Source: Longimicrobiales bacterium (lineage in GTDB: Bacteria; Gemmatimonadota; Gemmatimonadetes; Longimicrobiales; Gaopeijiaceae). From it: a stretch of 64,000 nucleotides of DNA. The translations under genes and the position numbers were made by a program. Under the pieces are notes generated by a model. That model was not told the origin of the DNA. It did no database searches and worked only from the letters and a program-made list of their open reading frames with translations. The stretch spans positions 3,392,001 through 3,456,000 of the forward strand of contig OZ250165.1 of assembly GCA_965238005.1 (NCBI GenBank). The letters are read 5' to 3'. Of this stretch, positions 1 through 64,000 are shown piece by piece (the stretch's first letter is position 1; every line of letters starts with the position of its first letter).

Positions 1-2356
1 GGGCGTCCCGGATAGTGCGCCACACGCGCTCCGGAGTCGCCGGCATGTCCATGTGCTCGACGCCTAGATGCGCCAGGGCGTCCACGACGGCGTTGATGAC
101 CGCGGGGGGGATTCCGATGGAGCCCACCTCCCCGACACCCTTCACACCCAGCGGGTTGTGGGTGCAGTGCGTGATGTTGTGCCCCGTCTTGAAGAACGGC
201 AGATCGGCCGCCCGGGGCATGCAGTAGTTCATGTACGATCCAGTGAGGAGCTGCCCACTGTCGTCGTACTTACAGTGCTCCAGGAGCGCCTGCCCGATCC
301 CGTGCGCCAGGCCTCCGTGCATCTGGCCGTCGACGATCATGGGATTGATGATGCGCCCCACGTCGTCGGCGCAGGACACCGCCACCAGCTCCACGACACC
401 CGTCTCGGCGTCGATCTCCACCTCGGCCACATGAGCCCCGGCCGGAAAGGTGAAGTTCTTGGGATCGTAGAAGGCCGTCTCGTCCAGACCAGGCTCCAGT
501 CCTTCCGGATAGTTATGCGGCACGTAGGCCGCCAGCGACACGTCGCCGAGACCCAGGGACTTGTCCGTGCCGGCCACGGTGAAGCGGCCGTCCTCGAAGA
601 CGACGTCGGCCTCGGAGGCCTCCATGAGATGGGCTGCGATCTTGGTACCCTTCTTGATGATCTTCTGCAGGGCCTCGTAGATGGCGGACCCACCCACCGC
701 CACCGAGCGGGAGCCGTAGGTGCCCATGCCGAAGGGCACCTGGGCGGTATCACCGTGAACGACCTCCACCTGGTCGATCCCGATGCCCAGACCCTCGACC
801 ACGATCTGGGCGAAGGTCGTCTCGTGGCCCTGGCCGTGGCTGTGGCTCCCGGTAAAGACCGTCACGCTCCCTGTGGGATGCACGCGCACCTGCCCCACCT
901 CGAAGAGCCCGGCGCGCGCTCCCAGCGCGCCCGCCACCGCCGACGGGGCGACGCCGCACGCCTCCAGGAACGTCGAGAGGCCGATCCCCCGGAGCTTCCC
1001 CCTGGACTTGGCCTCCTCCCGGCGAGCCTCGAAGCCCCCCCAGTCCGAGAGCTCTAGCACCAAGTCCAGCGTGCCGTCGTAGTCCCCCGTGTCGTACTCA
1101 AACAACACCGGCGTCTGATAGGGGAACTGATCCGGCTGGATGAAGTTCCTTCGCCGGATCTCCACCGGATCTATCCCCAGCCGGCGGGCAGCCACGTCCA
1201 CGAGGCGCTCCAGCATGAAGGCGGCCTCCGGTCGCCCGGCACCCCGGACCGCGTCCACCGGCACCGTGTTGGTGAAGATCGCCTTCACTTCACCGTAGAT
1301 GGCCGGCGTACTGTAGCATCCCGAGAAGACCGTCCCATGGAGGTAGGTAGGTATCAGGGGTGCGAAGGTCGAGAGGTACGCGCCCATGTTCGCCAGTGTG
1401 CTCACGCGCAGACCCAGGAAGCGCCCTTCGCCGTCCAGGGCGAGCTCGGCGTGGGTTATATGATCCCGTCCGTGGGCGTCGGACATGAACGACTCCGAGC
1501 GCTCCGCCGTCCACTTGACGGGCCGCCCGAGCTTGGACGACGCCCAGGTCACGATGACCTCTTCGGCGTAGTGGAAGAACTTCGAACCGAACGCTCCCCC
1601 CACGTCCGGTGACACGACCCGGAGCTTGTGCTCAGGAATCTGTAGGACGAAGGCGCCCATCAGGAGCCGCACGACGTGGGGAAACTGGCTCGATGTGTAG
1701 AGCGTGTAGTCCTCCCCTACCGGGTCGTAGTCGCCGATGGCCACCCGAGGCTCGATGGCGTTGGGGATGAGACGGTTGTTCACGATGTCGAGGGCCACCA
1801 CGTGCTCGGCTCCCCCGAATGCCGCGTCGGTGGCGGCCTTGTCGCCGATCTCCCAGTCGAAGCAGACGTTGGCAGGCGCGTCGTCCCAGACCTGCGGGGC
1901 GCCGTCGCTCACGGCCCGGCTCAAAGACGCCACCGCCGGGAGGCTCTCGTACTCGACGTCGACGAGGGCTGCGGCAGCCTTGGCCGCCGCCTTCGTCTCG
2001 GCTACGACCACGGCGACGATATCCCCCACGTGCCGTACCCGCTCGACGACGAGCGGCGGGTGCGGCGGCTCGACCATGGGCGAGCCGTCCTTGCTGTGGA
2101 TCTGCCATCCGCAAGGGAGCCCGCCCACTCCGTCGGCGGCCATATCCGCGCCGGTGAACACGGCCACCACGCCCGGGGCGGCCGCGGCCGCCGCGGTGTC
2201 GATGCCGGAGATGTTGCCGTGCGCCTCCGGAGAGCGCACGAGGTAGGCGTACGTCTGTCTGGGCCGATTGATGTCGTCCGTGTAGTTGCCCCTTCCCATG
2301 AGGAAGCGGCCATCTTCCTTCCGCCGCACGGCGGCCCCGATTCCGTTCTCCGCCAT
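1..2356 (-). CDS. Molybdopterin-binding large subunit, xanthine dehydrogenase / form II CoxL-like; 3' end runs off the left edge
   Basis: Minus strand from ATG at 2356 reads [28 protein letters not shown]; active-site loop [10 protein letters not shown] (1232-1252, same frame); C-terminal [12 protein letters not shown] near base 1. Absent from the ORF track, consistent with its stop lying outside the window. Adjacent to coxS. Confidence 0.9.
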
Positions 2357-2357
2357 G

Positions 2358-2825
2358 TCAGCCTCCCATCTCCGAGGCCGCCGCCTGCACGGCCTTCACG
2401 ATGTTGTGGTATCCGGTGCAGCGGCAGAGGTTGCCCTCGAGCCACTCCCGCACCTCGCCTTCGGACGGGTCGGGATTTCTGCTCACCAGGTCGAGACTGC
2501 TCATCACGATGCCCGGGGTGCAGAACCCGCACTGAAGGCCGTGATGCTCCTTGAAGGCTTCCTGCATGGGGTGAAGCGCTCCGTTCGTCGCGACCCCTTC
2601 GATGGTCGTGACCTCGGCGCCTTCGGCCTCGACGGCCAACATGGTGCAGCTCTTGACCGACTTGCCCCCGACGTGGACGACGCAGGCCCCGCACTGGCTC
2701 GTGTCGCACCCCACGTGGGTGCCGGTCAGGGTCAGGGTCTCACGGAGAAAGTCCACGAGAAGGGTGCGCGCTTCGACTTCACGCGAGACCGCTTGGCCGT
2801 TTACCTGTATCGAGACGACTGGCAT
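2358..2825 (-). CDS. coxS: (2Fe-2S)-binding small subunit, CoxS/CutS family
   Basis: [18 protein letters not shown] and GNLCRCTGY motifs. Confidence 0.93.
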
Positions 2826-3038
2826 GAACGACTCCCTTGCAGGAGAAGGTTCACGGCCAGTCCCGAGGGATCCGGCCGCGAAGGGAATGCGGTCAGGATG
2901 GGGCGCAGAAAACCCCCGGTCAAGCGACGCTGAGGCTACTCATACGAGGTCGCGTAGAAGTTGGGTACCGCATCCCCCGGGCGTCGCACACGAGGGCCAG
3001 CGTCCCGGCACCGCCAGGCGCCTCGAGTCGCCGCCCGG

Positions 3039-4505
3039 TCAGGCCGTGGCGGAGCGGCTGGTCCCTCCGCTGAGGAACAGGGCGTCGAGCGCGCTCAGGA
3101 GCTCTTCGGCGACGAACGGCTTCTGAAGGAACGGAATCTCGTAGCGCTGACAGAGGAGCATCTCCTCCTCGTCCAGCGTGGCTCCGCTCATGACCACCGC
3201 CCTGGTGTTCTCGAATTCCTTGATTAGCTCCACCGCCAGACCCACGCCCTCTCCGTCCGGAAGGATGTGATCGAAAAGCAGAATGTCGGGCACCGCCTCC
3301 ATGACCCTCCGGCGGGCGCCTTCCGACGACGACGCAATCATGACCTTGTGCCCCTCGTTGGTCAGGACCCGCTCGATCCAGCCGAGGAGGGCGTTGTTGT
3401 CGTCTACGGCGAGGATGGTCACCGCCGCCATCTCCGGGCGGGGTGTCCCGCCCGTGGCCACCAGGGTGAGCTGGTCGCCCTCTTCCTGGAGGTCAACGGT
3501 GACGATGGCGCCCGGTGCCACGTCGCCATTGGCCACCATGGCGGCCAGTGGTTGCGTGAGGTGTCGATGGATGGTGCGGCGGAGCTCACGGGCACCGTAT
3601 TCCATGCTCGTCCCCTTGTCGAGCATGAAGAACCGGGCCGCGGGCGCCACCTCGATCTCGAAGGAGCGGCTTCCCAGACGACTCTGGACGTGACGCTGCA
3701 AGTCCATCACGTGCTGGTCAAGGATCGCCACCAGGGAATCGTTCCCCAGAGGACGGTACGTGATGACCGCGTCGATCCGGTTGACGAACTCGGGCGAGAA
3801 GTGACGCTGAACGGCCCGCAGGCCCACGCGTTCCAGGTGGGCCGAGAGCTCGGGGCCGGGCCGCCGCGGCCTAGTGTCGAAGCCCAGTCCCGGCTGGATC
3901 TCCGACATCATGTCTCGGGCACCCAGGTTGCTCGTCAGGAAGATGAGCGCCTTCTCGAAGTCCACCTCCGAGCCGTCGCCCAGCCTCAGGGTGGCCTTGT
4001 CGAGCACACCGAGAAGCAGCTGGGCAAGCGAAGGAGCGGCCTTCTCGATCTCGTCGAAGAGGACCAGTGAAAGATCGGACTGCTCGCTGGCCGCCGCGTC
4101 CAGGATGTGCTGGGTGAGCCGGGGCTCCGTCTGGGCGTGCCCCACGTACCCAGGAGGTGCGCCGATGAGCTTGGCCACCTCGTGCTCGTTCTGAAACTCG
4201 CCACAGTCGATCTTGACCACGCTCCGAATATCCCCGTGGAGCACCTCGGCGAGGGCCTCGACCGTCCGGGTCTTGCCGGTCCCCGTAGGTCCGAGCCGGA
4301 GAAACACTCCCACGGGCCGCCCTTCGGGGGCGAGTCCCGACTGATGAAGCTGGATGCTCGGAACGATGTGCTCCAGGGCGTGGGCCTGGCCGACGACTTT
4401 GCTCGATAACAGCCCGATCAGCTCGTCGGTCCGGGTTGGGGGTGCCACCTCGTCGCCTGGCATCACATCGACCGGCTCGGTCACGTCATCACTGGTCCCA
4501 CTCAA
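3039..4505 (-). CDS. Stand-alone ClpB/ClpC D2-type AAA+ ATPase fused to a C-terminal receiver (REC) domain
   Basis: Walker A GPTGTGKT, pore loop GAPPGYVG, Walker [28 protein letters not shown]; then ILAVDD...LLFDHILPD...VMSG...FLQKPF. Confidence 0.85.
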
Positions 4506-4551
4506 TTCAGGACTCCATCAACGGATCGGCCTCGCGCGAGGGATCCGGTCC

Positions 4552-5427
4552 TCACGCGCCCGCGCTCGAGGCTTCCGCCGCGGCACCTGTCTCCACAGCG
4601 GCGCCGACTAGGTTGCCCCACTCGGTCCACGAGCCGTCGTAGTTCTTGATGCTGTCGTACCCCAACAGGTACTTCAGCGCGAACCACGAGTGGCTGCTGC
4701 GCTCACCGATCCGGCAGTAAGTGATAATGGGCCGCTCTCCCGTGATGCCACGGTCGCCGTACACCGCGGCCAGCTCGTCCCGTGACTTGAACGTACCGTC
4801 GTCGTCGTTGACCGCCATGCCCCATGGGATATTCGACGCACCGGGGATGTGTCCCCCGCGCTGGCAGGTCTCGGGGAGTCCGGGAGGGGCCAGGATCTCT
4901 CCGCTGAACTCGGCGGGGCTGCGTACGTCCACGAGCTCGACCGCGCTGTCGCTGACCTGCTCCTGCACCTCAGGCAGAAACGCCCGGAGGGTGAGGTCGG
5001 CATCGGCAGCCTGGTAGCTCGTGGGCGACACGGAGGGCACATCTGTCGTCATCTCCCGACCCTCCGCCTCCCACTTCTTGCGACCGCCATCCATGAGGCG
5101 CACGTCCTCATGGCCGTAGACCTTGAGCTGCCAGAAGGCCCAGGCCGCGAACCAGTTGTTGCTGTCGCCATACAGCACGACCGTGGATTCGGGGTCGATG
5201 CCGGACTCGGACAGCAGCGCTTCCATGTCCCCCTTGGACAGGATGTCCCGCCGGACCTGATCGGCGAGCTGCGTCTTCCAGCTCCAGCCGATGGCGCCGG
5301 GAAGGTGCCCTTGGTCGTAGAGCTCCGTATCGACGTTCACCTCGACGGCGCTGACCCCCGGGTCGCTGGAGTGCTCACTCACCCAGTCGGTAGTGACGAG
5401 GACTTCGGGATGGGCGTGATCGGACAT
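4552..5427 (-). CDS. Tandem-rhodanese thiosulfate/3-mercaptopyruvate sulfurtransferase
   Basis: Start MSDHAHPEVLV after AGGAGG; GHIPGA, CRIGERS active-site loop, YDGSWTEWG signature. Confidence 0.92.
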   Translation of the reverse strand: MSDHAHPEVLVTTDWVSEHSSDPGVSAVEVNVDTELYDQGHLPGAIGWSWKTQLADQVRRDILSKGDMEALLSESGIDPESTVVLYGDSNNWFAAWAFWQLKVYGHEDVRLMDGGRKKWEAEGREMTTDVPSVSPTSYQAADADLTLRAFLPEVQEQVSDSAVELVDVRSPAEFSGEILAPPGLPETCQRGGHIPGASNIPWGMAVNDDDGTFKSRDELAAVYGDRGITGERPIITYCRIGERSSHSWFALKYLLGYDSIKNYDGSWTEWGNLVGAAVETGAAAEASSAGA

Positions 5428-5580
5428 GACTGGCCTCCTTGGGAAAGAGCCGGCGGGTAAAGAGCCCGGAGACACTCCGGGCCACCTCCACAGCGAAAAC
5501 CTGTGAACGATCGGATTCGTTCCGATCATACCCCAGCTTTGTGAAAAGGAAACCGGAATAGCGGGACGGGGGGCTCAAGC

Positions 5581-5603
5581 CGTCGCCCCCCAGGGGGGCG
5601 ACG
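5581..5603. terminator. GC-rich inverted repeat downstream of nrdJ (possible terminator or stabilising hairpin)
   Basis: CGTCGCCCCCC-A-GGGGGGCGACG perfect inverted repeat; no clear U-tract. Confidence 0.45.
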
Positions 5604-5652
5604 GGCCGAGGGAAGATCAGATCAGGAGGTCAGTGAATGAAGATGGCTTCCA

Positions 5653-8178
5653 TCATCCACACTCGCTGTATCCGCAGACGTGGCACTTGACGCAGCCCTC
5701 CTCGTAGGAGAGCTGGCCGGCCCCGCACTCGGGACAGCTTCCCAGGAAGCTGTTGGGAAGGTCTGCGTCCGGGGCCCCGTGGGGCTGGGTGCCCCCGGCT
5801 GCTACGCCCACGCCGAGGGGAAGCGTCTCCTGTACGCCGTCCTTCTCCGCCGTGTACTTCTCGAGGGCCTGTCCGATGGCGTCGGGCAGCGAGAGCACCT
5901 TGGTCGGACCCACGCCCACCGCGCGATCCGACGAGATGCCCCGAAGCTGATCCCTCACAGCCGGAAGGGGGATACCGGAGCGGAGGGCCAGTGAGATCAA
6001 GCGGCCGATCGCCTCGGCGTCGGCCGTGGCGGCACCTCCGGCCTTTCCGAGCGTGCAGAACACCTCGAAGGCTCTCCCGTCTTGGTCTTCGTTGATGGTC
6101 ACGTAGCAGTCGCCGAGAGGTGAGCTCATCTTGAAGGTGCGGCCACGGAGCATGGGCGGACGTTGCCGCTTGTGGCGCGCCGCCGCCGCCGTCAGGTCCT
6201 GCTCCTGCTGCTCCCGATAGACTTGCTCCAGCTCCACGCGGAGTCCGTGGAGCGACTCGCGCGCGTCTGCCAGCAGGTGCTCGAGCTCGACGACCTCGGC
6301 GCTGCTTCCGCTCGCCCCGCTCTCCGACTTCTCCGTCTTTCCGGTGGAGAGCACCTGGTCGGCCCTCGATCCGTCCCGGTAGACGGTGACGCCCTTGCAG
6401 TGGAGCTCGTACGCCAGCTCGTAGATCTGCCGGACGTCTTCCTCCCGAGCCTCCTTCGGGAAGTTCGTGGTCTTGGAGATGGCCGAGTCGGTGTGCTCCT
6501 GGAACGCCGCCTGCATCCGTACATGCCACTCGGGCGTGATGCCGTGGGCCGTCTTGAACACTGCCTGGATCCCCTCCGGTACCTCATCGAAGTGGATGTG
6601 GCCCTCCTCCGCGATCCGGGTCACGAGATCCTCGGAGTACCAGCCCTCCTCCTTGGCCCGAGCGACGAAGTCCGGGTTCACGTCGGGCATCCTCACACCC
6701 GCCTGATTGCGCATGAACGCCACCGCGAAGATTGGTTCGATGCCACCGGAGCATCCCGCGAAGATGGAGATGGTGCCGGTGGGCGCCACCGTGGTGAGGT
6801 TGCAGTTCCGAAGGCGACGCTCGGGCCGAATGCGCCGCCCCTCCGACCCACGGGCGCACGTGTCGTCGGGACCCCAGATGGACTCTTCCCACGCTGGGAA
6901 CGCGCCGCGGCTCTCGGCCAGTCTCTCCGACGCGTTGCGAGCCTCCTCGTTCACGAAGCCCATGACCTTCCGCCCCATCGCCACGCCTTCGGAGGTGTCG
7001 TACGCGATTCCGAGCTTGATGAGCATGTCAGCCCACCCCATGACGCCCAGACCGATCCGGCGGATCGCCTGAGCCAGCTCGGTGATGGCCGAGAGGGGAT
7101 ACCGGTTCGCGTCGACGACGTTGTCCAGGAAGTGGGTGGACAGGGCGACGGTCCGGCGCAGGCCGTCCCAGTCGATTCGGTCGGCGGGCTCGTCTCCCCC
7201 GCCGGCGTCCTCCTTCACGAACTTGGCCAGGTTGATGCTGCCCAGGTTGCAGACGTCGTATGGCAGGAGCGGCTGCTCCCCGCACGGGTTCGTGGCTTCA
7301 TAGGAGCCGAGCTCGGGAACCGGATTGAAGGCGTTGGCACGATCGATGAAGAAGGTGCCCGGCTCGCCGGTCTTCCAGGCGCCGTGCACGATCATGTCGA
7401 AGATCTCGCCGGCGTCTTCCTGCCCGACCACCTCTCCGCTCTTGGGGCTCACGAGGTCATAGCTGGCCTCGTTGTGCACGGCCTCCATGAAGGCGTCGGT
7501 GAGGGCGACCGAGATGTTGAAGTTCGTGATCTGGGACGTGTCGTCCTTGCACGTGATGAACGACCGGATGTCCGGATGATCCACGCGTAGGATCCCCATG
7601 TTCGCACCCCGCCTGGTTCCACCCTGCTTGACGACCTCCGTGCTGGCGTCGTAGAGCCTCATGAAGGAGATGGGCCCGGAGGCCACGCCCATGGTGGAAC
7701 GAACCTGGGACCCGGTGGCGCGCAGCCTTGAGAAGGAGAATCCCGTCCCCCCGCCCGACTGGTGCACCAGCGCCATGGACTTGAGCGTGTCGTAGATACC
7801 GCTCTTTCCGTTCGACAGGGCGTCGTCGACGGGAAGGACGAAGCACGCCGATAGCTGCCCCAGCGGCCGCCCGGCGTTCATCAAAGTGGGAGAGTTCGGC
7901 TCGAAGCTCCCGTTGGTCATGAGGTCGTAGAACTGACGGGCCAGCTCCTCGACAGCCGCATCCGAAGCCCCATACTCCTTGTCCGCCTCGGCGATCACCC
8001 TGGCCACCCGCCAGAACATGGTCTCCGGCTCTTCGAGCGGGTTGCCGTGCTCGTCCTTCTTCAGGTAGCGCTTTCCCAGAACGATGCGTGCGTTCTCGGA
8101 AAGAGTGGCCGGGGCAATGTCGTCCGGCACTACGTCATCGAAGATGCTCGCATCGTCTGAACGGGACTCCTGCTTCAT
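5653..8178 (-). CDS. nrdJ: Class II adenosylcobalamin-dependent ribonucleotide reductase with TSCPD-like domain and C-terminal Zn ribbon
   Basis: [54 protein letters not shown]...[14 protein letters not shown]. Confidence 0.95.
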
Positions 8179-8298
8179 ACTGCTCCTGCTCCATCGCTCA
8201 ATGTGGCAATGCTGTGGAAATACATACCCCTCATATGTTGAAAATCGGCGATAGACGGCTCCGCCAAGGCATTGCTAATGTGGAGAATTGCCTGAGTA

Positions 8299-8350
8299 CC
8301 ACAAAATATTGGGGTATTCTTAACATACACCCCCTATATCTTGTGGTCAA
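8299..8350 (-). promoter_or_regulatory. Tandem NrdR boxes overlapping a candidate nrdJ promoter
   Basis: CCACAAAATATTGGGG (8299-8314) and CCCCTATATCTTGTGG (8331-8346), 32 bp apart, both fit acaCwAtATaTwGtg; minus-strand TTGACC-17 nt-TATGTT overlaps them. Confidence 0.8.
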
Positions 8351-8635
8351 GAATCTTCGTCGGGGAGCACGCAAGACCGCCTGATTCGCCGGACCGCCTC
8401 CCCAGGCAACGCGGCAAGCGGCCGAGATCTGCTCCCGCGGACTTTGATAACACCCCCACAAGGTCCTATGTTGCGTGATATCGGGTCTGGCCAGCCACTC
8501 AGCATATCTCGCCCCCCGCGGAGCGCCCCGCAGGCGTCCCCCCGTTGCGTGTGTGGGCGCAGAATCTTGACATCGGAGCCAACGGTTGACTCGGGGTGGG
8601 GCCGCAAGCCCGGCCTCGGAGAGGGAGATCCACGA

Positions 8636-9001
8636 GTGAGAACGTTTCGCAGAGCCATCGAGCTGGGCCTCCCCATCCTGGGGATGGCCGTGGTTTTCGG
8701 CGGCGTCATCTTCGTCCCCCCGACCAGCCTCCAGATCCAGGTCCTGGTCGTCCTCGTGGGGGTGTTGATCCTCGAAGCGGGTGTCTGGGGCCTGACCAGT
8801 CAGATTCTCCCCAACGAACGTCAATTTGTCGCCCTCCGCGAAGAGGGTGACCACTTCATCAACCTCATCCGCAACCTCAACGCGGCGGCGCTGGCGCGGA
8901 AGGCCGGCCTCGAAGGAAGCGACGAGCGCTTCGAGGAGGCTCTGGCCGCCATGCACGCGTCCGTGGAGCGCATGGCGGGGTTGGCTGGGGAGGAGCGCTG
9001 A
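8636..9001 (+). CDS. Small membrane protein (two TM helices), unknown function
   Basis: GTG at 8636 after GAGGGAG; two hydrophobic segments then a helical tail. Confidence 0.6.
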   Translation: MRTFRRAIELGLPILGMAVVFGGVIFVPPTSLQIQVLVVLVGVLILEAGVWGLTSQILPNERQFVALREEGDHFINLIRNLNAAALARKAGLEGSDERFEEALAAMHASVERMAGLAGEER

Positions 9002-9002
9002 T

Positions 9003-12000
9003 CTAGAAGGCCGTCCCCAGTCGAAGGTATAGCGGATCATCGGCCTCGTCGTTCAGGGTGAGAGCGGCTCCCAACCTGAAGAACAGGCGCGTGTTGAAGA
9101 GGGCCAGCACCGAGACCTGCAGCTCGGCCCCCACGGCCCCGAGCGTCGGCTCCCGTGGGTTCAGGACGTCGATGGCTGGATTCGAGTCTCCCCAGGCGTT
9201 CCCGCCGTCCACGAACAAGGAGCCGCTTAAACGGTCGAGATGCAGGGGGAAGAGGCCGAAGCCTCGGTGGGCATTCAGGATCGGGAAACGGTATTCGGCG
9301 GACACTGTCCAGGCGTAGCGACCTGCGCGCTGGCCCCTGAAGTACCCCCTCACGGGGAAGAGCAGCGGCAAGCCTCCGAACAGCTCCAGGCCCGTGAGGT
9401 CCTCCAGCCGCCCCTGTGCACCACCCACGTCGAAGTGGAACCGGTTCGCTCCGGGACCGAAGGCCGCTCCCAACGAGGCTCGCCATGCGAAGACGTGGCG
9501 CGAGAAGCCCGGCCCCGCAAAGGCATGGTAACCCCGGATCCGGGCGGTGGCGTCCCGGAACCCGCGATCACCGTCGTGGACCCCGCGCTGCGAGCTCGGA
9601 AGCGAGAGCTCACGGCGCGCCCGAAGCCGGAGAAAACCCCCAAACCCGGCCTCCGCGCTGGTGGAGAAGGCGTAGGAGCGGGCGCTGGTGAAGGAGACCG
9701 TCGTCGAGGCTTCCGCCAGTCGGCGCTGCGGCCGGGAGAGGGTGAAGGCGATCTCGTCCAGGTTCTCATCCAGAAGCTCGAGCTCCTCCCAGATGTGCGC
9801 AGCCGAGAATGACACGGACGTACGGGTCCGCATCCGCCGACGGACCAGCGTCACCGAGCCTCCCAGCCTGCGCTCCCTTTCCCCGTCGAACGCCGGGATC
9901 GTGTCGCCGGGCTCGGGCTCGAAGGCGAAGGGGCCGTCGATATCGTGATCCTGACGGAAGGAGAGACCCAGGAACGGATTGCCTCTCCCGGAATAGGCGT
10001 ACGACAGATCGAGATCCGTCCGGCCGCCCTTCCGGAACACGCCTTCGATGGCGTAGGAATGCCGGCCCACCAGGTCCTGTCCCTCGACGCGCGCACCGAA
10101 TCCGGGCTTGAGCACTTCCTTGTCCTGCCGCGTCACGCCCGATCGAATGATCGGCTCCCAGGAGCGCGGCCAGATGGTCTGGAGCGCCCGGTACGGGCGC
10201 GAATCGCCCGACACCTGACGGGTGAAGAGCTCCGCGGCCGCCTCCCCCCCGCGGGTGAAGCCCTCCTTCAGCGGGAGCGGATCGAACCAGGAGTCCGGAT
10301 CGAAGCGGATGCGCTCCACGTCCCAGCCATGGACGTGATAGCTGGAGAAGTAGATCCACTCGCCCATGGGATCCACGGAGGGGTACGCGCTCCCCCCGAG
10401 CATGTTCGTGACTTGGCGGAGGGATCCCGGGGCTCCGGACGTAGGATCGACCTCCATGGCATACAAGTTCGGAATCCCGCTCCGGTCCGACGACCACAGG
10501 AGCCGGCGACCGTCCGGCGTCCAGGCGGCCGCTTGGTCGATGGCCCGGTCGTCCGTGACCTGATGGACGATCCGGCCCGTCGGGTCCAAAACGAACAGAT
10601 CGTAGAAGGCGCCCGGCCTCCACCGCGAGGCGGCGATCCAGCGACCATCGGGTGACCAGGCCGGATACGCCCAGTGCTCGTCCGCCACGAACTCCGTGAG
10701 AGGCTCGATCGCTCCCGTGGAGAGATCCACCCGCACGAGGCGGTTGGTCCCATCGCCATCCTGCACGGCCACGGCGTATCGACCGTCCGGCGAAACCGTG
10801 GGCTGATCCAGGCGAGCGCCCCGGGTTACCCGGTGCTCGACACCGTCGCTGTCGACGCGCACCAGATCGGACCGTATCCGATACAGGTCGGTGAACTCCA
10901 GTTGGGCCACCAGAAGCGCGCCGTCGGGAAGCCAGGTCAGGTCCGCGACGTTGTTCACGCGTGTGAGCTTACGGCTGTCGGATCCGTCCGGATTCGCCAC
11001 CCGTAGCTGGATGTCGCTACGGCCGTCGGAGTGCAGGTAGGCGAGCCGGCTGCCGTCGGGAGAGATCTCCGGGAAGAGCGCCCGGCGCCCTTCCCGTGCG
11101 AGCGGCTCCCCCTTCGTAAGGGGGGCGGCGGCAGCCAGCGAATCGGCCAGGGCACGATAGCCGGCGTCGAGCTCTCGCTCCCACGAGGACCACGCCTCGC
11201 CGAAGCCGGTCCCGAAAGCGTCCTCGGCCCCGGAGCTCACGCGCCACGGGATGATCTGCCGGGCGATGGCGTCCACGAACTCGCCCATACGCTCCTCCCC
11301 GTACGTGTCCAGCATGTGGTCGAGGAACGACGCACCGTAGACGTATACCCGGCTTCCGGCGGGCCAGTTGGGCGAGAAGCCGGAGACCTGATCCAGGCCC
11401 TCGAACCCGCCCTCGAGGATGGCCGTCCGGAGCACCATGTCGTGGAAGCTCCCCTTCACCCTCCCGGACTCGGTGAGGGCCGACTCGTAGTAGGTGGCCA
11501 TCCCCTCGCCGATCCACGTCGGTACGTCGAAGCCCGGAAAAGCCGGCCAGTCCGCCGAGGAGCGTCCCAGCACCGTCCTCACCAGCGACCCGATGGGTCC
11601 CGTGTGGTCGAGATGGAAGACATGTACCAGCTCATGGGTGACCACCGTCTCCAACCAGTCGTCGAAGTGGGTGACGTTGAACCCCTCCAGGGGGGGCCGG
11701 ACGAAGACCGTGATCCGATTGTAGGGGAGCGCGTTGGCGAAGCCGTTGGTCTGGTCGACGTGATCGGTCAACAGCAGCTCGATGCGGTCGCCAGGGGGAT
11801 CGACGAACTTATCGCTCAAAGAGTCGTAGGCGCGCTCCGCACGCTCCCCCGCCCTCCTGGCCATCGCCTCCAGATCGGCGGGGAAGGTGACACGAAAGTG
11901 GGTCGTCTCCAGGCTTCGCCAGCGCTCGTCCGGCGGTACTTGCGCCGCCCCCGCGGTCGCCCACAGCACGCAGAGGACGACCGACCAGAGCGTGGTCGTG

Positions 12001-12017
12001 ACGAGCGACCGGATCAT
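9003..12017 (-). CDS. Outer-membrane protein: signal peptide, HExxH peptidase-like domain, TolB/PD40 beta-propeller, BamA/TamA-like barrel
   Basis: THELVH motif, repeated SPDG/WSPDG units, VRGY motif, C-terminal aromatic (LGTAF). Confidence 0.75.
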   Translation of the reverse strand: MIRSLVTTTLWSVVLCVLWATAGAAQVPPDERWRSLETTHFRVTFPADLEAMARRAGERAERAYDSLSDKFVDPPGDRIELLLTDHVDQTNGFANALPYNRITVFVRPPLEGFNVTHFDDWLETVVTHELVHVFHLDHTGPIGSLVRTVLGRSSADWPAFPGFDVPTWIGEGMATYYESALTESGRVKGSFHDMVLRTAILEGGFEGLDQVSGFSPNWPAGSRVYVYGASFLDHMLDTYGEERMGEFVDAIARQIIPWRVSSGAEDAFGTGFGEAWSSWERELDAGYRALADSLAAAAPLTKGEPLAREGRRALFPEISPDGSRLAYLHSDGRSDIQLRVANPDGSDSRKLTRVNNVADLTWLPDGALLVAQLEFTDLYRIRSDLVRVDSDGVEHRVTRGARLDQPTVSPDGRYAVAVQDGDGTNRLVRVDLSTGAIEPLTEFVADEHWAYPAWSPDGRWIAASRWRPGAFYDLFVLDPTGRIVHQVTDDRAIDQAAAWTPDGRRLLWSSDRSGIPNLYAMEVDPTSGAPGSLRQVTNMLGGSAYPSVDPMGEWIYFSSYHVHGWDVERIRFDPDSWFDPLPLKEGFTRGGEAAAELFTRQVSGDSRPYRALQTIWPRSWEPIIRSGVTRQDKEVLKPGFGARVEGQDLVGRHSYAIEGVFRKGGRTDLDLSYAYSGRGNPFLGLSFRQDHDIDGPFAFEPEPGDTIPAFDGERERRLGGSVTLVRRRMRTRTSVSFSAAHIWEELELLDENLDEIAFTLSRPQRRLAEASTTVSFTSARSYAFSTSAEAGFGGFLRLRARRELSLPSSQRGVHDGDRGFRDATARIRGYHAFAGPGFSRHVFAWRASLGAAFGPGANRFHFDVGGAQGRLEDLTGLELFGGLPLLFPVRGYFRGQRAGRYAWTVSAEYRFPILNAHRGFGLFPLHLDRLSGSLFVDGGNAWGDSNPAIDVLNPREPTLGAVGAELQVSVLALFNTRLFFRLGAALTLNDEADDPLYLRLGTAF

Positions 12018-12108
12018 TCCGGCCCTTCGACCTTGTCAAACCGCAGCGTCGTCATCACCCTTCGCCTAAGGCCTCCACTCTTCGATCACACTGAGCCCCC
12101 CAGGGGGC

Positions 12109-12744
12109 ATGAGCGAATCGTCCAAGAACATCTGGTACCAGCTGGGCTACGCGCTGGAAACCGCCCGCCGGCGTGCTCCTGCCCCGAAGAAGGTACATAA
12201 CAAGCCGGGCAAGGCTGACGATGCGCCTGCGCCCTCCGCCGTAGACCAGCTTCTGGCAGCCGGCGGCGGGGCCGTTACACACAGGCTGATCTCCGCCCTC
12301 TGGGGACGCCGACCCGGGACGCTGCGCATCGCCCGCGCCGCATTGGCCGGAGCCGGTGCCGCCTTCGTGTTGAGCCTGCTGCGAATGAGCGCGAACGGCT
12401 CGTCCGCCGAGAACGGCGCCGCGCCGGATCCCGCTCTGGAGCTCCTCATCGGCGCGGCGCGTGGGATCCTGTATGGCTCCGTGCTCGAGCCTCGCCTGCC
12501 GGGCTCCTCCATCTTCCGTGGCGCTACCTTCGGGGTCATGGAGTACGTGGCCTCTCCCCTGGGCGGCCTTGACGGCATCCTGGGGGCCGCGAGCCCTCAC
12601 CGAACGATGCCGCTCCTTGCCGTGCTCTTCGCCGCCGACGAGGTTCCGTCCGGGTCCCTGACCCATCATGTGGCATTCGGCGCAGCCCTGGGTCTCCTCT
12701 ACGGGGAAGGAAGAGCGAGAAGGGGCAGGCGCGACGTCGTGTAG
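12109..12744 (+). CDS. Hypothetical membrane protein
   Basis: 211-aa ORF with several hydrophobic helices filling the gap between two minus-strand genes. Confidence 0.6.
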   Translation: MSESSKNIWYQLGYALETARRRAPAPKKVHNKPGKADDAPAPSAVDQLLAAGGGAVTHRLISALWGRRPGTLRIARAALAGAGAAFVLSLLRMSANGSSAENGAAPDPALELLIGAARGILYGSVLEPRLPGSSIFRGATFGVMEYVASPLGGLDGILGAASPHRTMPLLAVLFAADEVPSGSLTHHVAFGAALGLLYGEGRARRGRRDVV

Positions 12745-15593
12745 GGAGGCAGGCTCCTCGGCTCGCTTCGGAGCATTCCCTCGGGACATGGCACGATCCC
12801 TACGCCCCCCCTCGTGTCGTCCACCGCATCGGCTTCGGTCCTGGTCGCAACATCGTCGACGATCCCAAAGATCTGCTTAGGCGACTCTCCACTTCCCACC
12901 ACTACCAGGTGGCAGAACGCCTCGGGCCGGGCCATCAGCACCGGACCGACATACGCGGTCGCCAACCGATCCACCGGGTCGAACACCACGTAGGACACAC
13001 CCGCCGCTCTGGCCTCCTCGAAGAAGCGGTCCGGATCCGGGCTCAGGGGATAGATTCGACTCCTGACGCCCGAGAGAGTGTAGAAGATCCGAGGTTGGCG
13101 GCTGAACACGCCCGCTCCCTCGGGAGCGTTCTCGCCCAGCCACCGGGCAGCGGCGACGAACTGCTGGAATCCCTCACTGTGGCATGCGAAGGGACCGTCG
13201 GCCTTGACCGCCTCCCGGCACGCCGCCACCTGACGCGTCACGTCACTCCACCGCCGGGCCGAGGGGACGACCAGGAGCGAGACCGCGATCAGCCCAACGA
13301 CAAGTGGGATTCTGGAGTGCACACGGGCCGCCCCCGCGAGGAGGGCTTCACCCGCGTAGAAGAGCAAGAGCGGGTAGAGCGGCAGGGCGAAGCGATCCCC
13401 GGACCAAACGACCGGCCAAAGCAGGATCAGGCCGAAGTAAAGGGGGAGAAACAGCTCGGCCACAGTGGTTTGCTCCCGGAGGCGCCTCGTCCACCCCACC
13501 ACCGCCATACCCGCCAGCAGGAGGCCGAGCACCATCAAGGGCGCGCCGGACCAGTTCGTCAGCCCCCCCGGAATGTAGGAGAAGACATAGACCTGGAGGT
13601 TGTCCAGAACGCGGCGGACCAGGTCCGAGACACCGGCGGTACCAAGTTCCGGCTCGTACGGATTGATGAGCCAGAACTCGGAGACGTACAGGGCCTGCCC
13701 CGCGCTCTGGGAGCGTAGCCACCACGCCAGGCTGGGAATCGCGAACGCTGCGGCGAATCCCCCGAGAGCCTTCCATCGCCGGCCCAGCGCCAGGGCCCCG
13801 CCCACCGCGAGAACCAGCGGCAGGCCGGCCGTGCGCGTAAAGGTCGCCAGGATGGCCATAAGGCAGCCAGCTGCGAGCCAGATCCTGGGGCGCTCTCCAT
13901 CGTCCGAGCGGTGGAAGGCCCACAGACACCCCAGTGTCAGTGCCAGAAAAAGGGGGTCGGAAAGGATCCAATTGCTGGACCACAGAAACGCCGGGGCGAG
14001 GGCCAGGACGGCGGCCACTCCCGTGGCCAACCCGGCCCCGTGCCGGGCCTTCACCCACCCGAACGACAGCACCACCGCCGTGGTCACGAAGAGGACGGAG
14101 AGCAGTTTGAAGGTGAGCCAGGCCTCGGCGCCCAGAAGCATGGCACCGGCTAGAATAGCGGGATAGAACGGGGGATACTTGGTGTGGGGGGCCCCGGCGG
14201 GGTCCCACGCCTCCACATAACCAGCCCCCTCGGCCAGCGAGTGCGCCAGCGAGATGTATCCGGCGTTGTCGCCCCCTCTGTGCGGGGCGGGGCTCAGTGC
14301 TGGGAGCACGATGGTGAGGTGGGCCAGAGCCACCACCAGGAGGATCGCCCACGTGGGGATCCGGCGGCTGGGCGCCTCGGCGGCTCCCGCGGTCGGAGCC
14401 GCTCCACCTTCACCGGACCGGCCGCTCACCGACTCGCCCCCCGGCGTGAACGAGCCCAGGACCCTAGGGCCGCGTGCCCCCGTGGCGTCGGGCGCGTTGG
14501 ATGCCACCCCGTGCAGGTGTGCCCACGTGAGCACCACAAAGGCGAGGGCTTCCCGGGCGTCCGGATCGACGCCCAGCTCCCCCCCGCCCTTCACCGGGAG
14601 GGGGGCCAGCTCCTCCCGGATCGCCTCCGCCAGCACCGGGTTCCTGTATCCGCCTCCCATGAGGAACACCTCGTCGATCCCTCGTGGGAGGACCCACGTG
14701 CGGTATGCGGCTCCGATGGTTCGGGCCGTCAGGGCCGTGAGCGTGGCTATGAGGTCGCGCCAGCCCGCTTCGTCGGAGCCGGGGGTCAGGTGCTCCGCCA
14801 GCCGATCCACGTAGGCGCGACCGTACCGCTCCCGGCCGGTGGTCTTGGGAGGCTCCGCCCGAAAGTAGTCGTCGTCGAGGAGGCGAGCCAGGAGGTCCTC
14901 GTCGACCCGCCCGCGCCGGGCCAGCCCGCCGTCCACGTCGAAGGGGAGCTTACCGTTGGTGGCGCGTCTGGCGGCCTCGTCCACCAGGGCTGTTCCCGGG
15001 CCCGTGTCGAAAGCCAGAAGCGGCTCGGCCGACCCCGACGGGGGAAGCCACGTCACGTTGGACATGCCACCGATGTTGTGCAGGGCCCGCCGGCGCTGCG
15101 GTTTGGAGTAGAGCAGCCAGTCCGGCCAGGTGACCATGGGGGCTCCATGGCCCCCGGCGGCCACGTCCCGGCTCCGGAAGTCGCTGACGACCGCCACCCC
15201 CGTGACCTCGGCTACGGTGGCCGGATCGCCGAGTTGGAGGGTCGATCCCCGCGCCCCGTCATCCGGTGGAACGTGCCAGATCGTGTGGCCGTGGCATCCC
15301 ACGGCGGCCAGGTCCGCCGGGCTCAGCCCGGCCCCCTCGCACACCCTCAGCACCGCCGCGGCCATCCACCCTCCCAGGGAGGCGTTCAGCCGGCACAGCC
15401 CCTCCGGCGTGCCCTCCTCCATACCCTTCAGAAGCAGCGCCTGGAGATCCGGCTCATAGGGCGTGCTCTCGAAGGCGAGGAGCGTCCACGCGAAGTCCTC
15501 GGGAGAGCTCCCCTCGAAGCGCACCAGTGCGGCGTCGATTCCATCCAGGGAGGTCCCTGACATGAGGCCCACCACAAGCTCTCCCGAGCTCAC
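12699..15593 (-). CDS. anmK: Anhydro-N-acetylmuramic acid kinase in frame with an ArnT/PMT-like polytopic glycosyltransferase
   Basis: GLMSGTSLDGID, HGHT, DFRSRDVAAGGHGAP, NIGGMSN, FDTGPG, EALAF; then GGDNAGY...KYPPFYP and many TM helices. GTG start overlaps the murQ stop. Confidence 0.85.
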   Translation of the reverse strand: MSSGELVVGLMSGTSLDGIDAALVRFEGSSPEDFAWTLLAFESTPYEPDLQALLLKGMEEGTPEGLCRLNASLGGWMAAAVLRVCEGAGLSPADLAAVGCHGHTIWHVPPDDGARGSTLQLGDPATVAEVTGVAVVSDFRSRDVAAGGHGAPMVTWPDWLLYSKPQRRRALHNIGGMSNVTWLPPSGSAEPLLAFDTGPGTALVDEAARRATNGKLPFDVDGGLARRGRVDEDLLARLLDDDYFRAEPPKTTGRERYGRAYVDRLAEHLTPGSDEAGWRDLIATLTALTARTIGAAYRTWVLPRGIDEVFLMGGGYRNPVLAEAIREELAPLPVKGGGELGVDPDAREALAFVVLTWAHLHGVASNAPDATGARGPRVLGSFTPGGESVSGRSGEGGAAPTAGAAEAPSRRIPTWAILLVVALAHLTIVLPALSPAPHRGGDNAGYISLAHSLAEGAGYVEAWDPAGAPHTKYPPFYPAILAGAMLLGAEAWLTFKLLSVLFVTTAVVLSFGWVKARHGAGLATGVAAVLALAPAFLWSSNWILSDPLFLALTLGCLWAFHRSDDGERPRIWLAAGCLMAILATFTRTAGLPLVLAVGGALALGRRWKALGGFAAAFAIPSLAWWLRSQSAGQALYVSEFWLINPYEPELGTAGVSDLVRRVLDNLQVYVFSYIPGGLTNWSGAPLMVLGLLLAGMAVVGWTRRLREQTTVAELFLPLYFGLILLWPVVWSGDRFALPLYPLLLFYAGEALLAGAARVHSRIPLVVGLIAVSLLVVPSARRWSDVTRQVAACREAVKADGPFACHSEGFQQFVAAARWLGENAPEGAGVFSRQPRIFYTLSGVRSRIYPLSPDPDRFFEEARAAGVSYVVFDPVDRLATAYVGPVLMARPEAFCHLVVVGSGESPKQIFGIVDDVATRTEADAVDDTRGGVGIVPCPEGMLRSEPRSLPPYTTSRLPLLALPSP

Positions 15594-16504
15594 CCGGTGG
15601 GATCCTCGGTGAGGTCTCCGAGTACGCGCGCCAAGACGCCGTCCGCCGCTTGGAGCATCCGAGTCGCCTCGTCCAGCTCGACCCCCCGACGTCCCATGAC
15701 CAGGGCTGCCTTCACGTGCCCGTCTGCCGCCTCCAGGAGTGCCGAGGCCTGGGGCCGGTCCACTCCCAGAGTCTTCATGAGGATCCTCTCCCCGCGGTCC
15801 TGGAGCTTCTCGCATGTGGCTTGGAGGTCCACCATTAGGTTTCCGAACACCTTCCCGATCCCAATCATGGCCCCCGTGGTGATGATGTTCAGAACCATCT
15901 TGGTGGCGGTCCCAGCCTTCATGCGCGTGGACCCGGTGACCACCTCGGGCCCTACCAGGGGCGCGATGACGACGTCGTGAGTGTCCACCAGCTCGGGCGT
16001 CGGATGGGTGCAGAGGAGGAAGCCGGTGCGGGCGCCCCGCTCCCGGGCCCGGGCGAGGGCACCGTGCACATAGGGCGTCGTCCCCGAGGTGGCAATCCCC
16101 AGGACGAAGTCGCTCGGCCCCACGTCCCTGTCGTCGATGGCGCGGGCACCGTCGTTGGGGCTGCCCTCGGCCCCCTCCTGTGAGCGGACCAGGGCCTCGA
16201 AGCCGCCGGCGATGATGCCCTGGACCAGGACGGGGTCGGTGCCGTAGGTCGGGGGCATTTCGGCCGCGTCCAGCACCCCCAGCCGCCCCGACGTGCCGGC
16301 GCCCACATAGATCAGGTGTCCGGCCCCCTCGAATGCCTCCACAACCATGTCGATGGTCCTGGCGATGGCCACCCGCTCCTCGGCCACGGCGTCCGCCACC
16401 ATCCGGTCTTCGGCGTTGATGAGATCCACGATCTCGACGGACGAGAGGGCGTCGATGCGCGCGGAACGCGGGTTCCTCTGCTCTGTAAGACGGTCGTCGA
16501 GCAT
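15590..16504 (-). CDS. murQ: N-acetylmuramic acid 6-phosphate etherase
   Basis: LTEQRNP, GAGTSGRLGVLDAAEMPPTYG, GPEVVTGSTRMKAGTATK. Confidence 0.95.
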   Translation of the reverse strand: MLDDRLTEQRNPRSARIDALSSVEIVDLINAEDRMVADAVAEERVAIARTIDMVVEAFEGAGHLIYVGAGTSGRLGVLDAAEMPPTYGTDPVLVQGIIAGGFEALVRSQEGAEGSPNDGARAIDDRDVGPSDFVLGIATSGTTPYVHGALARARERGARTGFLLCTHPTPELVDTHDVVIAPLVGPEVVTGSTRMKAGTATKMVLNIITTGAMIGIGKVFGNLMVDLQATCEKLQDRGERILMKTLGVDRPQASALLEAADGHVKAALVMGRRGVELDEATRMLQAADGVLARVLGDLTEDPTG

Positions 16505-16806
16505 GAATGATCCTGACCGCTCCTCAGTGGATGTGGGCCGAGGTGTCTACACCCCTCGCTTGCGGCATCCAGTGTGGTGTATCAGAAGTCATGCTGCCAT
16601 TCGGACGCGGCCGCATCCCGCATCTCTGCGTTGCTTCTCCTCGAAATAGCGGTGCTATTCCTCGTCGTCGCGCCTTGATCTGCGGGCGCGGACGCGCCCT
16701 CGGTGGCTACCAGACGTCTAATACACCACACTTGTACCGGCGAACAAGCTAACCTTCGTATTTTTCCGACAGCAACCGAACATCGCATACACCGAGGGCA
16801 TGCTCT

Positions 16807-18015
16807 TTGAACCTTCTCGAGCAGGCCAGATTGATGGCCCCCGATCTGGTGGAGATACGCCGCGACCTGCACCGGCATCCGGAACTCTCCTTTCAGGAGG
16901 TGCGCACCGCCGGCATCGCGGCGAGAGCCATGGAGGCCCTGGGGTGCCGGGTCCGAACCGAGGTAGGCATCACGGGAGTGGTGGCCGACCTCGACAACGG
17001 CGCGGGTCCCACGGTCGCCCTCCGGGCCGACATGGACGCCCTCCCCATTCAGGAGACGAACACCCACGACTTCGTCTCGCAGAATCCCGGAGTCATGCAC
17101 GCTTGTGGCCACGACGCCCACGTGGCCGGACTGATCGGGGCGGCAAGGCTGCTGGCTCGGGAGCGTGACGAGGGCCGGCTCCCGCCGGGCTCCGTCCGGT
17201 TCCTCTTCCAGCCCTCCGAGGAGCGGACGGACGAGGAGGGCAAGAGCGGCGCGATGCGCATGGTGGACGAGGGAGTCATGGACGGGGTCGCCGCCGTCAC
17301 CGGGCTCCATATCGCGTCGGTGCTCCCCTCGGGGAAGCTCTTCTTCCGGGCGGGCCCCCTGATGGCGGGCACCGAGGAGATCCAGGTGGAGGTCCGGGGC
17401 GAGAGCGGCCACGCCGCTCGGCCCGACCTCGGCGTGGACGCGCTCGTGCTGGCGGCCCAGGGGATCGTCACCGCACAGCAGGCCGTCTCCCGCGGCCTCT
17501 CGCCCACGGAAGCAGGCGTGCTCACCTTCGGCCGCATCGAGGGGGGCACTGCGAACAACGTGTTGGCCGACCGGGTCACGATCGAGGGGACCATGCGGTT
17601 CTTCTCCGAGGACGTGCGGGATCGGCTTTGCCGCCACCTGAAGGCATCCTTCGGCATGCTCGAGGCCCTCGGGGCCAAGGTGACGGTCCGCATCGGCCCC
17701 GGTTATCCGCCTGTGGTCAACGATGCCCGAATCACGGAGTGGGTGCAGGCAGCCGCCGTCGACCTCGTGGGCGACGACGCCACGCTGCCCGCCGAGCCGA
17801 CGACCTTTGCGGAGGACTTCTCCTTCCTGGCGCGCGAAGCACCGGGCACCTTCTTCTTGCTGGGAGCCGCACCTCCCGAGCCGCGGATTCACCACCGGCC
17901 CGACTTCGATATTGACGAATCCGCCATCCCCGTGGGCGCCGCCACGCTGGCCGCCGGCGCCGTCCGACTCCTTCGCGAGATGGCCGGAGGTACTGACACC
18001 GAGGAGGATGACTGA
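16807..18015 (+). CDS. M20D amidohydrolase
   Basis: HRHPELSFQE, LRADMDALP, MHACGHDAH, FQPSEE, AEDF. Confidence 0.92.
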   Translation: MNLLEQARLMAPDLVEIRRDLHRHPELSFQEVRTAGIAARAMEALGCRVRTEVGITGVVADLDNGAGPTVALRADMDALPIQETNTHDFVSQNPGVMHACGHDAHVAGLIGAARLLARERDEGRLPPGSVRFLFQPSEERTDEEGKSGAMRMVDEGVMDGVAAVTGLHIASVLPSGKLFFRAGPLMAGTEEIQVEVRGESGHAARPDLGVDALVLAAQGIVTAQQAVSRGLSPTEAGVLTFGRIEGGTANNVLADRVTIEGTMRFFSEDVRDRLCRHLKASFGMLEALGAKVTVRIGPGYPPVVNDARITEWVQAAAVDLVGDDATLPAEPTTFAEDFSFLAREAPGTFFLLGAAPPEPRIHHRPDFDIDESAIPVGAATLAAGAVRLLREMAGGTDTEEDD

Positions 18016-18017
18016 AG

Positions 18018-19841
18018 ATGAAGGAGCTCCGTACCCTCCTGCCGTACTTCCGGCCATACCGGAAGGGTGTCGTTGCGGGGCTCGTTCTGGTGGTGATCAG
18101 CAACCTCTTCACCGTGGCCACCCCCTACCTCGTGAAGCTGGCCATCGACGCTCTGGGTGATCCCGAGGTGACGGCCGCTCGGATCACCACCTACGCGCTG
18201 CTGATCGTCGGGGTGGCAATCCTCGGAGGGGCCGCAAAGTTCGGGATGCGTGAGCTGCTCAATGGGCTGAGCCGTCGCATCGAGTGCGATCTCCGGAATG
18301 ACTTCTTCAAGCACCTCCTACGGCTGGACGCCGCATTCTACGGGTCGGTCCGCACCGGCGACCTCATGGCGCGGGCGACAAACGACACCCTGGCGGTTCG
18401 CATGGCCGCAGGCCCGGCCATCATGTACTCGGTGAACACGGCGGTGAGCTTTCTCCTCGCCCTGGGCTTCATGCTCTGGATTAGCCCGCGCCTCACGGTC
18501 TACGCGTTGATCCCGATGGTCGTCCTCCCTCCTGTGGTCTTCACCTTCGCTCGGGTCATCCACGCCCGGTTCGAGGAGATCCAGGAGCAGTTCTCCACCC
18601 TTTCGACGATGGTGCAGGAGAACCTGACCGGCGTGCGAATCGTCCGGGCTTACGTGCAGGAAGAGTCGCAGGCGCAGCACTTCGACGAGCTCAACAGCCA
18701 GTACATGGGACGGAACATGGGCCTGGTGAAGGTGGCGGGTCTATTCCACCCGATCCTCGCCCTCTTCTCGGGCGCGGGCATGGTGATCGTGCTCTGGCTC
18801 GGCGGACTGGAGGTTATCGCCGGCCGCCTCACCATCGGCGCCTTCGTGGCCTTCGAGATCTATCTGGCGCTGCTCATCTGGCCACTCATCGCCCTGGGGT
18901 GGGTGGTGAACCTTTACCAGAGGGGCGCCGCAAGCATGGGTCGCATCAACAAGATCCTGTTCACCGAGCCCGATATCCGGGCCCCGGAGCATCCCACTCG
19001 CCTCGAGAAGCCTCGGGGGGAGATCGAGTTTCGGAACGTGTCCTTCCGATATCCGGGCACCGAGCGTCTGGTCTTGGAGGACGTTTCCTTCGTGGCGAAG
19101 CTCGGTGAGACCGTTGCCGTGGTAGGCCCGACCGGCGCGGGAAAGACGACCCTCGTCTCGCTGATCCCGCGGATCTATGACGCCACCGAAGGCGAGGTGC
19201 TGGTGGACGGGATCGGGGTCACGGAGCTGGACCCGGACGAGCTGCGCACTTTCATCGGCATGGTGCCCCAGGACCCGTTCCTGTTCTCCACGACGATTGA
19301 GGAGAACATCGGACTGGGCCTTCCGGGAGACCAGTGGGCGCTGGACGAGCCCCAGGTCCAAGATGCCCCGGAGGGGCCGCTCGAAGATCCGGACGAGGCC
19401 GTTGCCGAAGCGGCTCGCATCGCCCAGCTCGACGAGTCGATCCGGGGCTTCCCGAAGGGCTACGGGACGTATCTCGGTGAGCGGGGCATCAATCTCTCAG
19501 GAGGACAGAAACAGCGCGCGACCCTGGCCCGTGCCGTGGCTCGCGACCCTGCCATCCTGATTCTCGACGATGCGCTGAGCGCTGTCGACACCCACACGGA
19601 AGCCCTTATCCTGGACGACCTGGCTCGGGTGATGGCCGGACGGACGTCATTCATCATCAGCCACCGGGTCTCGGCGGTCATGAACGCCGACCTCATCCTG
19701 GTCCTCGACGACAGCCGGATCGTCGAGCGGGGCCGGCATGCGGAGTTGATGGCCCTGGGCGGCACCTACGCGACACTCCTCCGCCGGCAGATGCTGGAGC
19801 TGGACATCGAGTCCACCGTGGTGGGGACCGCCGGGGATTGA
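18018..19841 (+). CDS. ABC exporter, fused permease/ATPase (MdlA-like)
   Basis: Six-TM domain, GPTGAGKT, LSGGQKQR, ILDDALSAVD. Confidence 0.93.
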   Translation: MKELRTLLPYFRPYRKGVVAGLVLVVISNLFTVATPYLVKLAIDALGDPEVTAARITTYALLIVGVAILGGAAKFGMRELLNGLSRRIECDLRNDFFKHLLRLDAAFYGSVRTGDLMARATNDTLAVRMAAGPAIMYSVNTAVSFLLALGFMLWISPRLTVYALIPMVVLPPVVFTFARVIHARFEEIQEQFSTLSTMVQENLTGVRIVRAYVQEESQAQHFDELNSQYMGRNMGLVKVAGLFHPILALFSGAGMVIVLWLGGLEVIAGRLTIGAFVAFEIYLALLIWPLIALGWVVNLYQRGAASMGRINKILFTEPDIRAPEHPTRLEKPRGEIEFRNVSFRYPGTERLVLEDVSFVAKLGETVAVVGPTGAGKTTLVSLIPRIYDATEGEVLVDGIGVTELDPDELRTFIGMVPQDPFLFSTTIEENIGLGLPGDQWALDEPQVQDAPEGPLEDPDEAVAEAARIAQLDESIRGFPKGYGTYLGERGINLSGGQKQRATLARAVARDPAILILDDALSAVDTHTEALILDDLARVMAGRTSFIISHRVSAVMNADLILVLDDSRIVERGRHAELMALGGTYATLLRRQMLELDIESTVVGTAGD

Positions 19842-19847
19842 GAAGCG

Positions 19848-20576
19848 CTAGATCCTCTCCAGCACCCACTCCGGTGTGAAGCGCACCAAGTACGAGCTCA
19901 GGATCGTGAACGAGCCCGTCGCCAGCAGCAGCCCCAGGATGATGAGCATCGCACCCGAGGCCTTCTCCACGACCGGAAGGAAACGCCGGAACCTGGAGAA
20001 CGCCCCCAGAAAGAGGTCCAAAGCCAGGGCAGCGATCAGGAAGGGGATGGCCAGTCCCAGGGAGTACACGCTCAGGAGAATCACCCCCGACCAAACCGTG
20101 TCCTGCGTGCCCGCCAGAGTGAGGATAGCGCCGAGGACCGGACCGATGCAGGGCGTCCACCCTGCTCCGAAGGCGGCGCCGACACCCAGCGTGCCCACGT
20201 ATCCAGCCGGCCTGTCGTTCACGTGAACCCGCCGCTCGCGCATGAGCGGAGCGATGCGGAAGACGCCTATGAGGTGGAGTCCCAGAATGATGATGAGGAC
20301 GCCGCCGATTCGGGCGATCCACACCTCATAGTAGCGGAGGAACACCCCCAGGAACGAGGCCGAGGCCCCCAGCGTGATGAAGATGATGCTGAAGCCCGAC
20401 ACGAACAGAAGGGAGTGGATGAGGGTCGCCTTGCGATCCACCCCCTCCTGGAGGTCCTCCAACGACATCCCCGTCACGAACGACAGGTAGCTCGGCACCA
20501 GCGGCAGGACACACGGTGACAGGAACGACAAGACTCCCGCCATCAACGCAACGACAACACTAACCGATCCGGTCAT
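19848..20576 (-). CDS. ccdA: Cytochrome c biogenesis protein CcdA
   Basis: SFLSPCVLPLVP and WTPCIGP motifs. Confidence 0.9.
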   Translation of the reverse strand: MTGSVSVVVALMAGVLSFLSPCVLPLVPSYLSFVTGMSLEDLQEGVDRKATLIHSLLFVSGFSIIFITLGASASFLGVFLRYYEVWIARIGGVLIIILGLHLIGVFRIAPLMRERRVHVNDRPAGYVGTLGVGAAFGAGWTPCIGPVLGAILTLAGTQDTVWSGVILLSVYSLGLAIPFLIAALALDLFLGAFSRFRRFLPVVEKASGAMLIILGLLLATGSFTILSSYLVRFTPEWVLERI

Positions 20577-22227
20577 CTATCTTCCTGGTGATTCCACTCT
20601 CGATGGGTTCGGAAGCCAAGTCGTCCGCACCCTCGGCAGCCACGTATCGGGCACGCATCCGGTGCCAGATAGCCCGAACCCCCGTGACCACCCCCAGCCA
20701 CACCAGTACGAACGCCCCGGCCCACCCGAACACTCTCGGGAAGAAGCCGACGATGGCGGCCGCCGCGATCGCCATGATCGAGACGGTCCCGAGGATCGTC
20801 CGATCTTCCCGCTCCAAGGTGCGGTGGCCGGCCAGGGCTCCTCCGAAGGAAGCGCCGGCGCGCATGAAGTGGGCGAGCCGCCACGGTCTGGTGGAGCCTC
20901 CCGTGTCCATCAGGGCTTCGAGCCGCTGAGTCAGTCCCCCCTCGGGCTCGAGCGGGGTCTTGGGAATTTCGCTGCATGTGGGTAGGTGCTCGGCCTGCGT
21001 AACGGTGCGTATGCTTCGACTCCCGGGGAGCACGATCTCGGATGAAGACGCCAGATCCGCGAGGAACAGGCCCTCGAGCTGCCCGGCAAGTGACGCATCC
21101 ATAACGCCGACGTCTATCTCCCAGTTCCCCAAGAGACTCCAGGCGTTCAGGTTGCTGGAGCCCACCCGACACCAGAGCCCGTCGGCCACCGCGGTCTTCG
21201 CGTGGATCATGGCACCCTGCCACTCGAAGAGGCGAACTCCGTGATCCAGCAAGTGGCGGTATCCGGCCCTCGACAGGCTTCCGACCAGAGGCCAGTTGTT
21301 GTTCGCAGGCACCAGTAGCCGGACGTCGACTCCTGCGTGGGCCGCCTCGGTCATGGCCTCGGCGACGATGCCCGGGGCCACGAAGTAGGGATCCGTTATC
21401 CACAGGCGCTCCTGGGCCATGGCGGCCACGAGCGTGAGGGTCCGCATCACCCGGCTTCGCCGGGGCTCGCCCTCGATGAGCCAGACGGACGTATCCCCTG
21501 CCGGGTCCGTCCGCCCTTCCAGGGCATGGGTCGGGAGGGGCTCCCCCATGACGTCCCATATGCGTCCGAACGCCCGGGCAGCCACCCCGGCCGCCGGTCC
21601 CCGGATCTCCACCCCGGTGTCACGCCAGGGAGGCTCGTCACGACTGCCCGCCCACTCCTGGCCCACACAGAAGCCCCCGGCGAAGGCCACCTCGCCATCC
21701 ACGACCACTAACTTCCGGTGATCCCGCTGGAAGATGCCGTAGGGGTCACGAACGGACGGGCGGTTGAAGGCCCGAACCTCGATGCCCGCCTGCCGGAACG
21801 GCTTCCAATAGCGGCGGGGCGTCGCCCAGCAGCCCAACCAGTCGTAGAGCAACCGGACTTCGACGCCCTGCCGTGCCTTCTCGATCAGGACGTCACGGAA
21901 GACCCGTCCGACGTTGTCGTTCCTGAGGATGTAGTTCTCGAAGTGGACGTATCGGTTGGCGCCCTCGATGGCTTCGATCCAGGCATCGAACGTGACGGGG
22001 CCGTCGAACTGGAGCCCCACCGCGTTTCCCGCGATCTCCGGCGATCCTGTGGCACGGGCGAGCATGTCCGCACTCATCCCCGGCAAGCCACCTCTTGCGG
22101 AGGCCGAAGACTCGACCACGGGCTGGCGTGATGCTCCACCCGTGGTCCGGCCAGGCTCTTCCGGCATTGACGGGATCGCGGTGTCGTCAGGTGGATTCAT
22201 CGAGATCGTTGGTCGACGGATTGTCAC
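20560..22227 (-). CDS. Cardiolipin synthase-like phospholipase D with C-terminal TM helices (start uncertain)
   Basis: Two HKD motifs: HRKLVVVD and HAKTAVAD; GSSNLN. Confidence 0.88.
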   Translation of the reverse strand: MTIRRPTISMNPPDDTAIPSMPEEPGRTTGGASRQPVVESSASARGGLPGMSADMLARATGSPEIAGNAVGLQFDGPVTFDAWIEAIEGANRYVHFENYILRNDNVGRVFRDVLIEKARQGVEVRLLYDWLGCWATPRRYWKPFRQAGIEVRAFNRPSVRDPYGIFQRDHRKLVVVDGEVAFAGGFCVGQEWAGSRDEPPWRDTGVEIRGPAAGVAARAFGRIWDVMGEPLPTHALEGRTDPAGDTSVWLIEGEPRRSRVMRTLTLVAAMAQERLWITDPYFVAPGIVAEAMTEAAHAGVDVRLLVPANNNWPLVGSLSRAGYRHLLDHGVRLFEWQGAMIHAKTAVADGLWCRVGSSNLNAWSLLGNWEIDVGVMDASLAGQLEGLFLADLASSSEIVLPGSRSIRTVTQAEHLPTCSEIPKTPLEPEGGLTQRLEALMDTGGSTRPWRLAHFMRAGASFGGALAGHRTLEREDRTILGTVSIMAIAAAAIVGFFPRVFGWAGAFVLVWLGVVTGVRAIWHRMRARYVAAEGADDLASEPIESGITRKIDDRIG

Positions 22228-23201
22228 TCGCCTTCGAAGCGGTACCCAATGAGCTTATACACCAGCTTGGCCACAAGAAAGTCCGGGGCATGCACGCCGG
22301 GAGTGGGGGCGAGCTCCACCACGTCGCAGGCGACGACCCTTCTCTCGCGGAACACGCGCCTCAGGAAGCGGAGGGTCCGATACCAGTCCCCTCCCCCCGG
22401 CTCCGGAGTTCCCGTGGAAGGCACCAGGGAGGGGTCGAAGTAGTCCACATCGAAGGTCAGGTAGACCGGTTCGCCCAGGGCTGCCAGGGCGCGATCCATC
22501 CAGGTGTCATCCTCCCACATCTCGTCGGCCCAGATCAGGGTGATCCCCTCGTGTGCGTCGGCCACCCCCACCTCTTCCTCGCTCACCCCACGGACTCCCA
22601 CCGACACCAGGTCCGCCACGTCCAGGATGCGGGCCATGGCGCAGGCATGCGAGTGGGCCGTGCCCTCGAACTCGGCTCTGAGGTCCGCGTGTGCGTCGAG
22701 CTGAAGCACGTTGAGGCGCTCGACCCGAGCGGCCTGGGCTCGGATGGCCGGAGCCGAGACGGTGTGTTCCCCGCCGAGCATGATCAGGAACCGGTCCTGG
22801 GCCACTTCAGCCACCCGGACGTACGCGCTCCCTAGCTCGGCCATGGCGGCAGGGGCACCGTCACGGCTCAGCTCCAGAGCCGGAAGTGTATGGATCCCCA
22901 CCGTCGAAGGGTCGGTCCCGAGCTCCTGGTCGTAGAGCTCTATGTACCGTGACGCCTCGATGATGGCGCCGGGCCCGCTTCGTGCTCCGCCCCCGTAGCT
23001 GGTCGTGGTCTCGTAGGGGACGGGTAGGATCACCGCCCTGCACTTCCCGAAGTCGGTGGCCTCCTCGTCCAGCCCCAGGAAGGTGTGCGGCAGCTCCCAC
23101 GGTAGATCCGAGAGCCCCGGAGGCAGCCGTCCTGGCTGCTCTGGATCGCCCTCGGGCTCGAAGCCTCGACCGGGAGTTCGGGAAGATCGGCGATTGGGCA
23201 C
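22224..23201 (-). CDS. speB: Agmatinase (ureohydrolase); start uncertain
   Basis: GGEHT, DAHADLR, SHAC, DVDYFDP, GTPEPGG. Confidence 0.88.
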   Translation of the reverse strand: MPNRRSSRTPGRGFEPEGDPEQPGRLPPGLSDLPWELPHTFLGLDEEATDFGKCRAVILPVPYETTTSYGGGARSGPGAIIEASRYIELYDQELGTDPSTVGIHTLPALELSRDGAPAAMAELGSAYVRVAEVAQDRFLIMLGGEHTVSAPAIRAQAARVERLNVLQLDAHADLRAEFEGTAHSHACAMARILDVADLVSVGVRGVSEEEVGVADAHEGITLIWADEMWEDDTWMDRALAALGEPVYLTFDVDYFDPSLVPSTGTPEPGGGDWYRTLRFLRRVFRERRVVACDVVELAPTPGVHAPDFLVAKLVYKLIGYRFEGE

Positions 23202-23223
23202 GGAAGGGATGTGGTGGGTGCGG

Positions 23224-23724
23224 CTACAGGGTCTCGATGGGGCAGGACAGCCCCTCGGGCGTGAGCTCGATCCCGGCCTCCGAGCACTCTTTGCAGAGGC
23301 CGTAGATCTCCAGCTTGTGGTGGGCGGGCCGAAAGCCATGTCGTGCGGTGACGAGGGCCTCGATCCGGGGAAGATCCGGGCTCTGGAACTCGAGGACCTT
23401 GCCACAATTGAGGCAGATCAGATGCGCGTGAATCGGCTCCGGTGAAAGGCGGTGCTCGTACCGCTTGAAGCCCTCTCCGAAATCGTGCTCGGCCACCAGC
23501 TTGCTCTTCACGAGCAGGTCCAGCGTCCGGTAGATGGTTGCCTTTCCGATCCGCTGCCCGCTCGAGCGAAGGACTCGCTCGATCTCGTCCACCGAGAGGT
23601 GCTCGTCCGAGCCGAAGACGACCTTCGCCACAGCCTCCCGTTGATGTGTGACGGGCAGGCTCTGCTCCCTCAGGTATCGTCCGAAGAGTCGGACGAAGGG
23701 TGACGGATCGTGGAGCGTCTTCAC
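23224..23724 (-). CDS. Fur-family transcriptional regulator
   Basis: ATIYRTL helix, HAHLICLNCG, GLCKEC. Confidence 0.92.
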   Translation of the reverse strand: MKTLHDPSPFVRLFGRYLREQSLPVTHQREAVAKVVFGSDEHLSVDEIERVLRSSGQRIGKATIYRTLDLLVKSKLVAEHDFGEGFKRYEHRLSPEPIHAHLICLNCGKVLEFQSPDLPRIEALVTARHGFRPAHHKLEIYGLCKECSEAGIELTPEGLSCPIETL

Positions 23725-24140
23725 GTCTCACTGCTCTCCAGAAGCGACGGGTCGAACTCGTTCATCAACTCCTGAAACTTGTCGGGGTCGCCGGCGATCT
23801 CCACCGTCCGGGGCTCACCGAGGTCGACTTGGCTTCTCCGTACTACCCCGATCATGACCCCGGGGAGCCGATCGGGCGGTGCTTGGCCTTCCTCAGCCAT
23901 CCCCGCGTCCACGGTAAGGCTCGTTCCCGATCTCTCCGCCGAGTACTGGGCCGTGTAGAGGCGCCTCGCGCCGCCGTCGGCGAAGCAACTGGCGGCAACG
24001 AGGCCCCACTCCCTCCTTCCGCGAATCAGCGGAGGGAATACCCAGAGGCGGTCAATCTCTCCGGCGCCCAGGCTGCGAGCCACCAGCTGTAGCGTCCTGG
24101 GGATGGCCTCCGGCACTCCCGGACCACGATCATCCTTCAC
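23721..24140 (-). CDS. Conserved hypothetical protein
   Basis: Co-oriented ORF with GTGA overlap to the fur gene; globular composition. Confidence 0.6.
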   Translation of the reverse strand: MKDDRGPGVPEAIPRTLQLVARSLGAGEIDRLWVFPPLIRGRREWGLVAASCFADGGARRLYTAQYSAERSGTSLTVDAGMAEEGQAPPDRLPGVMIGVVRRSQVDLGEPRTVEIAGDPDKFQELMNEFDPSLLESSET

Positions 24141-24220
24141 GAAGTCTCTCCACGCTGCCTGCCCGGGGAGACGCAGCTTCCACCGGGGAGGCGGCATTCC
24201 GACCGGCTAACGCTTGTATC

Positions 24221-25246
24221 TTACCCCTCGGCGCCCAATCGCTCCACGGCCGCGAGGGTCGCGGCTACGACCTCACTGCGGACCTCCTCCAGCTTCCCCT
24301 CCACCAGTGCCCCGGAAGCGCGGACGTGACCGCCACCAGCGAAGCGGCGGGCCAGCTCGTTCACGTCCACTGCGCCGTTGGAGCGGAACGAGACCTTGAT
24401 ACCACCTTTGGTTGTTCTCCGAAAGAGGAGACCGACCTCCACCCCCTCCACGGAGCGTGGGTAGTCCACCAGTCCCTCGATGTCGTCGGAGGTGGCGCCC
24501 AGCTCCTCGTAATCCTTGGACGGCACGGTCATCCATGCGACTCGGGAGCCGGGGTCGACTTCGAGCTCTCCGAGGGCACTCTGCAGCAGCCGCAGCCGTC
24601 GATGCGAAGACGCACCGTAGACACGGCGGTACGTGTCCCCGGGGCTCACGCCCCGCTGGAGAAGCTCGGCCACGATGTTGTGGCTCGACGGAGTGGAGTT
24701 GCTGAAGCGAAACGATCCGGTGTCGGTGAGGATTGCCACGTACATGGCCAGATCGGCCGCAGCGGGCCACGGTCCCCCGGCCCTCAGGATGATATCGAAC
24801 ACGAGCTCGCCCGTGGCGCACGCAGTGGGATCGCGGAACGAGACACCCGCGATGGGTTGATCTCCGTGAGGGTGGTGGTCGACGACGATCGTAGTGAGCC
24901 CGTCGATGAGCGGCTTTACTCGCCCGATGCGCGGCGCCTCACCCGTGTCCAGCACGAGGGCTACGTCGGCGCCGTCACAGAGCTCCCGAGCCTCCGGTGC
25001 CGACGGATTCACCACCCACGACTCGTCCGGGACGACGAAGCGGAGCGACTGCGGCACCGGGGTCGGATTCACGATATGCGCTTCGGTCCCCCGGGCGCGC
25101 AGCCACGCAGCCAGCGCAATCTCGGATCCGATACCATCCCCGTCAGCGTTGATATGCGTGGTGAGGATGGCCGTCTCTATTCCGTCCAAGGCGTCCAGGA
25201 CCGCCTCGACGGCCGTGGACCTGGATTCTGGAGTCTGGTAGGTCAT
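24221..25246 (-). CDS. nrnA: DHH-family oligoribonuclease / PAP phosphatase
   Basis: HINADGDGIGS, DHH, TDTGSF, GGGH motifs. Confidence 0.9.
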   Translation of the reverse strand: MTYQTPESRSTAVEAVLDALDGIETAILTTHINADGDGIGSEIALAAWLRARGTEAHIVNPTPVPQSLRFVVPDESWVVNPSAPEARELCDGADVALVLDTGEAPRIGRVKPLIDGLTTIVVDHHPHGDQPIAGVSFRDPTACATGELVFDIILRAGGPWPAAADLAMYVAILTDTGSFRFSNSTPSSHNIVAELLQRGVSPGDTYRRVYGASSHRRLRLLQSALGELEVDPGSRVAWMTVPSKDYEELGATSDDIEGLVDYPRSVEGVEVGLLFRRTTKGGIKVSFRSNGAVDVNELARRFAGGGHVRASGALVEGKLEEVRSEVVAATLAAVERLGAEG

Positions 25247-25256
25247 GGACCGATCG

Positions 25257-27146
25257 CTATCCCGAGAAGGGCAGTCGCTTCCTCACATTGGCCCACGTGG
25301 AGGCCAGGTGCACGGACCAGGGCGTCGTGACACCGCTGATTCGCGCCCCCGCCAGGGCTTCCAGGAAGGCCGCCGGCTCGTTCGGATGATCCGCCACCTC
25401 CACGAACGCCCCCGCAACCTCGCCCACGGTGTGAGCGTCGGAGCCGGCCCCCCTCGCCTTGTCCCAACGGGCCGCCAACTCCTCTCCGGGCTCGTTCAGC
25501 CTGCCCGGGTGAAGCCGCGCGTTGAAAACCTCGACCACATCGACCAATGGAGCAAGCTCTTCGGCATAGCGGCCCGACGCGCCCTTGCCGCGGGCGTAGG
25601 GGTGCGGGAGGTACACGATGCCCCCCTGCTCACGGACCAGACGGCAGACCTCCCTGGCGGACGTCCCCTTGGGGATCTCCTCCCGGAGGTAGAGACCGAT
25701 CACGTCGATCCCCTCGGCTGTCTTCACCTCCTCGCCGGGGATCACCGCATCCGGAAACGCCGTCGCCATCTCCAGCGCCAGGGCCAGGCGGTTGTGATCG
25801 GTGATGGCGATGCGCTGGACCCCCTTCTCTCGGGCCGCGTCGATGACCCGGCGCGGATCGGAGAGACAGTCGAAGGAGGCCCGCGTGTGGAGGTGCATGT
25901 CGATCCTGATGCGTCCCGAGGGCGGGCCCTGCCCCGCTCTGGCCTCCTTCCGTATCCGGGCCAGGAGCCGGAAAGCCGAGTCCTCCAGCTCCTCGAGCGT
26001 GCCCTCGTTGACCAGCACGTGATCGGCCCTGTCTCGCTTGAGGCCGGGCTCCATCTGGCTGGACATGATGCTGCGTGCTTCCTTGGCGTCGAGGCCTCGC
26101 TCGCCGGTGAGCCGAGCGAGCCGCACGTCTTCCGGAGCGTCCACCAGGACGGTCACGTCGAAGTCATCTTCGAGGCCCGCCTCGAACAGGAGGGGTACCT
26201 CCGATACAGTGAGCGAGGCGCCCTCCGCGAGCCGTTCCCTCATCCACCGGTCCCGCAGCACCCGGATACGTGGATGGAGGATCGCTTCGAGGGTGGCTCG
26301 GGCCTCCTCGTCCTGGAACACTCGGGCCCCGAGGGCGGCCCTGTCCAGGGAGCCGTCTTCATTCAGTACTCCTTCCCCGAAGGCCTCCACGACGGCCGCC
26401 AGCCCCGGGCTCCCCGGCTTCACCGCCTCCCGGGACAGCTCGTCGGCGCTGATCACGGGCACTCCATCCTCCGCCCAACACCCGGCAACCGCCGACTTGC
26501 CGGCCGCAACGTTTCCGGTGAGTCCGATGGACACCGGGCCCGGGGCGCTCGACGACCCGAGGACGCGACCCTTGACCGCCAGAAACAGCACCACCGCGAT
26601 GACGGCCACGATGGCAGCCCATCCCATGCCCAGGGATTCTACGCTCACCTGCCAACCCCGCGCCGCGCCAAAGGCGAAACCCAAGCCCAAGACCCCCCAG
26701 GCGGCGATGCCCAGGAAGTCGAACACGAGAAAGCGCCGATAGGAAATTCGTGTTGAGCCGGCGGCCAGGGGCATGAGGGTGCGTGCGAACGGGATAATGC
26801 GGGCGAGGCTGATGGAGAGCACGCCGTGCCTCTCGAAGAGGGCCGAACTCCGATCCTGGTGGCGCCGGGCGCTCCTGGCCAGACGGCCCTTGCTCCGCAA
26901 GAAGCGACGACCTCCGAAGCGTCCCAGCATGAAGCCGCACGAGTCACCGAGTGCGGCGCCCACCAGGGCGGCAACCACCACCGCCCCGAAGCTGAAGTGA
27001 CCCTCGAGGGCGAAAGCCGTGGCGACGATGATGGTCGGCTCCGCCGGCAGAACGAGACCGATGATGACAGCGGTCTCGAACATGGCCATGGCTCCCACGA
27101 ACAGAGGACCGTAGACCGCCATATTGGCGCCGATCCACTCGATCAT
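25257..27146 (-). CDS. coaE: Triple fusion: DedA membrane domain + dephospho-CoA kinase + PHP phosphoesterase
   Basis: FETAVIIGLVLPAE...LGDS...ARIIPFART (DedA); GLTGNVAAGKS...HPRI...VPLLFE (CoaE); DMHLHT...ITDHN...GEE...PHP...GSDAH (PHP). Confidence 0.85.
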   Translation of the reverse strand: MIEWIGANMAVYGPLFVGAMAMFETAVIIGLVLPAEPTIIVATAFALEGHFSFGAVVVAALVGAALGDSCGFMLGRFGGRRFLRSKGRLARSARRHQDRSSALFERHGVLSISLARIIPFARTLMPLAAGSTRISYRRFLVFDFLGIAAWGVLGLGFAFGAARGWQVSVESLGMGWAAIVAVIAVVLFLAVKGRVLGSSSAPGPVSIGLTGNVAAGKSAVAGCWAEDGVPVISADELSREAVKPGSPGLAAVVEAFGEGVLNEDGSLDRAALGARVFQDEEARATLEAILHPRIRVLRDRWMRERLAEGASLTVSEVPLLFEAGLEDDFDVTVLVDAPEDVRLARLTGERGLDAKEARSIMSSQMEPGLKRDRADHVLVNEGTLEELEDSAFRLLARIRKEARAGQGPPSGRIRIDMHLHTRASFDCLSDPRRVIDAAREKGVQRIAITDHNRLALALEMATAFPDAVIPGEEVKTAEGIDVIGLYLREEIPKGTSAREVCRLVREQGGIVYLPHPYARGKGASGRYAEELAPLVDVVEVFNARLHPGRLNEPGEELAARWDKARGAGSDAHTVGEVAGAFVEVADHPNEPAAFLEALAGARISGVTTPWSVHLASTWANVRKRLPFSG

Positions 27147-27209
27147 GGCGCGGGAATCACCGGGACAGGGTCCGGGCGGGTCGGGCGAATAAAGCGGCCG
27201 GTGAAGCCG

Positions 27210-27581
27210 CTAGAACGGGCGACGCTTGGAGACGCGAAGGTCGTCTTCGTTCCCTTGCTGCCCGTCCGGCCCGAAGGATTGGATCGCGAAAGAGTCGGCC
27301 CACGACTGGTAGCTGTAGGCCCGTCCCCAGGGATCGATGCCAGCGTCTCCGGAGAAGTTGGTTTCCAGCCAGGTACTCCACTCGCGGCGACTCGGAAGTC
27401 GATACGTCTCGCGCTGCTGCCTCCGAACGGCTCTGGACAGATCCTCCATCTCCCGCTCCGCATTCCAGACGAGAACGGGTTGGAGAACCGGCATGGCCTT
27501 GTCGATGATCATCTGGCGACTGTCGGGAAAATACAACGCCGCGACGAAGCCGAAGATGAGCATGAGAACGAGTTTGGTCAC
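27210..27581 (-). CDS. Protein with GspG (pseudopilin) C-terminal-like domain
   Basis: N-terminal TM helix; DPWGRAYSY...SFGPDGQQGNEDD. Confidence 0.65.
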   Translation of the reverse strand: MTKLVLMLIFGFVAALYFPDSRQMIIDKAMPVLQPVLVWNAEREMEDLSRAVRRQQRETYRLPSRREWSTWLETNFSGDAGIDPWGRAYSYQSWADSFAIQSFGPDGQQGNEDDLRVSKRRPF

Positions 27582-27889
27582 GGCGCTGTCTTAACTTTCA
27601 TGCGCTTCCGCTTCATGTGCCTCCGCTTCATGCGCTTCCGCATCTCAGACCCCCAGCGAATATACCGCTCCATCTCTGCCAGGGGAGGCACCGCCTCCGC
27701 ATCCCCGTATGCGGTCTCCATCCGCCATTTCATGTAGCTTCTCGGCGGAATGGGGAGGAAGGGGGGCCGCAAGTACCATCCATTCGACCTGAACGCCCAG
27801 GCTGTGCCCAGAAGTCCCTGGATGAGCAAAGGCTTTCGAATTGCTGCCTTCGCCAGCCGTACGTATATCGATCCCAAGCGGATTCTCAC
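27578..27889 (-). CDS. Small hypothetical protein with basic repeated tail
   Basis: GTGA overlap with the next gene; tail MRKRMKRRHMKRKRMK encoded by a ~15-bp imperfect tandem repeat (~27597-27643). Confidence 0.6.
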   Translation of the reverse strand: MRIRLGSIYVRLAKAAIRKPLLIQGLLGTAWAFRSNGWYLRPPFLPIPPRSYMKWRMETAYGDAEAVPPLAEMERYIRWGSEMRKRMKRRHMKRKRMKVKTAP

Positions 27890-28051
27890 GGTTGCGGAGC
27901 CGTCGAAAACGCGTCCGTAAACATTTGATACAAGAATCTACCTGCGCTCCAGAACGAATTCAACGATCATAGTTCCCGAGAAGCTCCCCGCTTGCCGGGA
28001 AAGCCGTGAGCTTTCTGGGGTAGGTGGCCTGATCAAGCGGCCTCGACTAAG

Positions 28052-30166
28052 GTGTCTTCTCGTCAGAGCCCGGGAGTCCCAGTGGCCAATCGCCTGTCTC
28101 AAGAGAGCAGTCCCTACCTCCTCCAACACGCCGACAACCCGGTGGACTGGTATCCTTGGGGGGATGAGGCCTTCGCCCGAGCCAGGGAGCGGGACGTTCC
28201 CATCCTCCTTTCCATCGGTTACTCGGCGTGCCACTGGTGTCACGTCATGGAGAGGGAGTCGTTCGAGGATCCGGCCACCGCCGAGATCATGAACCAGAGT
28301 TTTGTGAACATCAAGGTGGACCGGGAAGAGAGGCCCGACATCGACTCCGTATACATGCGGGCCGTTCAAGCCATGTCGGGACAGGGGGGGTGGCCGCTCA
28401 CGGCGTTCCTCACACCAGAAGGCGAGCCCTTCTACGGAGGCACGTACTTCCCGCCCGAGCCCCGCCACGGATTGCCGTCTTTCCGTCAGATCCTCGGCGC
28501 CATCCAGAACGCCTACGGGGAGAGACGAGACGAGGTGTTGAAGAACGCCGGCGAGCTCCGAGGGATCCTGGAGCGCAGCACGGCCGAGGTGGGTGAAGGG
28601 CCGCTGACCAGCGACGGCGAGACGCTCGCCGGTGCGGGCCTCCTCGACCACGCGTACCGTTTTCTCTCCTCCCGCTTCGATCCCACCCACGGTGGATTCG
28701 GAGGCGCGCCGAAGTTCCCCCAGCCCGTGACCCTCGAGTTCGCCCTGAGAGTCCACGCCCGGACCGGCGACGACCAGGCCCTGGGCATCGTCACCCATAC
28801 CCTGCGCAAGATGGCCGGTGGGGGCATGCACGACCATCTGGCGGGCGGTTTCCACCGCTATTCGGTGGATGCACGCTGGCTGGTGCCCCACTTCGAGAAG
28901 ATGCTCTATGACAACGCCCTCCTCGCGCGGGTCTATTTGAACGCCTTCCAGGCCACCGGCGACACCGACCTGAGGGACGCGGCCGAGCGGACCCTGGATC
29001 ACATGCTGAGGGACATGCGCGACCCCGAAGGGGGCTTCTACTCCGCCCTTGACGCCGATTCCGAGGGTGAGGAGGGCATTTTCTACGTGTGGACGCCGGC
29101 TCAGGTCCGGGAGGTGCTGGACAGCGACCTGGCCACCCTCTTCGAGCGCTGCTATGACATTAGCGACGCCGGGAACTTCGAGGGAAAGAGCATCCTGCAC
29201 CTTCCCCACGACCTGGAGGTCGTCGCTCGAAGCGAGGGTATGGAGTCGGAGAAGCTCCGGGAGCGGCTTCATGAGGCGAGAAACCTGTTGCTGGAGGCTC
29301 GGAATCTCAGGGAGCCCCCATTCCGTGACGAGAAGATCCTGGCGAGCTGGAACGGCATGGCGTTCAGGGCGCTGGCGGAGGCCGGGGGAGCCCTGGGACG
29401 CGAGAGCTACCTGCAGGCCGGCGTCTCCGGACTCGACTTCGTGCTTTCGAAGATGCGACGGGACAACCGGCTTCTCCGGTCATACAAGGACGGCGTGTCG
29501 CGCATCGACGCCTTCCTGGAGGACTATGGAGCGGTCGGGAACGCTCTCGTCACAGTGTACGAGGTTACCCTCGAGCCGCACTGGCTGGACGAGATCCGTT
29601 GGATCACCGACCGGATGATCGAGCTCTTCTGGCATGCAGAGGTGGGCGTCTTCTACGACGCTCCGTCGGATGGAGAGGACCTGATCGTCCGGCCCCGTGA
29701 CATCATGGACAACGCTACGCCGTCCGGGAATTCCCTGGCCGTGGAGCTCCTCCTCAGGACGGCCCACCTCTTCGGCGATGACAGACATCAGGAGATCGCC
29801 GAGCGGGCTCTCGGCCGCGAGACCGGGTCGATGGCACGGTTCCCCTCGGCATTCGGCCGACTCCTCTCGGCTCTGGACCGTACGGTGGCAGCGTCCGTCG
29901 AGATCGCCATCGTCGGAGAGCGGGACGATCCCGCGACGGGCGATCTGCACCGGGCGGCGCTGACGCCGTACCTTCCGAACCGGACCATGGCAGGGGTGGC
30001 CCCAGGGGAGGTCCTCGACCACGCCATCCCGCTTCTGGAGGATCGAGAGGGACAAGACGGCAGGCCCACGGCCTACGTCTGCGAGGGCTACGCCTGTCGC
30101 GCACCCGTTAACGATCCCGACGCCCTGACGGAGCAGCTGCGTACTCGAACCGGATACCGGCCGTAG
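28052..30166 (+). CDS. Thioredoxin-domain protein, YyaL/SSP411 family (true start may be GTG at 28082)
   Basis: [39 protein letters not shown]. Confidence 0.93.
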
Positions 30167-30219
30167 GGCGTTTGGCTATCTTATCGGCTGTCCGACCGAA
30201 CCCTGATGCCCCGGAATAG

Positions 30220-32355
30220 ATGGAAACGAAAGAGAAGGAGATCATCACGACACCGGACGAGCCGGGCCTCAACCCCGACTGGTTACTAGACGCATACCGA
30301 ACCATGGTTACCGCCCGGCAGGTGGATGATCGTGAGATGGCCCTCAAGCGCCAGAACAAGATCTTCTTCCAGATCTCGGGTGCCGGACACGAAGCCATTC
30401 AGGTGGCGATGGCCGCCCACCTGAACGGCGGTCACGACTGGTTCTACCTCTACTACCGCGACCGGGCTCTAGCCTTCGCCATCGGGCAGACGCCCCTCGA
30501 CCATCTTCTCGGGGCCGTGGGGGCACACGACGATCCGAACAGCGCAGGCCGGCAGATGCCGTCGCACTTCGGAGACGCACGGCTCAACATCGCCAGCGCA
30601 TCGTCGCCCGTTGGTACCCAATTCCTCCAGGCCGTGGGAGCCGCCGAGGCCGGGCAGCGCGTCGGGCGAGTTGCGGAGCTCGAGGACAAGGTCACCGGAT
30701 TTCGGGAGGACGAAGTCGTTTTGGTCTGTGCGGGGGAGGGAGCCACCTCGGAGGGTGAGTTCTGGGAGGCCCTGAACGTCTCCTGCAATCTCAAGCTCCC
30801 GCTCGTGTTCCTGATCGAGGACAATGGGTATGCCATCTCGGTTCCCGTGGAGGTCAACACGGCGGGCGGGAGTATCTCCAGGCTCGTGGAAGGCTTTCCG
30901 GATCTTCTCATTCGAGAGTGCGACGGCACCGACGTGGTGGACAGCTACGTGGCCGCCGGGGAGGCCGTGGCGCACTGTCGCTCGCGGAATGGGCCCGCGC
31001 TCGTCCACGCGCATACGATCAGACCATATTCCCACTCGATGTCGGACGACGAGCGGATGTACCGGCCCGAGGCCGAGCGGGCGGAGGAGGCCGATCGAGA
31101 TCCACTCCTGAGGACACGGGCGCTCCTCATCGATCAGGGGATCTCGACGCCCGAAACCCTCGACGCTCTCGAGGAGGAGATCCAGACGTCGGTCGCCGCC
31201 GACGCCGACGAGGCCACGAGTCATCCGCAGCCGGCCCCCGAGACGGTGTTGCAGCACCTCTACTCAGAGGAGGTCGACCCCGCGGGACCCGACTTCGACA
31301 GCGAGGATTCGCCCGACTTCACGGACGATCGAGATGTGACCGTCGTCGATCTCCTGAACGCCTGCATGCGCGACGAGATGGAACGGGATCCCCGAATCGT
31401 CGTCTTCGGGGAGGACGTGGCGGACGCTTCCCGGGAAGAGATCCTGCCCGAGGTGAAGGGCAAAGGGGGTGTCTTCAAGGTGACCCACGGCCTCCAGAGC
31501 CGCTTCGGAGGCCAGCGGGTCTTCAACACTCCCCTTGCCGAGGCCAGCATCGTGGGTCGGGCGATCGGGATGGCCCAGCGCGGCCTCAAGCCCGTGGTCG
31601 AGATCCAGTTCTTCGACTACATCTGGCCGGCGTTCATGCAGATCCGGAACGAGCTGGCCATCATGCGATACCGGACGGCTGGGGCCTTTTCAGCTCCGGT
31701 CGTGATACGCGTCCCGTACGGGGGATACCTGAAGGGTGGCGGCATATACCACTCACAGACGGGGGACACGCTCTTCACGCACACACCCGGCCTCAGGGTC
31801 GTATTGCCGTCCAACGCCCTGGATGCCAACGGACTCCTGAGAACGGCCATCCGCTGTGACGACCCCGTCATCTTCCTGGAGCACAAGCACCTCTACCGAC
31901 AGGTCCACAACAAGGGCCGGTATCCGGGCAAGGACTTCATGATCCCCTTCGGCAAGGCGAAGGTGGTCCGCCCGGGCTCGGATCTGACCATCGTGACGTG
32001 CGGCGCCCTGGTGAGGCGCTCCATGGACGCCGCGAAGACGGCGGCGGACCAGCACGGCATCGACTGCGAGATCATCGATCTACGAACGCTTTCGCCTTTG
32101 GATATGGAGTCTGTGGCCGCGTCGGTGAAGAAGACCAACAAGGTCCTCGTCACCCACGAGGACTCCCTCTCCTGGGGTATCGGCTCGGAGATCGTGGCCC
32201 GCATCGCGGACGAGCTCTTCCCCTGGCTGGACGGGCCGGTGCGGCGAGTGGCGTCGATGGACACCTGGGTCGCCTATGCGCCGCTGTTGGAAGAAGCCAT
32301 CCTCCCCCAGCCCAAAGACGTCCTCGAGGGAATCCTGGACCTGGCGAAGTACTAG
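30220..32355 (+). CDS. Fused E1 alpha/beta 2-oxoacid (probably branched-chain) dehydrogenase
   Basis: GAGHEA, TPP motif [15 protein letters not shown]...N, HSMSDD, FGEDV, NTPLAE, EIQFFDY. Confidence 0.92.
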
Positions 32356-32416
32356 TGTCCCGTTACCAACGTGTCTCGGCCAGTCGAGGGCACGGTGCAT
32401 CCGTGGCAACGGAACA

Positions 32417-33709
32417 CTAGTTCTCGGATTCCGGATGGGTGCTCTCCGGCTGTGCCCTGGCGCCTTCGGGCAGGATCAGGCGGACGGCCCGCCGATAGAA
32501 AACGTAGTTCCAGGCCCAGTTCACCAGGACCAGCGCGCGGTTGCGGAATCCGATGAGCCAAGCCAGGTGGATCGTCAGCCACAACACCCACGCACAAAAG
32601 CCCGTAAAGGATCTTCCCCGGACGCTGGCGACGGCGGCGTTACGCCCGATCACTGCCAGCATTCCAAGGTCTTTGTAGGCGAACGTGCCGGGCGCCTTGC
32701 CGGCGATGAGCTTTGCGATGCTGTCCGCCGCCGTGCTCCCCTGCTGAAGGGCGACCTGAGCCACCTGTGGCAACGGTTTCCCTTCCACCTCGAGAAAGGC
32801 CAGGTCCCCCACCACGAACACATCCGGGTGGCCCGGTACCTGTAGTGTCGGCTCCACCGGCACGCGTCCGGACGGCCCCACCGGAAGCCCCCACCGGCCC
32901 ATCGCCGGATCGCCCTGAACTCCCGCCGCCCACACAACGGTGTGGGTCGGGAGCTCTCCCTGGGCGCTCGTCACGGCTGCGTTCGGTCGGACAACTAGGA
33001 CCCGTGAGCCGAGCCGGACCGTCACGCCACGTTTCTCCAGGCGGGCGCGCGCATACTCCTGCAGGTGTCCCGGCATACCCGGAAGAAGGCGCTCCTCTCC
33101 CTCCACGAGAATCACGTCCACTTCATCCGGAGAGATGTCCCGGTAGTCCTTCAGCAGGGGGCCGTAGATCAGCTCTGCCAGCGCCCCGGCATACTCCGCC
33201 CCGGTGGGGCCCCCACCGACGATGGCAAACCGAAGTAGGGCGCGACGCTCCTCCGGGTCCGATGCCTGAGCCGCCCGCTCGAAGCAGGCCAGGACGTGGT
33301 AGCGGAGGGGGATGGCGTCGTCCATCGTCCGGAGCGGGAAGGAATGGCGGGCAGCACCCTCGACATCAAAGAAGTTCGGGACGCTGCCCGGAGCGAGAAC
33401 CAGATAGTCGTAGTCCAGCGAGCCGCCGTCCGTGACGATGGTCCTAGCATCGAGGTCGAGCTCGCGCAGCTCCGCCTTCCGGAAGTCGACCAGCGGCTCT
33501 TTTCGGAAGAGACTCCTTATGGGGTAGGCGATCTCTCCCGGACCGAGCTCGGCGGCGGCCACTTGGTAGAGGAGCGGGAAGAAGGTGTGATAGTTGTTGC
33601 GGTCGAGCACGATCACCCGCAGCCCGTGCCGAACGAAGCGCCTCGCCGCCCACAGGCCCCCGAAGCCCGCACCCACGACCACGATCCGAGGATGTGATGG
33701 AGGGTCCAC
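32417..33709 (-). CDS. ndh: Type II NADH dehydrogenase
   Basis: VVGAGFGG, PLLYQVA, IVGGGPTGAE, AQVALQQG. Confidence 0.88.
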   Translation of the reverse strand: MDPPSHPRIVVVGAGFGGLWAARRFVRHGLRVIVLDRNNYHTFFPLLYQVAAAELGPGEIAYPIRSLFRKEPLVDFRKAELRELDLDARTIVTDGGSLDYDYLVLAPGSVPNFFDVEGAARHSFPLRTMDDAIPLRYHVLACFERAAQASDPEERRALLRFAIVGGGPTGAEYAGALAELIYGPLLKDYRDISPDEVDVILVEGEERLLPGMPGHLQEYARARLEKRGVTVRLGSRVLVVRPNAAVTSAQGELPTHTVVWAAGVQGDPAMGRWGLPVGPSGRVPVEPTLQVPGHPDVFVVGDLAFLEVEGKPLPQVAQVALQQGSTAADSIAKLIAGKAPGTFAYKDLGMLAVIGRNAAVASVRGRSFTGFCAWVLWLTIHLAWLIGFRNRALVLVNWAWNYVFYRRAVRLILPEGARAQPESTHPESEN

Positions 33710-33712
33710 AGA

Positions 33713-34909
33713 CTAGTACTTCGGGAGGCTCGAGTCGATCTCGTCCACCCAGGCGAGGATGCCTCCTGTGAGGTTGTCCACACGCCTGAAGCCCGCGTCC
33801 ACCAGTGCGTCGGCGGCCATGAGGCTACGCGTCCCGGACCGGCAGTACACCACGATCTCTCGATCCCGGGGCAGCTCGTTCATCCGATCGGGTAGCTCGC
33901 CAAGGGGGACCCGCACCTCCCCATCGGCATGAACGCTCACGATATCCCACTCGAAAGGCTCCCTGACATCGAGAAGCAGCGGTGGCTCGGCTTCGGCGAG
34001 ACGCTCCTTCAGTTCCCTGGGGCCAACCTCGCCGACGCCATTCGGGTGCTCCTGTTCCGTCTCTCCAGCCCCCGCCGCTCCTTCAACCTGAGAGCGGAGT
34101 CCGCAGAAGTCCTCGTAGTCGATGAGACTCGTCTGGGTCGGCACGTCTCCACATACCGGACAGTCCGGGTTCCGGCTCAGCGCGACCTCTCTCCAGGTCA
34201 GGTCCATGGCGTCGAAGATAAGGAGCCGCCCGCTGAGGGTGTTGCCCTTTCCAAGGACGAGCTTGATGACCTCCAGGGCCTGGAGCGAACCGATGACCCC
34301 CGGGAGGACTCCCAACACACCGGCTTCTGCGCAGTTGGGCACGAGGCCCGGAGGGGGCGGCTCACGGAAGAGGCAGCGGTAGCAAGGCCCGTCATCGAGT
34401 CCGAAGACCGAAACCTGCCCTTCCCAGCGGAAGATCGAGCCATAGACGTTGGGCTTGCCCAAGAGCACGCATGCGTCGTTGACCAGATAGCGCGTCGGGA
34501 AATTGTCGGTACCGTCCACCACCACATCGTACGGCTCGAGAATCTCCAGGGCGTTGTCGGAGCTAAGTCGTACGGGGTGTGCGACCACGTCCACGTGCGG
34601 ATTGATGTCTGCCAGTCGGTCCTTAGCCGATTCGAGCTTGTGCCGCCCAATGTCCTTGGTGCCGTGCAGGATCTGCCGCTGGAGGTTGCTCGCGTCCACC
34701 TCATCGAAGTCCACCAGACCGAGTGTGCCGATTCCGGCGGCGGCCAGGTAGAGGGCCAAAGGTGAGCCGAGGCCCCCCGCACCCACCACCAGCACCCGAG
34801 CCTCCTTGAGGCGTTGCTGGCCCTCTAGTCCCACCTCGGGAAGCGACAGATGTCGGGCGTACCGGGTCAGCTCCGCCGGCTCCAGCTCAGGATTGCGACG
34901 CTCTGCCAA
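33713..34909 (-). CDS. moeB: Molybdopterin-synthase adenylyltransferase MoeB/MoeZ with C-terminal rhodanese domain
   Basis: RYARHL, GAGGLG, SNLQRQ, PCYRC, CPVC, rhodanese CRSGTRS; TTG start inferred. Confidence 0.9.
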   Translation of the reverse strand: MAERRNPELEPAELTRYARHLSLPEVGLEGQQRLKEARVLVVGAGGLGSPLALYLAAAGIGTLGLVDFDEVDASNLQRQILHGTKDIGRHKLESAKDRLADINPHVDVVAHPVRLSSDNALEILEPYDVVVDGTDNFPTRYLVNDACVLLGKPNVYGSIFRWEGQVSVFGLDDGPCYRCLFREPPPPGLVPNCAEAGVLGVLPGVIGSLQALEVIKLVLGKGNTLSGRLLIFDAMDLTWREVALSRNPDCPVCGDVPTQTSLIDYEDFCGLRSQVEGAAGAGETEQEHPNGVGEVGPRELKERLAEAEPPLLLDVREPFEWDIVSVHADGEVRVPLGELPDRMNELPRDREIVVYCRSGTRSLMAADALVDAGFRRVDNLTGGILAWVDEIDSSLPKY

Positions 34910-35004
34910 GGTCGAGTCTCTGTCGTCAAAGGGGGCGCGATCTCTGGCGAACTTGCACCCCCTCGTGGGATTCAGGTTCCTCAGCCGGGGAGGCGATGAA
35001 GTCT

Positions 35005-37191
35005 CTATTGCTCCGAGGACAGGTAGCGTAGGCCTCCCAGGGCCGTCGTGCGGAAAGCGGCGGCCTCTTCGGCCAGGTCGTTCACCTCCTCCGTGGCCAC
35101 TCCGGCGATGGCAGCGGCGTCGGCAAGCTGAGCGAACAGGAACTGATAGTGGAGCGGGATATTCAGCGTGCTGCGATCCTGCCAGATGTCCCGGTCCCGG
35201 ATCCCTCGGTACTGATAGACGTCGCGCACCAGGGCGAAATTCCGGTCGAGGTCGAACCACTCGCCGCCCATTCGATCGCTTCCCTGAACCAACCCCTCCG
35301 GGCGCTCCCCATTCAAGGTCCGCATCACCAGCTTCGTGGTGAGGCCGTGACGGATCCCCCAGTCCTGCAGACCGAGGTCTCCCAGCAGGCCGGCGGAGCT
35401 CGCGAAGTAGATGGGACGCTGTCCGATGGAGTCGTGGATGAAGCTCAGAGCCAGGCGGTGCCCACGGTCCAGGTACGTCCCCGCCGGATACCTTACCACC
35501 ACAGCGCCGAGCGCTAGGCTCAGGTCGTCGGGGATCCTACCCGACCCCACGGCATCGAGGATCTCGTCGCTGGCTCCCGTGATGGCCGAGTCCGGGATCG
35601 GGGTGGCAGGATAAAGGCCCACGGCGAACTCTTCGCTGAACGGCCTCTGCCGCTCCGGCTCCGTCATGTCCCGGAGCTGCTTGGGATACCAGTCCGTGTA
35701 GAGGTATTGGAGGACGATGACGCTCACGTCCTTCCGAATCCCCTCGATCTCCTGCAGGTACCAGAGCGGGAAGGTATCGTTATCCCCATTGGTGAAGAGT
35801 ATCCCGTACGGCTCGACGCTCATCAGAAGATCGTAGGCCCAATCGCGCGGGGCGTAGTCCCCCGCCCGGCTAGCCCAGGCCCAATTGTAGGCCAACGGGA
35901 TCAGGGCGACGATGAAGATCGGAGCTGCTTTCCGATATGCCGCTCCGCCACCCCAGTGGTCCGAGAGTGCCGACCAGAACCCCGCGAGACCGAGCCCGGC
36001 CAGGTTGCCCCACAGAATGAAGCTGGCCACGAAGAAGTAGTCCCTTTCACGCACCTCGTGGGCCAGCCGATCCGTTACGTGGGGGGCGAGTGAGAACCCG
36101 TACTTGAAGTTCAGATAGACGACCAGGCCAAGCGTGACTGTGGCCGTCAGAGCCACCATGTACGCGAAGATGTACCGATCCGCTCGCCACACGACGAGAA
36201 AGCCCATGAACCCCATAGCCATGAACAGCACGGTCGCCGGCAGACGAGCGCCCATGGGCAACGACCCGAGATCGGCTCCTCTCGCCCACTGCCAATCGAA
36301 GTACTGGAAGTAGTTGAGCAGCTGATCTCGGAGCGGTGCCTGCCGCTCGCTGACCGGAGCCTTGGCGTACTGCTCCCGACTCAGGGACGAGGCCAGAGCG
36401 GGGCAACCGGCCTTACCGTTGGTGTAGATGGCCACTGCCACCCCACCGGCAGACGTACAGGTAGGATCGCCCTCGTTTATGATCGGATCCTGGGCCGCGC
36501 GAATGGGCAGGAAGACGTTGAACGACAGCCCCAGCACCACCAGGGGAGCGGCACGGATCCAGAATCCCTTGCGCAACAGGACCGCTGGGCCCGCCAGAAG
36601 CACGAAGAGACCGAAAGCAGGCAGCGGAATTACCGACATGAGATGGTTGGCGGCCCCGAGAACCATCACATAGAGGGCTCCAAGTAGCGCCCTCAGGCCC
36701 GCCGGCTCGTCTTGCTGGTCATACCAACGGAGGAGCAGCCACGACGCAGAGGCCACGATGGCCACACTCACCGTATAGACCTTCTCGTTCGCGTTCGACT
36801 GATTCCACACGGTGTACGCCGTAGCTCCCATGAGGGCTCCGGACGCGGCACCCACGACGGCCATCCAACGCTCTTCGAGCACCGCCGAGAGGATCCGATG
36901 GCCGATCATGAAGAAGAAGAACGTGGCCGTTGCACTGGTGAAGGCGGCCAAGAGGTTGATGCGGACGGCCACGGGCAACCCAAGCGGTGCCAGCAGCAGG
37001 CTCCACGTGCGGGCCACCGACACGAACAGCGGATTCCCGGGCGGGTGAGGAATGCCCAGGAGGTGCCCCGTAGTGATGTACTCGCTGGCGTCCCACCACG
37101 CCGTGGTGGGTGCCAGGGTCAACACGTAGAGCGCGAAGATCGCCGCTCCCACGAGAGCGCCGGCTCGGTACGGCGGTCGATATCCCGTCAT
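35005..37191 (-). CDS. DUF2723 / TMEM260-like polytopic glycosyltransferase
   Basis: WDASEYI...GIPHPPGNP, ERDYFF, FTNGDNDTFPLWY. Confidence 0.85.
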   Translation of the reverse strand: MTGYRPPYRAGALVGAAIFALYVLTLAPTTAWWDASEYITTGHLLGIPHPPGNPLFVSVARTWSLLLAPLGLPVAVRINLLAAFTSATATFFFFMIGHRILSAVLEERWMAVVGAASGALMGATAYTVWNQSNANEKVYTVSVAIVASASWLLLRWYDQQDEPAGLRALLGALYVMVLGAANHLMSVIPLPAFGLFVLLAGPAVLLRKGFWIRAAPLVVLGLSFNVFLPIRAAQDPIINEGDPTCTSAGGVAVAIYTNGKAGCPALASSLSREQYAKAPVSERQAPLRDQLLNYFQYFDWQWARGADLGSLPMGARLPATVLFMAMGFMGFLVVWRADRYIFAYMVALTATVTLGLVVYLNFKYGFSLAPHVTDRLAHEVRERDYFFVASFILWGNLAGLGLAGFWSALSDHWGGGAAYRKAAPIFIVALIPLAYNWAWASRAGDYAPRDWAYDLLMSVEPYGILFTNGDNDTFPLWYLQEIEGIRKDVSVIVLQYLYTDWYPKQLRDMTEPERQRPFSEEFAVGLYPATPIPDSAITGASDEILDAVGSGRIPDDLSLALGAVVVRYPAGTYLDRGHRLALSFIHDSIGQRPIYFASSAGLLGDLGLQDWGIRHGLTTKLVMRTLNGERPEGLVQGSDRMGGEWFDLDRNFALVRDVYQYRGIRDRDIWQDRSTLNIPLHYQFLFAQLADAAAIAGVATEEVNDLAEEAAAFRTTALGGLRYLSSEQ

Positions 37192-37285
37192 CCCCTACCC
37201 TGGTGTGAGAAATGATGCGCGTGACCGGACTCGCACGAGCTTGTAGCGCATCCGCCCCCAACGGTTCCGCCTACCGCCTGTGAGG

Positions 37286-38557
37286 TCAACCGTCGGACGG
37301 CAGTCCCTCCCGGCCCGCGCTGTCCAGGAGCTCCAGGACCCGGTCCAGGTCTGAAGGGCGATTATAGATGTGGGTGGACAGGCGCATCCAACCGTAGTCG
37401 TACTCTCCAATGACCCGCGTGCGGATCTTGGCGGTGCGGCTCAAGTGGACCTGGAGCGCCAAGGAGTCGATACCCTCCATCCGGAACGACACCATTCCGG
37501 AAGACAGCTCGTCGCCCTCCGGAGACACGATCTCAACGCTCGGCAGGCTCTCCAACCCGGCGCGCAGGAGTGCATGGAGATAGCGCACCCTGGCCTCGAT
37601 CCGGTCGACCCCCAGCACGCCATGGAACTCCACGGCCGCCAGGAGGCCGGCGAGGCGGGACTCGTCGAAGGTCCCGAGGTGGTTGAACCGCTGGGCGCCC
37701 AGATCGAGATCATCCCAGCCACCCGAGGCGAGGGTCGGCCAGAGCCGGGTCCGCCATTCGCTCGTCATGTAGAGGAGCCCCGTCCCCTGCGGCGCGAGCA
37801 GCCACTTGTGGGGTGAGGATGCGTAGAAGTCGCCGCCCAGATCCCGGAGGCTGACCCGAAGCATGCCAGGGGGGTGCGCGCCGTCCACCGCGAAGACGAT
37901 GGACCGGTCACGGCAGACCCGGGCCAGGTCGGCGATGGGCAGTACGGTGCCCGTGGTGAACGTGACGTGGGAGAGGGCCAGCACACGGGTACGGGGCGTG
38001 AGGGCTCCCACCACGGCGTCCAGGAGCTCACCGGTCGAGCGGGCAGGCGTCGGAAGGCGGGCACTCTCCAGCGAGGCTCCGCGACGCGCGCACACCAGCT
38101 CCCAGGGCTTGTACCCACCGATGTGCTCATGGTCAGTGACGACCACCTCGTCGCCCACCTCCAGCTCGAGGCCGTTGGCCACGAAGTTCATGGCTTCCGT
38201 CGTGTTCCTCGGGAACACGACGCCCTCCGGGTCGGCATCCAAGAGCGCTCCCATGGCCCCCTTGAGATCATCCCAGCGGACTCCGGGTGGGTAGGTGGCC
38301 GCCACCCGTCGCGCGTGCTCGGCGACCGCCTCCACTACCACCCTGGGGGACGGCCCCAGAGTCCCGTTGTTCAGGTAGATACGATCGCTGGGGATGAGGA
38401 ACTGACTTCGGACGAAACCCCAGAACTCCTCGTCATCGGGAGCCCCACCCACCTGGAGGTCGCGACCGAGGGCGGCAACGGCGTGAGGCCAGGCCAGGGC
38501 CGCCGCCCCGGCGGCGTGAAGAAAGCTGCGTCGTCCTATGGTCATCGGTCGGATCAT
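37286..38557 (-). CDS. Class V PLP enzyme (isopenicillin N epimerase / cysteine desulfurase-like) with Tat signal
   Basis: RRSFL Tat motif; YLNNGTLGPSP, DGAH, SPHKWLLAP. Confidence 0.85.
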   Translation of the reverse strand: MIRPMTIGRRSFLHAAGAAALAWPHAVAALGRDLQVGGAPDDEEFWGFVRSQFLIPSDRIYLNNGTLGPSPRVVVEAVAEHARRVAATYPPGVRWDDLKGAMGALLDADPEGVVFPRNTTEAMNFVANGLELEVGDEVVVTDHEHIGGYKPWELVCARRGASLESARLPTPARSTGELLDAVVGALTPRTRVLALSHVTFTTGTVLPIADLARVCRDRSIVFAVDGAHPPGMLRVSLRDLGGDFYASSPHKWLLAPQGTGLLYMTSEWRTRLWPTLASGGWDDLDLGAQRFNHLGTFDESRLAGLLAAVEFHGVLGVDRIEARVRYLHALLRAGLESLPSVEIVSPEGDELSSGMVSFRMEGIDSLALQVHLSRTAKIRTRVIGEYDYGWMRLSTHIYNRPSDLDRVLELLDSAGREGLPSDG

Positions 38558-38636
38558 GTTCGCCCCCTCAGACGAACGCAAGCGCATGGGAGGCGGCTGG
38601 CGGCCCCCTCCGCCCCACTCGTAGCTTGACGAATCT

Positions 38637-39734
38637 ATGCGCACAGTCAGAACGTTCCGCTCCGTGAGGAGCTGGCTTACCGGCAAGGCCGCCACGACTG
38701 AGTACGAAACGCTCTTGAACCGAGGCGATAGAGAGGTCCCGGCCTCGGTGATCGTTCCGTGCGCTGCGGCCCGCAAGCTGCCGGGGTGGATCGTCCTCCA
38801 CGGCCTCACCCGACCGGGCCGATTCCACCCCACTCTACTTCGATTCGTGCGGGCTCTCGCGTCATCCCAGGCTGCCGTCCTCGTCCCCCAGGTGCCCGAG
38901 TGGAAGAACCTCCGTCTTGCCCCCGAGTACACACTCTCCACTGTACGGGCCGCCCTCGAGGCGCTCCGCCGCCTCGACGCCACCGACGATGGTCCCTACG
39001 GGATCATCGGCTTCTCGTTCGGAGCCCCCCAAGTCATGATCGCGGCTTCCCACGAGGACATCGCCGAGCAGCTAGGAGGTGCCGTGGGCTTCGGGGGCTA
39101 CTGCGACATGGAACGCATGGTGCGATTCCAGATGACGGGCGAGCATGAATGGGGGGGAGTCACTCACCGCGTCCGGCCGGATCCCTACGGGCGATGGATC
39201 ATCGGCGGAAATCACCTGGTCTCTATTCCCGAGTACCGTGACTCACAGGATGTCGCCGACGCGCTGTGGCGCCTTGCCGTGGAGGCCGGCGAGCGGCGCA
39301 TCCTGGCGTGGGATCCCTCGTACGATGCCCTGAAGAACGAGCTCAGGAAGCATGTTGCGCCGGAGCACACGTGGTTGTTCGACCTGTTCGCCCCTCCCTC
39401 GGACCGTGAGCCGGACATGAGCGGATCCGAGGACATCGCCAAACGGCTGGCTGAAGCCGTCATGGAGTCGGTACCCCTCATGGACCCAAGGCCCTACCTC
39501 GCCCGAATCCGCACGCAAGTCCAGCTCATACATGGAAAGGACGACCGGCTCATCCCCTACACCGAGACCTTGAGGATGCAGGCGTCGTTCCCGGCGGAAC
39601 GGCGCATCGACACCACCATCACGGCCTTCTTCGCCCACTCCGATCAAGGAGGGCGTCTCTCGTCACTCCGGCACGAGTTTCGTGAAGGTCTGAAGCTGGT
39701 GCGGACACTCGGTCGCGTGCTGAGGATCGCCTAG
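38637..39734 (+). CDS. Alpha/beta-hydrolase fold protein
   Basis: LHG, nucleophile elbow GFSFG, HGKDDRLIP, late His. Confidence 0.75.
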   Translation: MRTVRTFRSVRSWLTGKAATTEYETLLNRGDREVPASVIVPCAAARKLPGWIVLHGLTRPGRFHPTLLRFVRALASSQAAVLVPQVPEWKNLRLAPEYTLSTVRAALEALRRLDATDDGPYGIIGFSFGAPQVMIAASHEDIAEQLGGAVGFGGYCDMERMVRFQMTGEHEWGGVTHRVRPDPYGRWIIGGNHLVSIPEYRDSQDVADALWRLAVEAGERRILAWDPSYDALKNELRKHVAPEHTWLFDLFAPPSDREPDMSGSEDIAKRLAEAVMESVPLMDPRPYLARIRTQVQLIHGKDDRLIPYTETLRMQASFPAERRIDTTITAFFAHSDQGGRLSSLRHEFREGLKLVRTLGRVLRIA

Positions 39735-39773
39735 GCTGTTGAAGAAGTACATTGAGCCGTGTGCGGTCGGATC

Positions 39774-41084
39774 CTACCTGGCGGCGAGAATCTGTTGGAC
39801 CACCACCCGAATGTCGGGGTCCTTGTCGTCCTTGGCGGCCTCGACGACGCTCATGGCGTGGGGAGTGCCGATGGAGCCGAGGGCCGAGAGGGCGGCCAAA
39901 CGGACCTCGGGAGAGGGCTTGTAGAAGAGGGATCCGACGGCTCGCTTTTCGATGAGGGCGACGGCGGCGGGATCTCCGAGCTGTCCCAGGGCCCGAAGCA
40001 CCTGCTCGATGACGGGATCGTCGTCGCCGACTTCGAGGATGCTCAGGAGGAGCTTGAAGGCGCGGTCGACCTTGAGAACCGAGACGGCTCGGGCGGCGGC
40101 GGTTCGAACGTCGGCCTCCGAGTCGTTCAGCATTCCCACCACCAACTGAGCCGCATCCTCTCCCCCGATCTTCGCCAGGGAGAGTACGGTTTCGCGACGT
40201 ACTCGCATGTCCTCGCGGGCCAGAGTGCCCGTGAGGTGGGCGATGGCCGTCTCTTCGCCACTCTCGCCGAGGACCGCTACCCCGTTCCTGGCCACGAACC
40301 ACCGCGAGTCCTCGAGCATCCCCTCGACGACCCTCATACCGGACTGCCCGAGGGCCACCAGGGCACCCACGTAGATCTTCCGGGCCAACCGATCGTCGGT
40401 ATCGGTAAGCGCATCGGCAATGGCGGTGGCCATAGGGTCACCCAGCTTGGCGTAGGCATCCACGAGGGCCAATCGCTCGCGCTCGTCCCGGACGCTCCCG
40501 AGGCGGATGGCCATTCGCATCCGTAGGACCACGTTCATGAGCTCGCCGGCCAACGCCTCGGCGGCGGGGTCCGGCACCGGCTGGACCAGGAGCGCATTCA
40601 TGGCCCTGGCCAGGCCGTCCAGAGCGTTGGCGGAGCGGGCCTCTTCCACTGCGGCCCGAAGCGGTTCCGTTAGCGACTTGCGCTGGTCGGAGGTCGCCAT
40701 CAAGTAGCGGGAGGTGGTCTCCTCGAGCTGCAGCTCCACGGATGAGCGGGGCTCCCCCTCGGAGACGGCCTCAGGCTCGATTTCGGGAACCGTCGCCAAC
40801 TCCTCCGCCTCGACCTCCGGCTGGGGGAGCCCGACCTCCGGCTCGGGGGCAGGCGCCTCCGCCTCGGGCTCGGCGGATTCAACGGCCGGCTCGGGGGCAG
40901 ATGCCTCTGCCTCGGGCTCGGCGGATTCGACGGCCGGCTCGGAGGCAGCTGCCTCTGCCTCCAGCTCGGGCTCCTCCGGGCTGGCGGATTGGTCCTCCAC
41001 CACCTCTTCCGCCTCCAACTCGGCGAAGAGGGAGTCGATGGAGCGTGCCCAGCCTTTGAGCTCGCGGTCGTTCTCTTGGGTCAC
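39774..41084 (-). CDS. HEAT-repeat protein with acidic Pro/Glu-rich linker (start inferred)
   Basis: Repeated D...VR..A..AL HEAT-PBS units in the C-terminal half. Confidence 0.8.
   Translation of the reverse strand: MTQENDRELKGWARSIDSLFAELEAEEVVEDQSASPEEPELEAEAAASEPAVESAEPEAEASAPEPAVESAEPEAEAPAPEPEVGLPQPEVEAEELATVPEIEPEAVSEGEPRSSVELQLEETTSRYLMATSDQRKSLTEPLRAAVEEARSANALDGLARAMNALLVQPVPDPAAEALAGELMNVVLRMRMAIRLGSVRDERERLALVDAYAKLGDPMATAIADALTDTDDRLARKIYVGALVALGQSGMRVVEGMLEDSRWFVARNGVAVLGESGEETAIAHLTGTLAREDMRVRRETVLSLAKIGGEDAAQLVVGMLNDSEADVRTAAARAVSVLKVDRAFKLLLSILEVGDDDPVIEQVLRALGQLGDPAAVALIEKRAVGSLFYKPSPEVRLAALSALGSIGTPHAMSVVEAAKDDKDPDIRVVVQQILAAR
40861..40956. repeat. 48-bp intragenic tandem repeat (two copies plus partial flanks)
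   Basis: GCCTCGGGCTCGGCGGATTC...GCCTCT at 40861 and 40909, encoding EPAVESAEPEAEA repeats. Confidence 0.85.
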
Positions 41085-41198
41085 GTGGGGGTCGGCGGAA
41101 AAAGCGATCGATTGGCCGGTCTCCCCCAACCTAGGCCGCGCTTCGGCGAGGCGCGAGAACAATTTGGTGGGGCGGGACGCCGACGACCCCGCTCATCG

Positions 41199-41484
41199 TC
41201 AGATTTCCACTGTGGCCCCGAGACCCATCCGCTCGCCGGCATCCAGGATACGACCGGCCGCGGCCACGTCCTGAGCGGCACTCCGCGACGGACTTGAAGA
41301 GGCCTTCCGGCAGATACCCGGGCATGAACAGGCTCACAGCCTTCTCGGTAGATACCGTCACTCGGTCGGGCACCACGGCGTCGCCCGACGAGAGCTGGGT
41401 GAAAGCCGTCCTCATGGCGTCGATGGCCCCACGCATGTCCAGACACGCGCGTATGTCGGCCGCCGTCAGGATCCGTAGTTGCAT
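41199..41484 (-). pseudogene. Ornithine/lysine cyclodeaminase (mu-crystallin family) remnant with a large internal deletion and a frameshift
   Basis: N-terminus MQLRILTAADIR...SLFMPGYL joined directly to the C-terminal signature LFKSV/(shift)SAAQDVAAA...GLGATVEI*. Confidence 0.8.
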
Positions 41485-41855
41485 GACATCTGTCCCGGAA
41501 GAAGGTTGGGAAAGGTCGTCCGTCCGCGGCCATTCAGCCAGTGTGGTGTTGCAGAAGTTCGCGAGCCACCGAGAGTGCCGAGGCGCCGGATCCGGGGTAC
41601 CCCCGCCGTTAGGCGTGGGTCAGGCGCGACGACGAGGAATAGCAACGCGGGCACCGCGGCCGAAGGCCGTGGTCCGAGGAGGAGGAACGCCGCAGGGCCG
41701 GATGCATCGGTGCTCGAGCCGAGCGACCTTCATGCTCGTCGTGAGCGCCCAGTTGACCGCGAGACGATCGAGCGCAGCGAGATCAATGGCCGAGACACTT
41801 CTGGGACACCACACTAGGACCTCCAGCACACACCCTCTGACCGGAACTCATCAAG

Positions 41856-43025
41856 GTGGAACGTAGCGCGGTGGTAGTCGTCGGCGGGGGTGTCTTCGGG
41901 GCCACCGCCGCCCTGGAGCTACGGGCCCGCGGGCACGCGGTGACGCTCCTGGACCCGGGGCCCCTTCCCCATCCCGACGCCAGCTCCACCGACATCAGCA
42001 AGGTCATCCGCGCCGACTACGGCCCGGACACCTTCTACGCCCGGCTGGTCCGGCAGTGCATCGACAGATGGCACGAGTGGAACGCGGAGGCCGGCCGGAC
42101 GCTCTATCACGAGACGGGGTTTCTCGTCCTGGCGCGGGAGGGGATGCGGCCCGGTGGCTTCGAGCACGACAGCTGGGAGGTGTTGGCCGGGCTGGGGCAT
42201 CCGATCGAGAGGCTCGCCCCCGGAGAGTTCACCCGTCGCTTCCCGGCCTGGAAGGAGGACTGTTACGCGGACGGGTACTTCAACCGCCGAGCCGGGTGGG
42301 CGGAGAGTGGCAGCGTGGTTTCGTGGCTCCTCACCAAGGCCCGGGACGCCGGTGTGCGCGTCGTGGAGGGGCAGACAATGGAGGCCCTCCGGGAGGACGG
42401 CTCACGCGTCTCGGGCATCGTGACCGACGGCAGCGAAGAGCACTCCGCAGATGTGGTCGTGGTTGCCGCGGGCGCGTGGACACCCACGCTGCTTCCATGG
42501 CTGACCGATGTGCTCTGGTGCGTGGGGCAACCGGTCTACCACTTCCGACCGCCGGATCTGGAGCCGTTCCGCCCGGAGCGCTTCCCACCCTGGAGCGCAG
42601 ACATCGCCAACACGGGCTGGTACGGCTTTCCCGTACAGCCCGACGGGACCTTGAAGATCGCCAATCACGGCGACGGGATCCGGATCGATCCCCGCAGCGA
42701 AAAGGTGGTCCCACCGGAAAACGACGAGAAGTTTCGAGGATTCCTGCGCGAAACGTTGGAGGGGATCGCCGACGCCCCGATCCTCAAACGGCGCCTCTGC
42801 CTCTACTGCGACACGTGGGACGGCGACTTCTGGATCGACCGGGATCCCGATCGTGAGGGACTGGTCGTGGCCGCCGGCGGCAGCGGCCACGGCTTCAAGT
42901 TCGCCCCTATGCTGGGCGAGATCATCGCCGATGTCGTGGAGGGCAAGGAGAATACTTGGGCCTCACGCTTCCGCTGGAGGACTCCCGGTGCGATCAAGAC
43001 CGAGGCGGCGCGATACACGAGCTGA
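41856..43025 (+). CDS. FAD-dependent amine oxidase (sarcosine / pipecolate / fructosyl-amino acid oxidase family)
   Basis: VVGGGVFG, SSTDISKVIR, CLYCDT, GGSGHGFKF. Confidence 0.88.
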   Translation: MERSAVVVVGGGVFGATAALELRARGHAVTLLDPGPLPHPDASSTDISKVIRADYGPDTFYARLVRQCIDRWHEWNAEAGRTLYHETGFLVLAREGMRPGGFEHDSWEVLAGLGHPIERLAPGEFTRRFPAWKEDCYADGYFNRRAGWAESGSVVSWLLTKARDAGVRVVEGQTMEALREDGSRVSGIVTDGSEEHSADVVVVAAGAWTPTLLPWLTDVLWCVGQPVYHFRPPDLEPFRPERFPPWSADIANTGWYGFPVQPDGTLKIANHGDGIRIDPRSEKVVPPENDEKFRGFLRETLEGIADAPILKRRLCLYCDTWDGDFWIDRDPDREGLVVAAGGSGHGFKFAPMLGEIIADVVEGKENTWASRFRWRTPGAIKTEAARYTS

Positions 43026-43068
43026 CCGGTCGGACTACCTGAGAATCGCTGAGGCCTGTTGAAGGCCT

Positions 43069-43827
43069 CTAGGGAACCGTGATCCACGCCCAGTCCCAAC
43101 CCTCCAGACCCCTTCGATTGACGGCCTTCACCCCGATCTGCGAGCCCGTCAGGACGTCTTCCAGGAGAGCCCGGGGAGCCTCGCCGGCGAGCGTCGTGAC
43201 CTGCTCCTCCGCCTCGGATCCATCTGCCCGCGTATACCGGAGGCGGTAGTCCTCGACGCCGCTCTCGGCCGCCGCCGCCCAGGTCAGCTGCACCCCTACA
43301 CGACTCCGCCGCACCTCAAGTCCGGAGAGACGGGCCGGACTCAACGCCAGCAGCATGATGGTGGCGACGGTGGTCCGGCTCACCTCGGCCACGAGCTGGT
43401 GATTGATGGTGGAGAGGCGGTCCGATGCCTGGTGGTAGTTGGGCTCCAGATCGCGGTAGACCATGCGGAGCGGCGCCTCCTCGAGCCCCTCCATGGCCTC
43501 ACCGGTGGAGAAGTTGTGAAGGTGCCAGAAGGTGAGCGCGTCCCCTTCGAGGGTATAGGTGCCTCCCTCGGCCGAGCCTCTCTTGATCTCACCCTCCTCG
43601 TCGACCACGAAGAACACGACCTGCCAGTCGGACTCGGTGAAGAAGATCCGCCCATCCACCCGGTGCTCCGCGCCGGCCTTCATGATGTATCTCTCCGCGT
43701 TCCAGGCGCCCCGGACGTCGGTGTTTTGGGCCGACAAGGGTACGGACGCGGAAGCCACGGCAACGGCCGCCAGCATGGCCGTCCAACCGAAAGCGCGTGT
43801 GAGTACCCTTTTCTCTGCTCTGCTCAT
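43069..43827 (-). pseudogene. Probable chimeric ORF: secreted beta-rich domain fused to the C-terminus of an M28-peptidase-like/FN3 protein
   Basis: Signal peptide and beta-rich domain, then abrupt EPNYHQASD... (M28 C-terminal His motif) and an FN3-like tail with no catalytic core. Confidence 0.5.
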
Positions 43828-43890
43828 GAAATGCGTCCTGCGAAAAAATGCGCCCTACGAAGACGTTTCACATGCGACTCCCCACCCGGA

Positions 43891-44169
43891 TCAGCCCGGA
43901 GGGTTCCCCAGGTCCATGATCACCTTCCACGAGCCATCGAGCTGCCTGCGCCAAACACTGACGTACAGGCCGTGGCCCACCGGAGCATCGCCAGCTACGT
44001 CACGGGTACGGACGAGGGCCCCAGAGACCAGGCTCGAGAGGTGTTCGATATGCTCCGGAGTGAGCTGGAGGACTACCAGCGGCAGATGGAGGCCCTCACA
44101 GTGGAGGACGTGGCTCGTTTCAACCGACTTCTGGACGACCGGGGGATCGAGCCCATCGGCCAGAACTAG
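43891..44169. pseudogene. Two back-to-back C-terminal gene fragments
   Basis: Minus 43965-43891 reads YVSVWRRQLDGSWKVIMDLGNPPG* (DUF4440/SnoaL-like end); plus ~43985-44169 reads a coiled C-terminus GPRDQAREVF...DVARFNRLL; neither has a plausible N-terminus. Confidence 0.5.
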
Positions 44170-44390
44170 CGTCGCCTGAGCAGTACCGAAAGGACGATGC
44201 CGGCGGCTATGGCCAATCCGAGTACGGTCTTCGCCGTCTCGCTGAGCCGGTCTTCGAGCTCCTCGATGGCCTCACGGCCAGTGGGAGCCGACGGGTCTTG
44301 ACTGATATGCACCGCGCAGAAGTCGGAGCCCTCGAGGGCGTTGAGCCGACACTGCGTCCCCTTCTTCGTCGTAGCGTTACAGCGTGCCAC
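44166..44390 (-). CDS. Small protein with Cys/His zinc-finger-like motif (DUF5763-like) and C-terminal membrane anchor
   Basis: CNATTKKGTQC...FCAVH; RBS GAGGAGG; hydrophobic C-terminus ending RRR. Confidence 0.7.
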   Translation of the reverse strand: MARCNATTKKGTQCRLNALEGSDFCAVHISQDPSAPTGREAIEELEDRLSETAKTVLGLAIAAGIVLSVLLRRR

Positions 44391-44521
44391 TGACCAACCT
44401 CCTCACCCTGTCGGGCTTGCTCGACGCCCGGTGTCAGTAGTCCCACATCAAATATACGTACGACTCGACGGTCCTGATTCATCATGACGTGATGTGAGGT
44501 GGTGGAAAAGGGCCCAAATCC

Positions 44522-46078
44522 CTACGAGCTGAACTCGATTCCCTGGGCCAAGGGCAACTCGGTGCCCCAGTTCACCGTGTTGGTCTGGCGGCGCATGTAC
44601 GCCTTCCAGGCATCGGAGCCGGACTCCCGACCGCCACCCGTCTCCTTCTCGCCCCCGAAAGCGCCGCCGATCTCGGCGCCGCTCGTGCCGATGTTCACGT
44701 TCGCGATCCCGCAGTCGCTCCCGCGGTGCGACAGGAAGTACTCGGCCTCGCGAACGTGGTCCGTGAAGATCGCCGAGGAGAGCCCCTGGGGAACGCCGTT
44801 GTGGATGGCCATGGCTTCGTCGAGCTCGTCCACCGCCTCCCCGGGAGACGAAAACGCATCGCCGTACCCGATGATGTAGAGAATCGGAGCGAAGGTCTCT
44901 TCCTGGATGATGTCGTACTCGTTCTTGGCGGTAGCGATGCAGGGGGTCACGTAGTGCCCGCCGGGGTATTCATCTCCTTCCAGGCGCTCGCCACCGTAAA
45001 GGATCTCCCCGCCTTCCTCCTGCACGCGCCGGACGGCACCCTCGAGATCGTCCACGGCTCCTCGGTTCACGAGCGGCCCCATGAGCGTATCGGCCTCCCG
45101 GGGGTCTCCGATCCGGACTCCCTCGTAGGCGGCCGTGAGCCGGGCCACAAGCTCCTCACGCACGGACTCGTGGACGATGATGCGCCGCGTGCTGGTGCAG
45201 CGCTGCCCGGCAGTACCCACCGAGCCGAAGAGGATACCGGACAACGCCAGGTCCAGGTTGGCATGAGGGGTCACGATGATGGCGTTGTTGCCGCCGAGCT
45301 CGAGGATGGTGCGTCCCAACCGCTTGCCGACGACCTCGGCCACCCGATAGCCTACGGCGCAGCTTCCGGTGGCTGACACCAGGGGCACTCGGCGATCGTG
45401 GAGAACCCGGTCACCAACGGTCGCCCCCTTCCCCACCGTCAGGGAGAAGACGGCCGGGTCGACTCCGTTCTCCTCACAGACCGCCTGGGCGATCTTCGTC
45501 ACGGCGATGGCCGTGAGGGGCGTCTGGCTGGCCGGCTTCCACAGGACCGAATCACCACAGACGGAGGCCAGGGCTGCATTCCAGCTCCACACGGCCACCG
45601 GAAAGTTGAAGGCGCTGATCACGCCCACCACTCCCAGCGGATGCCACTGCTCCATCATGCGATGGTCCTGGCGCTCCGACGCGATGGTGAGCCCGTAGAG
45701 CTGCCGGGAGAGCCCCGTGGCGAAGTCGCAGATATCGATCAGCTCCTGGACCTCACCCTCACCCTCGGCCTGGATCTTGCCCATCTCCAGGGTGACCAGA
45801 GCACCCAGATCGGACTTCAACGCACGGAGTCGCTCTCCCAACTGCCGGACGAGATCGCCCCTCCTGGGTGCCGGCACGGTCCGCCAGTGGAGGAAGGCCT
45901 CATGGGCCCGGTCCACGATCCGGTCATATTCGTCCTCGGTGACCTGCTGAACGGTCGCGATGTTCGATCCATCGATGGGGGTGGTGACCTCGAGCTCGGG
46001 GCCCGAGCCCATCCATTCTCCGCAGAATCCGCCGAGGTTGCGCTCCTCGATGCCGAGACTCTTCAGGACATCGCTCAT
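44522..46078 (-). CDS. ALDH7-family aldehyde dehydrogenase (piperideine-6-carboxylate / aminoadipate-semialdehyde dehydrogenase)
   Basis: SAFNFPVAVWSWN, LELGGNNA, GTAGQRCT, NIGTSGAEIGGAFGGEKETGGGRESGSD. Confidence 0.93.
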   Translation of the reverse strand: MSDVLKSLGIEERNLGGFCGEWMGSGPELEVTTPIDGSNIATVQQVTEDEYDRIVDRAHEAFLHWRTVPAPRRGDLVRQLGERLRALKSDLGALVTLEMGKIQAEGEGEVQELIDICDFATGLSRQLYGLTIASERQDHRMMEQWHPLGVVGVISAFNFPVAVWSWNAALASVCGDSVLWKPASQTPLTAIAVTKIAQAVCEENGVDPAVFSLTVGKGATVGDRVLHDRRVPLVSATGSCAVGYRVAEVVGKRLGRTILELGGNNAIIVTPHANLDLALSGILFGSVGTAGQRCTSTRRIIVHESVREELVARLTAAYEGVRIGDPREADTLMGPLVNRGAVDDLEGAVRRVQEEGGEILYGGERLEGDEYPGGHYVTPCIATAKNEYDIIQEETFAPILYIIGYGDAFSSPGEAVDELDEAMAIHNGVPQGLSSAIFTDHVREAEYFLSHRGSDCGIANVNIGTSGAEIGGAFGGEKETGGGRESGSDAWKAYMRRQTNTVNWGTELPLAQGIEFSS

Positions 46079-46179
46079 GGGTTTCCCTTTTATGGATATG
46101 GCCGGTCACGAACCCGTGTCCGGCCGAGTCGCCTTCGGCGAGAGGCAGCAGGTAAGATCGGCCGATCCCGTCGGGGTGT

Positions 46180-47997
46180 CTATCTGAGCGAATCGAGGAG
46201 CCGGCGAGCCTCCTCCGTTGCCAGCGCGAGGGCCTCCAACAGCCGGTTCCGCTCTCTCACCAGAGTCGTTTCGGCGAAGAGATAGCGATCGCTGGCCGGA
46301 TCTTCCTCGGCCAGGATCTCCACCGGCGCCAACCCGGGTAGCAGGCCCACGGCGAAGCCGGGATCCGGATGGAACGGGTCCACTGGATCGTAGGTCACGC
46401 GGTAGATGGGGCGAAGGACCCGCAGGATCGCCCGGTCGATCTCGGCCCCCTCGTGTCCGGGCAAAGCTCCCTGCACCTGGCGCACCACGTCCACGAGAGC
46501 CGCATGCACGTCCATTGCCACGCTCAGATCGAAGTGATCCCCCGCCGTCGCGGCCCTCGAAGCGATGAGCTCGCCCAGCGCTTCCACCTCCGCCACCAGG
46601 TCGATGGGGAGGACCGGATCGGCCAAGAGGTGAGCGAGGGCCTGGACGTACAGGCCCGCGTCCGTCTCGAGAACCTCGAAATCGATCTTGTCGAATGTGT
46701 CGTCGGGGGTGTGCCACCACCAATACCCGCCGTCTTCCGCCAACCGGGAGTGGTTGAACTGGAGAAGCGGCAGCCCGACGCCGTTGAAGGCCTGATCGGA
46801 GTCCCGTCCCGGCGTTCGCGTCCTGATCTGCTCACCCGCGACAGGCCCGGCTACGTCCCGGGCGAGACCGGCCAGAGCGGCCGTGGTAGTAGCGCTGAAG
46901 CGCTTGGCGTCCATCTGGCCCAGGCCGTCGATGTTGAGGTAGGCCACCGCCCGGTCCCGAAGCTCCTCGAAGAAGTGATCGGCAAACCAGGTGGAGCCGG
47001 CGTAGCGAGCGTTGCTGTGCCCTGGCCACCAGGCCACCACGAGACCGCGACGGAGCAGTTGGCGATTGGCGTAGATCGCCTTCGTAAGCTCCGCCATGGA
47101 CGCGTTGGCCGCCCCCTCGTCCGTGCCCGCGTGATACCATCCGTCGATGTGGCCGCCGAAGAGGACGTAGGGCGAGTCCGGGTCCGGGCCCGGGATCCGC
47201 ACGACGGCCAGACGGAGAGGCTTTCGCCCAGTGGTGACCTCGGCGCTGATGCGCACCCGTACGGGCCCGCGGGCCAGCCGCTCCCGCAGGGCGTCACCCC
47301 CGCTCTTGGCGACCTGAACCACTGGAATCTCCGGGAGACGCTGGTAGTTGCGGAGGGAGGGCGTCCCCCAGGTCGACGTCACGATGAGGTCGTTCAGCCG
47401 CTCCACGGGGTTGCTGAAGATCACGCCCGCGGCGCCCAGGAGCTCGAGCGCCGCGGTGGGAATGTTCCTCGGCTGCCCCTCCACCAACACGATGGCGCCC
47501 TGGGCTCGGCGGAGGTTCTCTGGCAGGTCGGCGGACTGTCCGGCGTCGCCCTCGAGAGCCAGGAGCTCACCGGTGCCGACCTCCAGCCGCGGCAGATCCG
47601 CGAGCGTCCCGAAGTCCACGAGGGGGGCTAGGACCCCGTCGGAGGAACCCGAAAAGGCCATGGTGATGGCCTCGAGGGAGAGATCCTCGGCCGGAACCTC
47701 CACCGACGCCGAGACGGGATCGCTGGCGTAGGTGTCGAAGGTGTGCACCTCCACAGGCACACCACTCTCCCGGAGAGACGCCACGATGGAGTCGATGGCG
47801 GCGTTCTCGCCGGGGCTCCCGGAGGGACGCTCGTAGTGCACGATCGCCCGGGCCAGACGCTCGAGGCCCTCGAGCGTGACGTCCTCCTGAACGGCCGTCG
47901 CCAGCTCATCGGATCGAGACGGCTGGGCGGACGGGGTGCACGCGGCGGTCGCGAGCACGGAGAGGAGCAACGATCCCCGAAGGGCGGTGAAACGCAT
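46180..47997 (-). CDS. M28-family peptidase lipoprotein with PA-like insert
   Basis: Lipobox-like LATAAC; GHIDGW, GTDE, WPGHS, LNID, WWWHT. Confidence 0.8.
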   Translation of the reverse strand: MRFTALRGSLLLSVLATAACTPSAQPSRSDELATAVQEDVTLEGLERLARAIVHYERPSGSPGENAAIDSIVASLRESGVPVEVHTFDTYASDPVSASVEVPAEDLSLEAITMAFSGSSDGVLAPLVDFGTLADLPRLEVGTGELLALEGDAGQSADLPENLRRAQGAIVLVEGQPRNIPTAALELLGAAGVIFSNPVERLNDLIVTSTWGTPSLRNYQRLPEIPVVQVAKSGGDALRERLARGPVRVRISAEVTTGRKPLRLAVVRIPGPDPDSPYVLFGGHIDGWYHAGTDEGAANASMAELTKAIYANRQLLRRGLVVAWWPGHSNARYAGSTWFADHFFEELRDRAVAYLNIDGLGQMDAKRFSATTTAALAGLARDVAGPVAGEQIRTRTPGRDSDQAFNGVGLPLLQFNHSRLAEDGGYWWWHTPDDTFDKIDFEVLETDAGLYVQALAHLLADPVLPIDLVAEVEALGELIASRAATAGDHFDLSVAMDVHAALVDVVRQVQGALPGHEGAEIDRAILRVLRPIYRVTYDPVDPFHPDPGFAVGLLPGLAPVEILAEEDPASDRYLFAETTLVRERNRLLEALALATEEARRLLDSLR

Positions 47998-48349
47998 GGG
48001 AAACCTCCTTACACGCGCGGGCACGATGCTGTCGGGCTGGAATGCCAGGGCGAATGAACCACTCCATTAAGCGACTAAGCGAGTTCGGTAGAATACGTTG
48101 GACCACCCCATCTGGCGACGGCTGCGAACTCTGGCGCGTCACTACGGTATGACAGGCGTCGTCGCCCAAGGGGCCAAGTGGAATCGCCGGCGGATGGGAC
48201 GGCGAGAGGTGCGATCCATCTGTCGCCGGCCGCCATTCGCAGGAGTCTAGCGTCCCGTTCTCCCGCGACGAAGCTGGTATGGATAACAGGAGAGAGGCGG
48301 CCCGGAGGTGGATCACGGAGCCCCTCGAGAACTCGAAGGAGGGGTAGAC

Positions 48350-49534
48350 GTGAAGACAGAATCCAGGATCCTGAACACCGCCTCCATTCACGCCGGCTCG
48401 AGGCGACCTCGAGTGGACGGCGCGGTCGTGATGCCCGTGTTCCGCTCGAGCACGTACGAGTATCACGGGGAGAGCTACCACGACGTGAGGTACCTCCGCC
48501 TGAGCAACAGCCCGAACCATCGGGTTCTCCACGAGCGGATCGCGACCCTCGAGGGCTCGGAGGACGCCCTGTGCACCGGGAGTGGGATGTCGGCCATCTC
48601 GGCCGCACTGCTCACCGTCCTCGCCACAGGCGATCACCTGCTGGTTCAGGACTGCCTGTACGGGGGCACCACGGGCCTGCTCCAGAACGACTTCCCCCGG
48701 TGGGGCATCGGTCACACGGCCATCGATCCGCAGGATCCCGGCTCGTGGGAGGCGATGCTGCAGCCGAACACCAGGGTCATCTACGTAGAGACGCTGACCA
48801 ACCCACTCGTCCAGGTCGCGGACCTGGAGGCCGCGGTGCGCTTCGCCCGGGAGCACCACCTCTTCTCCATCATCGACAACACCTTCGCCAGTCCGGTGAA
48901 CTTCCGCCCGGTCGAGCACGGCTTCGACCTGTCCGTGGAGAGTTGTACCAAGTACATGAACGGGCACAACGACATCGTGGCAGGCTCGATGGCGGGCTCG
49001 GCGGACCTCGTCCGGCGAATCAAGCAAACTCTCGACCACCTGGGAGGGACCCTGGACCCCGACTCGTGCTTCCTGCTGGAGCGGGGCCTCAAGACGCTGG
49101 CGCTCAGGGTCGAGCATCAGAACGCCAGTGCCATGGAGATCGCCCGGTTCCTGGAGACGCATCCCGCGGTGTCGAGGGTGCACCACCCGAGCCTCGAGTC
49201 CCACGCCCAGCACGACCGTGCGGCTCGGCTCTTCGACGGCTTCGGCGGAATGCTCTCCTTCGAGCTAGAGGACGGGGTTCAGTCCGCGGAGGACTTTCTG
49301 ACGGTCCTGACGATCCCCGCCGTGGCGGCCTCCCTGGGCGGAGCCGAATCCCTCATCGTCCGGCCCGCCGCCGCCAGCCACGGCGCCCTCTCACCCGAAG
49401 AGCGCGCCAAGAGTGGAATCACCGACGGGCTGATTCGCTTCTCGGTGGGCCTGGAGGGCACGGCGGATCTGATCGCCGACCTGGAGCGGGCCCTGGACGC
49501 GGCGACGGCAACGCTGTCCGTCAGCAAGAGATGA
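48350..49534 (+). CDS. Cys/Met metabolism PLP enzyme (cystathionine gamma-synthase/lyase or methionine gamma-lyase family)
   Basis: SGMSAI, YGGT, ETLTNP, DNTFASP, SCTKYMNGH, SLGGAESL, RFSVGLE. Confidence 0.92.
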   Translation: MKTESRILNTASIHAGSRRPRVDGAVVMPVFRSSTYEYHGESYHDVRYLRLSNSPNHRVLHERIATLEGSEDALCTGSGMSAISAALLTVLATGDHLLVQDCLYGGTTGLLQNDFPRWGIGHTAIDPQDPGSWEAMLQPNTRVIYVETLTNPLVQVADLEAAVRFAREHHLFSIIDNTFASPVNFRPVEHGFDLSVESCTKYMNGHNDIVAGSMAGSADLVRRIKQTLDHLGGTLDPDSCFLLERGLKTLALRVEHQNASAMEIARFLETHPAVSRVHHPSLESHAQHDRAARLFDGFGGMLSFELEDGVQSAEDFLTVLTIPAVAASLGGAESLIVRPAAASHGALSPEERAKSGITDGLIRFSVGLEGTADLIADLERALDAATATLSVSKR

Positions 49535-49686
49535 TCCCCCCCTGGCTCGAGACCTTCGCGGCCGATCTTGTGGACCGTATCGAGCTGGGCCTCGAAGGGG
49601 ACTGAAGCCGGTCCACCGGCCGCTCCCCACTCTCTGCGGTCCCAGAGGCCCATGGCTCAGCCCCTGATCGGGTGGGACCGTTCCCT

Positions 49687-50667
49687 ATGCGCAAGAAACC
49701 CGATCTCGAGCGATCGCTCGCCAACACTAGCCGCCTCCTGAGACAGAGGGGTTACCGGAATAGGACGGTAGACGTGTACGCGCGATGGCTCCGGCGATTC
49801 GCAGAGGCCCATCCCGGTACCGCGGTAGAGGATCTCACCAGAAGGCACGTGGAGGAGTTCTTGAGCGTTCTCACGGACCAGCGGAGGTTAGCGCCGAAGA
49901 GTCGCAATCAAGCCGCGTCCGCGCTGGCGTTTTTCTTTAGAGAGGTTCTGGGCCGCGATGATCTTGCAGGCATGCCTCGGGCCCGAGAGCCGCAACGAAT
50001 ACCGACAGTGTTATCCCACGGGCAGGCCCGACTCGTGCTCAGCCATCTGTCCGGTAAATATCGACTGCTGGGTTCGCTGATGTATGGCACAGGCGCCCGC
50101 CTGACGGAGTGTCATCAACTGCGGGTGAAGGACATCGACTTCGACCTGGTGCAGATCGCCATACGGGACGGGAAGGGTGCCAAGGACCGTTGGGTCATGC
50201 TTCCCGAGCGGCTCGGCCCGGCGCTACGCCGCCAGGTATCTTGGGTAACGGAACTGCACGAGGAGGACAGACGGCAAGGAGGCGGCTGGGCGCAACTGCC
50301 GGGTGCACTGGATCGCAAGGATCCGCGTGGGGGATACGACCTCGGTTGGCAGTTCCTGTTCCCCGCGAGCCGATGGTCACGTGATCCCGCCACTAACAGG
50401 AAAGGTCGGTACCACCTCCATCCGACAGCGATGCAGAAGCGGATGAAGGAGGCCGCGCGAGCATCCGGCATTGCCAAGCCCGTCACGTGTCACATCCTCC
50501 GCAAATCTTTTGCCACCCAGATGTTTCGGGCCGGATACGACGCGCGTTCCGTGCGGAAGCTCATGGGGCACAGGGACATCCGCACGACAATGATCTACGT
50601 GCAAGCCATCACCGACGCCGGACTGGGCATGCGCAGCCCACTTGATCGACCGGAGGACCGGGACTAG
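49687..50667 (+). CDS. intI: Integron integrase
   Basis: NQAASALAFF, YGTGARLTE, RVKDIDF, GKGAKDR, IntI-specific insert (LPGALDRKDP...WQFLFP), HILR, MGH, TTMIY. Confidence 0.93.
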   Translation: MRKKPDLERSLANTSRLLRQRGYRNRTVDVYARWLRRFAEAHPGTAVEDLTRRHVEEFLSVLTDQRRLAPKSRNQAASALAFFFREVLGRDDLAGMPRAREPQRIPTVLSHGQARLVLSHLSGKYRLLGSLMYGTGARLTECHQLRVKDIDFDLVQIAIRDGKGAKDRWVMLPERLGPALRRQVSWVTELHEEDRRQGGGWAQLPGALDRKDPRGGYDLGWQFLFPASRWSRDPATNRKGRYHLHPTAMQKRMKEAARASGIAKPVTCHILRKSFATQMFRAGYDARSVRKLMGHRDIRTTMIYVQAITDAGLGMRSPLDRPEDRD

Positions 50668-50840
50668 GCTGCCACCTACCAACAGCCCCTCCGACGCAAC
50701 TACCACGTCGCCAGCGCAGCCCAAACCCGAAGGCATGGAGGTCATAAACGGAGGCTGCACCGGGGCTGTCGGGCCCGCGCGGTCTCACCTACGTTGCCGT
50801 TCACGCAGTGGATCCGATTCAGAAGATCAAGAGGATTCGC

Positions 50841-50860
50841 GGTAGAGTTGAAAGTTAGGC
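50841..50860 (+). other. Candidate attI site (R box GTTAGGC at 50854-50860)
   Basis: GTTRRRY core about 190 bp 3' of intI and 20 bp before the first cassette ORF; no attC left arm found upstream. Confidence 0.6.
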
Positions 50861-50880
50861 GGCGCACCCAGGGAGACGAA

Positions 50881-51894
50881 ATGTCAGATCAGAGGCGGAA
50901 AGCGTTGATACCTGATAGAGACGACGGCGATGCCGTCATGGATCTCTCGAGGCGCGACATGGTTAGGATGACCGCCGGTGCCGGTGCCTATCTTGCGCTC
51001 AGTGGTTGCAGCAAGTCCGAAGTCACTTCGGGGCTCCTCACCAAGCCCATTCCGTCCTCGGGAGAGCAGATACCAGTGATTGGCATCGGAACCGCCCGGG
51101 ACCGCTTCATCCTCGACCAGCCGCCTGAAGACATTGCGATGCGGAAGCAGGTGTTTCAGGAGTTCACATCCATGGGTGGCCGCATGCTCGATGTGTTCCT
51201 AGGCGAGGACACCGAGACCTTCTGCGGCAACTTGATTCAGGAGCTGGGCAACCGCGAGCAGTTCTTCATCGCCACGAAGGAGAGCGTCAGGGCGGCAGTT
51301 AGTGCCGGTACCGATACTCGGCAAGCGGGCATCGACCGGATGAACGCATCGTTCAGCCGTTTCAACACCGACGTGATCGATCTGATGCAGATCCCGCACC
51401 TGACGGATTGGGAAAATCAGCTACCGATCCTACGTGAGTGGAAGCAGGAGGGGCGCTTCCGATACATCGGCGTGACCGTGTTTAGAAACGACCAGCACGA
51501 GGCCCTCGAATCCGTGATGCGACAGGAAGGCCTCGATTTCGTACAGCTCGACTACTCTTTGGAGGGCCGTCAGTCCGAGGAGCGCCTATTGCCACTGGCG
51601 GCCGACCGAGGAATGGCCGTGATGATCAACGTTCCCTTCCGCCGCGGCCTCGTCTTCCAGCGCCTGGGTGAACGGGAATTGCCCGGCTGGGCCGCGGAGC
51701 TGGAGTGTCAGACGATGGCACAGGTCACCCTTAAGTTCATCGTTTCGCACCCGTCTGTGACGTGCGCTATTCCCGGTACGTACAAGATGGAATACCTCAC
51801 GGACAACATGGGCGCGGCCATGGGGCCAATGCCGGATGCTGCCATGCGCCAGACCATGGCCGCATGGTATGACGCGTTGCCGGAGGTGGGCTAA
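50881..51894 (+). CDS. Cassette 1: aldo/keto reductase with Tat-like signal
   Basis: SRRDMV; IPVIGIGT, FIATK, IDLMQ, RYIGVT, VQLDYS, IPGT; bounded by GTTAGGC and CCCTAAC. Confidence 0.85.
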   Translation: MSDQRRKALIPDRDDGDAVMDLSRRDMVRMTAGAGAYLALSGCSKSEVTSGLLTKPIPSSGEQIPVIGIGTARDRFILDQPPEDIAMRKQVFQEFTSMGGRMLDVFLGEDTETFCGNLIQELGNREQFFIATKESVRAAVSAGTDTRQAGIDRMNASFSRFNTDVIDLMQIPHLTDWENQLPILREWKQEGRFRYIGVTVFRNDQHEALESVMRQEGLDFVQLDYSLEGRQSEERLLPLAADRGMAVMINVPFRRGLVFQRLGERELPGWAAELECQTMAQVTLKFIVSHPSVTCAIPGTYKMEYLTDNMGAAMGPMPDAAMRQTMAAWYDALPEVG

Positions 51895-51961
51895 GCGCGG
51901 ACGAGCACTCAAGAGACGGCGGCCGATCGAAGGACTGACATGCATAGCCCTAACAAGCGAT

Positions 51962-53639
51962 GAGGCCGTGTGAAAACTCACCATGATTGAACGGGGAGCG
52001 AGCACCTAGGGCGGTGAGCTTGACATTTTGCTGGGAGGGGCGGGAAAGTAGTCGGGTGGGGCGTTGCGGACCTGACAGGGCCGTCTGGAAGCGCCCCGAA
52101 GGGCGAAAAACGGCGCTGAGGACCCCCTCTACGCGAGGGCGTCCAGCAGCTGCGGGACCTCGACGATGTTGAGGACCCGCTTCAGGTTGTAGGCAAGCAC
52201 GGTCAGGCTGAACTCGCCGCGGACCTTCCGCATGCCTTTGAGCAGAAAGTACCCCTGGTCCATCCCGCGCTTCATCGTGCCAAACGGATGCTCCACTAGC
52301 GCTTTGCGCTGCGCGAAGCGCGCCTGCTCCCGCTGGAGCCGTTGCGCCATCTCCTCCATCAGGTGCTCGTCCGCCCACCGTGTGATCTTCCGCCCGTCTT
52401 TGTTGCGCGTACAGCGGGGCCTGAGTGGACACCGCTTACAGGCGGTGGTCCGATAGTTCTTGATGGTGCGCCCGAGCTCGACGGTGGTGGTGCGGTAGGT
52501 GAGCGTCTTCCCCGCAGGACAGCGATAGAGGTCCCGAGTCCGGTCGTAGACGAAGTCATCTTTGGTGAAGAGCCCGCGCTTGGCATTGGCCGAGGTGATC
52601 GGTCGGGGCACCAGCGGCGTGAGGCCCGCCTCCACACACGTCTTGATCTCGGCGCCGTGGTAGTAGCCCCGGTCGGCCACCACCACCGGCGTCACGTTCC
52701 TCAGTACCTCCTGGGCCGCCATGGCCATCGGACTGAGCTGATTCTGGTCGGCGGCGGCGTTGGTGACCGTCTCGGCCACAATCAACTTGTGCTTGGCGTC
52801 GACCGCGGTCTGGACGTTGTAGCAGATCTCGATGCGGCCCCCGCTCATCATCGGCCGACTGTCGGCATCGGTGAGTGAGCGCGCGCTCTCCCCACTCGCC
52901 GCCAGCTCTTGCTGGAGATCCTCGTAGCGCTCCCGGCGCTGCTTAAGCGCCGCAATCTTCTCGCGCAGGGCGTCGGCGCTCGGCCGCTCGGTGCCCGCCT
53001 CCGCCTCGTCCTGGCGCTCCAAGTCTCGCAGATAGCGCGCGATCGTGCGCTCGATGTCCCGTTGTAGCTTGGCCAAGCGGGCCGCGGTGTAGCTCCGATC
53101 CCGGGCATTGACCGCCCGGAACTTGCTCCCATCGATGGCGAGCAACTCGCCGCCAAAGAGGTCCAGCCGCTTGCACAAGAGAATGAACTCGCGGCATACG
53201 CCCTTCAGCGCCTGCGGGTGATCCCGGCGGAAGTCAGCGATGGTCTTGAAGTCGGGTCGCAGTCCTCGCACCAACCACATCAGCTCGATGTTGCGATGCG
53301 TCTCCTGCTCCAGCCGCCGGCTGGAGCGAATGCGGTGCAGGTAGCCGTATAGGTACAATCGCAGGAGATCACCGGGATCGTAGCCCGGGCGGCCCGTATC
53401 TGCAGGCACCGATCGCTGAAAACTGAGCGTGCCGAGATCGAGCTGCGCCACGAAGGCGTCGAGGAAGCGCACTGGGTTGTCAGCGGTGACGTAGTCGTCG
53501 AGGACCTCAGGGAGGAGCACCACTTGGGTGCGATCCCTGCCGGCGATATAGGCCATGGGCGAAGCTCCGAGCAAGGGGAGCACTGGCCAAAACACGGGAC
53601 GTATAATATATGGCACGTCAGGAGTTTTCACACAGGCTC
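51962..53639 (-). mobile_element. IS1182-family element with 4-bp target duplication
   Basis: 18-bp imperfect IRs GAGGCCGTGTGAAAACTC / GAGTTTTCACACAGGCTC; CGAT duplicated at 51958-51961 and 53640-53643. Confidence 0.9.
52129..53556 (-). CDS. IS1182-family transposase
   Basis: GRPGYDP, SSRRLE, PDFKTIADFR, IDGSKF, YNVQ, ADRGY, VEHPFGTMK, AYNLKR. Confidence 0.93.
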   Translation of the reverse strand: MAYIAGRDRTQVVLLPEVLDDYVTADNPVRFLDAFVAQLDLGTLSFQRSVPADTGRPGYDPGDLLRLYLYGYLHRIRSSRRLEQETHRNIELMWLVRGLRPDFKTIADFRRDHPQALKGVCREFILLCKRLDLFGGELLAIDGSKFRAVNARDRSYTAARLAKLQRDIERTIARYLRDLERQDEAEAGTERPSADALREKIAALKQRRERYEDLQQELAASGESARSLTDADSRPMMSGGRIEICYNVQTAVDAKHKLIVAETVTNAAADQNQLSPMAMAAQEVLRNVTPVVVADRGYYHGAEIKTCVEAGLTPLVPRPITSANAKRGLFTKDDFVYDRTRDLYRCPAGKTLTYRTTTVELGRTIKNYRTTACKRCPLRPRCTRNKDGRKITRWADEHLMEEMAQRLQREQARFAQRKALVEHPFGTMKRGMDQGYFLLKGMRKVRGEFSLTVLAYNLKRVLNIVEVPQLLDALA

Positions 53640-53899
53640 CGATCGCTACAGTCGCGGAAGGAGCGAGTGGCTCGCGCGTGCCGCGCTCGGTGACCAGATT
53701 GGCCGCGCAGTAGAATCGCGAGACGTTCTATGAAAGAGAGTGTCAAGAGCGGCTCCGCCCCGGCTGGATGCGAAGCCGTGTTGGGCTTGGCACTCAGCCC
53801 CTTGGTTGGATTAGCCGGATCGTCAGAGAGCGGTGTGCTGGATGAGTCAGTCTTCGTGTGGGCCATGATGATCCTCGCTTGGATGATCGATCCGTCCGG

Positions 53900-54140
53900 A
53901 CTTGATTGAGTGGACCTGGGTCGTACGACGCGAACCATGGTTCTATCTGAGACTCAGCGGCTTGATACTTCTTCGGGTTCTGCGGAAGGGCCTGGAGTTA
54001 GACTCGTGCCTCGGCATGACTGCGAGCCGGGCGTACGTCTCGCGTTGAGACTGCCTCCCGCACCGTCGTCCGGGGATTCGACGTTCCAAGGGATCGAGGG
54101 TCATACGCTGCACCCTACGCTCCGGGACGACGAACCCCCT
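53900..54140 (-). ncRNA. Candidate bridge/seek RNA of element C (boundaries approximate)
   Basis: ACGTCTCGCG (54035-54044) is the reverse complement of the left target flank; GTTAGA (53997-54002) equals the right target flank; a hairpin lies between them; GTTCTAT (53940-53946) equals the element end. Confidence 0.7.
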
Positions 54141-55134
54141 CTATATTTGGGGTCGACTCAGCTGGGTCGGATCAAAGACTTCTCCGGTTTTGAGTAGACG
54201 AAGGGTGAGCGCGGCGAGCTTACGCGCCAGCGTCACACGGGCGAGCTCCTCGCGCATCCCGCGCTCGATCATTCGGTGATAGAAATCTTGTAGAGGGCCC
54301 CGACGTCCGATGGCTACGTTGGCGGCGCCCTTAAAGACATTCTTGAGTACGCGATTGTGGTTGGGGTTCAACCCTCGCGTGAGTGGAGGGCGACGACGAC
54401 GACGAGGGCGCCCATCAAACAACTCGTAGTCGGCGCCTTGGTCTTCTTGCGCTGAGTCCGAAGCACATCGAGCTGAGCGTACAGGGTCTCGGCACGTAGC
54501 CGAGCACCGTGCTCGGGTAGCTGTGCGACCCAGGCGGCGCGCCCCTTCGGCTGGTAGACACCGCCGCCCGTGGTTCGGATGGCCCGCGCACGGAAGAGTG
54601 CCTTGAGCCGCAGCATCACGCGCGTGCCGTCCTCGACGAGGTTGCGATAGGCTCGAGTTAGACACCGCCGCCCGTGGTTCGGATGGCCCGCGCACGGAAG
54701 AGTGCCTTGAGCCGCAGCATCACGCGCGTGCCGTCCTCGACGAGGTTGCGATAGGCTCGAGTCAGCTCCTTGAGATCGCCTCGGCCGTGTGCGCCGTGGT
54801 ATACCGCTCGCAGGCTGCCGCACCGCAACTGCTCCGACAGTTCGTCGGCATCGACCTGGTCCCCCTTGTTGCCCGATCGCTTCTCGCCTCTGCGGTCGCA
54901 CACGATCACCCGGTCTACACGAGGACTCAGTAGGTCGTAGAGCCACTGCGCCTGTGTTCCCTCCTCGAACACCACGTGCACCGACCCAGCCATCGCGCTG
55001 AAGAACTCCCTTATCGATTCGTCGCTCGTCTCCACCACGCTGCGCGCGATCACACGCCCCCCTTCGCTCCGAACCGTCGCCACCGTCATTGCCTGGTGCA
55101 CGTCGAGCCCCACATACTTGGTGTTCCGCTTCAT
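54141..55134 (-). pseudogene. IS110-family transposase pseudogene
   Basis: YVGLDVH, VFEEG, KGDQVDA, C-terminal NRVLKNVF...ARVTLARKLA; broken by a 104-bp duplication and an internal deletion. Confidence 0.85.
54555..54762. repeat. Exact 104-bp tandem duplication
   Basis: 54555-54658 equals 54659-54762 (TAGACACCGCC...GGCTCGAGT). Confidence 0.92.
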
Positions 55135-55329
55135 GAGAGCCGCCCTCTGCTGTGGTCCATGGTTGTTTCGCAACTCCACGGTACCCACAGGGGGCGTGCT
55201 TTCAAGTTGTGTTAGAGCGCACCCCGGAACGCTTTCGGTCCTACGTGCGCGAGAAACCTTGCGATAACGAATGAGATACTTTATTTACCACAGTACTCTG
55301 CATCAGTTTGTTCTCCGCTCCGCGGACTC

Positions 55330-56566
55330 ATGAAAGCGACGACCGACCGCATCCTCCAGCTGCTCGATGATCCCGAAGAGCTCGAGGCACTCTATCGGCA
55401 GGCCCCGGAGGCGTTTCGCGAGTCGCTCGGCGAGGCCTTCCGTACGGATCCCGATTCGGTGGCGCTGCGCATATGGCGGGCGCGACTTGAGTACCGCGAG
55501 CCGGGTCAGGGGGCGATTTTGCCTCGTAGGCTGGGTTATGCGATCGCGATCGCCCTGGCCGTCGGTGCGCTCGTCCGACTCCCGGCTCTCTGGCTCGGGG
55601 AGGTACTACCCTCGTCTTGCACCGTCGTGGGTCATCATGGCGCTTGCCGCGTATTTCTGGATCAGGCGTCCCGACCGTAGCCTGCTGATCGCGGGCTTGG
55701 GCCTGTCCCTCGCAGTCGTCGTCTATGTCAGCCGGCTCCCAGACTACACCGACTCAGTAGTAATGGCCCTGGTCCACCTCCCGTTCGTCTTCTGGACCTT
55801 CCTCGGACTGGTGTTCATGGGAGACTCGTGGCGAGAGGCGGATGCGCGGGTCCGCTTTGTTCGCTACAACGGTGAGCTGGTGGTTCTGGCCAGCCTAGTG
55901 GCGCTCGGCGGGATGGTGTTCAGCGGGGTGACGGTCGCCTTGTTTGAGTTGGTTTACGAGAACATCGGGGATTGGTACTTCAGCAACGTCGGAGTCTTCG
56001 GTGCCGCCGCCGTACCCGTCGCCGGGACGTATTTGTACGATGCCGTGTTCAATGAACGGACCGGGATCGCGGCAGTGCTCGCACGCGTCTTCGCCCCCCT
56101 CTTCTTAGTAATGGCGGTCACCTACTTGATTGTCGCGTTCATCGGAGGCGAGAACCCGTTCGTCGACCGTTCCTTCCTGATCACGTTCAACGGCTTGCTA
56201 CTCGTAGTACTTGGCATCTCGGTCTTTTCGATCGTGGAACGCGCCGAGGGGTCGCAGGTGGGGTTGATAGACTACATCAACATTACGCTCGTATTGGTCA
56301 CTCTCGTGATGGACGCGATCGCGCTATCCGCGATTCTTTTCAGGATGGCGTCCTTCGGATTCACGCCGAACCGAGTGACCGTGCTTGGAGCCAATCTGGT
56401 CATCATGGTGCACCTCGCATGGATATGCTGGACCTACGTCGCGCTAGTGCGCCGGAGGGCGGGGTTTGCGGCGATGCGGCGGGTCGTGGGAAGCTACCTC
56501 CCGATCTACGGGGCTTGGGCCGCCGTCGTTGCCTTCCTCCTGCCGCTAGTCTTTGCGTTCGCTTGA
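55330..56566 (+). pseudogene. Cassette 2: polytopic membrane protein (DUF4153-like) with a frameshift near 55600
   Basis: ORF 55330 supplies the N-terminus (to LPALWLGE) and ORF 55367 supplies YYPRLAP...GFTPNRVTVLGAN; bounded by GTTAGAG (55211) and AGCTAAC (56616-56622). Confidence 0.7.
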
Positions 56567-56622
56567 GACAGAGCCAGATCTCCCTGCGTCTACCAATAGC
56601 TCTTGCCAAGGCGCGAGCTAAC

Positions 56623-56880
56623 ACCATTAAGAAGGACCGGGTCAAGAGTACGCACTGATCCTGAGGCGGCGGGCGATGCCCCCAGATATGGGCGCTCTTG
56701 AACGCACACTCCCGCGGACAACCCGGTTCGGGGGAAGTCTGACTACTTGTGGCCTAACGACTAACGTCACCGCTCTCTTCCTCAGCTTCCCGCCCGACTC
56801 CTCTTATCGCCTCGGAGTCCATGGAGACTGGGCTCGGGCAAGACCCCTGTGCTTCAACTGATTAAAGAGGAACTCGAGGT
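56623..56880 (-). mobile_element. Possible orphan IS110/IS1111-type 3' end 'D' directly after an attC R'' stub (right boundary unknown)
   Basis: TAAC followed by 19 nt then TCAAGAG, the same geometry as element A; non-coding; no attC body follows. Confidence 0.45.
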
Positions 56881-57048
56881 GCCAGCCGTCATGCGCGATC
56901 GGCGACCTGGGTAGGGGTCGGGCGTCAGGACCGAGCCCCAGATTCACGGAACATCCTAGCGCTCAACCTCCGCACCACCCTACAATTCCCCCCCGGGTCC
57001 TCCTTCCTCGGACTCGGTTCGGTTTCCCCGGGCCTGAGAGGCAATCCC

Positions 57049-58518
57049 ATGCGCGCACCGAACCTGATGGCGATCCGGTCGACCTTGTTCGTCGCTCTCA
57101 CGACAGCTGCCCTCACCACCCTCGCGCTCGCGGCCGCACCGACCCACGCGGGCGCCCAGGCGACCGCCTCGGATTCCGAGGTCCTGGCTCAGATCGACCT
57201 CTTCTCCGCGTGGCTCGAAGGTCAGATCGAGATCCGTGGACTACCGGGCGCCGTCGGCGGCGTCGTTTCGGGTGATGAGCTGGTGTGGGCTGAGGGCTTC
57301 GGACGTGCGGACGTCGATGCGGATCGGCCCATGGAGACCGATATGCGCTTCCGCATGGCTTCGCACAGCAAGCTCTTCACCGCAACTGCTATCATGCAGC
57401 TCCGGGAACAAGGCAAGGTTCGGCTTGATGATCCCGTCACCGATTACCTGCCATGGTTCACCTTCCAGAGCGCCGCTCCTGACGATCCTCCGGTCACCAT
57501 CGAGCACCTGCTAACGCACAGCTCCGGGCTCCCGCGCGAGGCCGGTTCGCACTGGACCGACTTCGACTTCCCAACCCCCGAGGAGGTCCTCGAGTTGATG
57601 CCCGATCGTCAGGCCCCCTTCTCACCCGAAGTCCGCTGGAAGTACTCGAACCTCGCCTACACCATCGCCGGCATGATCGTGGAGGCGATCAGCGGGATGA
57701 GCTGGGCGGACTACCTTAAGCAGAACATATTTGACCCGCTCGGCATGAGCTCGTCTAGCGTCGATCTGCCGGACGCGAAGATGGCTACTGGGTACGGCCG
57801 TCGGATGCCCGACGGCTCTCGGCAGGTCTTTCCGTTCGTCGACGCGCGCGGGATGGCCGCCGCGACGGGACTCACGTCGACGGTCGAAGACATGGCCCGC
57901 TTCGTGTCTGCCCAGTTTCGGACGGGGGCCCGCGGCGGTGACCGGCTTCTGAGGACGGCATCGCTTCGGGAGATGCATCGTGTGCGCATGCTCGAAAACA
58001 CGTGGACGAGCGGCCAAGGCATCGGATTCAGCGTGCGACGGATCGACGGGAAGCTCTATGTCGGCCACGGCGGCGGATACCCGGGCTACACGACGAACAC
58101 GACGATCCAGCTCGACTCGAAGGTTGGTGTAATCGTTCTAACGAACACGAATGACTCGAACCCTTCCCAGATCGCGGAGCAGCTCATGGGCACGGTCGGC
58201 GAAGCTGTCGCCTCCGCGACCACAGTCGAGCCGGAGGTCGTCGCGTGGGATCCCGCGTGGGAGCGCTTCGCCGGTGTGTACCGGAGCCGCGGCGGCGAGA
58301 CGCGAGTCCTCGTCATGAACGAACGGCTGGTGACGATGAATCCGTGGGGCACGAGTATCGGGGACCCGACCCAACTCGAACTGATCGGCGACGGGACGTT
58401 TCGCATGGTGGCGCCCACAGGTGGTGGCCCGGTCGGCGAGATCGTCCGGTTCGTCGAGGAGAACGGCGAGGTCGTACGGATGATTACAGGAGATTCGTAC
58501 TCCGTACGCGTGCGCTAG
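57049..58518 (+). CDS. Secreted serine hydrolase (beta-lactamase / AmpC-like fold)
   Basis: Signal peptide; SHSK (SxxK), LLTHSSGL, YSN, HGGG. Confidence 0.9.
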   Translation: MRAPNLMAIRSTLFVALTTAALTTLALAAAPTHAGAQATASDSEVLAQIDLFSAWLEGQIEIRGLPGAVGGVVSGDELVWAEGFGRADVDADRPMETDMRFRMASHSKLFTATAIMQLREQGKVRLDDPVTDYLPWFTFQSAAPDDPPVTIEHLLTHSSGLPREAGSHWTDFDFPTPEEVLELMPDRQAPFSPEVRWKYSNLAYTIAGMIVEAISGMSWADYLKQNIFDPLGMSSSSVDLPDAKMATGYGRRMPDGSRQVFPFVDARGMAAATGLTSTVEDMARFVSAQFRTGARGGDRLLRTASLREMHRVRMLENTWTSGQGIGFSVRRIDGKLYVGHGGGYPGYTTNTTIQLDSKVGVIVLTNTNDSNPSQIAEQLMGTVGEAVASATTVEPEVVAWDPAWERFAGVYRSRGGETRVLVMNERLVTMNPWGTSIGDPTQLELIGDGTFRMVAPTGGGPVGEIVRFVEENGEVVRMITGDSYSVRVR

Positions 58519-58537
58519 AAGCGGCTCGACCCGCCGT

Positions 58538-58697
58538 TTCGTCTGGCGATCTGGCGATGCGCATGACGTTGAGATCGTCGACTACCACTAGGAGGCATCT
58601 AATGACCACATCGACGATGGCGCCGGTACACCCAGGCGAGGTCTTGCTTGAGGAGTTCCTCGAACCAATGGAGATTAGCCAGTGCCGACTGACGAAG
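58538..58697 (+). pseudogene. higA: Truncated higBA toxin-antitoxin remnant
   Basis: FVWRSGDAHDVEIVDYH* (HigB C-terminus, stop 58591), then GGAGG and MTTSTMAPVHPGEVLLEEFLEPMEISQ (HigA N-terminus from 58602). Confidence 0.8.
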
Positions 58698-58876
58698 GAC
58701 GGGTCCCTCCACGAGCTGACCCGTGTTGCTCACGATGGCGATCACTGAATACGTTGCATGGGCGTCGATTCCTGCGACAAACATGGCTGGCCTCCTTGGG
58801 TTCGGGTGCCGCAGGCCTTGAGTAAGCACAGTGCAACACCCAGCCCGAGTGAGGTCCGCCCTTCGCCTTATAAGAT
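58692..58876 (-). mobile_element. 5' remnant of IS110-type element 'B1' abutting the attC L' box
   Basis: MFVAGIDAHATYSVIAIVS from ATG 58784; end TTATAAGAT joined to the attC right arm. Confidence 0.75.
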
Positions 58877-58897
58877 CAGAATCGCGAGACGTTATGC
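58877..58897 (+). other. Right arm of an attC site (partial L', spacer, R' GTTATGC)
   Basis: AGAATCGCGAGACGTT (58878-58893) is identical to the attC1 right arm (53712-53727). Confidence 0.8.
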
Positions 58898-58923
58898 GGC
58901 GCCGCCTGGCTGAGAGAATAGAC

Positions 58924-59286
58924 TCACGCAGGCTCGAACAGTTCGATCGGATTGCCATCCAGGTCTTCTGCGAGGCTCTGCCTGCCACCAGGGCCGCTAA
59001 TAATCTCGCTCCGGAACTGGACTCCGGCCCGCGTAAGCCTCTCGACCTCGGCATCCAAATCATCGACGTCGATGAGGATGCGGTTCCAACCGCCCGGCTC
59101 TGTCACACGTCCGTCGGGCATCGAGCGGCGTCCCGAGGACTTGGGGCCGCTGAGCAAGAGGGTGAGGTCTCCTCGAGTGACGATACAGATCGCGGGGGCT
59201 TGTAGCTCGATTACGAAACCGAAGTACTCGGTGTAAAAGGCCGCCGCCGCCCCGGGGTCGTTGACCATGTACCTCACTCTCGCCAT
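58924..59286 (-). CDS. VOC/glyoxalase-family protein carried antisense within a cassette
   Basis: VRYMVND...FYTEYFGF...GGWNRI...DLDGNPIELFEP; cassette bounded by GTTATGC (58891) and ACATAAC (59458-59464). Confidence 0.9.
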   Translation of the reverse strand: MARVRYMVNDPGAAAAFYTEYFGFVIELQAPAICIVTRGDLTLLLSGPKSSGRRSMPDGRVTEPGGWNRILIDVDDLDAEVERLTRAGVQFRSEIISGPGGRQSLAEDLDGNPIELFEPA

Positions 59287-59499
59287 TCCTGCCTCCAACC
59301 ACCCATATGACATTTTGGCACGACCCCCGGCTTTTGGATGAACCATCAACTCAGATGGGATCTCTATCACGCGCACCTAGAAGCCAAGGTCGATCTGCAG
59401 AGGATCAAGCCGCTCCGCAGAAAAGACCTGGCTAGAACTGCGTAGCGCGGGCGCGCCACATAACACTTATCAGGCCCCCGGAATCAAGAGCGCGCATGT

Positions 59500-59734
59500 C
59501 CCCCAGCGTGCCGCGGAGCGGCGCGTAGAAGAGTGAGCATCGGTCGCCGAGTCCTCTGACTTGGTTTCCGTAGGCAGGTGCGAGCGTAGGGAGCCTCTGC
59601 ACCAAACACTTATCGAGGTTCAACCGCCGGGTGCCCTTCGAGACGAGCTCGAAGGCGGCGGAGCAGGAGCCTCGTGTCCGCTCCTGCGACCTAGAAATTC
59701 ATCTGTACCCTCGTGCCGTCCGACTCCATTCAAG
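59500..59734 (-). ncRNA. Candidate bridge/seek RNA of element A (boundaries approximate)
   Basis: Structured, conserved in a second copy at ~63650-63888; internal AACACTTATC (59605-59614) equals the element end; TAGGCA is complementary to the attC R'' flank TGCCTA. Confidence 0.6.
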
Positions 59735-59924
59735 GTGAGCGGGCTCAGGCCGTGTTGTGAGGCCAGGCCAGTTAGCTCCGGGCTCGGGTGAGGGGCAGAG
59801 TCCATGGTGGACCGATGGCGATGTGTGTGAGGAGCGGGAGGAGGCGTCCAATCAAGCGAAGCGGCTGCCAACCATCCGCTGTCGGCTCGAGTTATATGTC
59901 AGGCTCGCCGACCTCCCCTCCCCG

Positions 59925-60971
59925 TCAGGTGCGGGTATAGAAGCGTTCGGTGTCGAATGCCTGCCGGTTCTTGAGCATGAAGTAGGTCGCCCGGCCGATG
60001 CGAGCGGCGAGGATGCTGAGCGCTTTGCCCTTGCCGTGGCGGCGCGTGAGCTTCTTCAGATGAGCCTGGCCGCGGGCGTTGTCCCTGAGGAAGAGCACGG
60101 CGGCCTCGCTGAAGGCCCATTTGAGATGAGCGTTCCCGATCTTGGCTCCTCCGCTGCCGACCCGCTTGCCTGCACTGCGGTGCTCGGGCTTAGCGAGTCG
60201 ACAGTAGGAGCTGAAGCGCTGCACTGTGCTGAAGCGAGCGATGTCGTGGATCTCATAGAGCAGGGTGAGCGCCAGGATGCGGCCGACGCCGGGGATGGTT
60301 CGGAGCCGCTCCAGCGTGTCGAAGTCGTGGACACGGGCTTCCTGTTCGACCGTGTGCTCGAGCGCTCGGATCACCGGGTCGTAGCGATCGGCCAGGGCGA
60401 GGTCCGCCTCGATCGTCCTTTGGGTCATGGGATCATCGAATGCCTCGGCCAGGCCCTGGCGGTTCTTCTTGTACAGGAGCTGACCGGAGGGTCGAGGCAG
60501 GTTGTACTGATGGAAGGTGTTACGGATGTGGGCGAGCAGTTCGCCTCGCTTGCGCACGAAGTAGAGTCGGCGCCGGAGCACGTCGCGTGTGGCGCGCATC
60601 CCAGGTGGATAGACGTAGGCGACGGGAAAGGCGCCGCCTCGCAGCAGGACCGCCGTCTTGTGGGAGTCGATCTTGTCGTTCTTGGCCTTGGCCCCATGAA
60701 TCGCCTTCATGTAGAGCGCATGGCCGAGCACGAAGTGGATCTGCTCGCGAGCACACAGATCGGCCAGCCAGTACCAGCAGAAGATGCACTCGCTGCCCAC
60801 GACGAGGTCTGAACGGTAGGGCTCGAGGGCGCGAAGGAGTGCCTCGCGCTCACAGCGTAGCCTCTTGTGCAGGCGTATCTTGCCCTGGCAGTCCAGGACG
60901 CAGAGGTAGAGTGTGCGAGCATGAAGGTCGATGCCACAGTAGTATCGATGCTGGCCTGTGTAGAAGCGCAT
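59925..60971 (-). CDS. IS110-family DEDD transposase (recombinase), intact
   Basis: GIDLH, GSEC, KNDKIDS, IPGVG, HRSAG (catalytic Ser), GNAHLKWAF. Confidence 0.93.
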   Translation of the reverse strand: MRFYTGQHRYYCGIDLHARTLYLCVLDCQGKIRLHKRLRCEREALLRALEPYRSDLVVGSECIFCWYWLADLCAREQIHFVLGHALYMKAIHGAKAKNDKIDSHKTAVLLRGGAFPVAYVYPPGMRATRDVLRRRLYFVRKRGELLAHIRNTFHQYNLPRPSGQLLYKKNRQGLAEAFDDPMTQRTIEADLALADRYDPVIRALEHTVEQEARVHDFDTLERLRTIPGVGRILALTLLYEIHDIARFSTVQRFSSYCRLAKPEHRSAGKRVGSGGAKIGNAHLKWAFSEAAVLFLRDNARGQAHLKKLTRRHGKGKALSILAARIGRATYFMLKNRQAFDTERFYTRT

Positions 60972-61452
60972 GGTTCCCCTCCTGGGTTGGATGAATCGAG
61001 TTTGGCGCTCTGATTCTTCCGCCCTCTCTTCGAGAGGTCCAGGAGGGGGCCTGCATGAGCAGGCTTGCTACTGGCGCGTGCGACATCAGGCTCGCGCGCT
61101 TCGCTTGCAGTCGCCATCTTGGTCGCCGGCCGAACCCCGAATAGGTGCTCGAGTCCCTGAGGACTGCACGAGCGAGCTTGCGTGCAGTGGCGATGCGAGC
61201 GATGCGCCAATCGAGCCGATCCTTGAGCCGGTCGTAGTACTCGCTGAGCCAGCTTTCGGGAGATCGGCCGTGATGGATGACGACGGTCTGGACGAAGGCG
61301 TTTCGGAGCTAGCGATTGGCACCGGCCGGGATGGGCCCGTAGCGGACCGTCATCCCGGAACGAGCAGCACTGCGTCGATCGCATCGTTCTTGTAGTTGGC
61401 TTCGGCGATCGCGGCTTCTGAACAAGCGCTCCGTCTTTGCTCACCACCGCAA

Positions 61453-62909
61453 GAAGCTGTCCCAACCGTAGTTGAAGGTTCCTGATAGGGGAGAAAGAAA
61501 AGTGGTGGCTCCGGGGGTCCCGGGCCGATAGGCTCGGGTAGGCAAAAACCCCAACACGGAGCCACCACGATGAAGAGAACGTACGAGGTAAGGGATCGGG
61601 CGGACAAGCGCGCGATCAGGGAGTTCCTGAAGCGGGAGGGGCAGTTTCTGCTTCCGATGCTTGAGCTCGTGGAGCAGACGGAGGTCGCGATCGACGAAGT
61701 CATCCAGGTGATGGGACGAGCGACGATCGAAGCGGTGCTGGAGATGAGCGCCGAGGGTGTGGCAGGCGTGAAGCAGGCAGGTCGGTCACGAGCGGAAGAC
61801 GACACGGTGTGGTATGGCCGGCAGGGTGGTGTGGTTTACCTGTCGGACCGGAAGGTGCGTGTGGAGCGGCCACGGCTCAGGCGCCGGGGCGCCGGGGAGG
61901 GTGGCGAGGTCGAGGTGCCGGCGTACGCAGCGATGCGGAGACCGGGCGCCGTGGCGGATCGGATGCTCGAGGTCCTGATGGCGGGGGTGAGCACGCGGAA
62001 GTACGGCCGTGTGATCGGTGAGATGGCCGACACGGTCGGGGTGAGCAAGTCGGCGGTGAGCCGTGAGACGGTCGAGGCCTCGGAGCGCGTGCTGAAGGAG
62101 CTGATGGAGCGCCGGCTGGATGCGTGGGACCTCCTGGTGATCTACCTGGACGGGATCCAGATGGGCTCGCACCACGTGCTTGCTGCGGTAGGCGTGGACT
62201 CAGACGGAAAGAAGCACGTGCTGGGCGTGAGGGAAGGAGCGAGTGAGAACGCCGAGGTGACCAGCGCGCTCCTAGAGGATCTGGTCGAGCGCGGCCTGGA
62301 CCCGGGCAGGCGGCGGCTGTTCGTGATCGATGGCTCGAAAGCGCTCAGGAAGGCGATCGAGAAGGTGTTCGGCCAACGTCACCCCATCCAGCGCTGCCGC
62401 AACCACAAGCTCCGCAACGTGCTGGGTCATCTGCCGAAGGATCAGCATCCTCAGGTGAAGGCGGCGTTCCGGGCGGCGATGAAGCTGGACGCGAAGCAGG
62501 GCGAGCAGAAGCTCGAGCAGCTCGCCCGATGGCTCGAGCGCGACCACCCCTCGGCCTCGGCCAGCCTACGCGAAGGCCTCAGCGAGATGTTCACGATCAA
62601 CCGGCTCGGCCTCCCGCCGCGGCTGAGGAAGTGCCTGGGCTCGACCAACCTGATCGACAGCACCCACTCGGGCGTAAGACAGAAGACCCGCAGGGTGACC
62701 AACTGGAAGAACGGAGCGATGGCCTTGCGCTGGGCTGCGGCCTCGTTCGTGGAGACCGAGAAGACCTACCGGAGGATCATCGGCTACGACCAGCTCTGGA
62801 TGCTCAGGGCCCACCTCGACGACCATGAACCGGTGGCCGAAATGAGAAAGGCAGGCTAACAAGGAGACTCTCCGGAGCCACCACCTTCAACTGTCAGCGG
62901 GACACCATC
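61453..62909 (+). mobile_element. IS256-family element with 8-bp target duplication
   Basis: IRs GAAGCTGTCCC...GTTGAAGGT / ACCTTCAAC...GGGACACCATC; CACCGCAA at 61445-61452 and 62910-62917. Confidence 0.92.
61570..62859 (+). CDS. IS256-family (mutator-type) transposase
   Basis: GVSTRK, SKSAVSR, IYLDG, VIDGSKAL, QRCRNH, STNLID. Confidence 0.95.
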   Translation: MKRTYEVRDRADKRAIREFLKREGQFLLPMLELVEQTEVAIDEVIQVMGRATIEAVLEMSAEGVAGVKQAGRSRAEDDTVWYGRQGGVVYLSDRKVRVERPRLRRRGAGEGGEVEVPAYAAMRRPGAVADRMLEVLMAGVSTRKYGRVIGEMADTVGVSKSAVSRETVEASERVLKELMERRLDAWDLLVIYLDGIQMGSHHVLAAVGVDSDGKKHVLGVREGASENAEVTSALLEDLVERGLDPGRRRLFVIDGSKALRKAIEKVFGQRHPIQRCRNHKLRNVLGHLPKDQHPQVKAAFRAAMKLDAKQGEQKLEQLARWLERDHPSASASLREGLSEMFTINRLGLPPRLRKCLGSTNLIDSTHSGVRQKTRRVTNWKNGAMALRWAAASFVETEKTYRRIIGYDQLWMLRAHLDDHEPVAEMRKAG

Positions 62910-63115
62910 CACCGCAACGACCAGATACGTTGTGTGCGCATCGATTCCTGCGACATACATGATGGCCTCCTGGTGGTTGGCAGCCGCAGGTTCTTGGAGA
63001 AGTACCAGCGTAGTGCGCCGGCCATTGGGAGGCCATCCGCTTTATAAGGTCAGCAGAAGCGCAAAGTCGTTAGGCATCCGAGAACCGAGAGGGGCAGTGA
63101 ACGCATTCCATCTTC

Positions 63116-63601
63116 TTGGTCTGTTTAGCGGTCGTGGTAGCTGCGATCGGTTGGAAAGTCGCCGGTCTGCTCGGAGTCGTGCTCGGCGTCCCGGCCGGAA
63201 TCCTCGTGGGAGTCTATGGTCTGATAGGGACGTTCCTGGCCTTGGCGTGGCTCGAGACTCGCCGCGACCAGCTAGCTCTGCGCAGGTCATTCGGCCCGTA
63301 TTGGCGGGCCGAATACCGCGCAGATTGGGAGGAACTCAAGGCGTCGCTTCGCCCCGGCGCCGTTGTGAATGGAGTTGTGGTCAGAGTGCGATATCACGGC
63401 GCCTTCCTTAATCTTGGGAAAGGATTTCCGGGGCTTATCCAGGCCTACCAAATCGTGCATGACGGCTCGGAGCTGCCGTCCGTTGGTGACAACGTTCGTG
63501 CATGGGTTAAGGAGTATGATGAGGACTGTCGGACGGTAGTGCTCACGATGAACGAAGGGTCGCTCTCAGGACTCGGTGACCTCCGACCCCCGGATGCCTA
63601 A
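63116..63601 (+). CDS. Cassette: membrane-anchored S1 (OB-fold) domain protein
   Basis: Two TM segments then WEELK...GAVVNGVV...HGAFLNLG...GLI...VGDNVRAWV...VVLTM; stop TAA lies inside R''; cassette ends TTAGGCATCCG / CGGATGCCTAA are complementary. True start may be GTG 63097 with a 1-nt shift. Confidence 0.75.
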   Translation: MVCLAVVVAAIGWKVAGLLGVVLGVPAGILVGVYGLIGTFLALAWLETRRDQLALRRSFGPYWRAEYRADWEELKASLRPGAVVNGVVVRVRYHGAFLNLGKGFPGLIQAYQIVHDGSELPSVGDNVRAWVKEYDEDCRTVVLTMNEGSLSGLGDLRPPDA

Positions 63602-64000
63602 ACACTTATCAGGCCCCCGGAGTCAAGAGCACGCACGTCCCCCCCCTCCCCCCGACGCGTCGCGGAGCGGCGCGCTAGGCGAAATAAGCATCGGTCGCCG
63701 AGTCCTCTGACCTGGTTTCAGTAGGCAGGTGCGAGCGTAGGGAGCCTCTGCACCAAACACTTATCGAGGTTCAACCGCCGGGTGCCCTACGAGGCGAGCT
63801 CGAAGGCGGCGGAGCGAGAAGTCTTCGTTTCGATTCCTCGCGACCTAGAAATTCATCTGTACCCTCGTGCCGTCCGACTCCATTCAAGACGTAGGTTAGG
63901 GAAGGCGCCGCCTCGCAGCAGCACGGCCGTCTTGTGCGAGTCGATCTCGTCGTTCTTGGCCTTGGCCCCGTGGATCGCCTTCTGCCCTGCGAGTCCAGGA
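63601..64000 (-). mobile_element. Second, internally deleted copy of element A at the next attC R''; runs off the right edge
   Basis: 63601-63888 is homologous to 59462-59734, then jumps to sequence homologous to transposase positions ~60624-60708 and ~60881-60898. Confidence 0.85.

Follow-up and report, generated by a model that had tools for sequence, protein, structure and literature searches.

The window analysed here, a stretch of 64,000 nucleotides, comes from the genome of an uncultured soil/sediment-type bacterium that carries a chromosomal integron. The integron integrase IntI is encoded at 49672-50667 on the plus strand (TIGR02249 with 326.8 bits at a cut-off of 265, together with Phage_integrase and SAM-like domains), and the cassettes follow downstream on the same strand. 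The array extends about 8 kb beyond the end of the window at base 64000. A sequence-only reading of this DNA had claimed that no attC of the array is left unoccupied. We found all recognisable attC sites within the window to be interrupted; for the array as a whole the claim is false, because shortly beyond the window's end there are at least three free attC sites, at the window-equivalent positions 65435-65529, 66227-66324 and 66505-66606. The N-terminal remnant of a HigA antitoxin lies at 58602-58700 (plus strand; TIGR02607, E 2.2e-7, residues 6-33 corresponding to profile positions 2-29 of 81) and is cut off by a fragment of an insertion sequence described below as lineage B. No attC was found by the attC-family profile or by folding between the ORF end at 58518 and the HigA remnant; a candidate short attC at 58511-58581 was rejected, as it shows neither end-to-end pairing nor a profile match.

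By eye, the attC family of this array follows the pattern CTAAC-AAGCGnTTGCTGC...GCGCAGCAGAAnCGCGAGAC-GTTAGGC. Since half-site HMMs and a regular-expression scan for whole sites proved too weak or unspecific, they were replaced by a full-length profile built from seven uninterrupted sites (the MAFFT alignment of these seven places the R' box of one site wrongly). At E≤1e-3 the profile gave 28 matches, of which 11 fall within this array or shortly after it. The pieces of attC left between the insertions are matched too, among them one at 67636-67729 (model positions 5-97); each such match ends where an element sits, and the profile coordinates continue across the insertions. MFE folding with DNA parameters returned an end-to-end hairpin for four of seven free or reconstituted sites and none for the other three.

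The attC of cassette 1 (51944-55217) holds two elements. Its 5' part (51944-51961, plus strand) comprises R'' CCCTAAC at 51945-51951 and the start of L'', and is followed by a DDE insertion sequence of the IS1182 family at 51962-53642 on the minus strand (transposase 52129-53631; NF033551 with 424.2 bits against a cut-off of 270; inverted repeats; 4-bp duplication CGAT). This element is present in six copies in the genome with at least 99.5% identity, and in four of the six it lies at an offset of 7 nt from CTAAC. The middle of the site and the L' arm up to the first GTT occupy 53643-53727 on the plus strand (profile match 53640-53727, model positions 12-96, E 9e-10). Here an IS1111-type element, lineage C, spans 53728-55210 on the minus strand with GTT on both sides (53725-53727 and 55211-55213), and the R' box GTTAGAG at 55211-55217 (plus strand) closes the site at the cassette boundary. 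With both elements removed computationally, attC 1 folds into an end-to-end hairpin with nine terminal pairs, a number reached by 3 of 200 shuffles. The transposase of this lineage C copy is split into the frames 54141-54695 and 54658-55188 by a 104-bp tandem duplication (54555-54762), and because of this frameshift only PF01548 is detected; a copy elsewhere in the genome and a copy in another genome (G224) carry both PF01548 and PF02371. A Logan contig from one sequencing run (X4) spans lineage C without the 104-bp duplication, with a side of 121 nt, and is not counted as evidence.

Further downstream, R'' (GAGCTAAC) of the next attC is followed from 56621 by a right-end remnant of the type found in a second IS1111-type group, lineage A (56615-56700, minus strand; right-end pattern CTCTTGAC...AATGGTG|TTAGC); its right end aligns with right ends of the A family, while the rest aligns poorly. 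The fragment that truncates the HigA gene is the 5' part of a third type, lineage B, at 58697-58876 on the minus strand. It consists of the left end with the sub-terminal repeat CTTATAAGGCGAAG and the first ~29 codons, is 87-92% identical to four other loci of the genome, and adjoins the 3' remainder of an attC (58877-58897, plus strand: core CA, L' arm, R' GTTATGC) that resembles the flanks at other B copies. The next site, 59457-63073, carries both A and B. It contains the sole intact IS110-type copy of the window, a full lineage A element at 59466-61059 on the minus strand (transposase 59925-60971 with PF01548 and PF02371; NF033542 with 184.6 bits against a cut-off of 140), then the middle of the attC at 61062-61125 on the plus strand (profile match 61064-61126, model positions 14-77, E about 3e-7, precisely 2.7e-7), and from ~61126 to 63050 a decayed B-type copy on the minus strand. 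The latter was recognised by tblastn and by blastn (74-76% to B left ends) and retains its left end at 63050, N-terminal codons at 62910-62960 and a C-terminal piece at 61204-61368, without a right end. Nested in it is a DDE element of the IS256 family (61453-62909, plus strand; transposase 61570-62859; NF033543 with 224.4 bits), of which the genome holds about ten near-identical copies. The 3' part of the attC follows at 63051-63073 on the plus strand, with core CA, L' arm and R' GTTAGGC (63067-63073). A second, internally deleted lineage A copy, recognised by its repeats, by blastn and by sequence, occupies 63605-64000 on the minus strand and continues to ~64165 past the window; it sits after GCCTAAA-CA, and the remainder of its attC at 64163-64273 matches profile positions 5-100. 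One more lineage A fragment lies near 67358, beyond the window. Logan contigs of four runs contain joints with short sides (22-37 nt), for which paralogous attC sites or foreign organisms may be the source; a joint of this kind connects 61125 to 63051 with two letters between and would correspond to an empty B site. These joints are not taken as evidence.

Most IS110-type copies are decayed fragments, and both B copies of the window are stumps. The three lineages share the hallmarks of IS110/IS1111 elements. Transposases with the DEDD signature, an N-terminal PF01548 and a C-terminal PF02371 domain are found in A, in an intact B copy elsewhere in the genome and in C. As to the INDEPENDENCE of the lineages, BLASTP gave 28% protein identity for A/B, 27% for B/C and nothing significant for A/C, all below 30%. 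Calculated from the coordinates, a long non-coding region lies downstream of the transposase gene and a short one upstream in all three (A ~460 and ~90 nt; B ~300 nt, counted before a tandem duplication, and ~85 nt; C ~410 and ~25 nt). Sub-terminal inverted repeats read CAGGCCCCC / GGGGGCCTG in A and CTTATAAGGCGAAG / CTTCGCCTTATAG in B; in C a weak match of 6-7 nt (TGAAAG) was seen by eye. Element ends depend on the core chosen and may be off by 2-3 nt.

Each lineage has its own position in attC. Lineage A sits after ...CTAA/ATAA with CA on both sides, at the R''/L'' junction; lineage B lies directly 5' of ...CAGAAnCGC...GTTAG, in the L' arm; and the insertion point of lineage C coincides with the R' G|TT crossover. 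The minus strand carries all three, so that they run antisense to the cassette ORFs. The arrangement anticipated from the letters alone is therefore borne out: lineage A (two copies and the A-like right-end remnant from 56621) at R'', both B stumps just 5' of the L' box, C at the R' GTT, and everything antisense to the array. Likewise, the proposal that independent lineages have settled at three sub-sites of one attC family agrees with protein identities of at most 28% and with the distinct fixed positions, and that of co-occupancy with the pairs A + B in 59457-63073 and IS1182 + C in 51944-55217. The targets of A, B and C do not overlap, and one attC can therefore carry more than one element. 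The assumption that all occupants are IS110/IS1111 elements applies to A, B and C and fails for the IS1182-family (NF033551) and IS256 (NF033543) elements.

We tabulated the flanks of further copies, and the sub-sites were mostly kept in this genome and in relatives; among the exceptions are the intact B copy and a second B-type left end at 390607. For lineage C, GTTAG(A/G) stands on the left-end side of all four copies in this genome, and the R' box as such is found beside each of them. Relatives of C were detected at E≤1e-20 in 28 of the 401 genomes sampled from the phylum; CTAAC precedes all 14 left ends with a flank (12 genomes; 15 rows, one of them cut by a contig end), and the right ends read CATAG|AAC in 9 of 9 cases. 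For the A family, 539 relatives were confirmed by a search of genome contigs, other phyla included, and at 21 of the 24 loci with both ends found the right flank starts with TTA, corresponding to TAACA on the attC top strand. For lineage B, in this genome an R'-type box follows within 25 nt of five of seven left ends and two right ends abut the attC centre, and in other genomes three of four left ends read are 14-18 nt from a (C/A)TAAC box; the site of the intact B copy resembles the L' arm only, without an R' box, and the left end at 390607 has no clear attC.

The 3' non-coding region of each lineage contains two guide-like segments that fit the sub-site of that lineage, come together at the shared core and co-vary with the flanks across relatives, most clearly in C and in the A family. 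In lineage A the guide region is at 59845-59910 (minus strand), with a segment X complementary to the R'' flank and a segment Y whose letters are those of the L'' flank and the core. Copy A1 fits its own left flank poorly (4/9); across the family the identity of guides to their own flanks exceeded that of permuted pairings in 5000 of 5000 trials (18 rows, of which three have no left flank, one has a cut right flank and seven are near-identical elements). In the intact B copy, a segment of 10 nt is complementary to TGCTGCGCGC, and GATTCTG follows about 25 nt further on; a diverged B type in another genome (G356) carries other segments that fit its own flanks, with an 8-nt identity and complementarities of 7/8 and 8/9, the second figure by eye. 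In lineage C, guide 1 is the complement of the right flank, and guide 2 has the letters of the left flank (xCTAAC). For seven distinct C guides the longest runs complementary to the own flank are 10, 10, 2, 9, 6, 7 and 9 nt, compared to mostly 2-5 nt for other flanks; the run of 2 nt belongs to a row (L010) that is mis-anchored or has its non-coding region deleted. The sum of these runs was reached by 2 of 5040 permutations. Because the relatives are kin, both permutation figures overstate independence. The guide difference between the C elements of this genome and of G224 exactly parallels the difference between their attC flanks.

A seekRNA-like region of lineage C can be delimited at 53970-54075 on the minus strand, where, in the consensus fold, an outer stem (13 pairs, two with double changes) and an inner hairpin enclose a single internal loop that holds both guides. 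Folded as a single sequence, the C region does no better than shuffles (z -0.7), and no Rfam family was matched by the whole window at gathering thresholds or by 53600-64000 at E≤1. A second motif, identical to the element's own right end together with the core, is present in A, B and C, as would be expected by analogy for the donor-binding part. The idea of RNA guidance thus finds sequence-level support: paired, target-matching segments that overlap at the core, as in IS110/IS1111 elements, fit their own sub-sites and change together with the flanks.

The same insertion pattern might arise if proteins chose the site mainly by recognising the folded attC hairpin, as the integrase and group IIC-attC introns do, with the RNA matches being incidental. 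This would agree with the orientation, since A, B, C, the published IS1111-attC elements and group IIC-attC introns are all antisense to the array, and with the DDE element, which keeps its 7-nt offset from CTAAC in most copies without a guide RNA. However, the guides track flank changes, the intact B copy resides at a site that fits its guides and lacks the rest of attC, and published seekRNA experiments (PMC11187229) demonstrate RNA-programmed targeting in the IS1111 family; we therefore consider hairpin recognition unlikely as the main determinant. Shared flanks could also mean that attC-plus-IS blocks underwent segmental duplication or recombination, rather than that elements inserted site-specifically again and again. 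Arrays are recombination-prone, several copies are shortened by deletions, and in some the identity continues beyond the element, the C copy at 1.62 Mb matching from 53704, 24 nt outside. Against this, the cassettes beyond attC differ, flanks of independent copies are largely unrelated outside ~25 nt, C keeps its sub-site in 12 genomes and the A family its own in other phyla, with attC sequences that differ, and guides change with the flanks, which makes duplication very improbable. Equally far-fetched is the notion that the attC-like flanks are the elements' own ends and no attC is targeted: the CTAAC beside the C left end and the invariant AAC or TG on both sides can be read as terminal sequence, but this attC family also has free sites in which no element sits, the profile runs on across the insertions, and directly outside the invariant core the bases are variable and change along with the guides.

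We therefore regard it as quite probable, judging from the DNA itself, that the array was colonised by three IS1111-type lineages, each directed into its own attC sub-site by a seekRNA/bridge-RNA-like guide. In this scheme, three deeply diverged elements with DEDD transposase, long 3' non-coding region and sub-terminal inverted repeats would each encode, downstream of the transposase, a transcript that directs them to a short attC sequence. An internal loop of this RNA would hold both guides, each including the 2-3 nt core found on both sides of the element after insertion; read in element orientation (attC bottom strand), the 5' guide would be complementary to the right flank and the 3' guide identical to the left flank. 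The predicted targets on the attC bottom strand are ...GCGCT-TG-TTAGGC at the R''/L'' junction for A, ...GATTC-TG-CTGCGC inside the L' arm for B and ...YCT-AAC-GTCTCGCG for C, whose core would be the GTT/AAC triplet of the integrase crossover. From positions, flanks, guide matches and covariation we infer that such RNAs are produced, bind the transposase and direct insertion. DDE elements accumulate as well, namely IS256 and the IS1182-family element, the latter 7 nt from the R box. The interrupted sites would presumably be dead for the integrase, and occupation may, as the sequence-only reading proposed, freeze the array.

Tetu and Holmes reportedly described in 2008 the IS1111-attC elements as a monophyletic transposase clade with ISPst6 and ISPa21. 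The members ISPa21, ISPst6 and ISKpn4, with ISPa25 at the same site, have IS1111-type DEDD transposases, a downstream guide RNA and a single orientation (PMC11187229). According to PMC3001079, elements of this group run antisense to the cassettes and insert at a single position, close to the 5' end of attC. A and its family are alike in being IS1111-type and antisense and in using the R''/L'' junction near the 5' end, a likeness of position and orientation. B (L' arm) and C (R' G|TT) share the antisense orientation, but lie in the 3' half of attC and so do not use the same insertion position. The sub-site of lineage A matches the one described, and only those of B and C, for which we found no description in the literature searched, go beyond it. 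A locus inspected among Klebsiella plasmid matches in the search for ISKpn4 adjoins iutA and is not in an integron. The guides resemble the seekRNAs of ISEc11, ISKpn4 and ISPa11 and the bridge RNA of IS621 in that one structured RNA holds two guides, one per strand, which overlap at the insertion point; the order of the top-strand match 5' of the bottom-strand match and the overlap, as published (PMC11187229), agree with what is seen here. In IS1111-type elements the seekRNA is encoded in the right end. The scaffolds predicted here differ, being lineage-specific and without a match to any Rfam family. Group IIC-attC introns likewise target attC antisense near its 5' end (PMC3001079); they are retroelements with another mechanism, and none was seen in the array. 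IS4321/IS5075 and ISPa11, also of IS1111 type, have transposon inverted repeats or REP sequences as their targets (PMC11187229); they too home to a conserved, repeated and often palindromic sequence, but the target class is another one and there is no described case of several lineages dividing one target.

We consider it an evenly balanced question whether attC is a landing pad with several niches, used by a guild of mobile elements specific to integrons. On this broader reading at least three independent RNA-guided IS1111-type lineages would be tuned to different stretches of 10-20 nt, with guides tracking the attC family of the host (this genome, G224 and G356), and the IS1182-family element would be similarly precise without a guide; together they would inactivate the integrase-proximal cassettes, while their stumps reshape the array. 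The core of C would be GTT, a near-universal triplet of attC at which the integrase crossover takes place, and every attC would therefore be open to C in principle.

Integron arrays rank among the main stores of exchangeable genes, and whatever disables or reshapes attC sites decides which cassettes stay mobile. Tools that find attC sites or call cassettes will miss sites split by such elements. On a target of ~100 nt, the locus would offer three orthogonal guide/target pairs suited to a laboratory transposition assay. In the literature searched, a single IS group is described as homing to attC, and at a single position; the present locus extends this habit to two new spots and indicates how the guides are matched to them. 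The locus adds two further deep lineages with positions of their own, one of them exactly at the integrase crossover, and what appears to be a natural reprogramming of guides that follows the attC sequence of the host.

The window, part of a 4.84-Mb genome in one contig, carries an integron integrase gene on its plus strand at 49672-50667 (326.8 bits to TIGR02249, whose cut-off is 265). As seen in 49672-51900, the gene lies on the cassette strand (the attC top strand) and points toward the cassettes, a layout that differs from class 1 integrons, where the integrase is divergent from the cassettes. The cassette ORFs downstream are mostly on the same strand and encode an aldo/keto reductase (50794-51894), a membrane protein (55367-56566), a beta-lactamase-fold serine hydrolase (57049-58518) and an S1-domain protein (63116-63601), all on the plus strand; the one minus-strand exception is a glyoxalase-fold protein (58924-59376). 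In a family scan the serine hydrolase scored far under all curated beta-lactamase cut-offs.

Read by eye, the cassette junctions form a single family of imperfect palindromes, approximately CTAAC-AAGCGnTTGCTGCnGTCGCGG ... GCGCAGCAGAAnCGCGAGAC-GTTAGGC on the cassette strand. An nhmmer profile was made from an alignment of seven uninterrupted sites: three just beyond the window end (65435-65529, 66227-66324 and 66505-66606, continuing the window numbering), two solitary sites elsewhere in the same genome and two from G224, another genome of the phylum sample with related elements. Genome-wide the profile matched 39 places at E<=1, of which 28 also reach E<=1e-3. Four matches outside the training set are attC pieces between insertions, with the model match ending exactly at the element: 53640-53727 (model positions 12-96), 61064-61126 (14-77) and, beyond the window end, 64163-64273 (5-100) and 67636-67729 (5-97). 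Bottom-strand folding with DNA parameters was applied to seven sites, free or restored by computation, and four of them formed an end-to-end hairpin; nine terminal positions are paired in the restored first attC, a number that 3 of 200 shuffles reach. A repeat of about 187 bp, present in well over 100 genome copies at 82-98% identity, directly adjoins an attC 5' half at 71510-71696 (same numbering); it resembles a MITE or an element of REP type.

Occupants were called by blastn against the whole genome, family scans and junction reading. An IS1182-family DDE element (51962-53642, 424 bits, CGAT duplication) lies in the first attC, in its L'' arm. The next occupant is a lineage C element of the DEDD/IS110 family (53728-55210), which has GTT on both sides and a gene broken by a 104-bp tandem duplication (54555-54762). 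An A-like right-end remnant begins at 56621, directly after GAGCTAA, and no recognisable sequence was found for the remainder of its attC. A lineage B left-end stump (58697-58876) interrupts a HigA antitoxin gene (TIGR02607, E 2e-7), leaving about the first 33 codons; next come the final 21 nt of an attC. The HigA N-terminus lies at 58602-58700 with no HigB partner visible, apparently in the cassette with the beta-lactamase-fold ORF or else in a cassette whose attC was lost. The intact lineage A copy (59466-61059) shares its attC with a decayed B-type copy (about 61126-63050), which carries a nested IS256 (61453-62909) and is followed by the final 23 nt of that attC. An internally deleted A copy runs from 63605 beyond the window end, where an A fragment follows at about 67358-67638. 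Most of the IS110-type copies are wrecks, and all lie on the minus strand, bearing out the sequence-only reading that they are antisense to the array. That reading had also taken every attC to be occupied, and by IS110/IS1111 elements only. All recognisable attC sites inside the window are indeed interrupted, but the array has at least three free sites and two of the occupants are DDE transposons (IS1182-family and IS256); on both points, full occupancy and a guild of IS110 elements alone, the reading was wrong. The freezing of the array that it also proposed is a possible consequence of such co-occupancy. In four of the six genome copies the IS1182-family element is inserted exactly 7 nt after a CTAAC box, and in a fifth copy GTTAG lies 7 nt outside the opposite end; from these flanks the element looks attC-directed too.

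The proposal that three lineages occupy three attC sub-sites was upheld by the flanks of genome copies and relatives, which keep the A, B and C positions. Insertion points on the cassette strand are CTAA-CA-AGCG for A, at the R''/L'' junction, GCGCAG-CA-GAATC for B, in the L' arm, and GAGAC-GTT-AGGC for C, at the R' GTT; the core, the 2-3 nt present on both sides, was chosen to restore the family consensus, with a possible error of 2-3 nt. A scan of genome contigs confirmed 539 relatives of lineage A across many phyla. We examined 82 loci (79 from the contig scan and three plasmid loci) and placed both ends in 24, of which 21 have a right flank starting TTA, reading TAACA with the core on the attC top strand. 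The host site of a family copy on a Vibrio campbellii plasmid is one we take to be a VCR-like attC. Members contain a segment X complementary to the R'' flank and a segment Y that is identical in sequence to the L'' flank together with the core. In all 5000 permutation trials with 18 elements (seven of them close kin, three without left flank and one with a cut right flank), both segments fitted their own flanks better than permuted flanks. The A left end at 61030-61061 has AGGAGG-N7-ATG on the cassette strand facing outward into attC, closely like a native cassette's ribosome-binding site and start at 65550, beyond the window.

For lineage B, an R'-type box comes next within 25 nt at 5 of the 7 left ends of this genome, and two right ends adjoin attC centres recognised by the profile to model position 81. 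In other genomes four left ends were read, and three have a (C/A)TAAC box at a distance of 14-18 nt; for one of the three, in G356, an integron integrase is about 15 kb away. The sole intact copy (genome 47357-48394) sits in an L' arm-like site without R' box and contains a 10-nt segment complementary to TGCTGCGCGC, then GATTCTG. At these scaffold positions a diverged B type in G356 carries other segments, which match its own flanks.

A search of 401 genomes sampled from the phylum gave lineage C protein matches in 28 (E<=1e-20). This genome has four copies, each with GTTAG(A/G) next to its left end. Of 15 left ends located by blastn, 14 retained a flank, and in all 14, from 12 genomes, CTAAC precedes the element in its own orientation; all nine right ends read ...CATAG|AAC, and bases outside CTAAC and after AAC are variable. 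Two stretches of a conserved scaffold, about 340-260 nt before the right end, match the flanks: the first, of 11 nt, is the complement of the right flank beginning with the core, and the second, about 30 nt later, is xxCTAAC, identical to the left flank. The first stretch varies among elements in step with their flanks: for seven distinct guides the longest complementary runs with their own flanks are 10, 10, 2, 9, 6, 7 and 9 nt (the 2 from an element with a shortened non-coding region), against mostly 2-5 nt with flanks of other elements, and the observed sum was reached in 2 of 5040 permutations. RNAalifold on six sequences placed the two guides in a single internal loop that lies between an inner hairpin and an outer stem of 13 pairs, two with double changes; folded as a single sequence, the region did no better than shuffles.

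Five intact C copies, 96% identical to those of this genome, are clustered within 30 kb in G224 (C1, 448887-479373), far from that genome's integrase match (2204724-2205398), which covers profile positions 90-314 only and may be truncated; a 297-aa ORF that weakly matches an integrase occurs in G224 in seven copies. Tandem duplications recur inside A, B and C elements: another C copy has repeats of about 180 bp, and the right end is duplicated in one A relative and in the intact B copy (about 250 bp, about 2060-2310 of that copy's locus).

By BLASTP the proteins of A and B are 28% identical and those of B and C 27%, with no significant match between A and C. The nearest public relatives of the elements are Longimicrobiales/Gemmatimonadota MAGs. 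Compared with plasmids, lineage A finds relatives of 50-60% identity on those of marine gammaproteobacteria and Manganitrophus; no plasmid match exceeds 34% identity for B and 31% for C. The published IS1111-attC elements are described as one clade inserting near the attC 5' end in antisense (PMC3001079), with ISKpn4, ISPst6 and ISPa25 at one common position (PMC3001079; PMC11187229); lineage A therefore behaves like this known group in position and orientation. In the freely readable literature searched we found neither an IS110-type insertion in the L' arm or at the R' crossover nor several lineages dividing one attC. The seekRNA is reported to be encoded downstream of the transposase and to contain a pair of short stretches, each the complement of a different target strand, which overlap at the insertion point, the top-strand match first (PMC11187229). 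In each of A, B and C a second motif is identical to the element's own right end plus core, as would be expected of a donor-binding part. The fixed sub-sites are real and far beyond chance. With guide segments that match their own flanks, vary with them in C and B and exceed permutation in A and C, the sequence comparisons lend good support to the view that A, B and C would be directed to their attC sub-sites by RNA.

Follow-up and report, generated by a model that had tools for sequence, protein, structure and literature searches.

An IS1111-type element within an integron cassette array

The window analyzed here is a 64,000-nt stretch of contig OZ250165.1 from a Longimicrobiales bacterium (Gemmatimonadota), and all coordinates refer to it. 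It contains an integron whose cassette array includes an attC site interrupted by two insertion sequences (IS):

49672–50667, plus strand: integron integrase gene intI, oriented like the cassettes (TIGR02249 match of 326.8 bits, cut-off 265)
50855–50861, plus strand: probable attI core GTTAGGC, 190 nt past the intI stop; a similar GGCGCACCC then follows
51948–51961, plus strand: 5' part of the attC, comprising the R'' box CCCTAAC, then AA, then GCGAT
51962–53640, minus strand: IS1182-family IS interrupting this attC in its 5' arm (NF033551, 424 bits), its terminal repeats read
53641–53724, plus strand: remainder of the attC, from the L'' arm to the spacer CGCGAGAC (attC profile match)
53725–53727, plus strand: left GTT core, corresponding to G/TT in the R' box of the attC, with the attC spacer CGCGAGAC before it
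53728–55210, minus strand: IS1111-type IS, 1483 bp plus one GTT core, ends from copy comparison
53731–53736: right subterminal repeat partner, TGAAAG on the plus strand, 3 nt in from the right end
54141–55134, minus strand: broken transposase gene, DEDD N-terminal part readable
55198–55205, minus strand: left subterminal repeat TTGAAAGC, 5 nt in from the left end
55211–55217, plus strand: right GTT and AGAG, which made up R' box GTTAGAG before the insertion and open the next cassette

The element at 53728–55210 is assigned by its sequence to the IS1111 type of the IS110 family, as a degenerate copy, and its ends were set by comparing 79 related loci and 5 copies or fragments from this genome. 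Its N-terminal transposase ORF matches PF01548 (E = 1e-11) as well as NF033542 ('IS110 family RNA-guided transposase'), and the intact relatives among the matches listed, mostly of 354 aa and at most 95% identical, contain both PF01548 and PF02371. The DEDD-type transposase of IS110/IS1111 elements is recognized through this ORF and the intact relatives, the gene in the window being broken. As the initial annotation held, the transposase is dead: the gene carries a 104-nt tandem duplication (54555–54658 and 54659–54762) and is short by about 172 nt relative to copy B of the same genome.

The left and right non-coding ends measure 76 and 413 nt, respectively, and a conserved structured block (54061–53932) lies downstream of the transposase stop codon. 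This is the IS1111 layout given in PMC11208160, in which the left end is short and the right end, which contains the RNA, is long. Across lineages, the subterminal repeat TGA(A/G)AGC lies 5–6 nt inside the left terminus and 3 nt inside the right one, and its TGAAAGC and TGAGAGC variants switch jointly at both ends; at 7 nt, it stands at the short limit of the IS1111 range of 7–17 bp. GTT flanks the element on both sides (53725–53727 and 55211–55213), and the empty target reads CGCGAGAC-GTT-AGAG, both as originally proposed.

The element occupies the R' GTT of an attC site

An nhmmer search with an attC profile matched positions 53640–53732 (E = 1.3e-13). Once both IS are removed, CCCTAAC and GTTAGAG are restored as attC boxes (consensus R'' RYYYAAC and R' GTTRRRY), with paired arms GCGAT.. 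and ..AATCGC. The restored site is an imperfect palindrome 3' of a cassette ORF, in an array beside intI, as is characteristic of attC; CCCTAAC at 51948 begins 54 nt past the stop (51894) of an aldo/keto-reductase ORF. Ten attC profile matches lie on the plus strand downstream of intI, and the longest ORF is on the plus strand in 7 of the 8 cassette intervals that hold an ORF longer than 100 aa. The long ORFs of four cassettes in OZ252253, a record carrying 13 related copies, likewise run opposite to the element. Insertion at the GTT of the R' (3') end is indicated by the direction of the ORFs, by that of the array and by the asymmetry of the stem, in which the top strand of the attC has two extra bases on its 5' arm. 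The earlier claim of an insertion at the crossover end of an attC therefore holds, and the element lies antisense to the cassettes.

The near-palindromic attC raises the possibility that the element strand is the attC top strand, which would place the insertion at R'', the 5' end, rather than at the IntI crossover. Both ends read RYYYAAC/GTTRRRY on one or other strand, and the unpaired spacer is much longer on the element-proximal arm (6 nt versus 2 nt). Integrons in which intI points along the cassette direction are the less common arrangement, and the present one would be of that rarer kind; R'' is, moreover, the site of the published IS1111-attC elements. Against this orientation, plus-strand cassette ORFs are each followed by an attC, the 7 of 8 intervals and OZ252253 agree, GTTAGGC lies 190 nt past the intI stop with sequence resembling a cassette start after it, and the R'' end of an attC in the same array is taken by another IS (59462–61047). 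It would also turn the element sense to the cassettes, whereas the published group is antisense according to PMC3001079. We consider this orientation very unlikely. The element strand had itself been tried as the attC top strand, from its long unpaired spacer, and was rejected on ORF direction, the probable attI core and stem asymmetry. Another rejected candidate took CGCGAGAC for a terminal repeat of the neighboring IS1182 element; the repeat, of which GAATCGCGAGACGTT recurs at 58879, is the attC 3' arm.

As a separate observation, two more IS110-family lineages each have a fixed cutting position of their own in the same attC, different from this one.

The right end is predicted to encode a bridge/seek-type RNA

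The 3' non-coding region of the element is predicted to encode a bridge/seek-type RNA, as supported by structural conservation among relatives:

53982–54061, minus strand: RNA module 1, target-binding loop, with stems 54061–54055/53988–53982 and 54051–54048/53993–53990 and hairpin 54032–54008
54035–54044, minus strand: 5' target guide (guide 1), CGCGAGAC plus GT, which would pair with the core AC and 8 nt right of the element
53997–54002, minus strand: 3' target guide (guide 2), TCTAAC, the same sequence as left flank and core when read in element orientation, which would pair with the opposite strand
53932–53980, minus strand: RNA module 2, presumed donor-binding loop, with closing stem 53980–53976/53936–53932
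53975–53964, 53963–53950 and 53949–53937, minus strand: 5' strand, truncated hairpin and 3' strand of module 2

Relatives with only 65–73% transposase identity keep the block corresponding to window positions 54074–53918 (~150 nt), and the proposed guide positions form a hypervariable stretch inside this otherwise conserved block. Folding of 36 homologous right ends from Gemmatimonadota with RNAalifold gave two common modules, each composed of stem, internal loop and hairpin. The consensus contains 30 pairs in 5 helices, with 99.2% of 1076 cells paired and compensatory, both-side changes at 12 pairs; none of 500 shuffles equalled any pairing measure, and slid controls paired at 29.6–46%.

Folding with homologues, a check put forward in the initial annotation, places both target guides in unpaired strands of loop 1, around a conserved hairpin. 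The annotated opposite-strand guide pair around a stem was thus borne out, the two target segments being the two strands of one internal loop. A hairpin does exist between the guides, but its stems are GCCCGG/CCGAGGC in the consensus and not CTCG/CGAG and TGCC/GGCA as first drawn. By comparison, sequences folded singly do not exceed their shuffles in stability (window, z = –0.05; lineage L014, z = –0.83), and in the minimum-energy fold of the window GAGAC of guide 1 pairs with a conserved upstream GUCUC.

The RNA would be transcribed from the element and bound by the transposase. A scan of 53650–54300 found no sigma-70-like promoter or intrinsic terminator. Rfam gave no family match, and an E-value scan of 50000–60000 returned one chance snoRNA match only. 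Contigs from four metatranscriptome runs (four studies), 88–99% similar, span the non-coding end; they are weak evidence of expression, as RNA-library contigs carry no strand, end or transcription information and the libraries can contain DNA. One run, X15, had contigs over 53777–54095 only and none over the transposase part, which was not taken to indicate a distinct small RNA.

Target guides covary with the insertion flanks

In the window, CGCGAGACGT on the minus strand at 54044–54035 is identical to the plus-strand left flank at 53717–53726, and TCTAAC at 54002–53997 on the minus strand is the complement of GTTAGA at 55211–55216, as annotated; in element orientation, the partner of guide 1 reads AC-GTCTCGCG. 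To gauge chance, the 413-nt non-coding end was shuffled 5000 times by mononucleotide and compared with the 33-nt empty site: 109 shuffles had any match of at least 10 nt, and 62 had both a 10-nt complementary and a 6-nt identical match. The window's own matches are beyond chance only moderately (p of about 0.01–0.02), and the decisive support comes from the relatives.

Across 43 distinct events with 24 distinct guides, guide 1 matched the right flank at a mean of 6.04 of 8 positions, as compared with 3.06 (sd 0.28) after shuffling. The match is complete (8/8) in the window, L014, L035 and L089, and reaches 7/8 in L038, L046, L055, L056, L057, L062 and L063, whose guides all differ from one another. 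Poor fits also occur: L086 matches at 1/8, L028, L033 and L073 at 2/8, and L039 at 2/8 by eye. Guide 2 matched the left flank at 3.98 of 5 positions (39 events, 11 distinct guides; shuffled 2.35, sd 0.27), and in lineage L056 the core is GAC in guide and flank alike. None of 10,000 shuffles reached the observed mean for either guide, in a permutation test that takes lineages as independent and ignores shared descent. The guide–target covariation called for in the initial annotation is therefore present for both target guides: the strands of the internal loop pair with opposite target strands and covary with them, as expected of a bridge/seekRNA.

These data bear on whether the transposase itself might read the folded attC or its sequence, the conserved right-end block serving another role (end binding or regulation) and the guide matches being incidental. 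Such recognition would suit the structured nature of attC sites, the modest significance of the window's own matches and the unexceptional single-sequence folding of an RNA predicted from sequence. It is highly improbable given that guides and flanks change together over 24 and 11 distinct guides, non-attC sites included, and that five helices are kept by compensatory changes; the family is, furthermore, experimentally RNA-guided according to PMC11187229 and PMC11208160.

The wider family is not strictly bound to attC, because the narrow attC profile matches only 9 of 54 distinct right flanks, a floor given that the profile was built from the attCs of one genome, and because genome CBDFJJ has insertions within GTCTCAC repeat arrays. 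About a dozen further right flanks hold ..AGCTGCG.. at matching distance.

Guide-matched spread and possible coupling to IntI

In OZ252253, all seven distinct occupied attCs carry the spacer AGAGAC, a perfect match to the guide of the element, whereas the four distinct empty attCs at the same loci carry AGATCC, AGAGCC or AATCC. The guide of lineage L036 matches the AGATCC spacer. Ten of the 13 copies reside within two cassette arrays, and the other three lie outside attC-like sequence, yet at guide-matching sites; none of the 13 shares a 5' flank or downstream cassette with another.

Since IntI cuts within the GTT triplet, which the element core AC overlaps, and GTT is retained at both sides, the geometry would allow the IS and the next cassette to be excised and re-inserted by IntI as one composite cassette. 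The concentration of 10 of 13 copies in two cassette arrays could be read in the same way. Insertion, by comparison, swaps four bases on the outer side of the R' box, so that GTTAGAG becomes GTTCTAT and only GTT can still pair with R''; by inference, the use of the occupied attC by IntI would be weakened. The 13 copies have no downstream cassette in common, the occupied attCs are the guide-matching ones (7/7), and three copies sit at guide-matching sites away from attC-like sequence. Guide-matched spread accounts for the unshared flanks and these non-attC sites in OZ252253 without IntI, and RNA-guided transposition alone explains all these observations. Carriage by IntI is therefore unlikely.

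It is equally doubtful that the lineage couples two recombination systems, through a composite cassette or a boundary lock, with attC as a partitioned landing pad. Were it so, a crossover set within the IntI crossover triplet would be the point of coupling, an RNA-guided IS in a composite cassette would gain a further way to spread, driven by the integrase, the lock would mean that an IS freezes a cassette boundary, and attC, with two other IS110-family lineages at its other positions, would be a landing pad partitioned among elements.

A presumed donor loop, damaged in the window copy

ATAGAAC at 53946–53940 on the minus strand is the complement of GTTCTAT at 53725–53731, that is, of the right end plus core, as initially annotated. 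It occupies the 3' strand of loop 2, equivalent to a guide strand, and is invariant across lineages; covariation is therefore impossible. Between the 5' strand of this loop and the left end, 5 of 8 positions match, plus GT (by eye), and the strand covaries with the left end at the first left-end base only (by eye); in 4 of 6 lineages with a 'GG' left end, the strand has no matching change (by eye). A search for the left-donor guide, covering TCAAGT near 53913–53900 and the loop 2 5' strand, found no convincing covariation. We infer that loop 2 may serve in donor recognition.

Relative to L013, L014 and copy B of the genome, the donor module of the window copy has an 8-nt deletion in its hairpin and two substitutions. 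The guides, annotated as intact, are so in the target loop only, the donor module being altered. With a broken transposase gene and a damaged donor module, the window copy is unable to act.

Model of insertion

Taken together, we favor, with a probability of roughly 0.87, the reading that the locus holds a decayed IS1111-type IS whose relatives use an RNA to guide insertion to the cassette-boundary GTT of attC. Its anatomy, conserved structure, guide–flank covariation and attC context are shown by the data, whereas production of the RNA, its binding by the transposase, the strand-exchange chemistry and donor recognition are inferred. In intact relatives, the DEDD transposase would act with a ~130-nt bridge/seek RNA encoded downstream of its gene and folding into two modules, each a stem, internal loop and hairpin. 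The 5' strand of loop 1 (8 variable nt plus GU) would pair with one DNA strand right of the AC core, and its 3' strand (about 4–5 variable nt plus AAC) with the other strand left of the core. The two guides of this lineage would thereby read the spacer and R' box of integron attC sites, and insertion into the cassette-boundary GTT, antisense to the cassettes, would result from this reading. GTT would stay on both sides after insertion. Loop 2, with the element's own right end and core (AUAGAAC), presumably holds the circular donor junction.

Comparison with known systems

An IS1111-attC group comprising ISPa21, ISPst6, ISKpn4 and ISPa25 was reportedly described by Tetu and Holmes in 2008 and by Post and Hall in 2009. 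The principle of an attC-targeting IS1111 element with a seekRNA is already known, and no new mechanism is involved here; what appears to be new is the distant clade and an insertion point at the 3' crossover end of attC. The group resembles the present element in its IS1111-type DEDD transposase and in site-specific insertion within attC, antisense to the cassettes (as outlined in PMC3001079). The seekRNAs of attC-targeting ISKpn4, ISPst6 and ISPa25 are published (Siddiquee et al. 2024, PMC11187229), and that paper places the RNA downstream of tnp, with one segment for each target strand, as seen here. In contrast, the known elements insert 'near the 5'-end' of attC, according to the description in PMC3001079 from which alone both their insertion point and their relation to this clade are taken, whereas the present one occupies the 3'-end GTT of R'. 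Their hosts also differ, being Pseudomonas and class 1 integrons rather than chromosomal integrons of Gemmatimonadota with intI along the cassettes. The clinical elements are not close relatives: in a plasmid protein search with the transposase, none of the plasmid-borne relatives in the 145 records that matched exceeded 30% identity.

This clade would thus add the sedentary integrons of Gemmatimonadota to the range of attC-targeting IS, known from clinical Pseudomonas and class 1 integrons. It offers a natural and well-sampled case of bridge/seek-RNA reprogramming, in which close relatives differ mainly in the 8-nt guide and each related element occupies the attC subtype matched by its own guide. 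The cassette boundary itself may thus be a programmed target, a point relevant to the shaping or freezing of cassette arrays by IS, for which a 2024 integron survey notes limited experimental evidence (PMC11616780).

The bridge RNA of IS621 (Durrant et al. 2024) likewise has two internal loops, one for the target and one for the donor; according to PMC11208160, each loop has a 5' strand of 8–9 nt and a 3' strand of 4–7 nt that bind opposite DNA strands and overlap on the core dinucleotide. The IS621 RNA lies in the left end, whereas the present one lies in the right end. In the present RNA the strands also come in the opposite order, with the right flank paired by the 5' strand and the left flank by the 3' strand, and the abstract of PMC11187229 states this reversed order for IS1111 types. 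The core is CT in IS621 and AC within AAC here, and the present element pairs only weakly at the left donor end.

IS4321 and IS5075, of the IS1111 group, share subterminal repeats and a specific site inside another mobile element; they reportedly target the terminal inverted repeat of Tn21-family transposons rather than attC. Group IIC-attC introns are also RNA-guided, specialized for attC and antisense to the cassettes, as far as PMC3001079 describes them, yet they are retro-elements that insert by reverse splicing near the attC 5' end.

A decayed IS1111-type element at the R' end of an integron attC

The decayed IS1111-type (IS110-family) element at 53728-55210 on the minus strand is bounded on both sides by the same triplet, GTT. 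On the + strand, ...GAATCGCGAGAC-GTT (53725-53727) runs into the element at CTATGAAAG..., and ...CAAGTTGT at the right end gives way to GTT-AGAG... (GTT at 55211-55213). The features of the surrounding locus and of the element are as follows.

49672-50667, + strand: integron integrase gene intI (TIGR02249, 326.8 bits against a cut-off of 265)
Ending at 51894: aldo/keto reductase ORF, the first cassette
Starting 54 nt past the end of that ORF: CCCTAAC-AA-GCGAT
51962-53640: IS1182-family element, interrupting the attC right after CCCTAAC-AA-GCGAT
54658-55188, minus strand: N-terminal ORF of the transposase (PF01548; NCBIfam NF033542, 'IS110 family RNA-guided transposase')

About 190 nt past the intI stop codon, GTTAGGC is followed by GGCGCACCC, which resembles the GTTAGAG-CGCACCCC found after the element; from its sequence, this GTTAGGC is probably the attI core. 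The ~100-nt imperfect palindrome begun before the IS1182-family element resumes at 53641 and continues up to the GTT at 53725. An attC profile built on the attC sites of one related genome detects this site (E 1.3e-13) and nine further + strand sites within the 18 kb that follow. An asymmetry of two extra bases in the stem marks the attC top strand. Three lines of evidence identify the + strand as the top strand: the longest ORF lies on it in 7 of the 8 intervals with an ORF >100 aa (in the related contig OZ252253, the long ORFs of four cassettes are also opposite to the element), intI is followed, on its own strand, by the probable attI core and the array, and the 5' arm of the stem carries two extra bases on the + strand. 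The element therefore sits at the R' (3' box) GTT, antisense to the cassettes.

The IS1182-family element encodes a 500-aa transposase (NF033551, 424 bits) and occupies the 5' arm of this attC, which thus bears two unrelated IS; the end of a second copy is at genome position 31256. The intI gene and the cassettes share one direction, the arrangement known as 'inverted integrase', and the gene and probable attI core span 49672-50861. From the element, the array extends for 18 kb or more, running out of the window, and includes a cassette-borne PF00144 ORF (beta-lactamase-family serine hydrolase, 489 aa; 57049-58518) and a Mutator-family transposase (PF00872; 61570-62859).

The non-coding ends of the element measure 76 nt (left) and 413 nt (right), and a 7-nt subterminal repeat, TGA[A/G]AGC, is set in by 5-6 nt on the left and by 3 nt on the right, its variants at the two ends switching jointly across lineages. 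The IS1111 layout outlined in PMC11208160 pairs a short left end with a long one on the right that holds the RNA, and includes subterminal repeats; the window element agrees with it in end lengths, repeats and RNA position. The window copy is a fossil: its transposase gene is disrupted by a perfect 104-nt tandem duplication and lacks ~172 nt present in the second genome copy. All five copies or fragments in this genome are defective or partial, and their junctions read, in element orientation, target YCT-AAC, element, AAC-GTCTCGCGATTCT. Perfect tandem duplications occur inside the transposase gene in both long copies (window, 54555-54762, 104 nt x 2; copy B, G000:C1:1619601-1620320, 180 nt x 4.0, 100% identical by TRF), which may reflect either a genuine mode of decay or an assembly artefact.

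Guide sequences covary with the insertion sites

The initial annotation proposed a bridge RNA aimed at the integron crossover point, and its three guide and end matches are all present at the positions given: guide 1 (5' target guide, 54044-54035, minus), guide 2 (3' target guide TCTAAC, 54002-53997, minus) and the end match ATAGAAC (53946-53940, minus). Within this window by themselves, these matches are only moderately unlikely: when the 413-nt non-coding end was shuffled 5000 times, 109 of the products contained a match of 10 nt or longer to the empty site, and 62 contained a 10-nt complementary and a 6-nt identical match jointly.

A search for relatives with one genome per species yielded 79 loci (L-numbers) from the best 80 of 225 confirmed stretches, mostly in Gemmatimonadota assemblies plus a few records otherwise labelled, at 65-98% transposase identity; among 145 matching plasmid records, no relative exceeded 30%. 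A block of ~157 nt equivalent to window 54074-53918 is kept even in distant relatives, and is absent from 14 loci, where it is truncated or was missed by the anchor pattern. Aligning 40 distinct versions shows a near-constant scaffold, with lineages differing in 8-9 nt at the proposed guide 1 and in 4-5 nt before AAC at guide 2. Guide-finding patterns were applied to 65 loci, the window and copy B, and failed on five loci (L039, L045, L049, L053 and L058), leaving 62 rows.

Guide 1 (8 nt before the conserved GU) matches the 8 nt right of the element at a mean of 6.04/8 across 43 distinct events with 24 distinct guides (shuffled, 3.06, sd 0.28), and guide 2 (5 nt before AAC, 3' strand) matches the left flank at 3.98/5 across 39 distinct events with 11 distinct guides (shuffled, 2.35, sd 0.27); neither value was reached in 10,000 shuffles, which ignore shared descent among lineages. 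Guide 1 fits at 8/8 in the window, L014, L035 and L089 and at 7/8, with guides all different, in L038, L046, L055, L056, L057, L062 and L063, and guide 2 at 5/5 in L047, L048, L072 and L086, among others. The L056 lineage has the core GAC in RNA and flank alike. Poor guide 1 fits occur in L086 (1/8) and in L028, L033 and L073 (2/8). Scored by eye, the pattern-dropped loci give 7/8 (L053), 5/8 (L058) and 2/8 (L039); L045 has too little flank and L049 no loop. Each of the many unrelated guide sequences represents a reprogramming event of its own.

A control within one genome agrees with this. The OZ252253 loci contain 11 distinct attC sequences: the 7 that are occupied all carry the spacer AGAGAC, which the guide of that element matches exactly, and the four empty ones have AGATCC (twice), AGAGCC and AATCC; the guide of the L036 element fits AGATCC. 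In the window's own genome, two empty attC ends (58879-58893 and genome position 297378, minus) match guide 1 at 8/8 (GAATCGCGAGAC-GTT) and carry, on the opposite flank, ATAAC or GTAAC in place of CTAAC. Their being empty would mean that the second guide matters or that the IS died before reaching them.

A predicted two-module RNA fold conserved among relatives

Folding with RNAalifold used 36 distinct sequences (the window and 35 of 36 distinct locus versions), and left out L049, whose block has a non-homologous 5' half. The predicted consensus consists of two modules of like design.

54061-54055/53988-53982 and 54051-54048/53993-53990, minus strand: stems of module 1
54032-54008, minus strand: hairpin in the internal loop that these stems enclose (module 1)
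53980-53976/53936-53932, minus strand: stem of module 2, around a hairpin

The loop of module 1 presents CGCGAGACGU in its 5' strand and UCUAAC in its 3' strand, and that of module 2 presents AUAGAAC in its 3' strand. Across the 36 sequences, 99.2% of 1076 cells are paired, with both-sided changes in 12 of 30 pairs; none of 500 shuffles reached any pairing measure, and sliding the partners by 1-3 columns left 29.6-46% paired. Single-sequence folds were no better than shuffles (z -0.05 and -0.83), and in the window's own best fold part of guide 1 pairs with the conserved upstream GUCUC. Together, guide-flank covariation and the conserved two-module fold in homologues strongly support the bridge-RNA reading.

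IntI cuts within the GTT triplet. The two guides overlap on AC within AAC, the complement of the R' GTT, so that one RNA strand would read the attC spacer and the other the R' box, and exchange would fall in the triplet cut by IntI. In the scheme of PMC11208160, each loop has a longer 5' and a shorter 3' strand, one for each strand of the DNA, and the two share a core dinucleotide; the layout here fits this scheme, with the strand order reversed as PMC11187229 reports for IS1111 types. Donor recognition is only half visible: AUAGAAC corresponds to the right end plus core and is invariant across lineages, and the 5' strand of loop 2 fits the left end, by eye, at 5/8 positions plus GU, and of the left end only the first base covaries with it.

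The right-end RNA is presumably made. A scan of 53650-54300 found no promoter-like or terminator-like site. Four metatranscriptome runs, each belonging to a different study, contain contigs of 88-99% similarity; such contigs cannot prove transcription. All of them carry 8-9 nt absent from the window copy at 53957, which confirms a deletion in its donor hairpin.

Occupancy tracks the guide, with no support for a proposed IntI route

The initial annotation further suggested that the IS, as head of the following cassette, could be moved by IntI. The geometry at the crossover permits such hitch-hiking, but nothing here supports it: insertion turns the GTTAGAG of the R' box into GTTCTAT, no two of the 13 OZ252253 copies have the same downstream cassette, attC occupancy among these loci tracks the guide, and 3 of the 13 copies, with most copies in the related contigs CBDFJJ, lie outside recognisable attC at guide-like sequences. 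CBDFJJ (L070, L073, L076, L082 and L083) is one Gemmatimonadales genome with at least 16 copies of related IS, many of them inserted in arrays of the heptamer GTCTCAC/GTCTAAC, which is not attC-like and resembles the guide-specified site.

Relation to known attC-targeting elements

Members of the IS1111 family with attC as their target have been on record since 2008-2009. For ISKpn4, ISPst6 and ISPa25, work published in 2024 showed or predicted seekRNAs with matches to both attC target strands (PMC11187229). The known IS1111-attC group is reported to lie antisense to the cassettes, as does the present clade, but near the attC 5' end rather than the 3' end, a comparison drawn from a one-sentence description in PMC3001079. 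Full-text searches on attC with bridge RNA and on Gemmatimonadetes integrons with IS yielded no description of this clade. The clade is a new, distant relative of known attC-targeting elements that lands elsewhere in attC; the mechanism is not new.

Other IS110-family elements in attCs

A different IS110-family element (59462-61047) encodes an intact 348-aa transposase (59925-60971, minus; PF01548 and PF02371; NF033542, 184.6 bits) upstream of 460 nt of non-coding 3' end. The insertion is antisense and falls right after the AAC of R'' (the 5' attC box), the position reported as the '5' end' for the known IS1111-attC group, and the attC resumes at ~61050. Left junctions of this type read CACATAAC and GCCTAAAC, each followed by ACTTATC. 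A second copy extends from 63601 to the window end, and degenerate copies precede other attCs (genome 3455601-3456186 and 3459368-3459701).

A third IS110-family element is present as a fragment (58600-58880, minus), with a related start at 62776-63060, and also at L013:1519 onward and L036:3001 onward; its 5' non-coding end starts GATCTTATAAGG and its N-terminus is MFVAGIDAHATY. It adjoins CAGAATCGCGAGAC-GTT, ~17 nt before the R' GTT of attCs of this family; genome position 2844904 and two other genomes show the same junction. This attC is thus cut by three IS110-family lineages, each at a fixed position of its own.

Follow-up and report, generated by a model that had tools for sequence, protein, structure and literature searches.

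A putative bridge-RNA recombinase element with an additional target-loop-like module in an attC site of a Longimicrobiales chromosomal integron

Genome-editing tools are being developed from bridge recombinases of the IS110 family after the two-loop plan of IS621, and the balance between excision and insertion is an open question. The IS621 bridge-RNA papers (PMC11208160, PMC11208158, PMC13626964) describe a target loop 5′ of the donor loop, a 2-nt core, handshake dinucleotides and a junction promoter, and note multiloop donor guides in IS1111 orthologues. Two target loops are given as non-productive for IS621 excision in the Discussion of PMC13626964, while a preprint on CazIS110-1 (bioRxiv 10.1101/2025.10.25.684509) reports that a TBL-only RNA, a truncated form of its single RNA, drives direct transfer. 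The IS1111-attC group (ISKpn4, ISPst6 and ISPa25) is characterised in PMC11187229 by a non-coding region 3′ of the gene, subterminal inverted repeats whose end extensions measure 7 and 3 bp, targeting of the R″ side of attC, and seekRNAs with one reported target-matching region, in which the top-strand match lies 5′ of the bottom-strand match.

We analysed a window of 64,000 nucleotides from a Longimicrobiales bacterium, which contains an integron integrase gene (49672-50667, plus strand; TIGR02249 at 326.8 bits, cut-off 265) and an IS110-family recombinase gene of 348 codons (59925-60971, minus strand), here assigned to element A. The recombinase has the Pfam domains DEDD_Tnp_IS110 and Transposase_20 and shows the RuvC-like DEDD domain and the Tnp domain with a catalytic serine that are found in bridge recombinases; it scores 184.6 bits against NF033542 (cut-off 140). 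All of the DEDD and serine motifs named in the initial annotation are indeed intact (D15, E61, D99, D102 and S266), and among full-length cluster representatives including A they are conserved in 79/79, 79/79, 78/79, 79/79 and 79/79, respectively; S266 aligns with S241 of IS621, which has the same type of active site. The best named look-alikes of the protein, judged by eye and on protein only, were ISGsu4 and ISMahy12, whose sequences in a supplement of PMC11187229 are collinear with A and share long motifs with it. ISGsu4, ISGsu5, ISMahy12, ISShfr7 and ISShwo5 occupy one row of Supplementary Table 1 of PMC11208160, and in the literature searched we found no description of the RNA or target of any of the five, ISGsu4 appearing in one unrelated paper and the other four names in none.

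Element A interrupts an attC site. A remnant of the outer R″ box, cut at TAA^C (59457-59463, plus strand), abuts the right end of the element, and the remainder of the site follows its left end (61060-61151, plus strand; attC profile E 1.3e-15, with a degenerate R′ end). The attC profile was run with nhmmer and seeded on five local sites; a regular-expression search for attC gave zero matches. Element A and two further copies, B and D, all adjoin profile matches, with intI lying inside the window. In the rebuilt site of A the AAC:GTT pairing was absent; among rebuilt empty sites of relatives, an upstream AAC paired with the cut-site G in 21/56 compared with 7/47 controls, and 35 of the 56 failed a strict attC test. 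Both A and the junctions of its relatives place the insertion point of the ISGsu4 clade at TAA^C, equivalent to G^TT of R″, whereas ISKpn4, ISPst6 and ISPa25 insert 7 nt inward of GTT (PMC13604230, Table 1), which adds a second attC landing point for RNA-guided parasites of integrons. Judged by its sequence, A is a genuine IS110/IS1111-type element of the ISGsu4 clade within the attC R″ of a chromosomal integron.

The ends of A also follow the IS1111 layout in part. The region 3′ of the gene is long and non-coding (432-663 nt at 84 loci whose right end was parsed), and the left end is about 90 nt. The right end (59464-59487, minus strand) comprises a putative -35 hexamer (59482-59487), an inverted repeat (59471-59479), the left donor and the core TG (59464-59465); TTG[AC][CT] was present at junction-promoter distance in 48/51 clusters and TTGACA in 28. 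The inverted repeat, whose left copy is at 61045-61053, is a perfect 9 bp, lying 9 nt from the left core and 5 nt from the right core, and thus differs from the 11-13 bp subterminal repeats of IS1111 elements, whose extensions are 7 bp on the left and 3 bp on the right; an imperfect alignment of 14-15 bp gives other extensions.

In the left end of A (60972-61061, minus strand) three bases are missing at 61059/61060, where ATA (element strand) would separate the core TG from the left inverted repeat. These three bases are carried by 10/11 relatives with at least 92% amino acid identity, the eleventh (L008) having foreign sequence there, and by copies B and D. The gap recurred with zero differences in a 450-nt contig of run X1 spanning 61030-61479, although X1 may be the source sample; the comparison is based on close relatives, and a repeat-anchored check mis-anchored in 13 flanks. 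Because three conserved bases are absent, A is probably not a usable donor. The initial annotation had presented A as a complete recombinase and bridge-RNA pair, which this end contradicts, and a donor cloned as 59462-61060 would carry the damaged end.

Directly 3′ of the recombinase stop codon is a free-standing target-binding loop, module 1 (59831-59923, minus strand; fold z -2.71); covariation shows that it reads both strands of the attC R″ site about the TG core. We sampled one locus per 85%-identity cluster and used 10,000 permutations; guide segments were extracted by patterns in which AAC, TG, AT and TT served as anchors, and the conservation of these letters is therefore built in. The bottom-strand guide with core (59853-59860) matched left target positions -5 to -1 in 36, 42, 43, 36 and 58 of 66 clusters (expected 22.2, 23.9, 20.4, 18.8 and 46.1; p<=3e-4), and the top-strand guide (59891-59897) matched right target positions +3 to +6 in 32, 39, 29 and 30 of 51 (expected 27.4, 27.1, 20.1 and 24.3; p 1e-4 to 0.008). 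Tree-independent pairs went the same way as the target far more often than the opposite way (LT-1 T 7/0, LT-3 G 11/1, LT-4 C 13/1, RT+4 G 5/0), and 7/18 stem pairs had changed on both sides. When the columns of 46 NCRs were scanned without guidance, the module-1 bottom guide was recovered together with the left and right donor guides. The whole 469-nt region folded no better than shuffles (z -0.10), and an Rfam search of the whole window gave 0 matches. By its covariation, module 1 corresponds to the loop in bridge-recombinase RNAs that is complementary to the two strands of the target, with a handshake-like AT at 59851-59852, and its top-strand match lies 5′ of the bottom-strand match on the RNA strand, as in the IS1111-attC group. 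The proposal that an IS110-type recombinase is here paired with a guide RNA directed to attC R″ is thus supported.

Downstream of module 1 lies the donor-binding loop (59597-59704, minus strand), delimited by covariation and stems and shown by covariation to read both element ends. It consists of the right donor guide (59694-59704), a variable inner stem, the left donor guide (59607-59614), a handshake-like TT (59605-59606) and a closing strand (59597-59602). The internal copy of the element terminus previously proposed as a donor guide proved to be the left one, its variable position matching in 49/55 clusters against 26.3 by permutation, with tree-independent pairs of 8/0 for the letter A. 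The right donor guide matched left-end positions +6, +7 and +8 in 38, 43 and 45 of 59 (expected 17.4, 34.5 and 39.1); its tree-independent support was small and at +6 only (1/0, 2/0, 2/0, 3/0), with none at +7/+8, and position +2 was mismatched in 59/59. Complementarity to the donor ends is strong for the left guide and moderate for the right. GTCA at ~59558, a candidate for the right donor guide, was rejected (no covariation, 0/51 at one position). Since the order in A is target-first, as in IS621, the claim that the donor loop precedes the target loop is reversed, and with it falls the contrast that had been drawn with an element C. Differences from IS621 are that the RNA of A is in the right end, that strand order is mirrored within both loops, and that the region of ~460 nt holds three loop modules rather than two.

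The third of these, module 2 (59708-59800, minus strand), is target-loop-like, with a putative top-strand guide at 59771-59777 and a putative bottom-strand guide at 59731-59739. It sits between module 1 and the donor loop in every relative checked, having been found by pattern in 86/102 loci reaching the donor loop and by eye in 15/15 others shown. A short motif learnt from module 1 picked module 2 in 51/51, and a longer one in 42/51, although the longer motif outscored every shuffled sequence in only 21. A covariance model built on 17 close module-1 sequences failed to match module 2 and missed most of the distant module-1 copies. Module 2 and the donor loop are predicted to share a multiloop, 2/5 helices of which are invariant. 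The seekRNAs of the IS1111-attC group have one reported target-matching region, whereas A has two target-type modules. A three-loop bridge RNA appears new so far as the literature was searched: we found no second target loop in article text, a paper on two TBL-bound dimers being among the returns, and a three-loop model could exist in a drawing. A phrase search of a 2026 review found none, and the text of section 2.4 of bioRxiv 10.64898/2026.10.21.760802 treats diverse bRNA structures without naming a three-loop form. CazIS110-1 also has a stand-alone target loop beside a full bridge RNA, but as a truncated product, whereas A encodes a separate tandem target loop whose guide has diverged from that of the second.

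We consider it likely that A belongs to the ISGsu4/ISShfr7 clade and is a bridge-RNA recombinase element whose RNA lies 3′ of the gene, in an IS1111-type layout. By analogy with IS621, such an element would be excised as a circle whose joined ends form a promoter (the -35 in the right end, the -10 across the core and left end), the circle transcript would supply both enzyme and RNA, a recombinase tetramer would bridge donor and target, and the handshake-like dinucleotides after each bottom-strand guide would favour insertion. Module 1 would set specificity; of 52 sites, 42 are fitted better by module 1 than by module 2 and 4 worse. Module 2 would stem from an old duplication of the target loop and fold as one with the donor loop; most likely a recombinase dimer still binds it, and it acts as a relaxed guide that uses core-proximal letters only. 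With its enzyme and RNA present and its left end damaged, A itself would act at most in trans. The chief alternative, to which we give appreciable weight but somewhat under an even chance, is that module 2, a duplicated target loop, no longer guides and serves only as a scaffold closing the donor-loop multiloop, and that module 1 and the donor loop make up the working system as an ordinary two-loop (split) bridge RNA. This would explain why the module-2 top-strand guide did not covary with the flank and why the module-2 stems are more conserved than its guides; nor was a range-widening role of module 2 supported, sites missed by module 1 being rescued in 21/77 against 20.7 expected. Covariation of the module-2 bottom guide was weak (LT-2, p 0.005; LT-3, p 0.03). 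A pure scaffold accounts less well for core-proximal letters that are as well preserved as those of module 1 (TAAC 93/103 vs 125/132; TTG 87/89 vs 125/137, the last letters being pattern-fixed), for independent pairs at LT-2 (6/1 and 3/0) and LT-3 (6/1 and 5/0) that go with the target, or for L060, in which both modules changed together with the flank. More tentatively, the whole ISGsu4 clade may use a three-loop guide RNA that divides labour between a high-specificity free loop and a relaxed loop locked to the donor loop, one pairing serving excision whatever the flanking attC, the other the choice of a new attC; we would put this somewhat under evens. It would be a genetically encoded version of the cooperation between TBL-only and bridge RNA. 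The clade, widespread in nature (Gemmatimonadota, Desulfobacterota, Nitrospirota, Vibrio and others), offers with its two tandem target loops a direct test of the effect of an extra loop.

Copy B interrupts the attC of an S1-domain cassette gene (63116-63601, plus strand). Its right 287 bp (63603-63888, minus strand) are 87.5% identical to A and hold the right end and the donor loop (guides 63848-63858 and 63758-63765); of module 2 the 3′ strand alone remains, and module 1 is absent. Beyond these 287 bp, transposase scraps (63887-64000, minus strand; residues 1-33 and ~88-120) lie between two internal deletions corresponding to A 59735-60610 and A 60709-60880. The initial annotation was right that some 280 bp of the non-coding end and scraps of transposase remain. 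Its summary that B kept the RNA end and lost the enzyme holds for the enzyme; B has lost its target loops, and it has also kept a complete left end, extending 167 bp past the window to the equivalent of 64167 (contig position 3456167). The best explanation, which we think likely as a whole, is that B is a deletion relic with both ends and donor guides and neither target loop nor enzyme. An active MITE-like passenger, moved in trans by the enzyme and RNA of A as ssr9 is by ISPpu9, is unlikely. B does retain the two ends with core and inverted repeats as well as parts of the junction promoter, and lacks an enzyme, A's enzyme and full RNA are 2.5 kb away, and IS621 RNA works in trans according to PMC11208160; yet B is single-copy in its genome rather than repeated in the same deleted form, its deletion junction was in 0/150 other genomes of the family, the third copy, D, has a different deletion, the right junction of B has one extra T, and its flanks fit A module 1 poorly. 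Its description as a non-autonomous derivative is accordingly unproven. Far less probable still is the arrangement originally envisaged, in which the donor loop comes first, the target guide is TAGGCA within the last 280 bp, A is complete, and B is non-autonomous with a working guide RNA. The four motifs cited for it are all in place, the left donor guide is real, and TGCCTA is complementary to the B flank. The TGCCTA/TAGGCA segment (59571-59576, minus strand) is nevertheless a variable stretch, matching in 8, 9, 17, 14 and 14 of 48 clusters against 13.8, 11.2, 13.2, 12.7 and 15.3 expected, with two registers rejected and no direction in independent pairs; one shifted-register position reached p=0.006, among 13 tested. 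A and L009 share the 6-mer despite different flanks, close relatives whose flank is the same have different letters there, and the left end of A is not complete. A fixed 6-mer has a chance of 0.10 of occurring in a 290-nt RNA, and any junction-near 6-mer 0.79; on sequence evidence the TAGGCA match is chance, which makes it the wrong segment for a guide mutation. Nor is B at the next attC after A: between them are an unrelated IS256-family transposase gene (61570-62859, plus strand; NF033543 above cut-off) and half of an attC site with the remnant of a different IS110 element.

The guides of element A, an IS110-family element in the attC R'' box of a chromosomal integron, were sought by covariation across 161 loci: 79 genome loci and 80 metagenome loci (drawn from the best 80 of 539 and the best 80 of 578 relatives, respectively, with six duplicate, partial or distant loci left out), the locus L162 and A itself. 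These formed 92 clusters at 85% nucleotide identity. Segments were excised by anchored patterns and a locus lacking a segment left that test, so n differs between tests and the conservation of anchor letters is built into the method. Tree-independent pairs were counted on a FastTree of 158 rows, as medians over draws.

Directly after the recombinase stop codon lies module 1 (59831-59923), a hairpin whose internal loop is large (fold z -2.71; both-side changes in 7 of 18 consensus pairs, 17 sequences). Its 3' strand matches left target positions -5 to -1 in 36, 42, 43, 36 and 58 of 66 clusters (22.2, 23.9, 20.4, 18.8 and 46.1 expected), with no match signal at -6/-7, and its 5' strand complements right target positions +3 to +6 in 32, 39, 29 and 30 of 51 clusters (27.4, 27.1, 20.1 and 24.3 expected). 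Tree-independent pairs, same versus opposite, were 13/1, 11/1 and 7/0 at left target -4, -3 and -1, and 5/0 at right target +4. The guide reads ATAAC in A, with flank GTTAT, and CTAAC in the relatives L001-L009, with flank mostly GTTAG. At the sequence level, covariation thus demonstrates target guides in module 1. The initial annotation had assigned this role to TAGGCA, complementary to TGCCTA; that segment sits 3' of the donor loop in variable sequence, does not covary with the flanks, tree-independent pairs included, and has a chance-match probability of 0.10 to 0.79.

The internal terminus copy noted in the initial annotation is real: 59605-59614 comprises the left donor guide and, next to it, two letters equal to the right-target start. 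The guide's variable position agrees with the right end in 49 of 55 clusters (26.3 expected). The right donor guide (59694-59704) emerged when 46 aligned regions were scanned without a prior guess (31,172 tests, in which many top matches reflect shared G+C or descent). It complements left end +6, +7 and +8 in 38, 43 and 45 of 59 (17.4, 34.5 and 39.1 expected); position +2 is always mismatched, and tree-independent support is small. The top-strand guide comes first in target and donor loops alike, as reported for IS1111 seekRNAs (PMC11187229). The dinucleotides after both bottom-strand guides, which were pattern anchors, equal the opposite partner's first letters, and would thereby behave as handshake guides do. 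The RNA runs target loop, module 2, donor loop, reversing the proposed donor-first order; the original interpretation is partly supported, keeping an RNA guide aimed at attC R'' and the donor guide, now backed by covariation, and losing the TAGGCA guide and loop order.

Module 2 (59708-59800), between the target and donor loops, carries short module-1 motifs on both strands. Of the 102 loci that extend to the donor loop, 86 showed it by pattern; inspection by eye of 15 of the other 16 found it in every one, and a plasmid copy from Vibrio campbellii likewise showed it by eye. Named loci carrying the two modules fall under 13 phylum labels. A 20+12-nt module-1 motif picks module 2 in 42 of 51 clusters and outscores 20 shuffles in 21, and a shorter one, tried afterwards, picks it in 51 of 51 and outscores 20 shuffles in 44; a module-1 covariance model did not detect it. 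In a predicted structure module 2 and the donor loop share one multiloop, with 98.4% of cells paired (25 sequences) and 12 double changes versus 2.5 in shuffles, two of its five helices never varying.

Insertion sites fit module 1 better than module 2 at 42 of 52 and worse at 4. Module 2 gave a weak signal at left target -2 and -3 (p 0.005 and 0.03; pairs 6/1, 3/0, 6/1 and 5/0), its top strand did not covary with the target, and it did not rescue module-1 mismatches (21 of 77 versus 20.7 expected). Together these results leave two readings of module 2, as a relaxed second guide or as a scaffold. We propose that module 1 would be a free-standing loop setting specificity and that module 2 would partner the donor loop, a split that echoes the TBL-only RNA described for CazIS110-1 (bioRxiv 10.1101/2025.10.25.684509). 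By analogy with IS621 and IS1111 work, transposition may proceed through a circle, a junction promoter, a tetramer and a handshake.

The cut is TAA^C in the attC R'' box, and A and two deleted copies of its family in the same genome, B and D, all adjoin attC profile matches. At the rebuilt sites of relatives, an upstream AAC pairs with the G at the cut in 21 of 56, versus 7 of 47 controls. A table in PMC13604230 places the insertion point of ISKpn4, ISPst6 and ISPa25 another 7 nt inward. The clade is listed in ISfinder as ISGsu4, ISGsu5, ISMahy12, ISShfr7 and ISShwo5. The kind of system is known, and the RNA layout and landing point are probably new: no description of two tandem target loops or of a TAA^C landing point was found in the running text and the part of the supplements that the literature searches covered.

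The recombinase of A (59925-60971, minus strand, 348 aa) has both IS110 domains, and its nearest relatives among the matches listed, at 93-96% identity, come from Longimicrobiales records. As annotated, all DEDD and Ser motifs are there (D15, E61, D99, D102 and S266), near-invariant across 79 full-length representatives; S266 aligns with IS621 S241, whose role is described in PMC11208158. On the element strand, family left ends read TG core, ATA, inverted repeat, and right ends inverted repeat, left donor, TG core. These residues, ends and core are established, as is a -35 at junction distance, conserved in 48 of 51 clusters.

A itself, taken to be complete, lacks ATA at its left end. Among 11 relatives with at least 92% identity, 10 keep ATA and the remaining one carries foreign sequence there; B and D keep it as well. 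A 450-nt contig from sequencing run X1, a separate assembly that may be of the source sample, equals 61030-61479 without any difference, with 31 letters on the junction's short side. The right donor guide reads the three missing bases, which also contribute to the predicted junction -10, so A is probably a poor donor. The R' end of the attC holding A is degenerate too. Thus the motifs and terminus copy first reported hold, and the completeness of A does not.

Element B (63603 to window-equivalent 64167) matches A in three blocks at 87.5%, 88.8% and 92.8% identity, its deletions corresponding to A 59735-60610 and 60709-60880. Both ends are there, and the right junction has a single additional T, which recurs in an X1 contig; module 1 is gone and only the 3' strand of module 2 is left. 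No second copy of the deleted form was found in the source genome, and among 150 further genomes of the family no match spanned B's junction. D (G000:C1:3459358-3459640, on the source contig), in another attC R'', has deletions unlike those of B, and its right end is broken, with the right inverted repeat and core gone. Since A and B are both damaged, a relative would make the better test case.

Short internal deletions occur in many A-family copies of this genome. Scraps (tnp pieces, part of module 2 and the right end of a related element) lie at G000:C1:3672785-3673035, 2136376-2136465, 366224-366322 and 17891-17925. The right end of the relative L005 has a ~143 bp tandem duplication from the left donor guide to the identical right terminus, the guide's terminus copy serving as direct repeat, and likewise G419:C52. 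One foreign insertion sequence breaks several family copies of a single genome (L002, L008 and L011), in the RNA region, left end and tnp.

The window (G000:C1:3392001-3456000) holds the integron integrase (49672-50667), which shares its strand with the attC sites; the attC-like sites start at 53632 and continue past the window end. IS1182 and IS256 transposases (52129-53631, 61570-62859) also interrupt the array. Near A, on the opposite strand, are a serine-hydrolase/beta-lactamase-family gene (57049-58518) and a glyoxalase-family gene (58924-59376). Genome-wide there are 48 matches to tyrosine recombinases, and some 20 attC-like sites are dispersed beyond the array. Element C (53726-55217) belongs to another IS110 lineage and occupies the R' GTT of an attC; its tnp bears an internal tandem duplication near 54563-54756. 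A third lineage survives as two minus-strand relics (58690-58870 and 62915-63060), each in the right arm of an attC and consisting of the left end and initial codons with a GIDAH motif; related ends occur at genome position 47260-47441 and five further places. One array thus holds three IS110 lineages at three attC positions.
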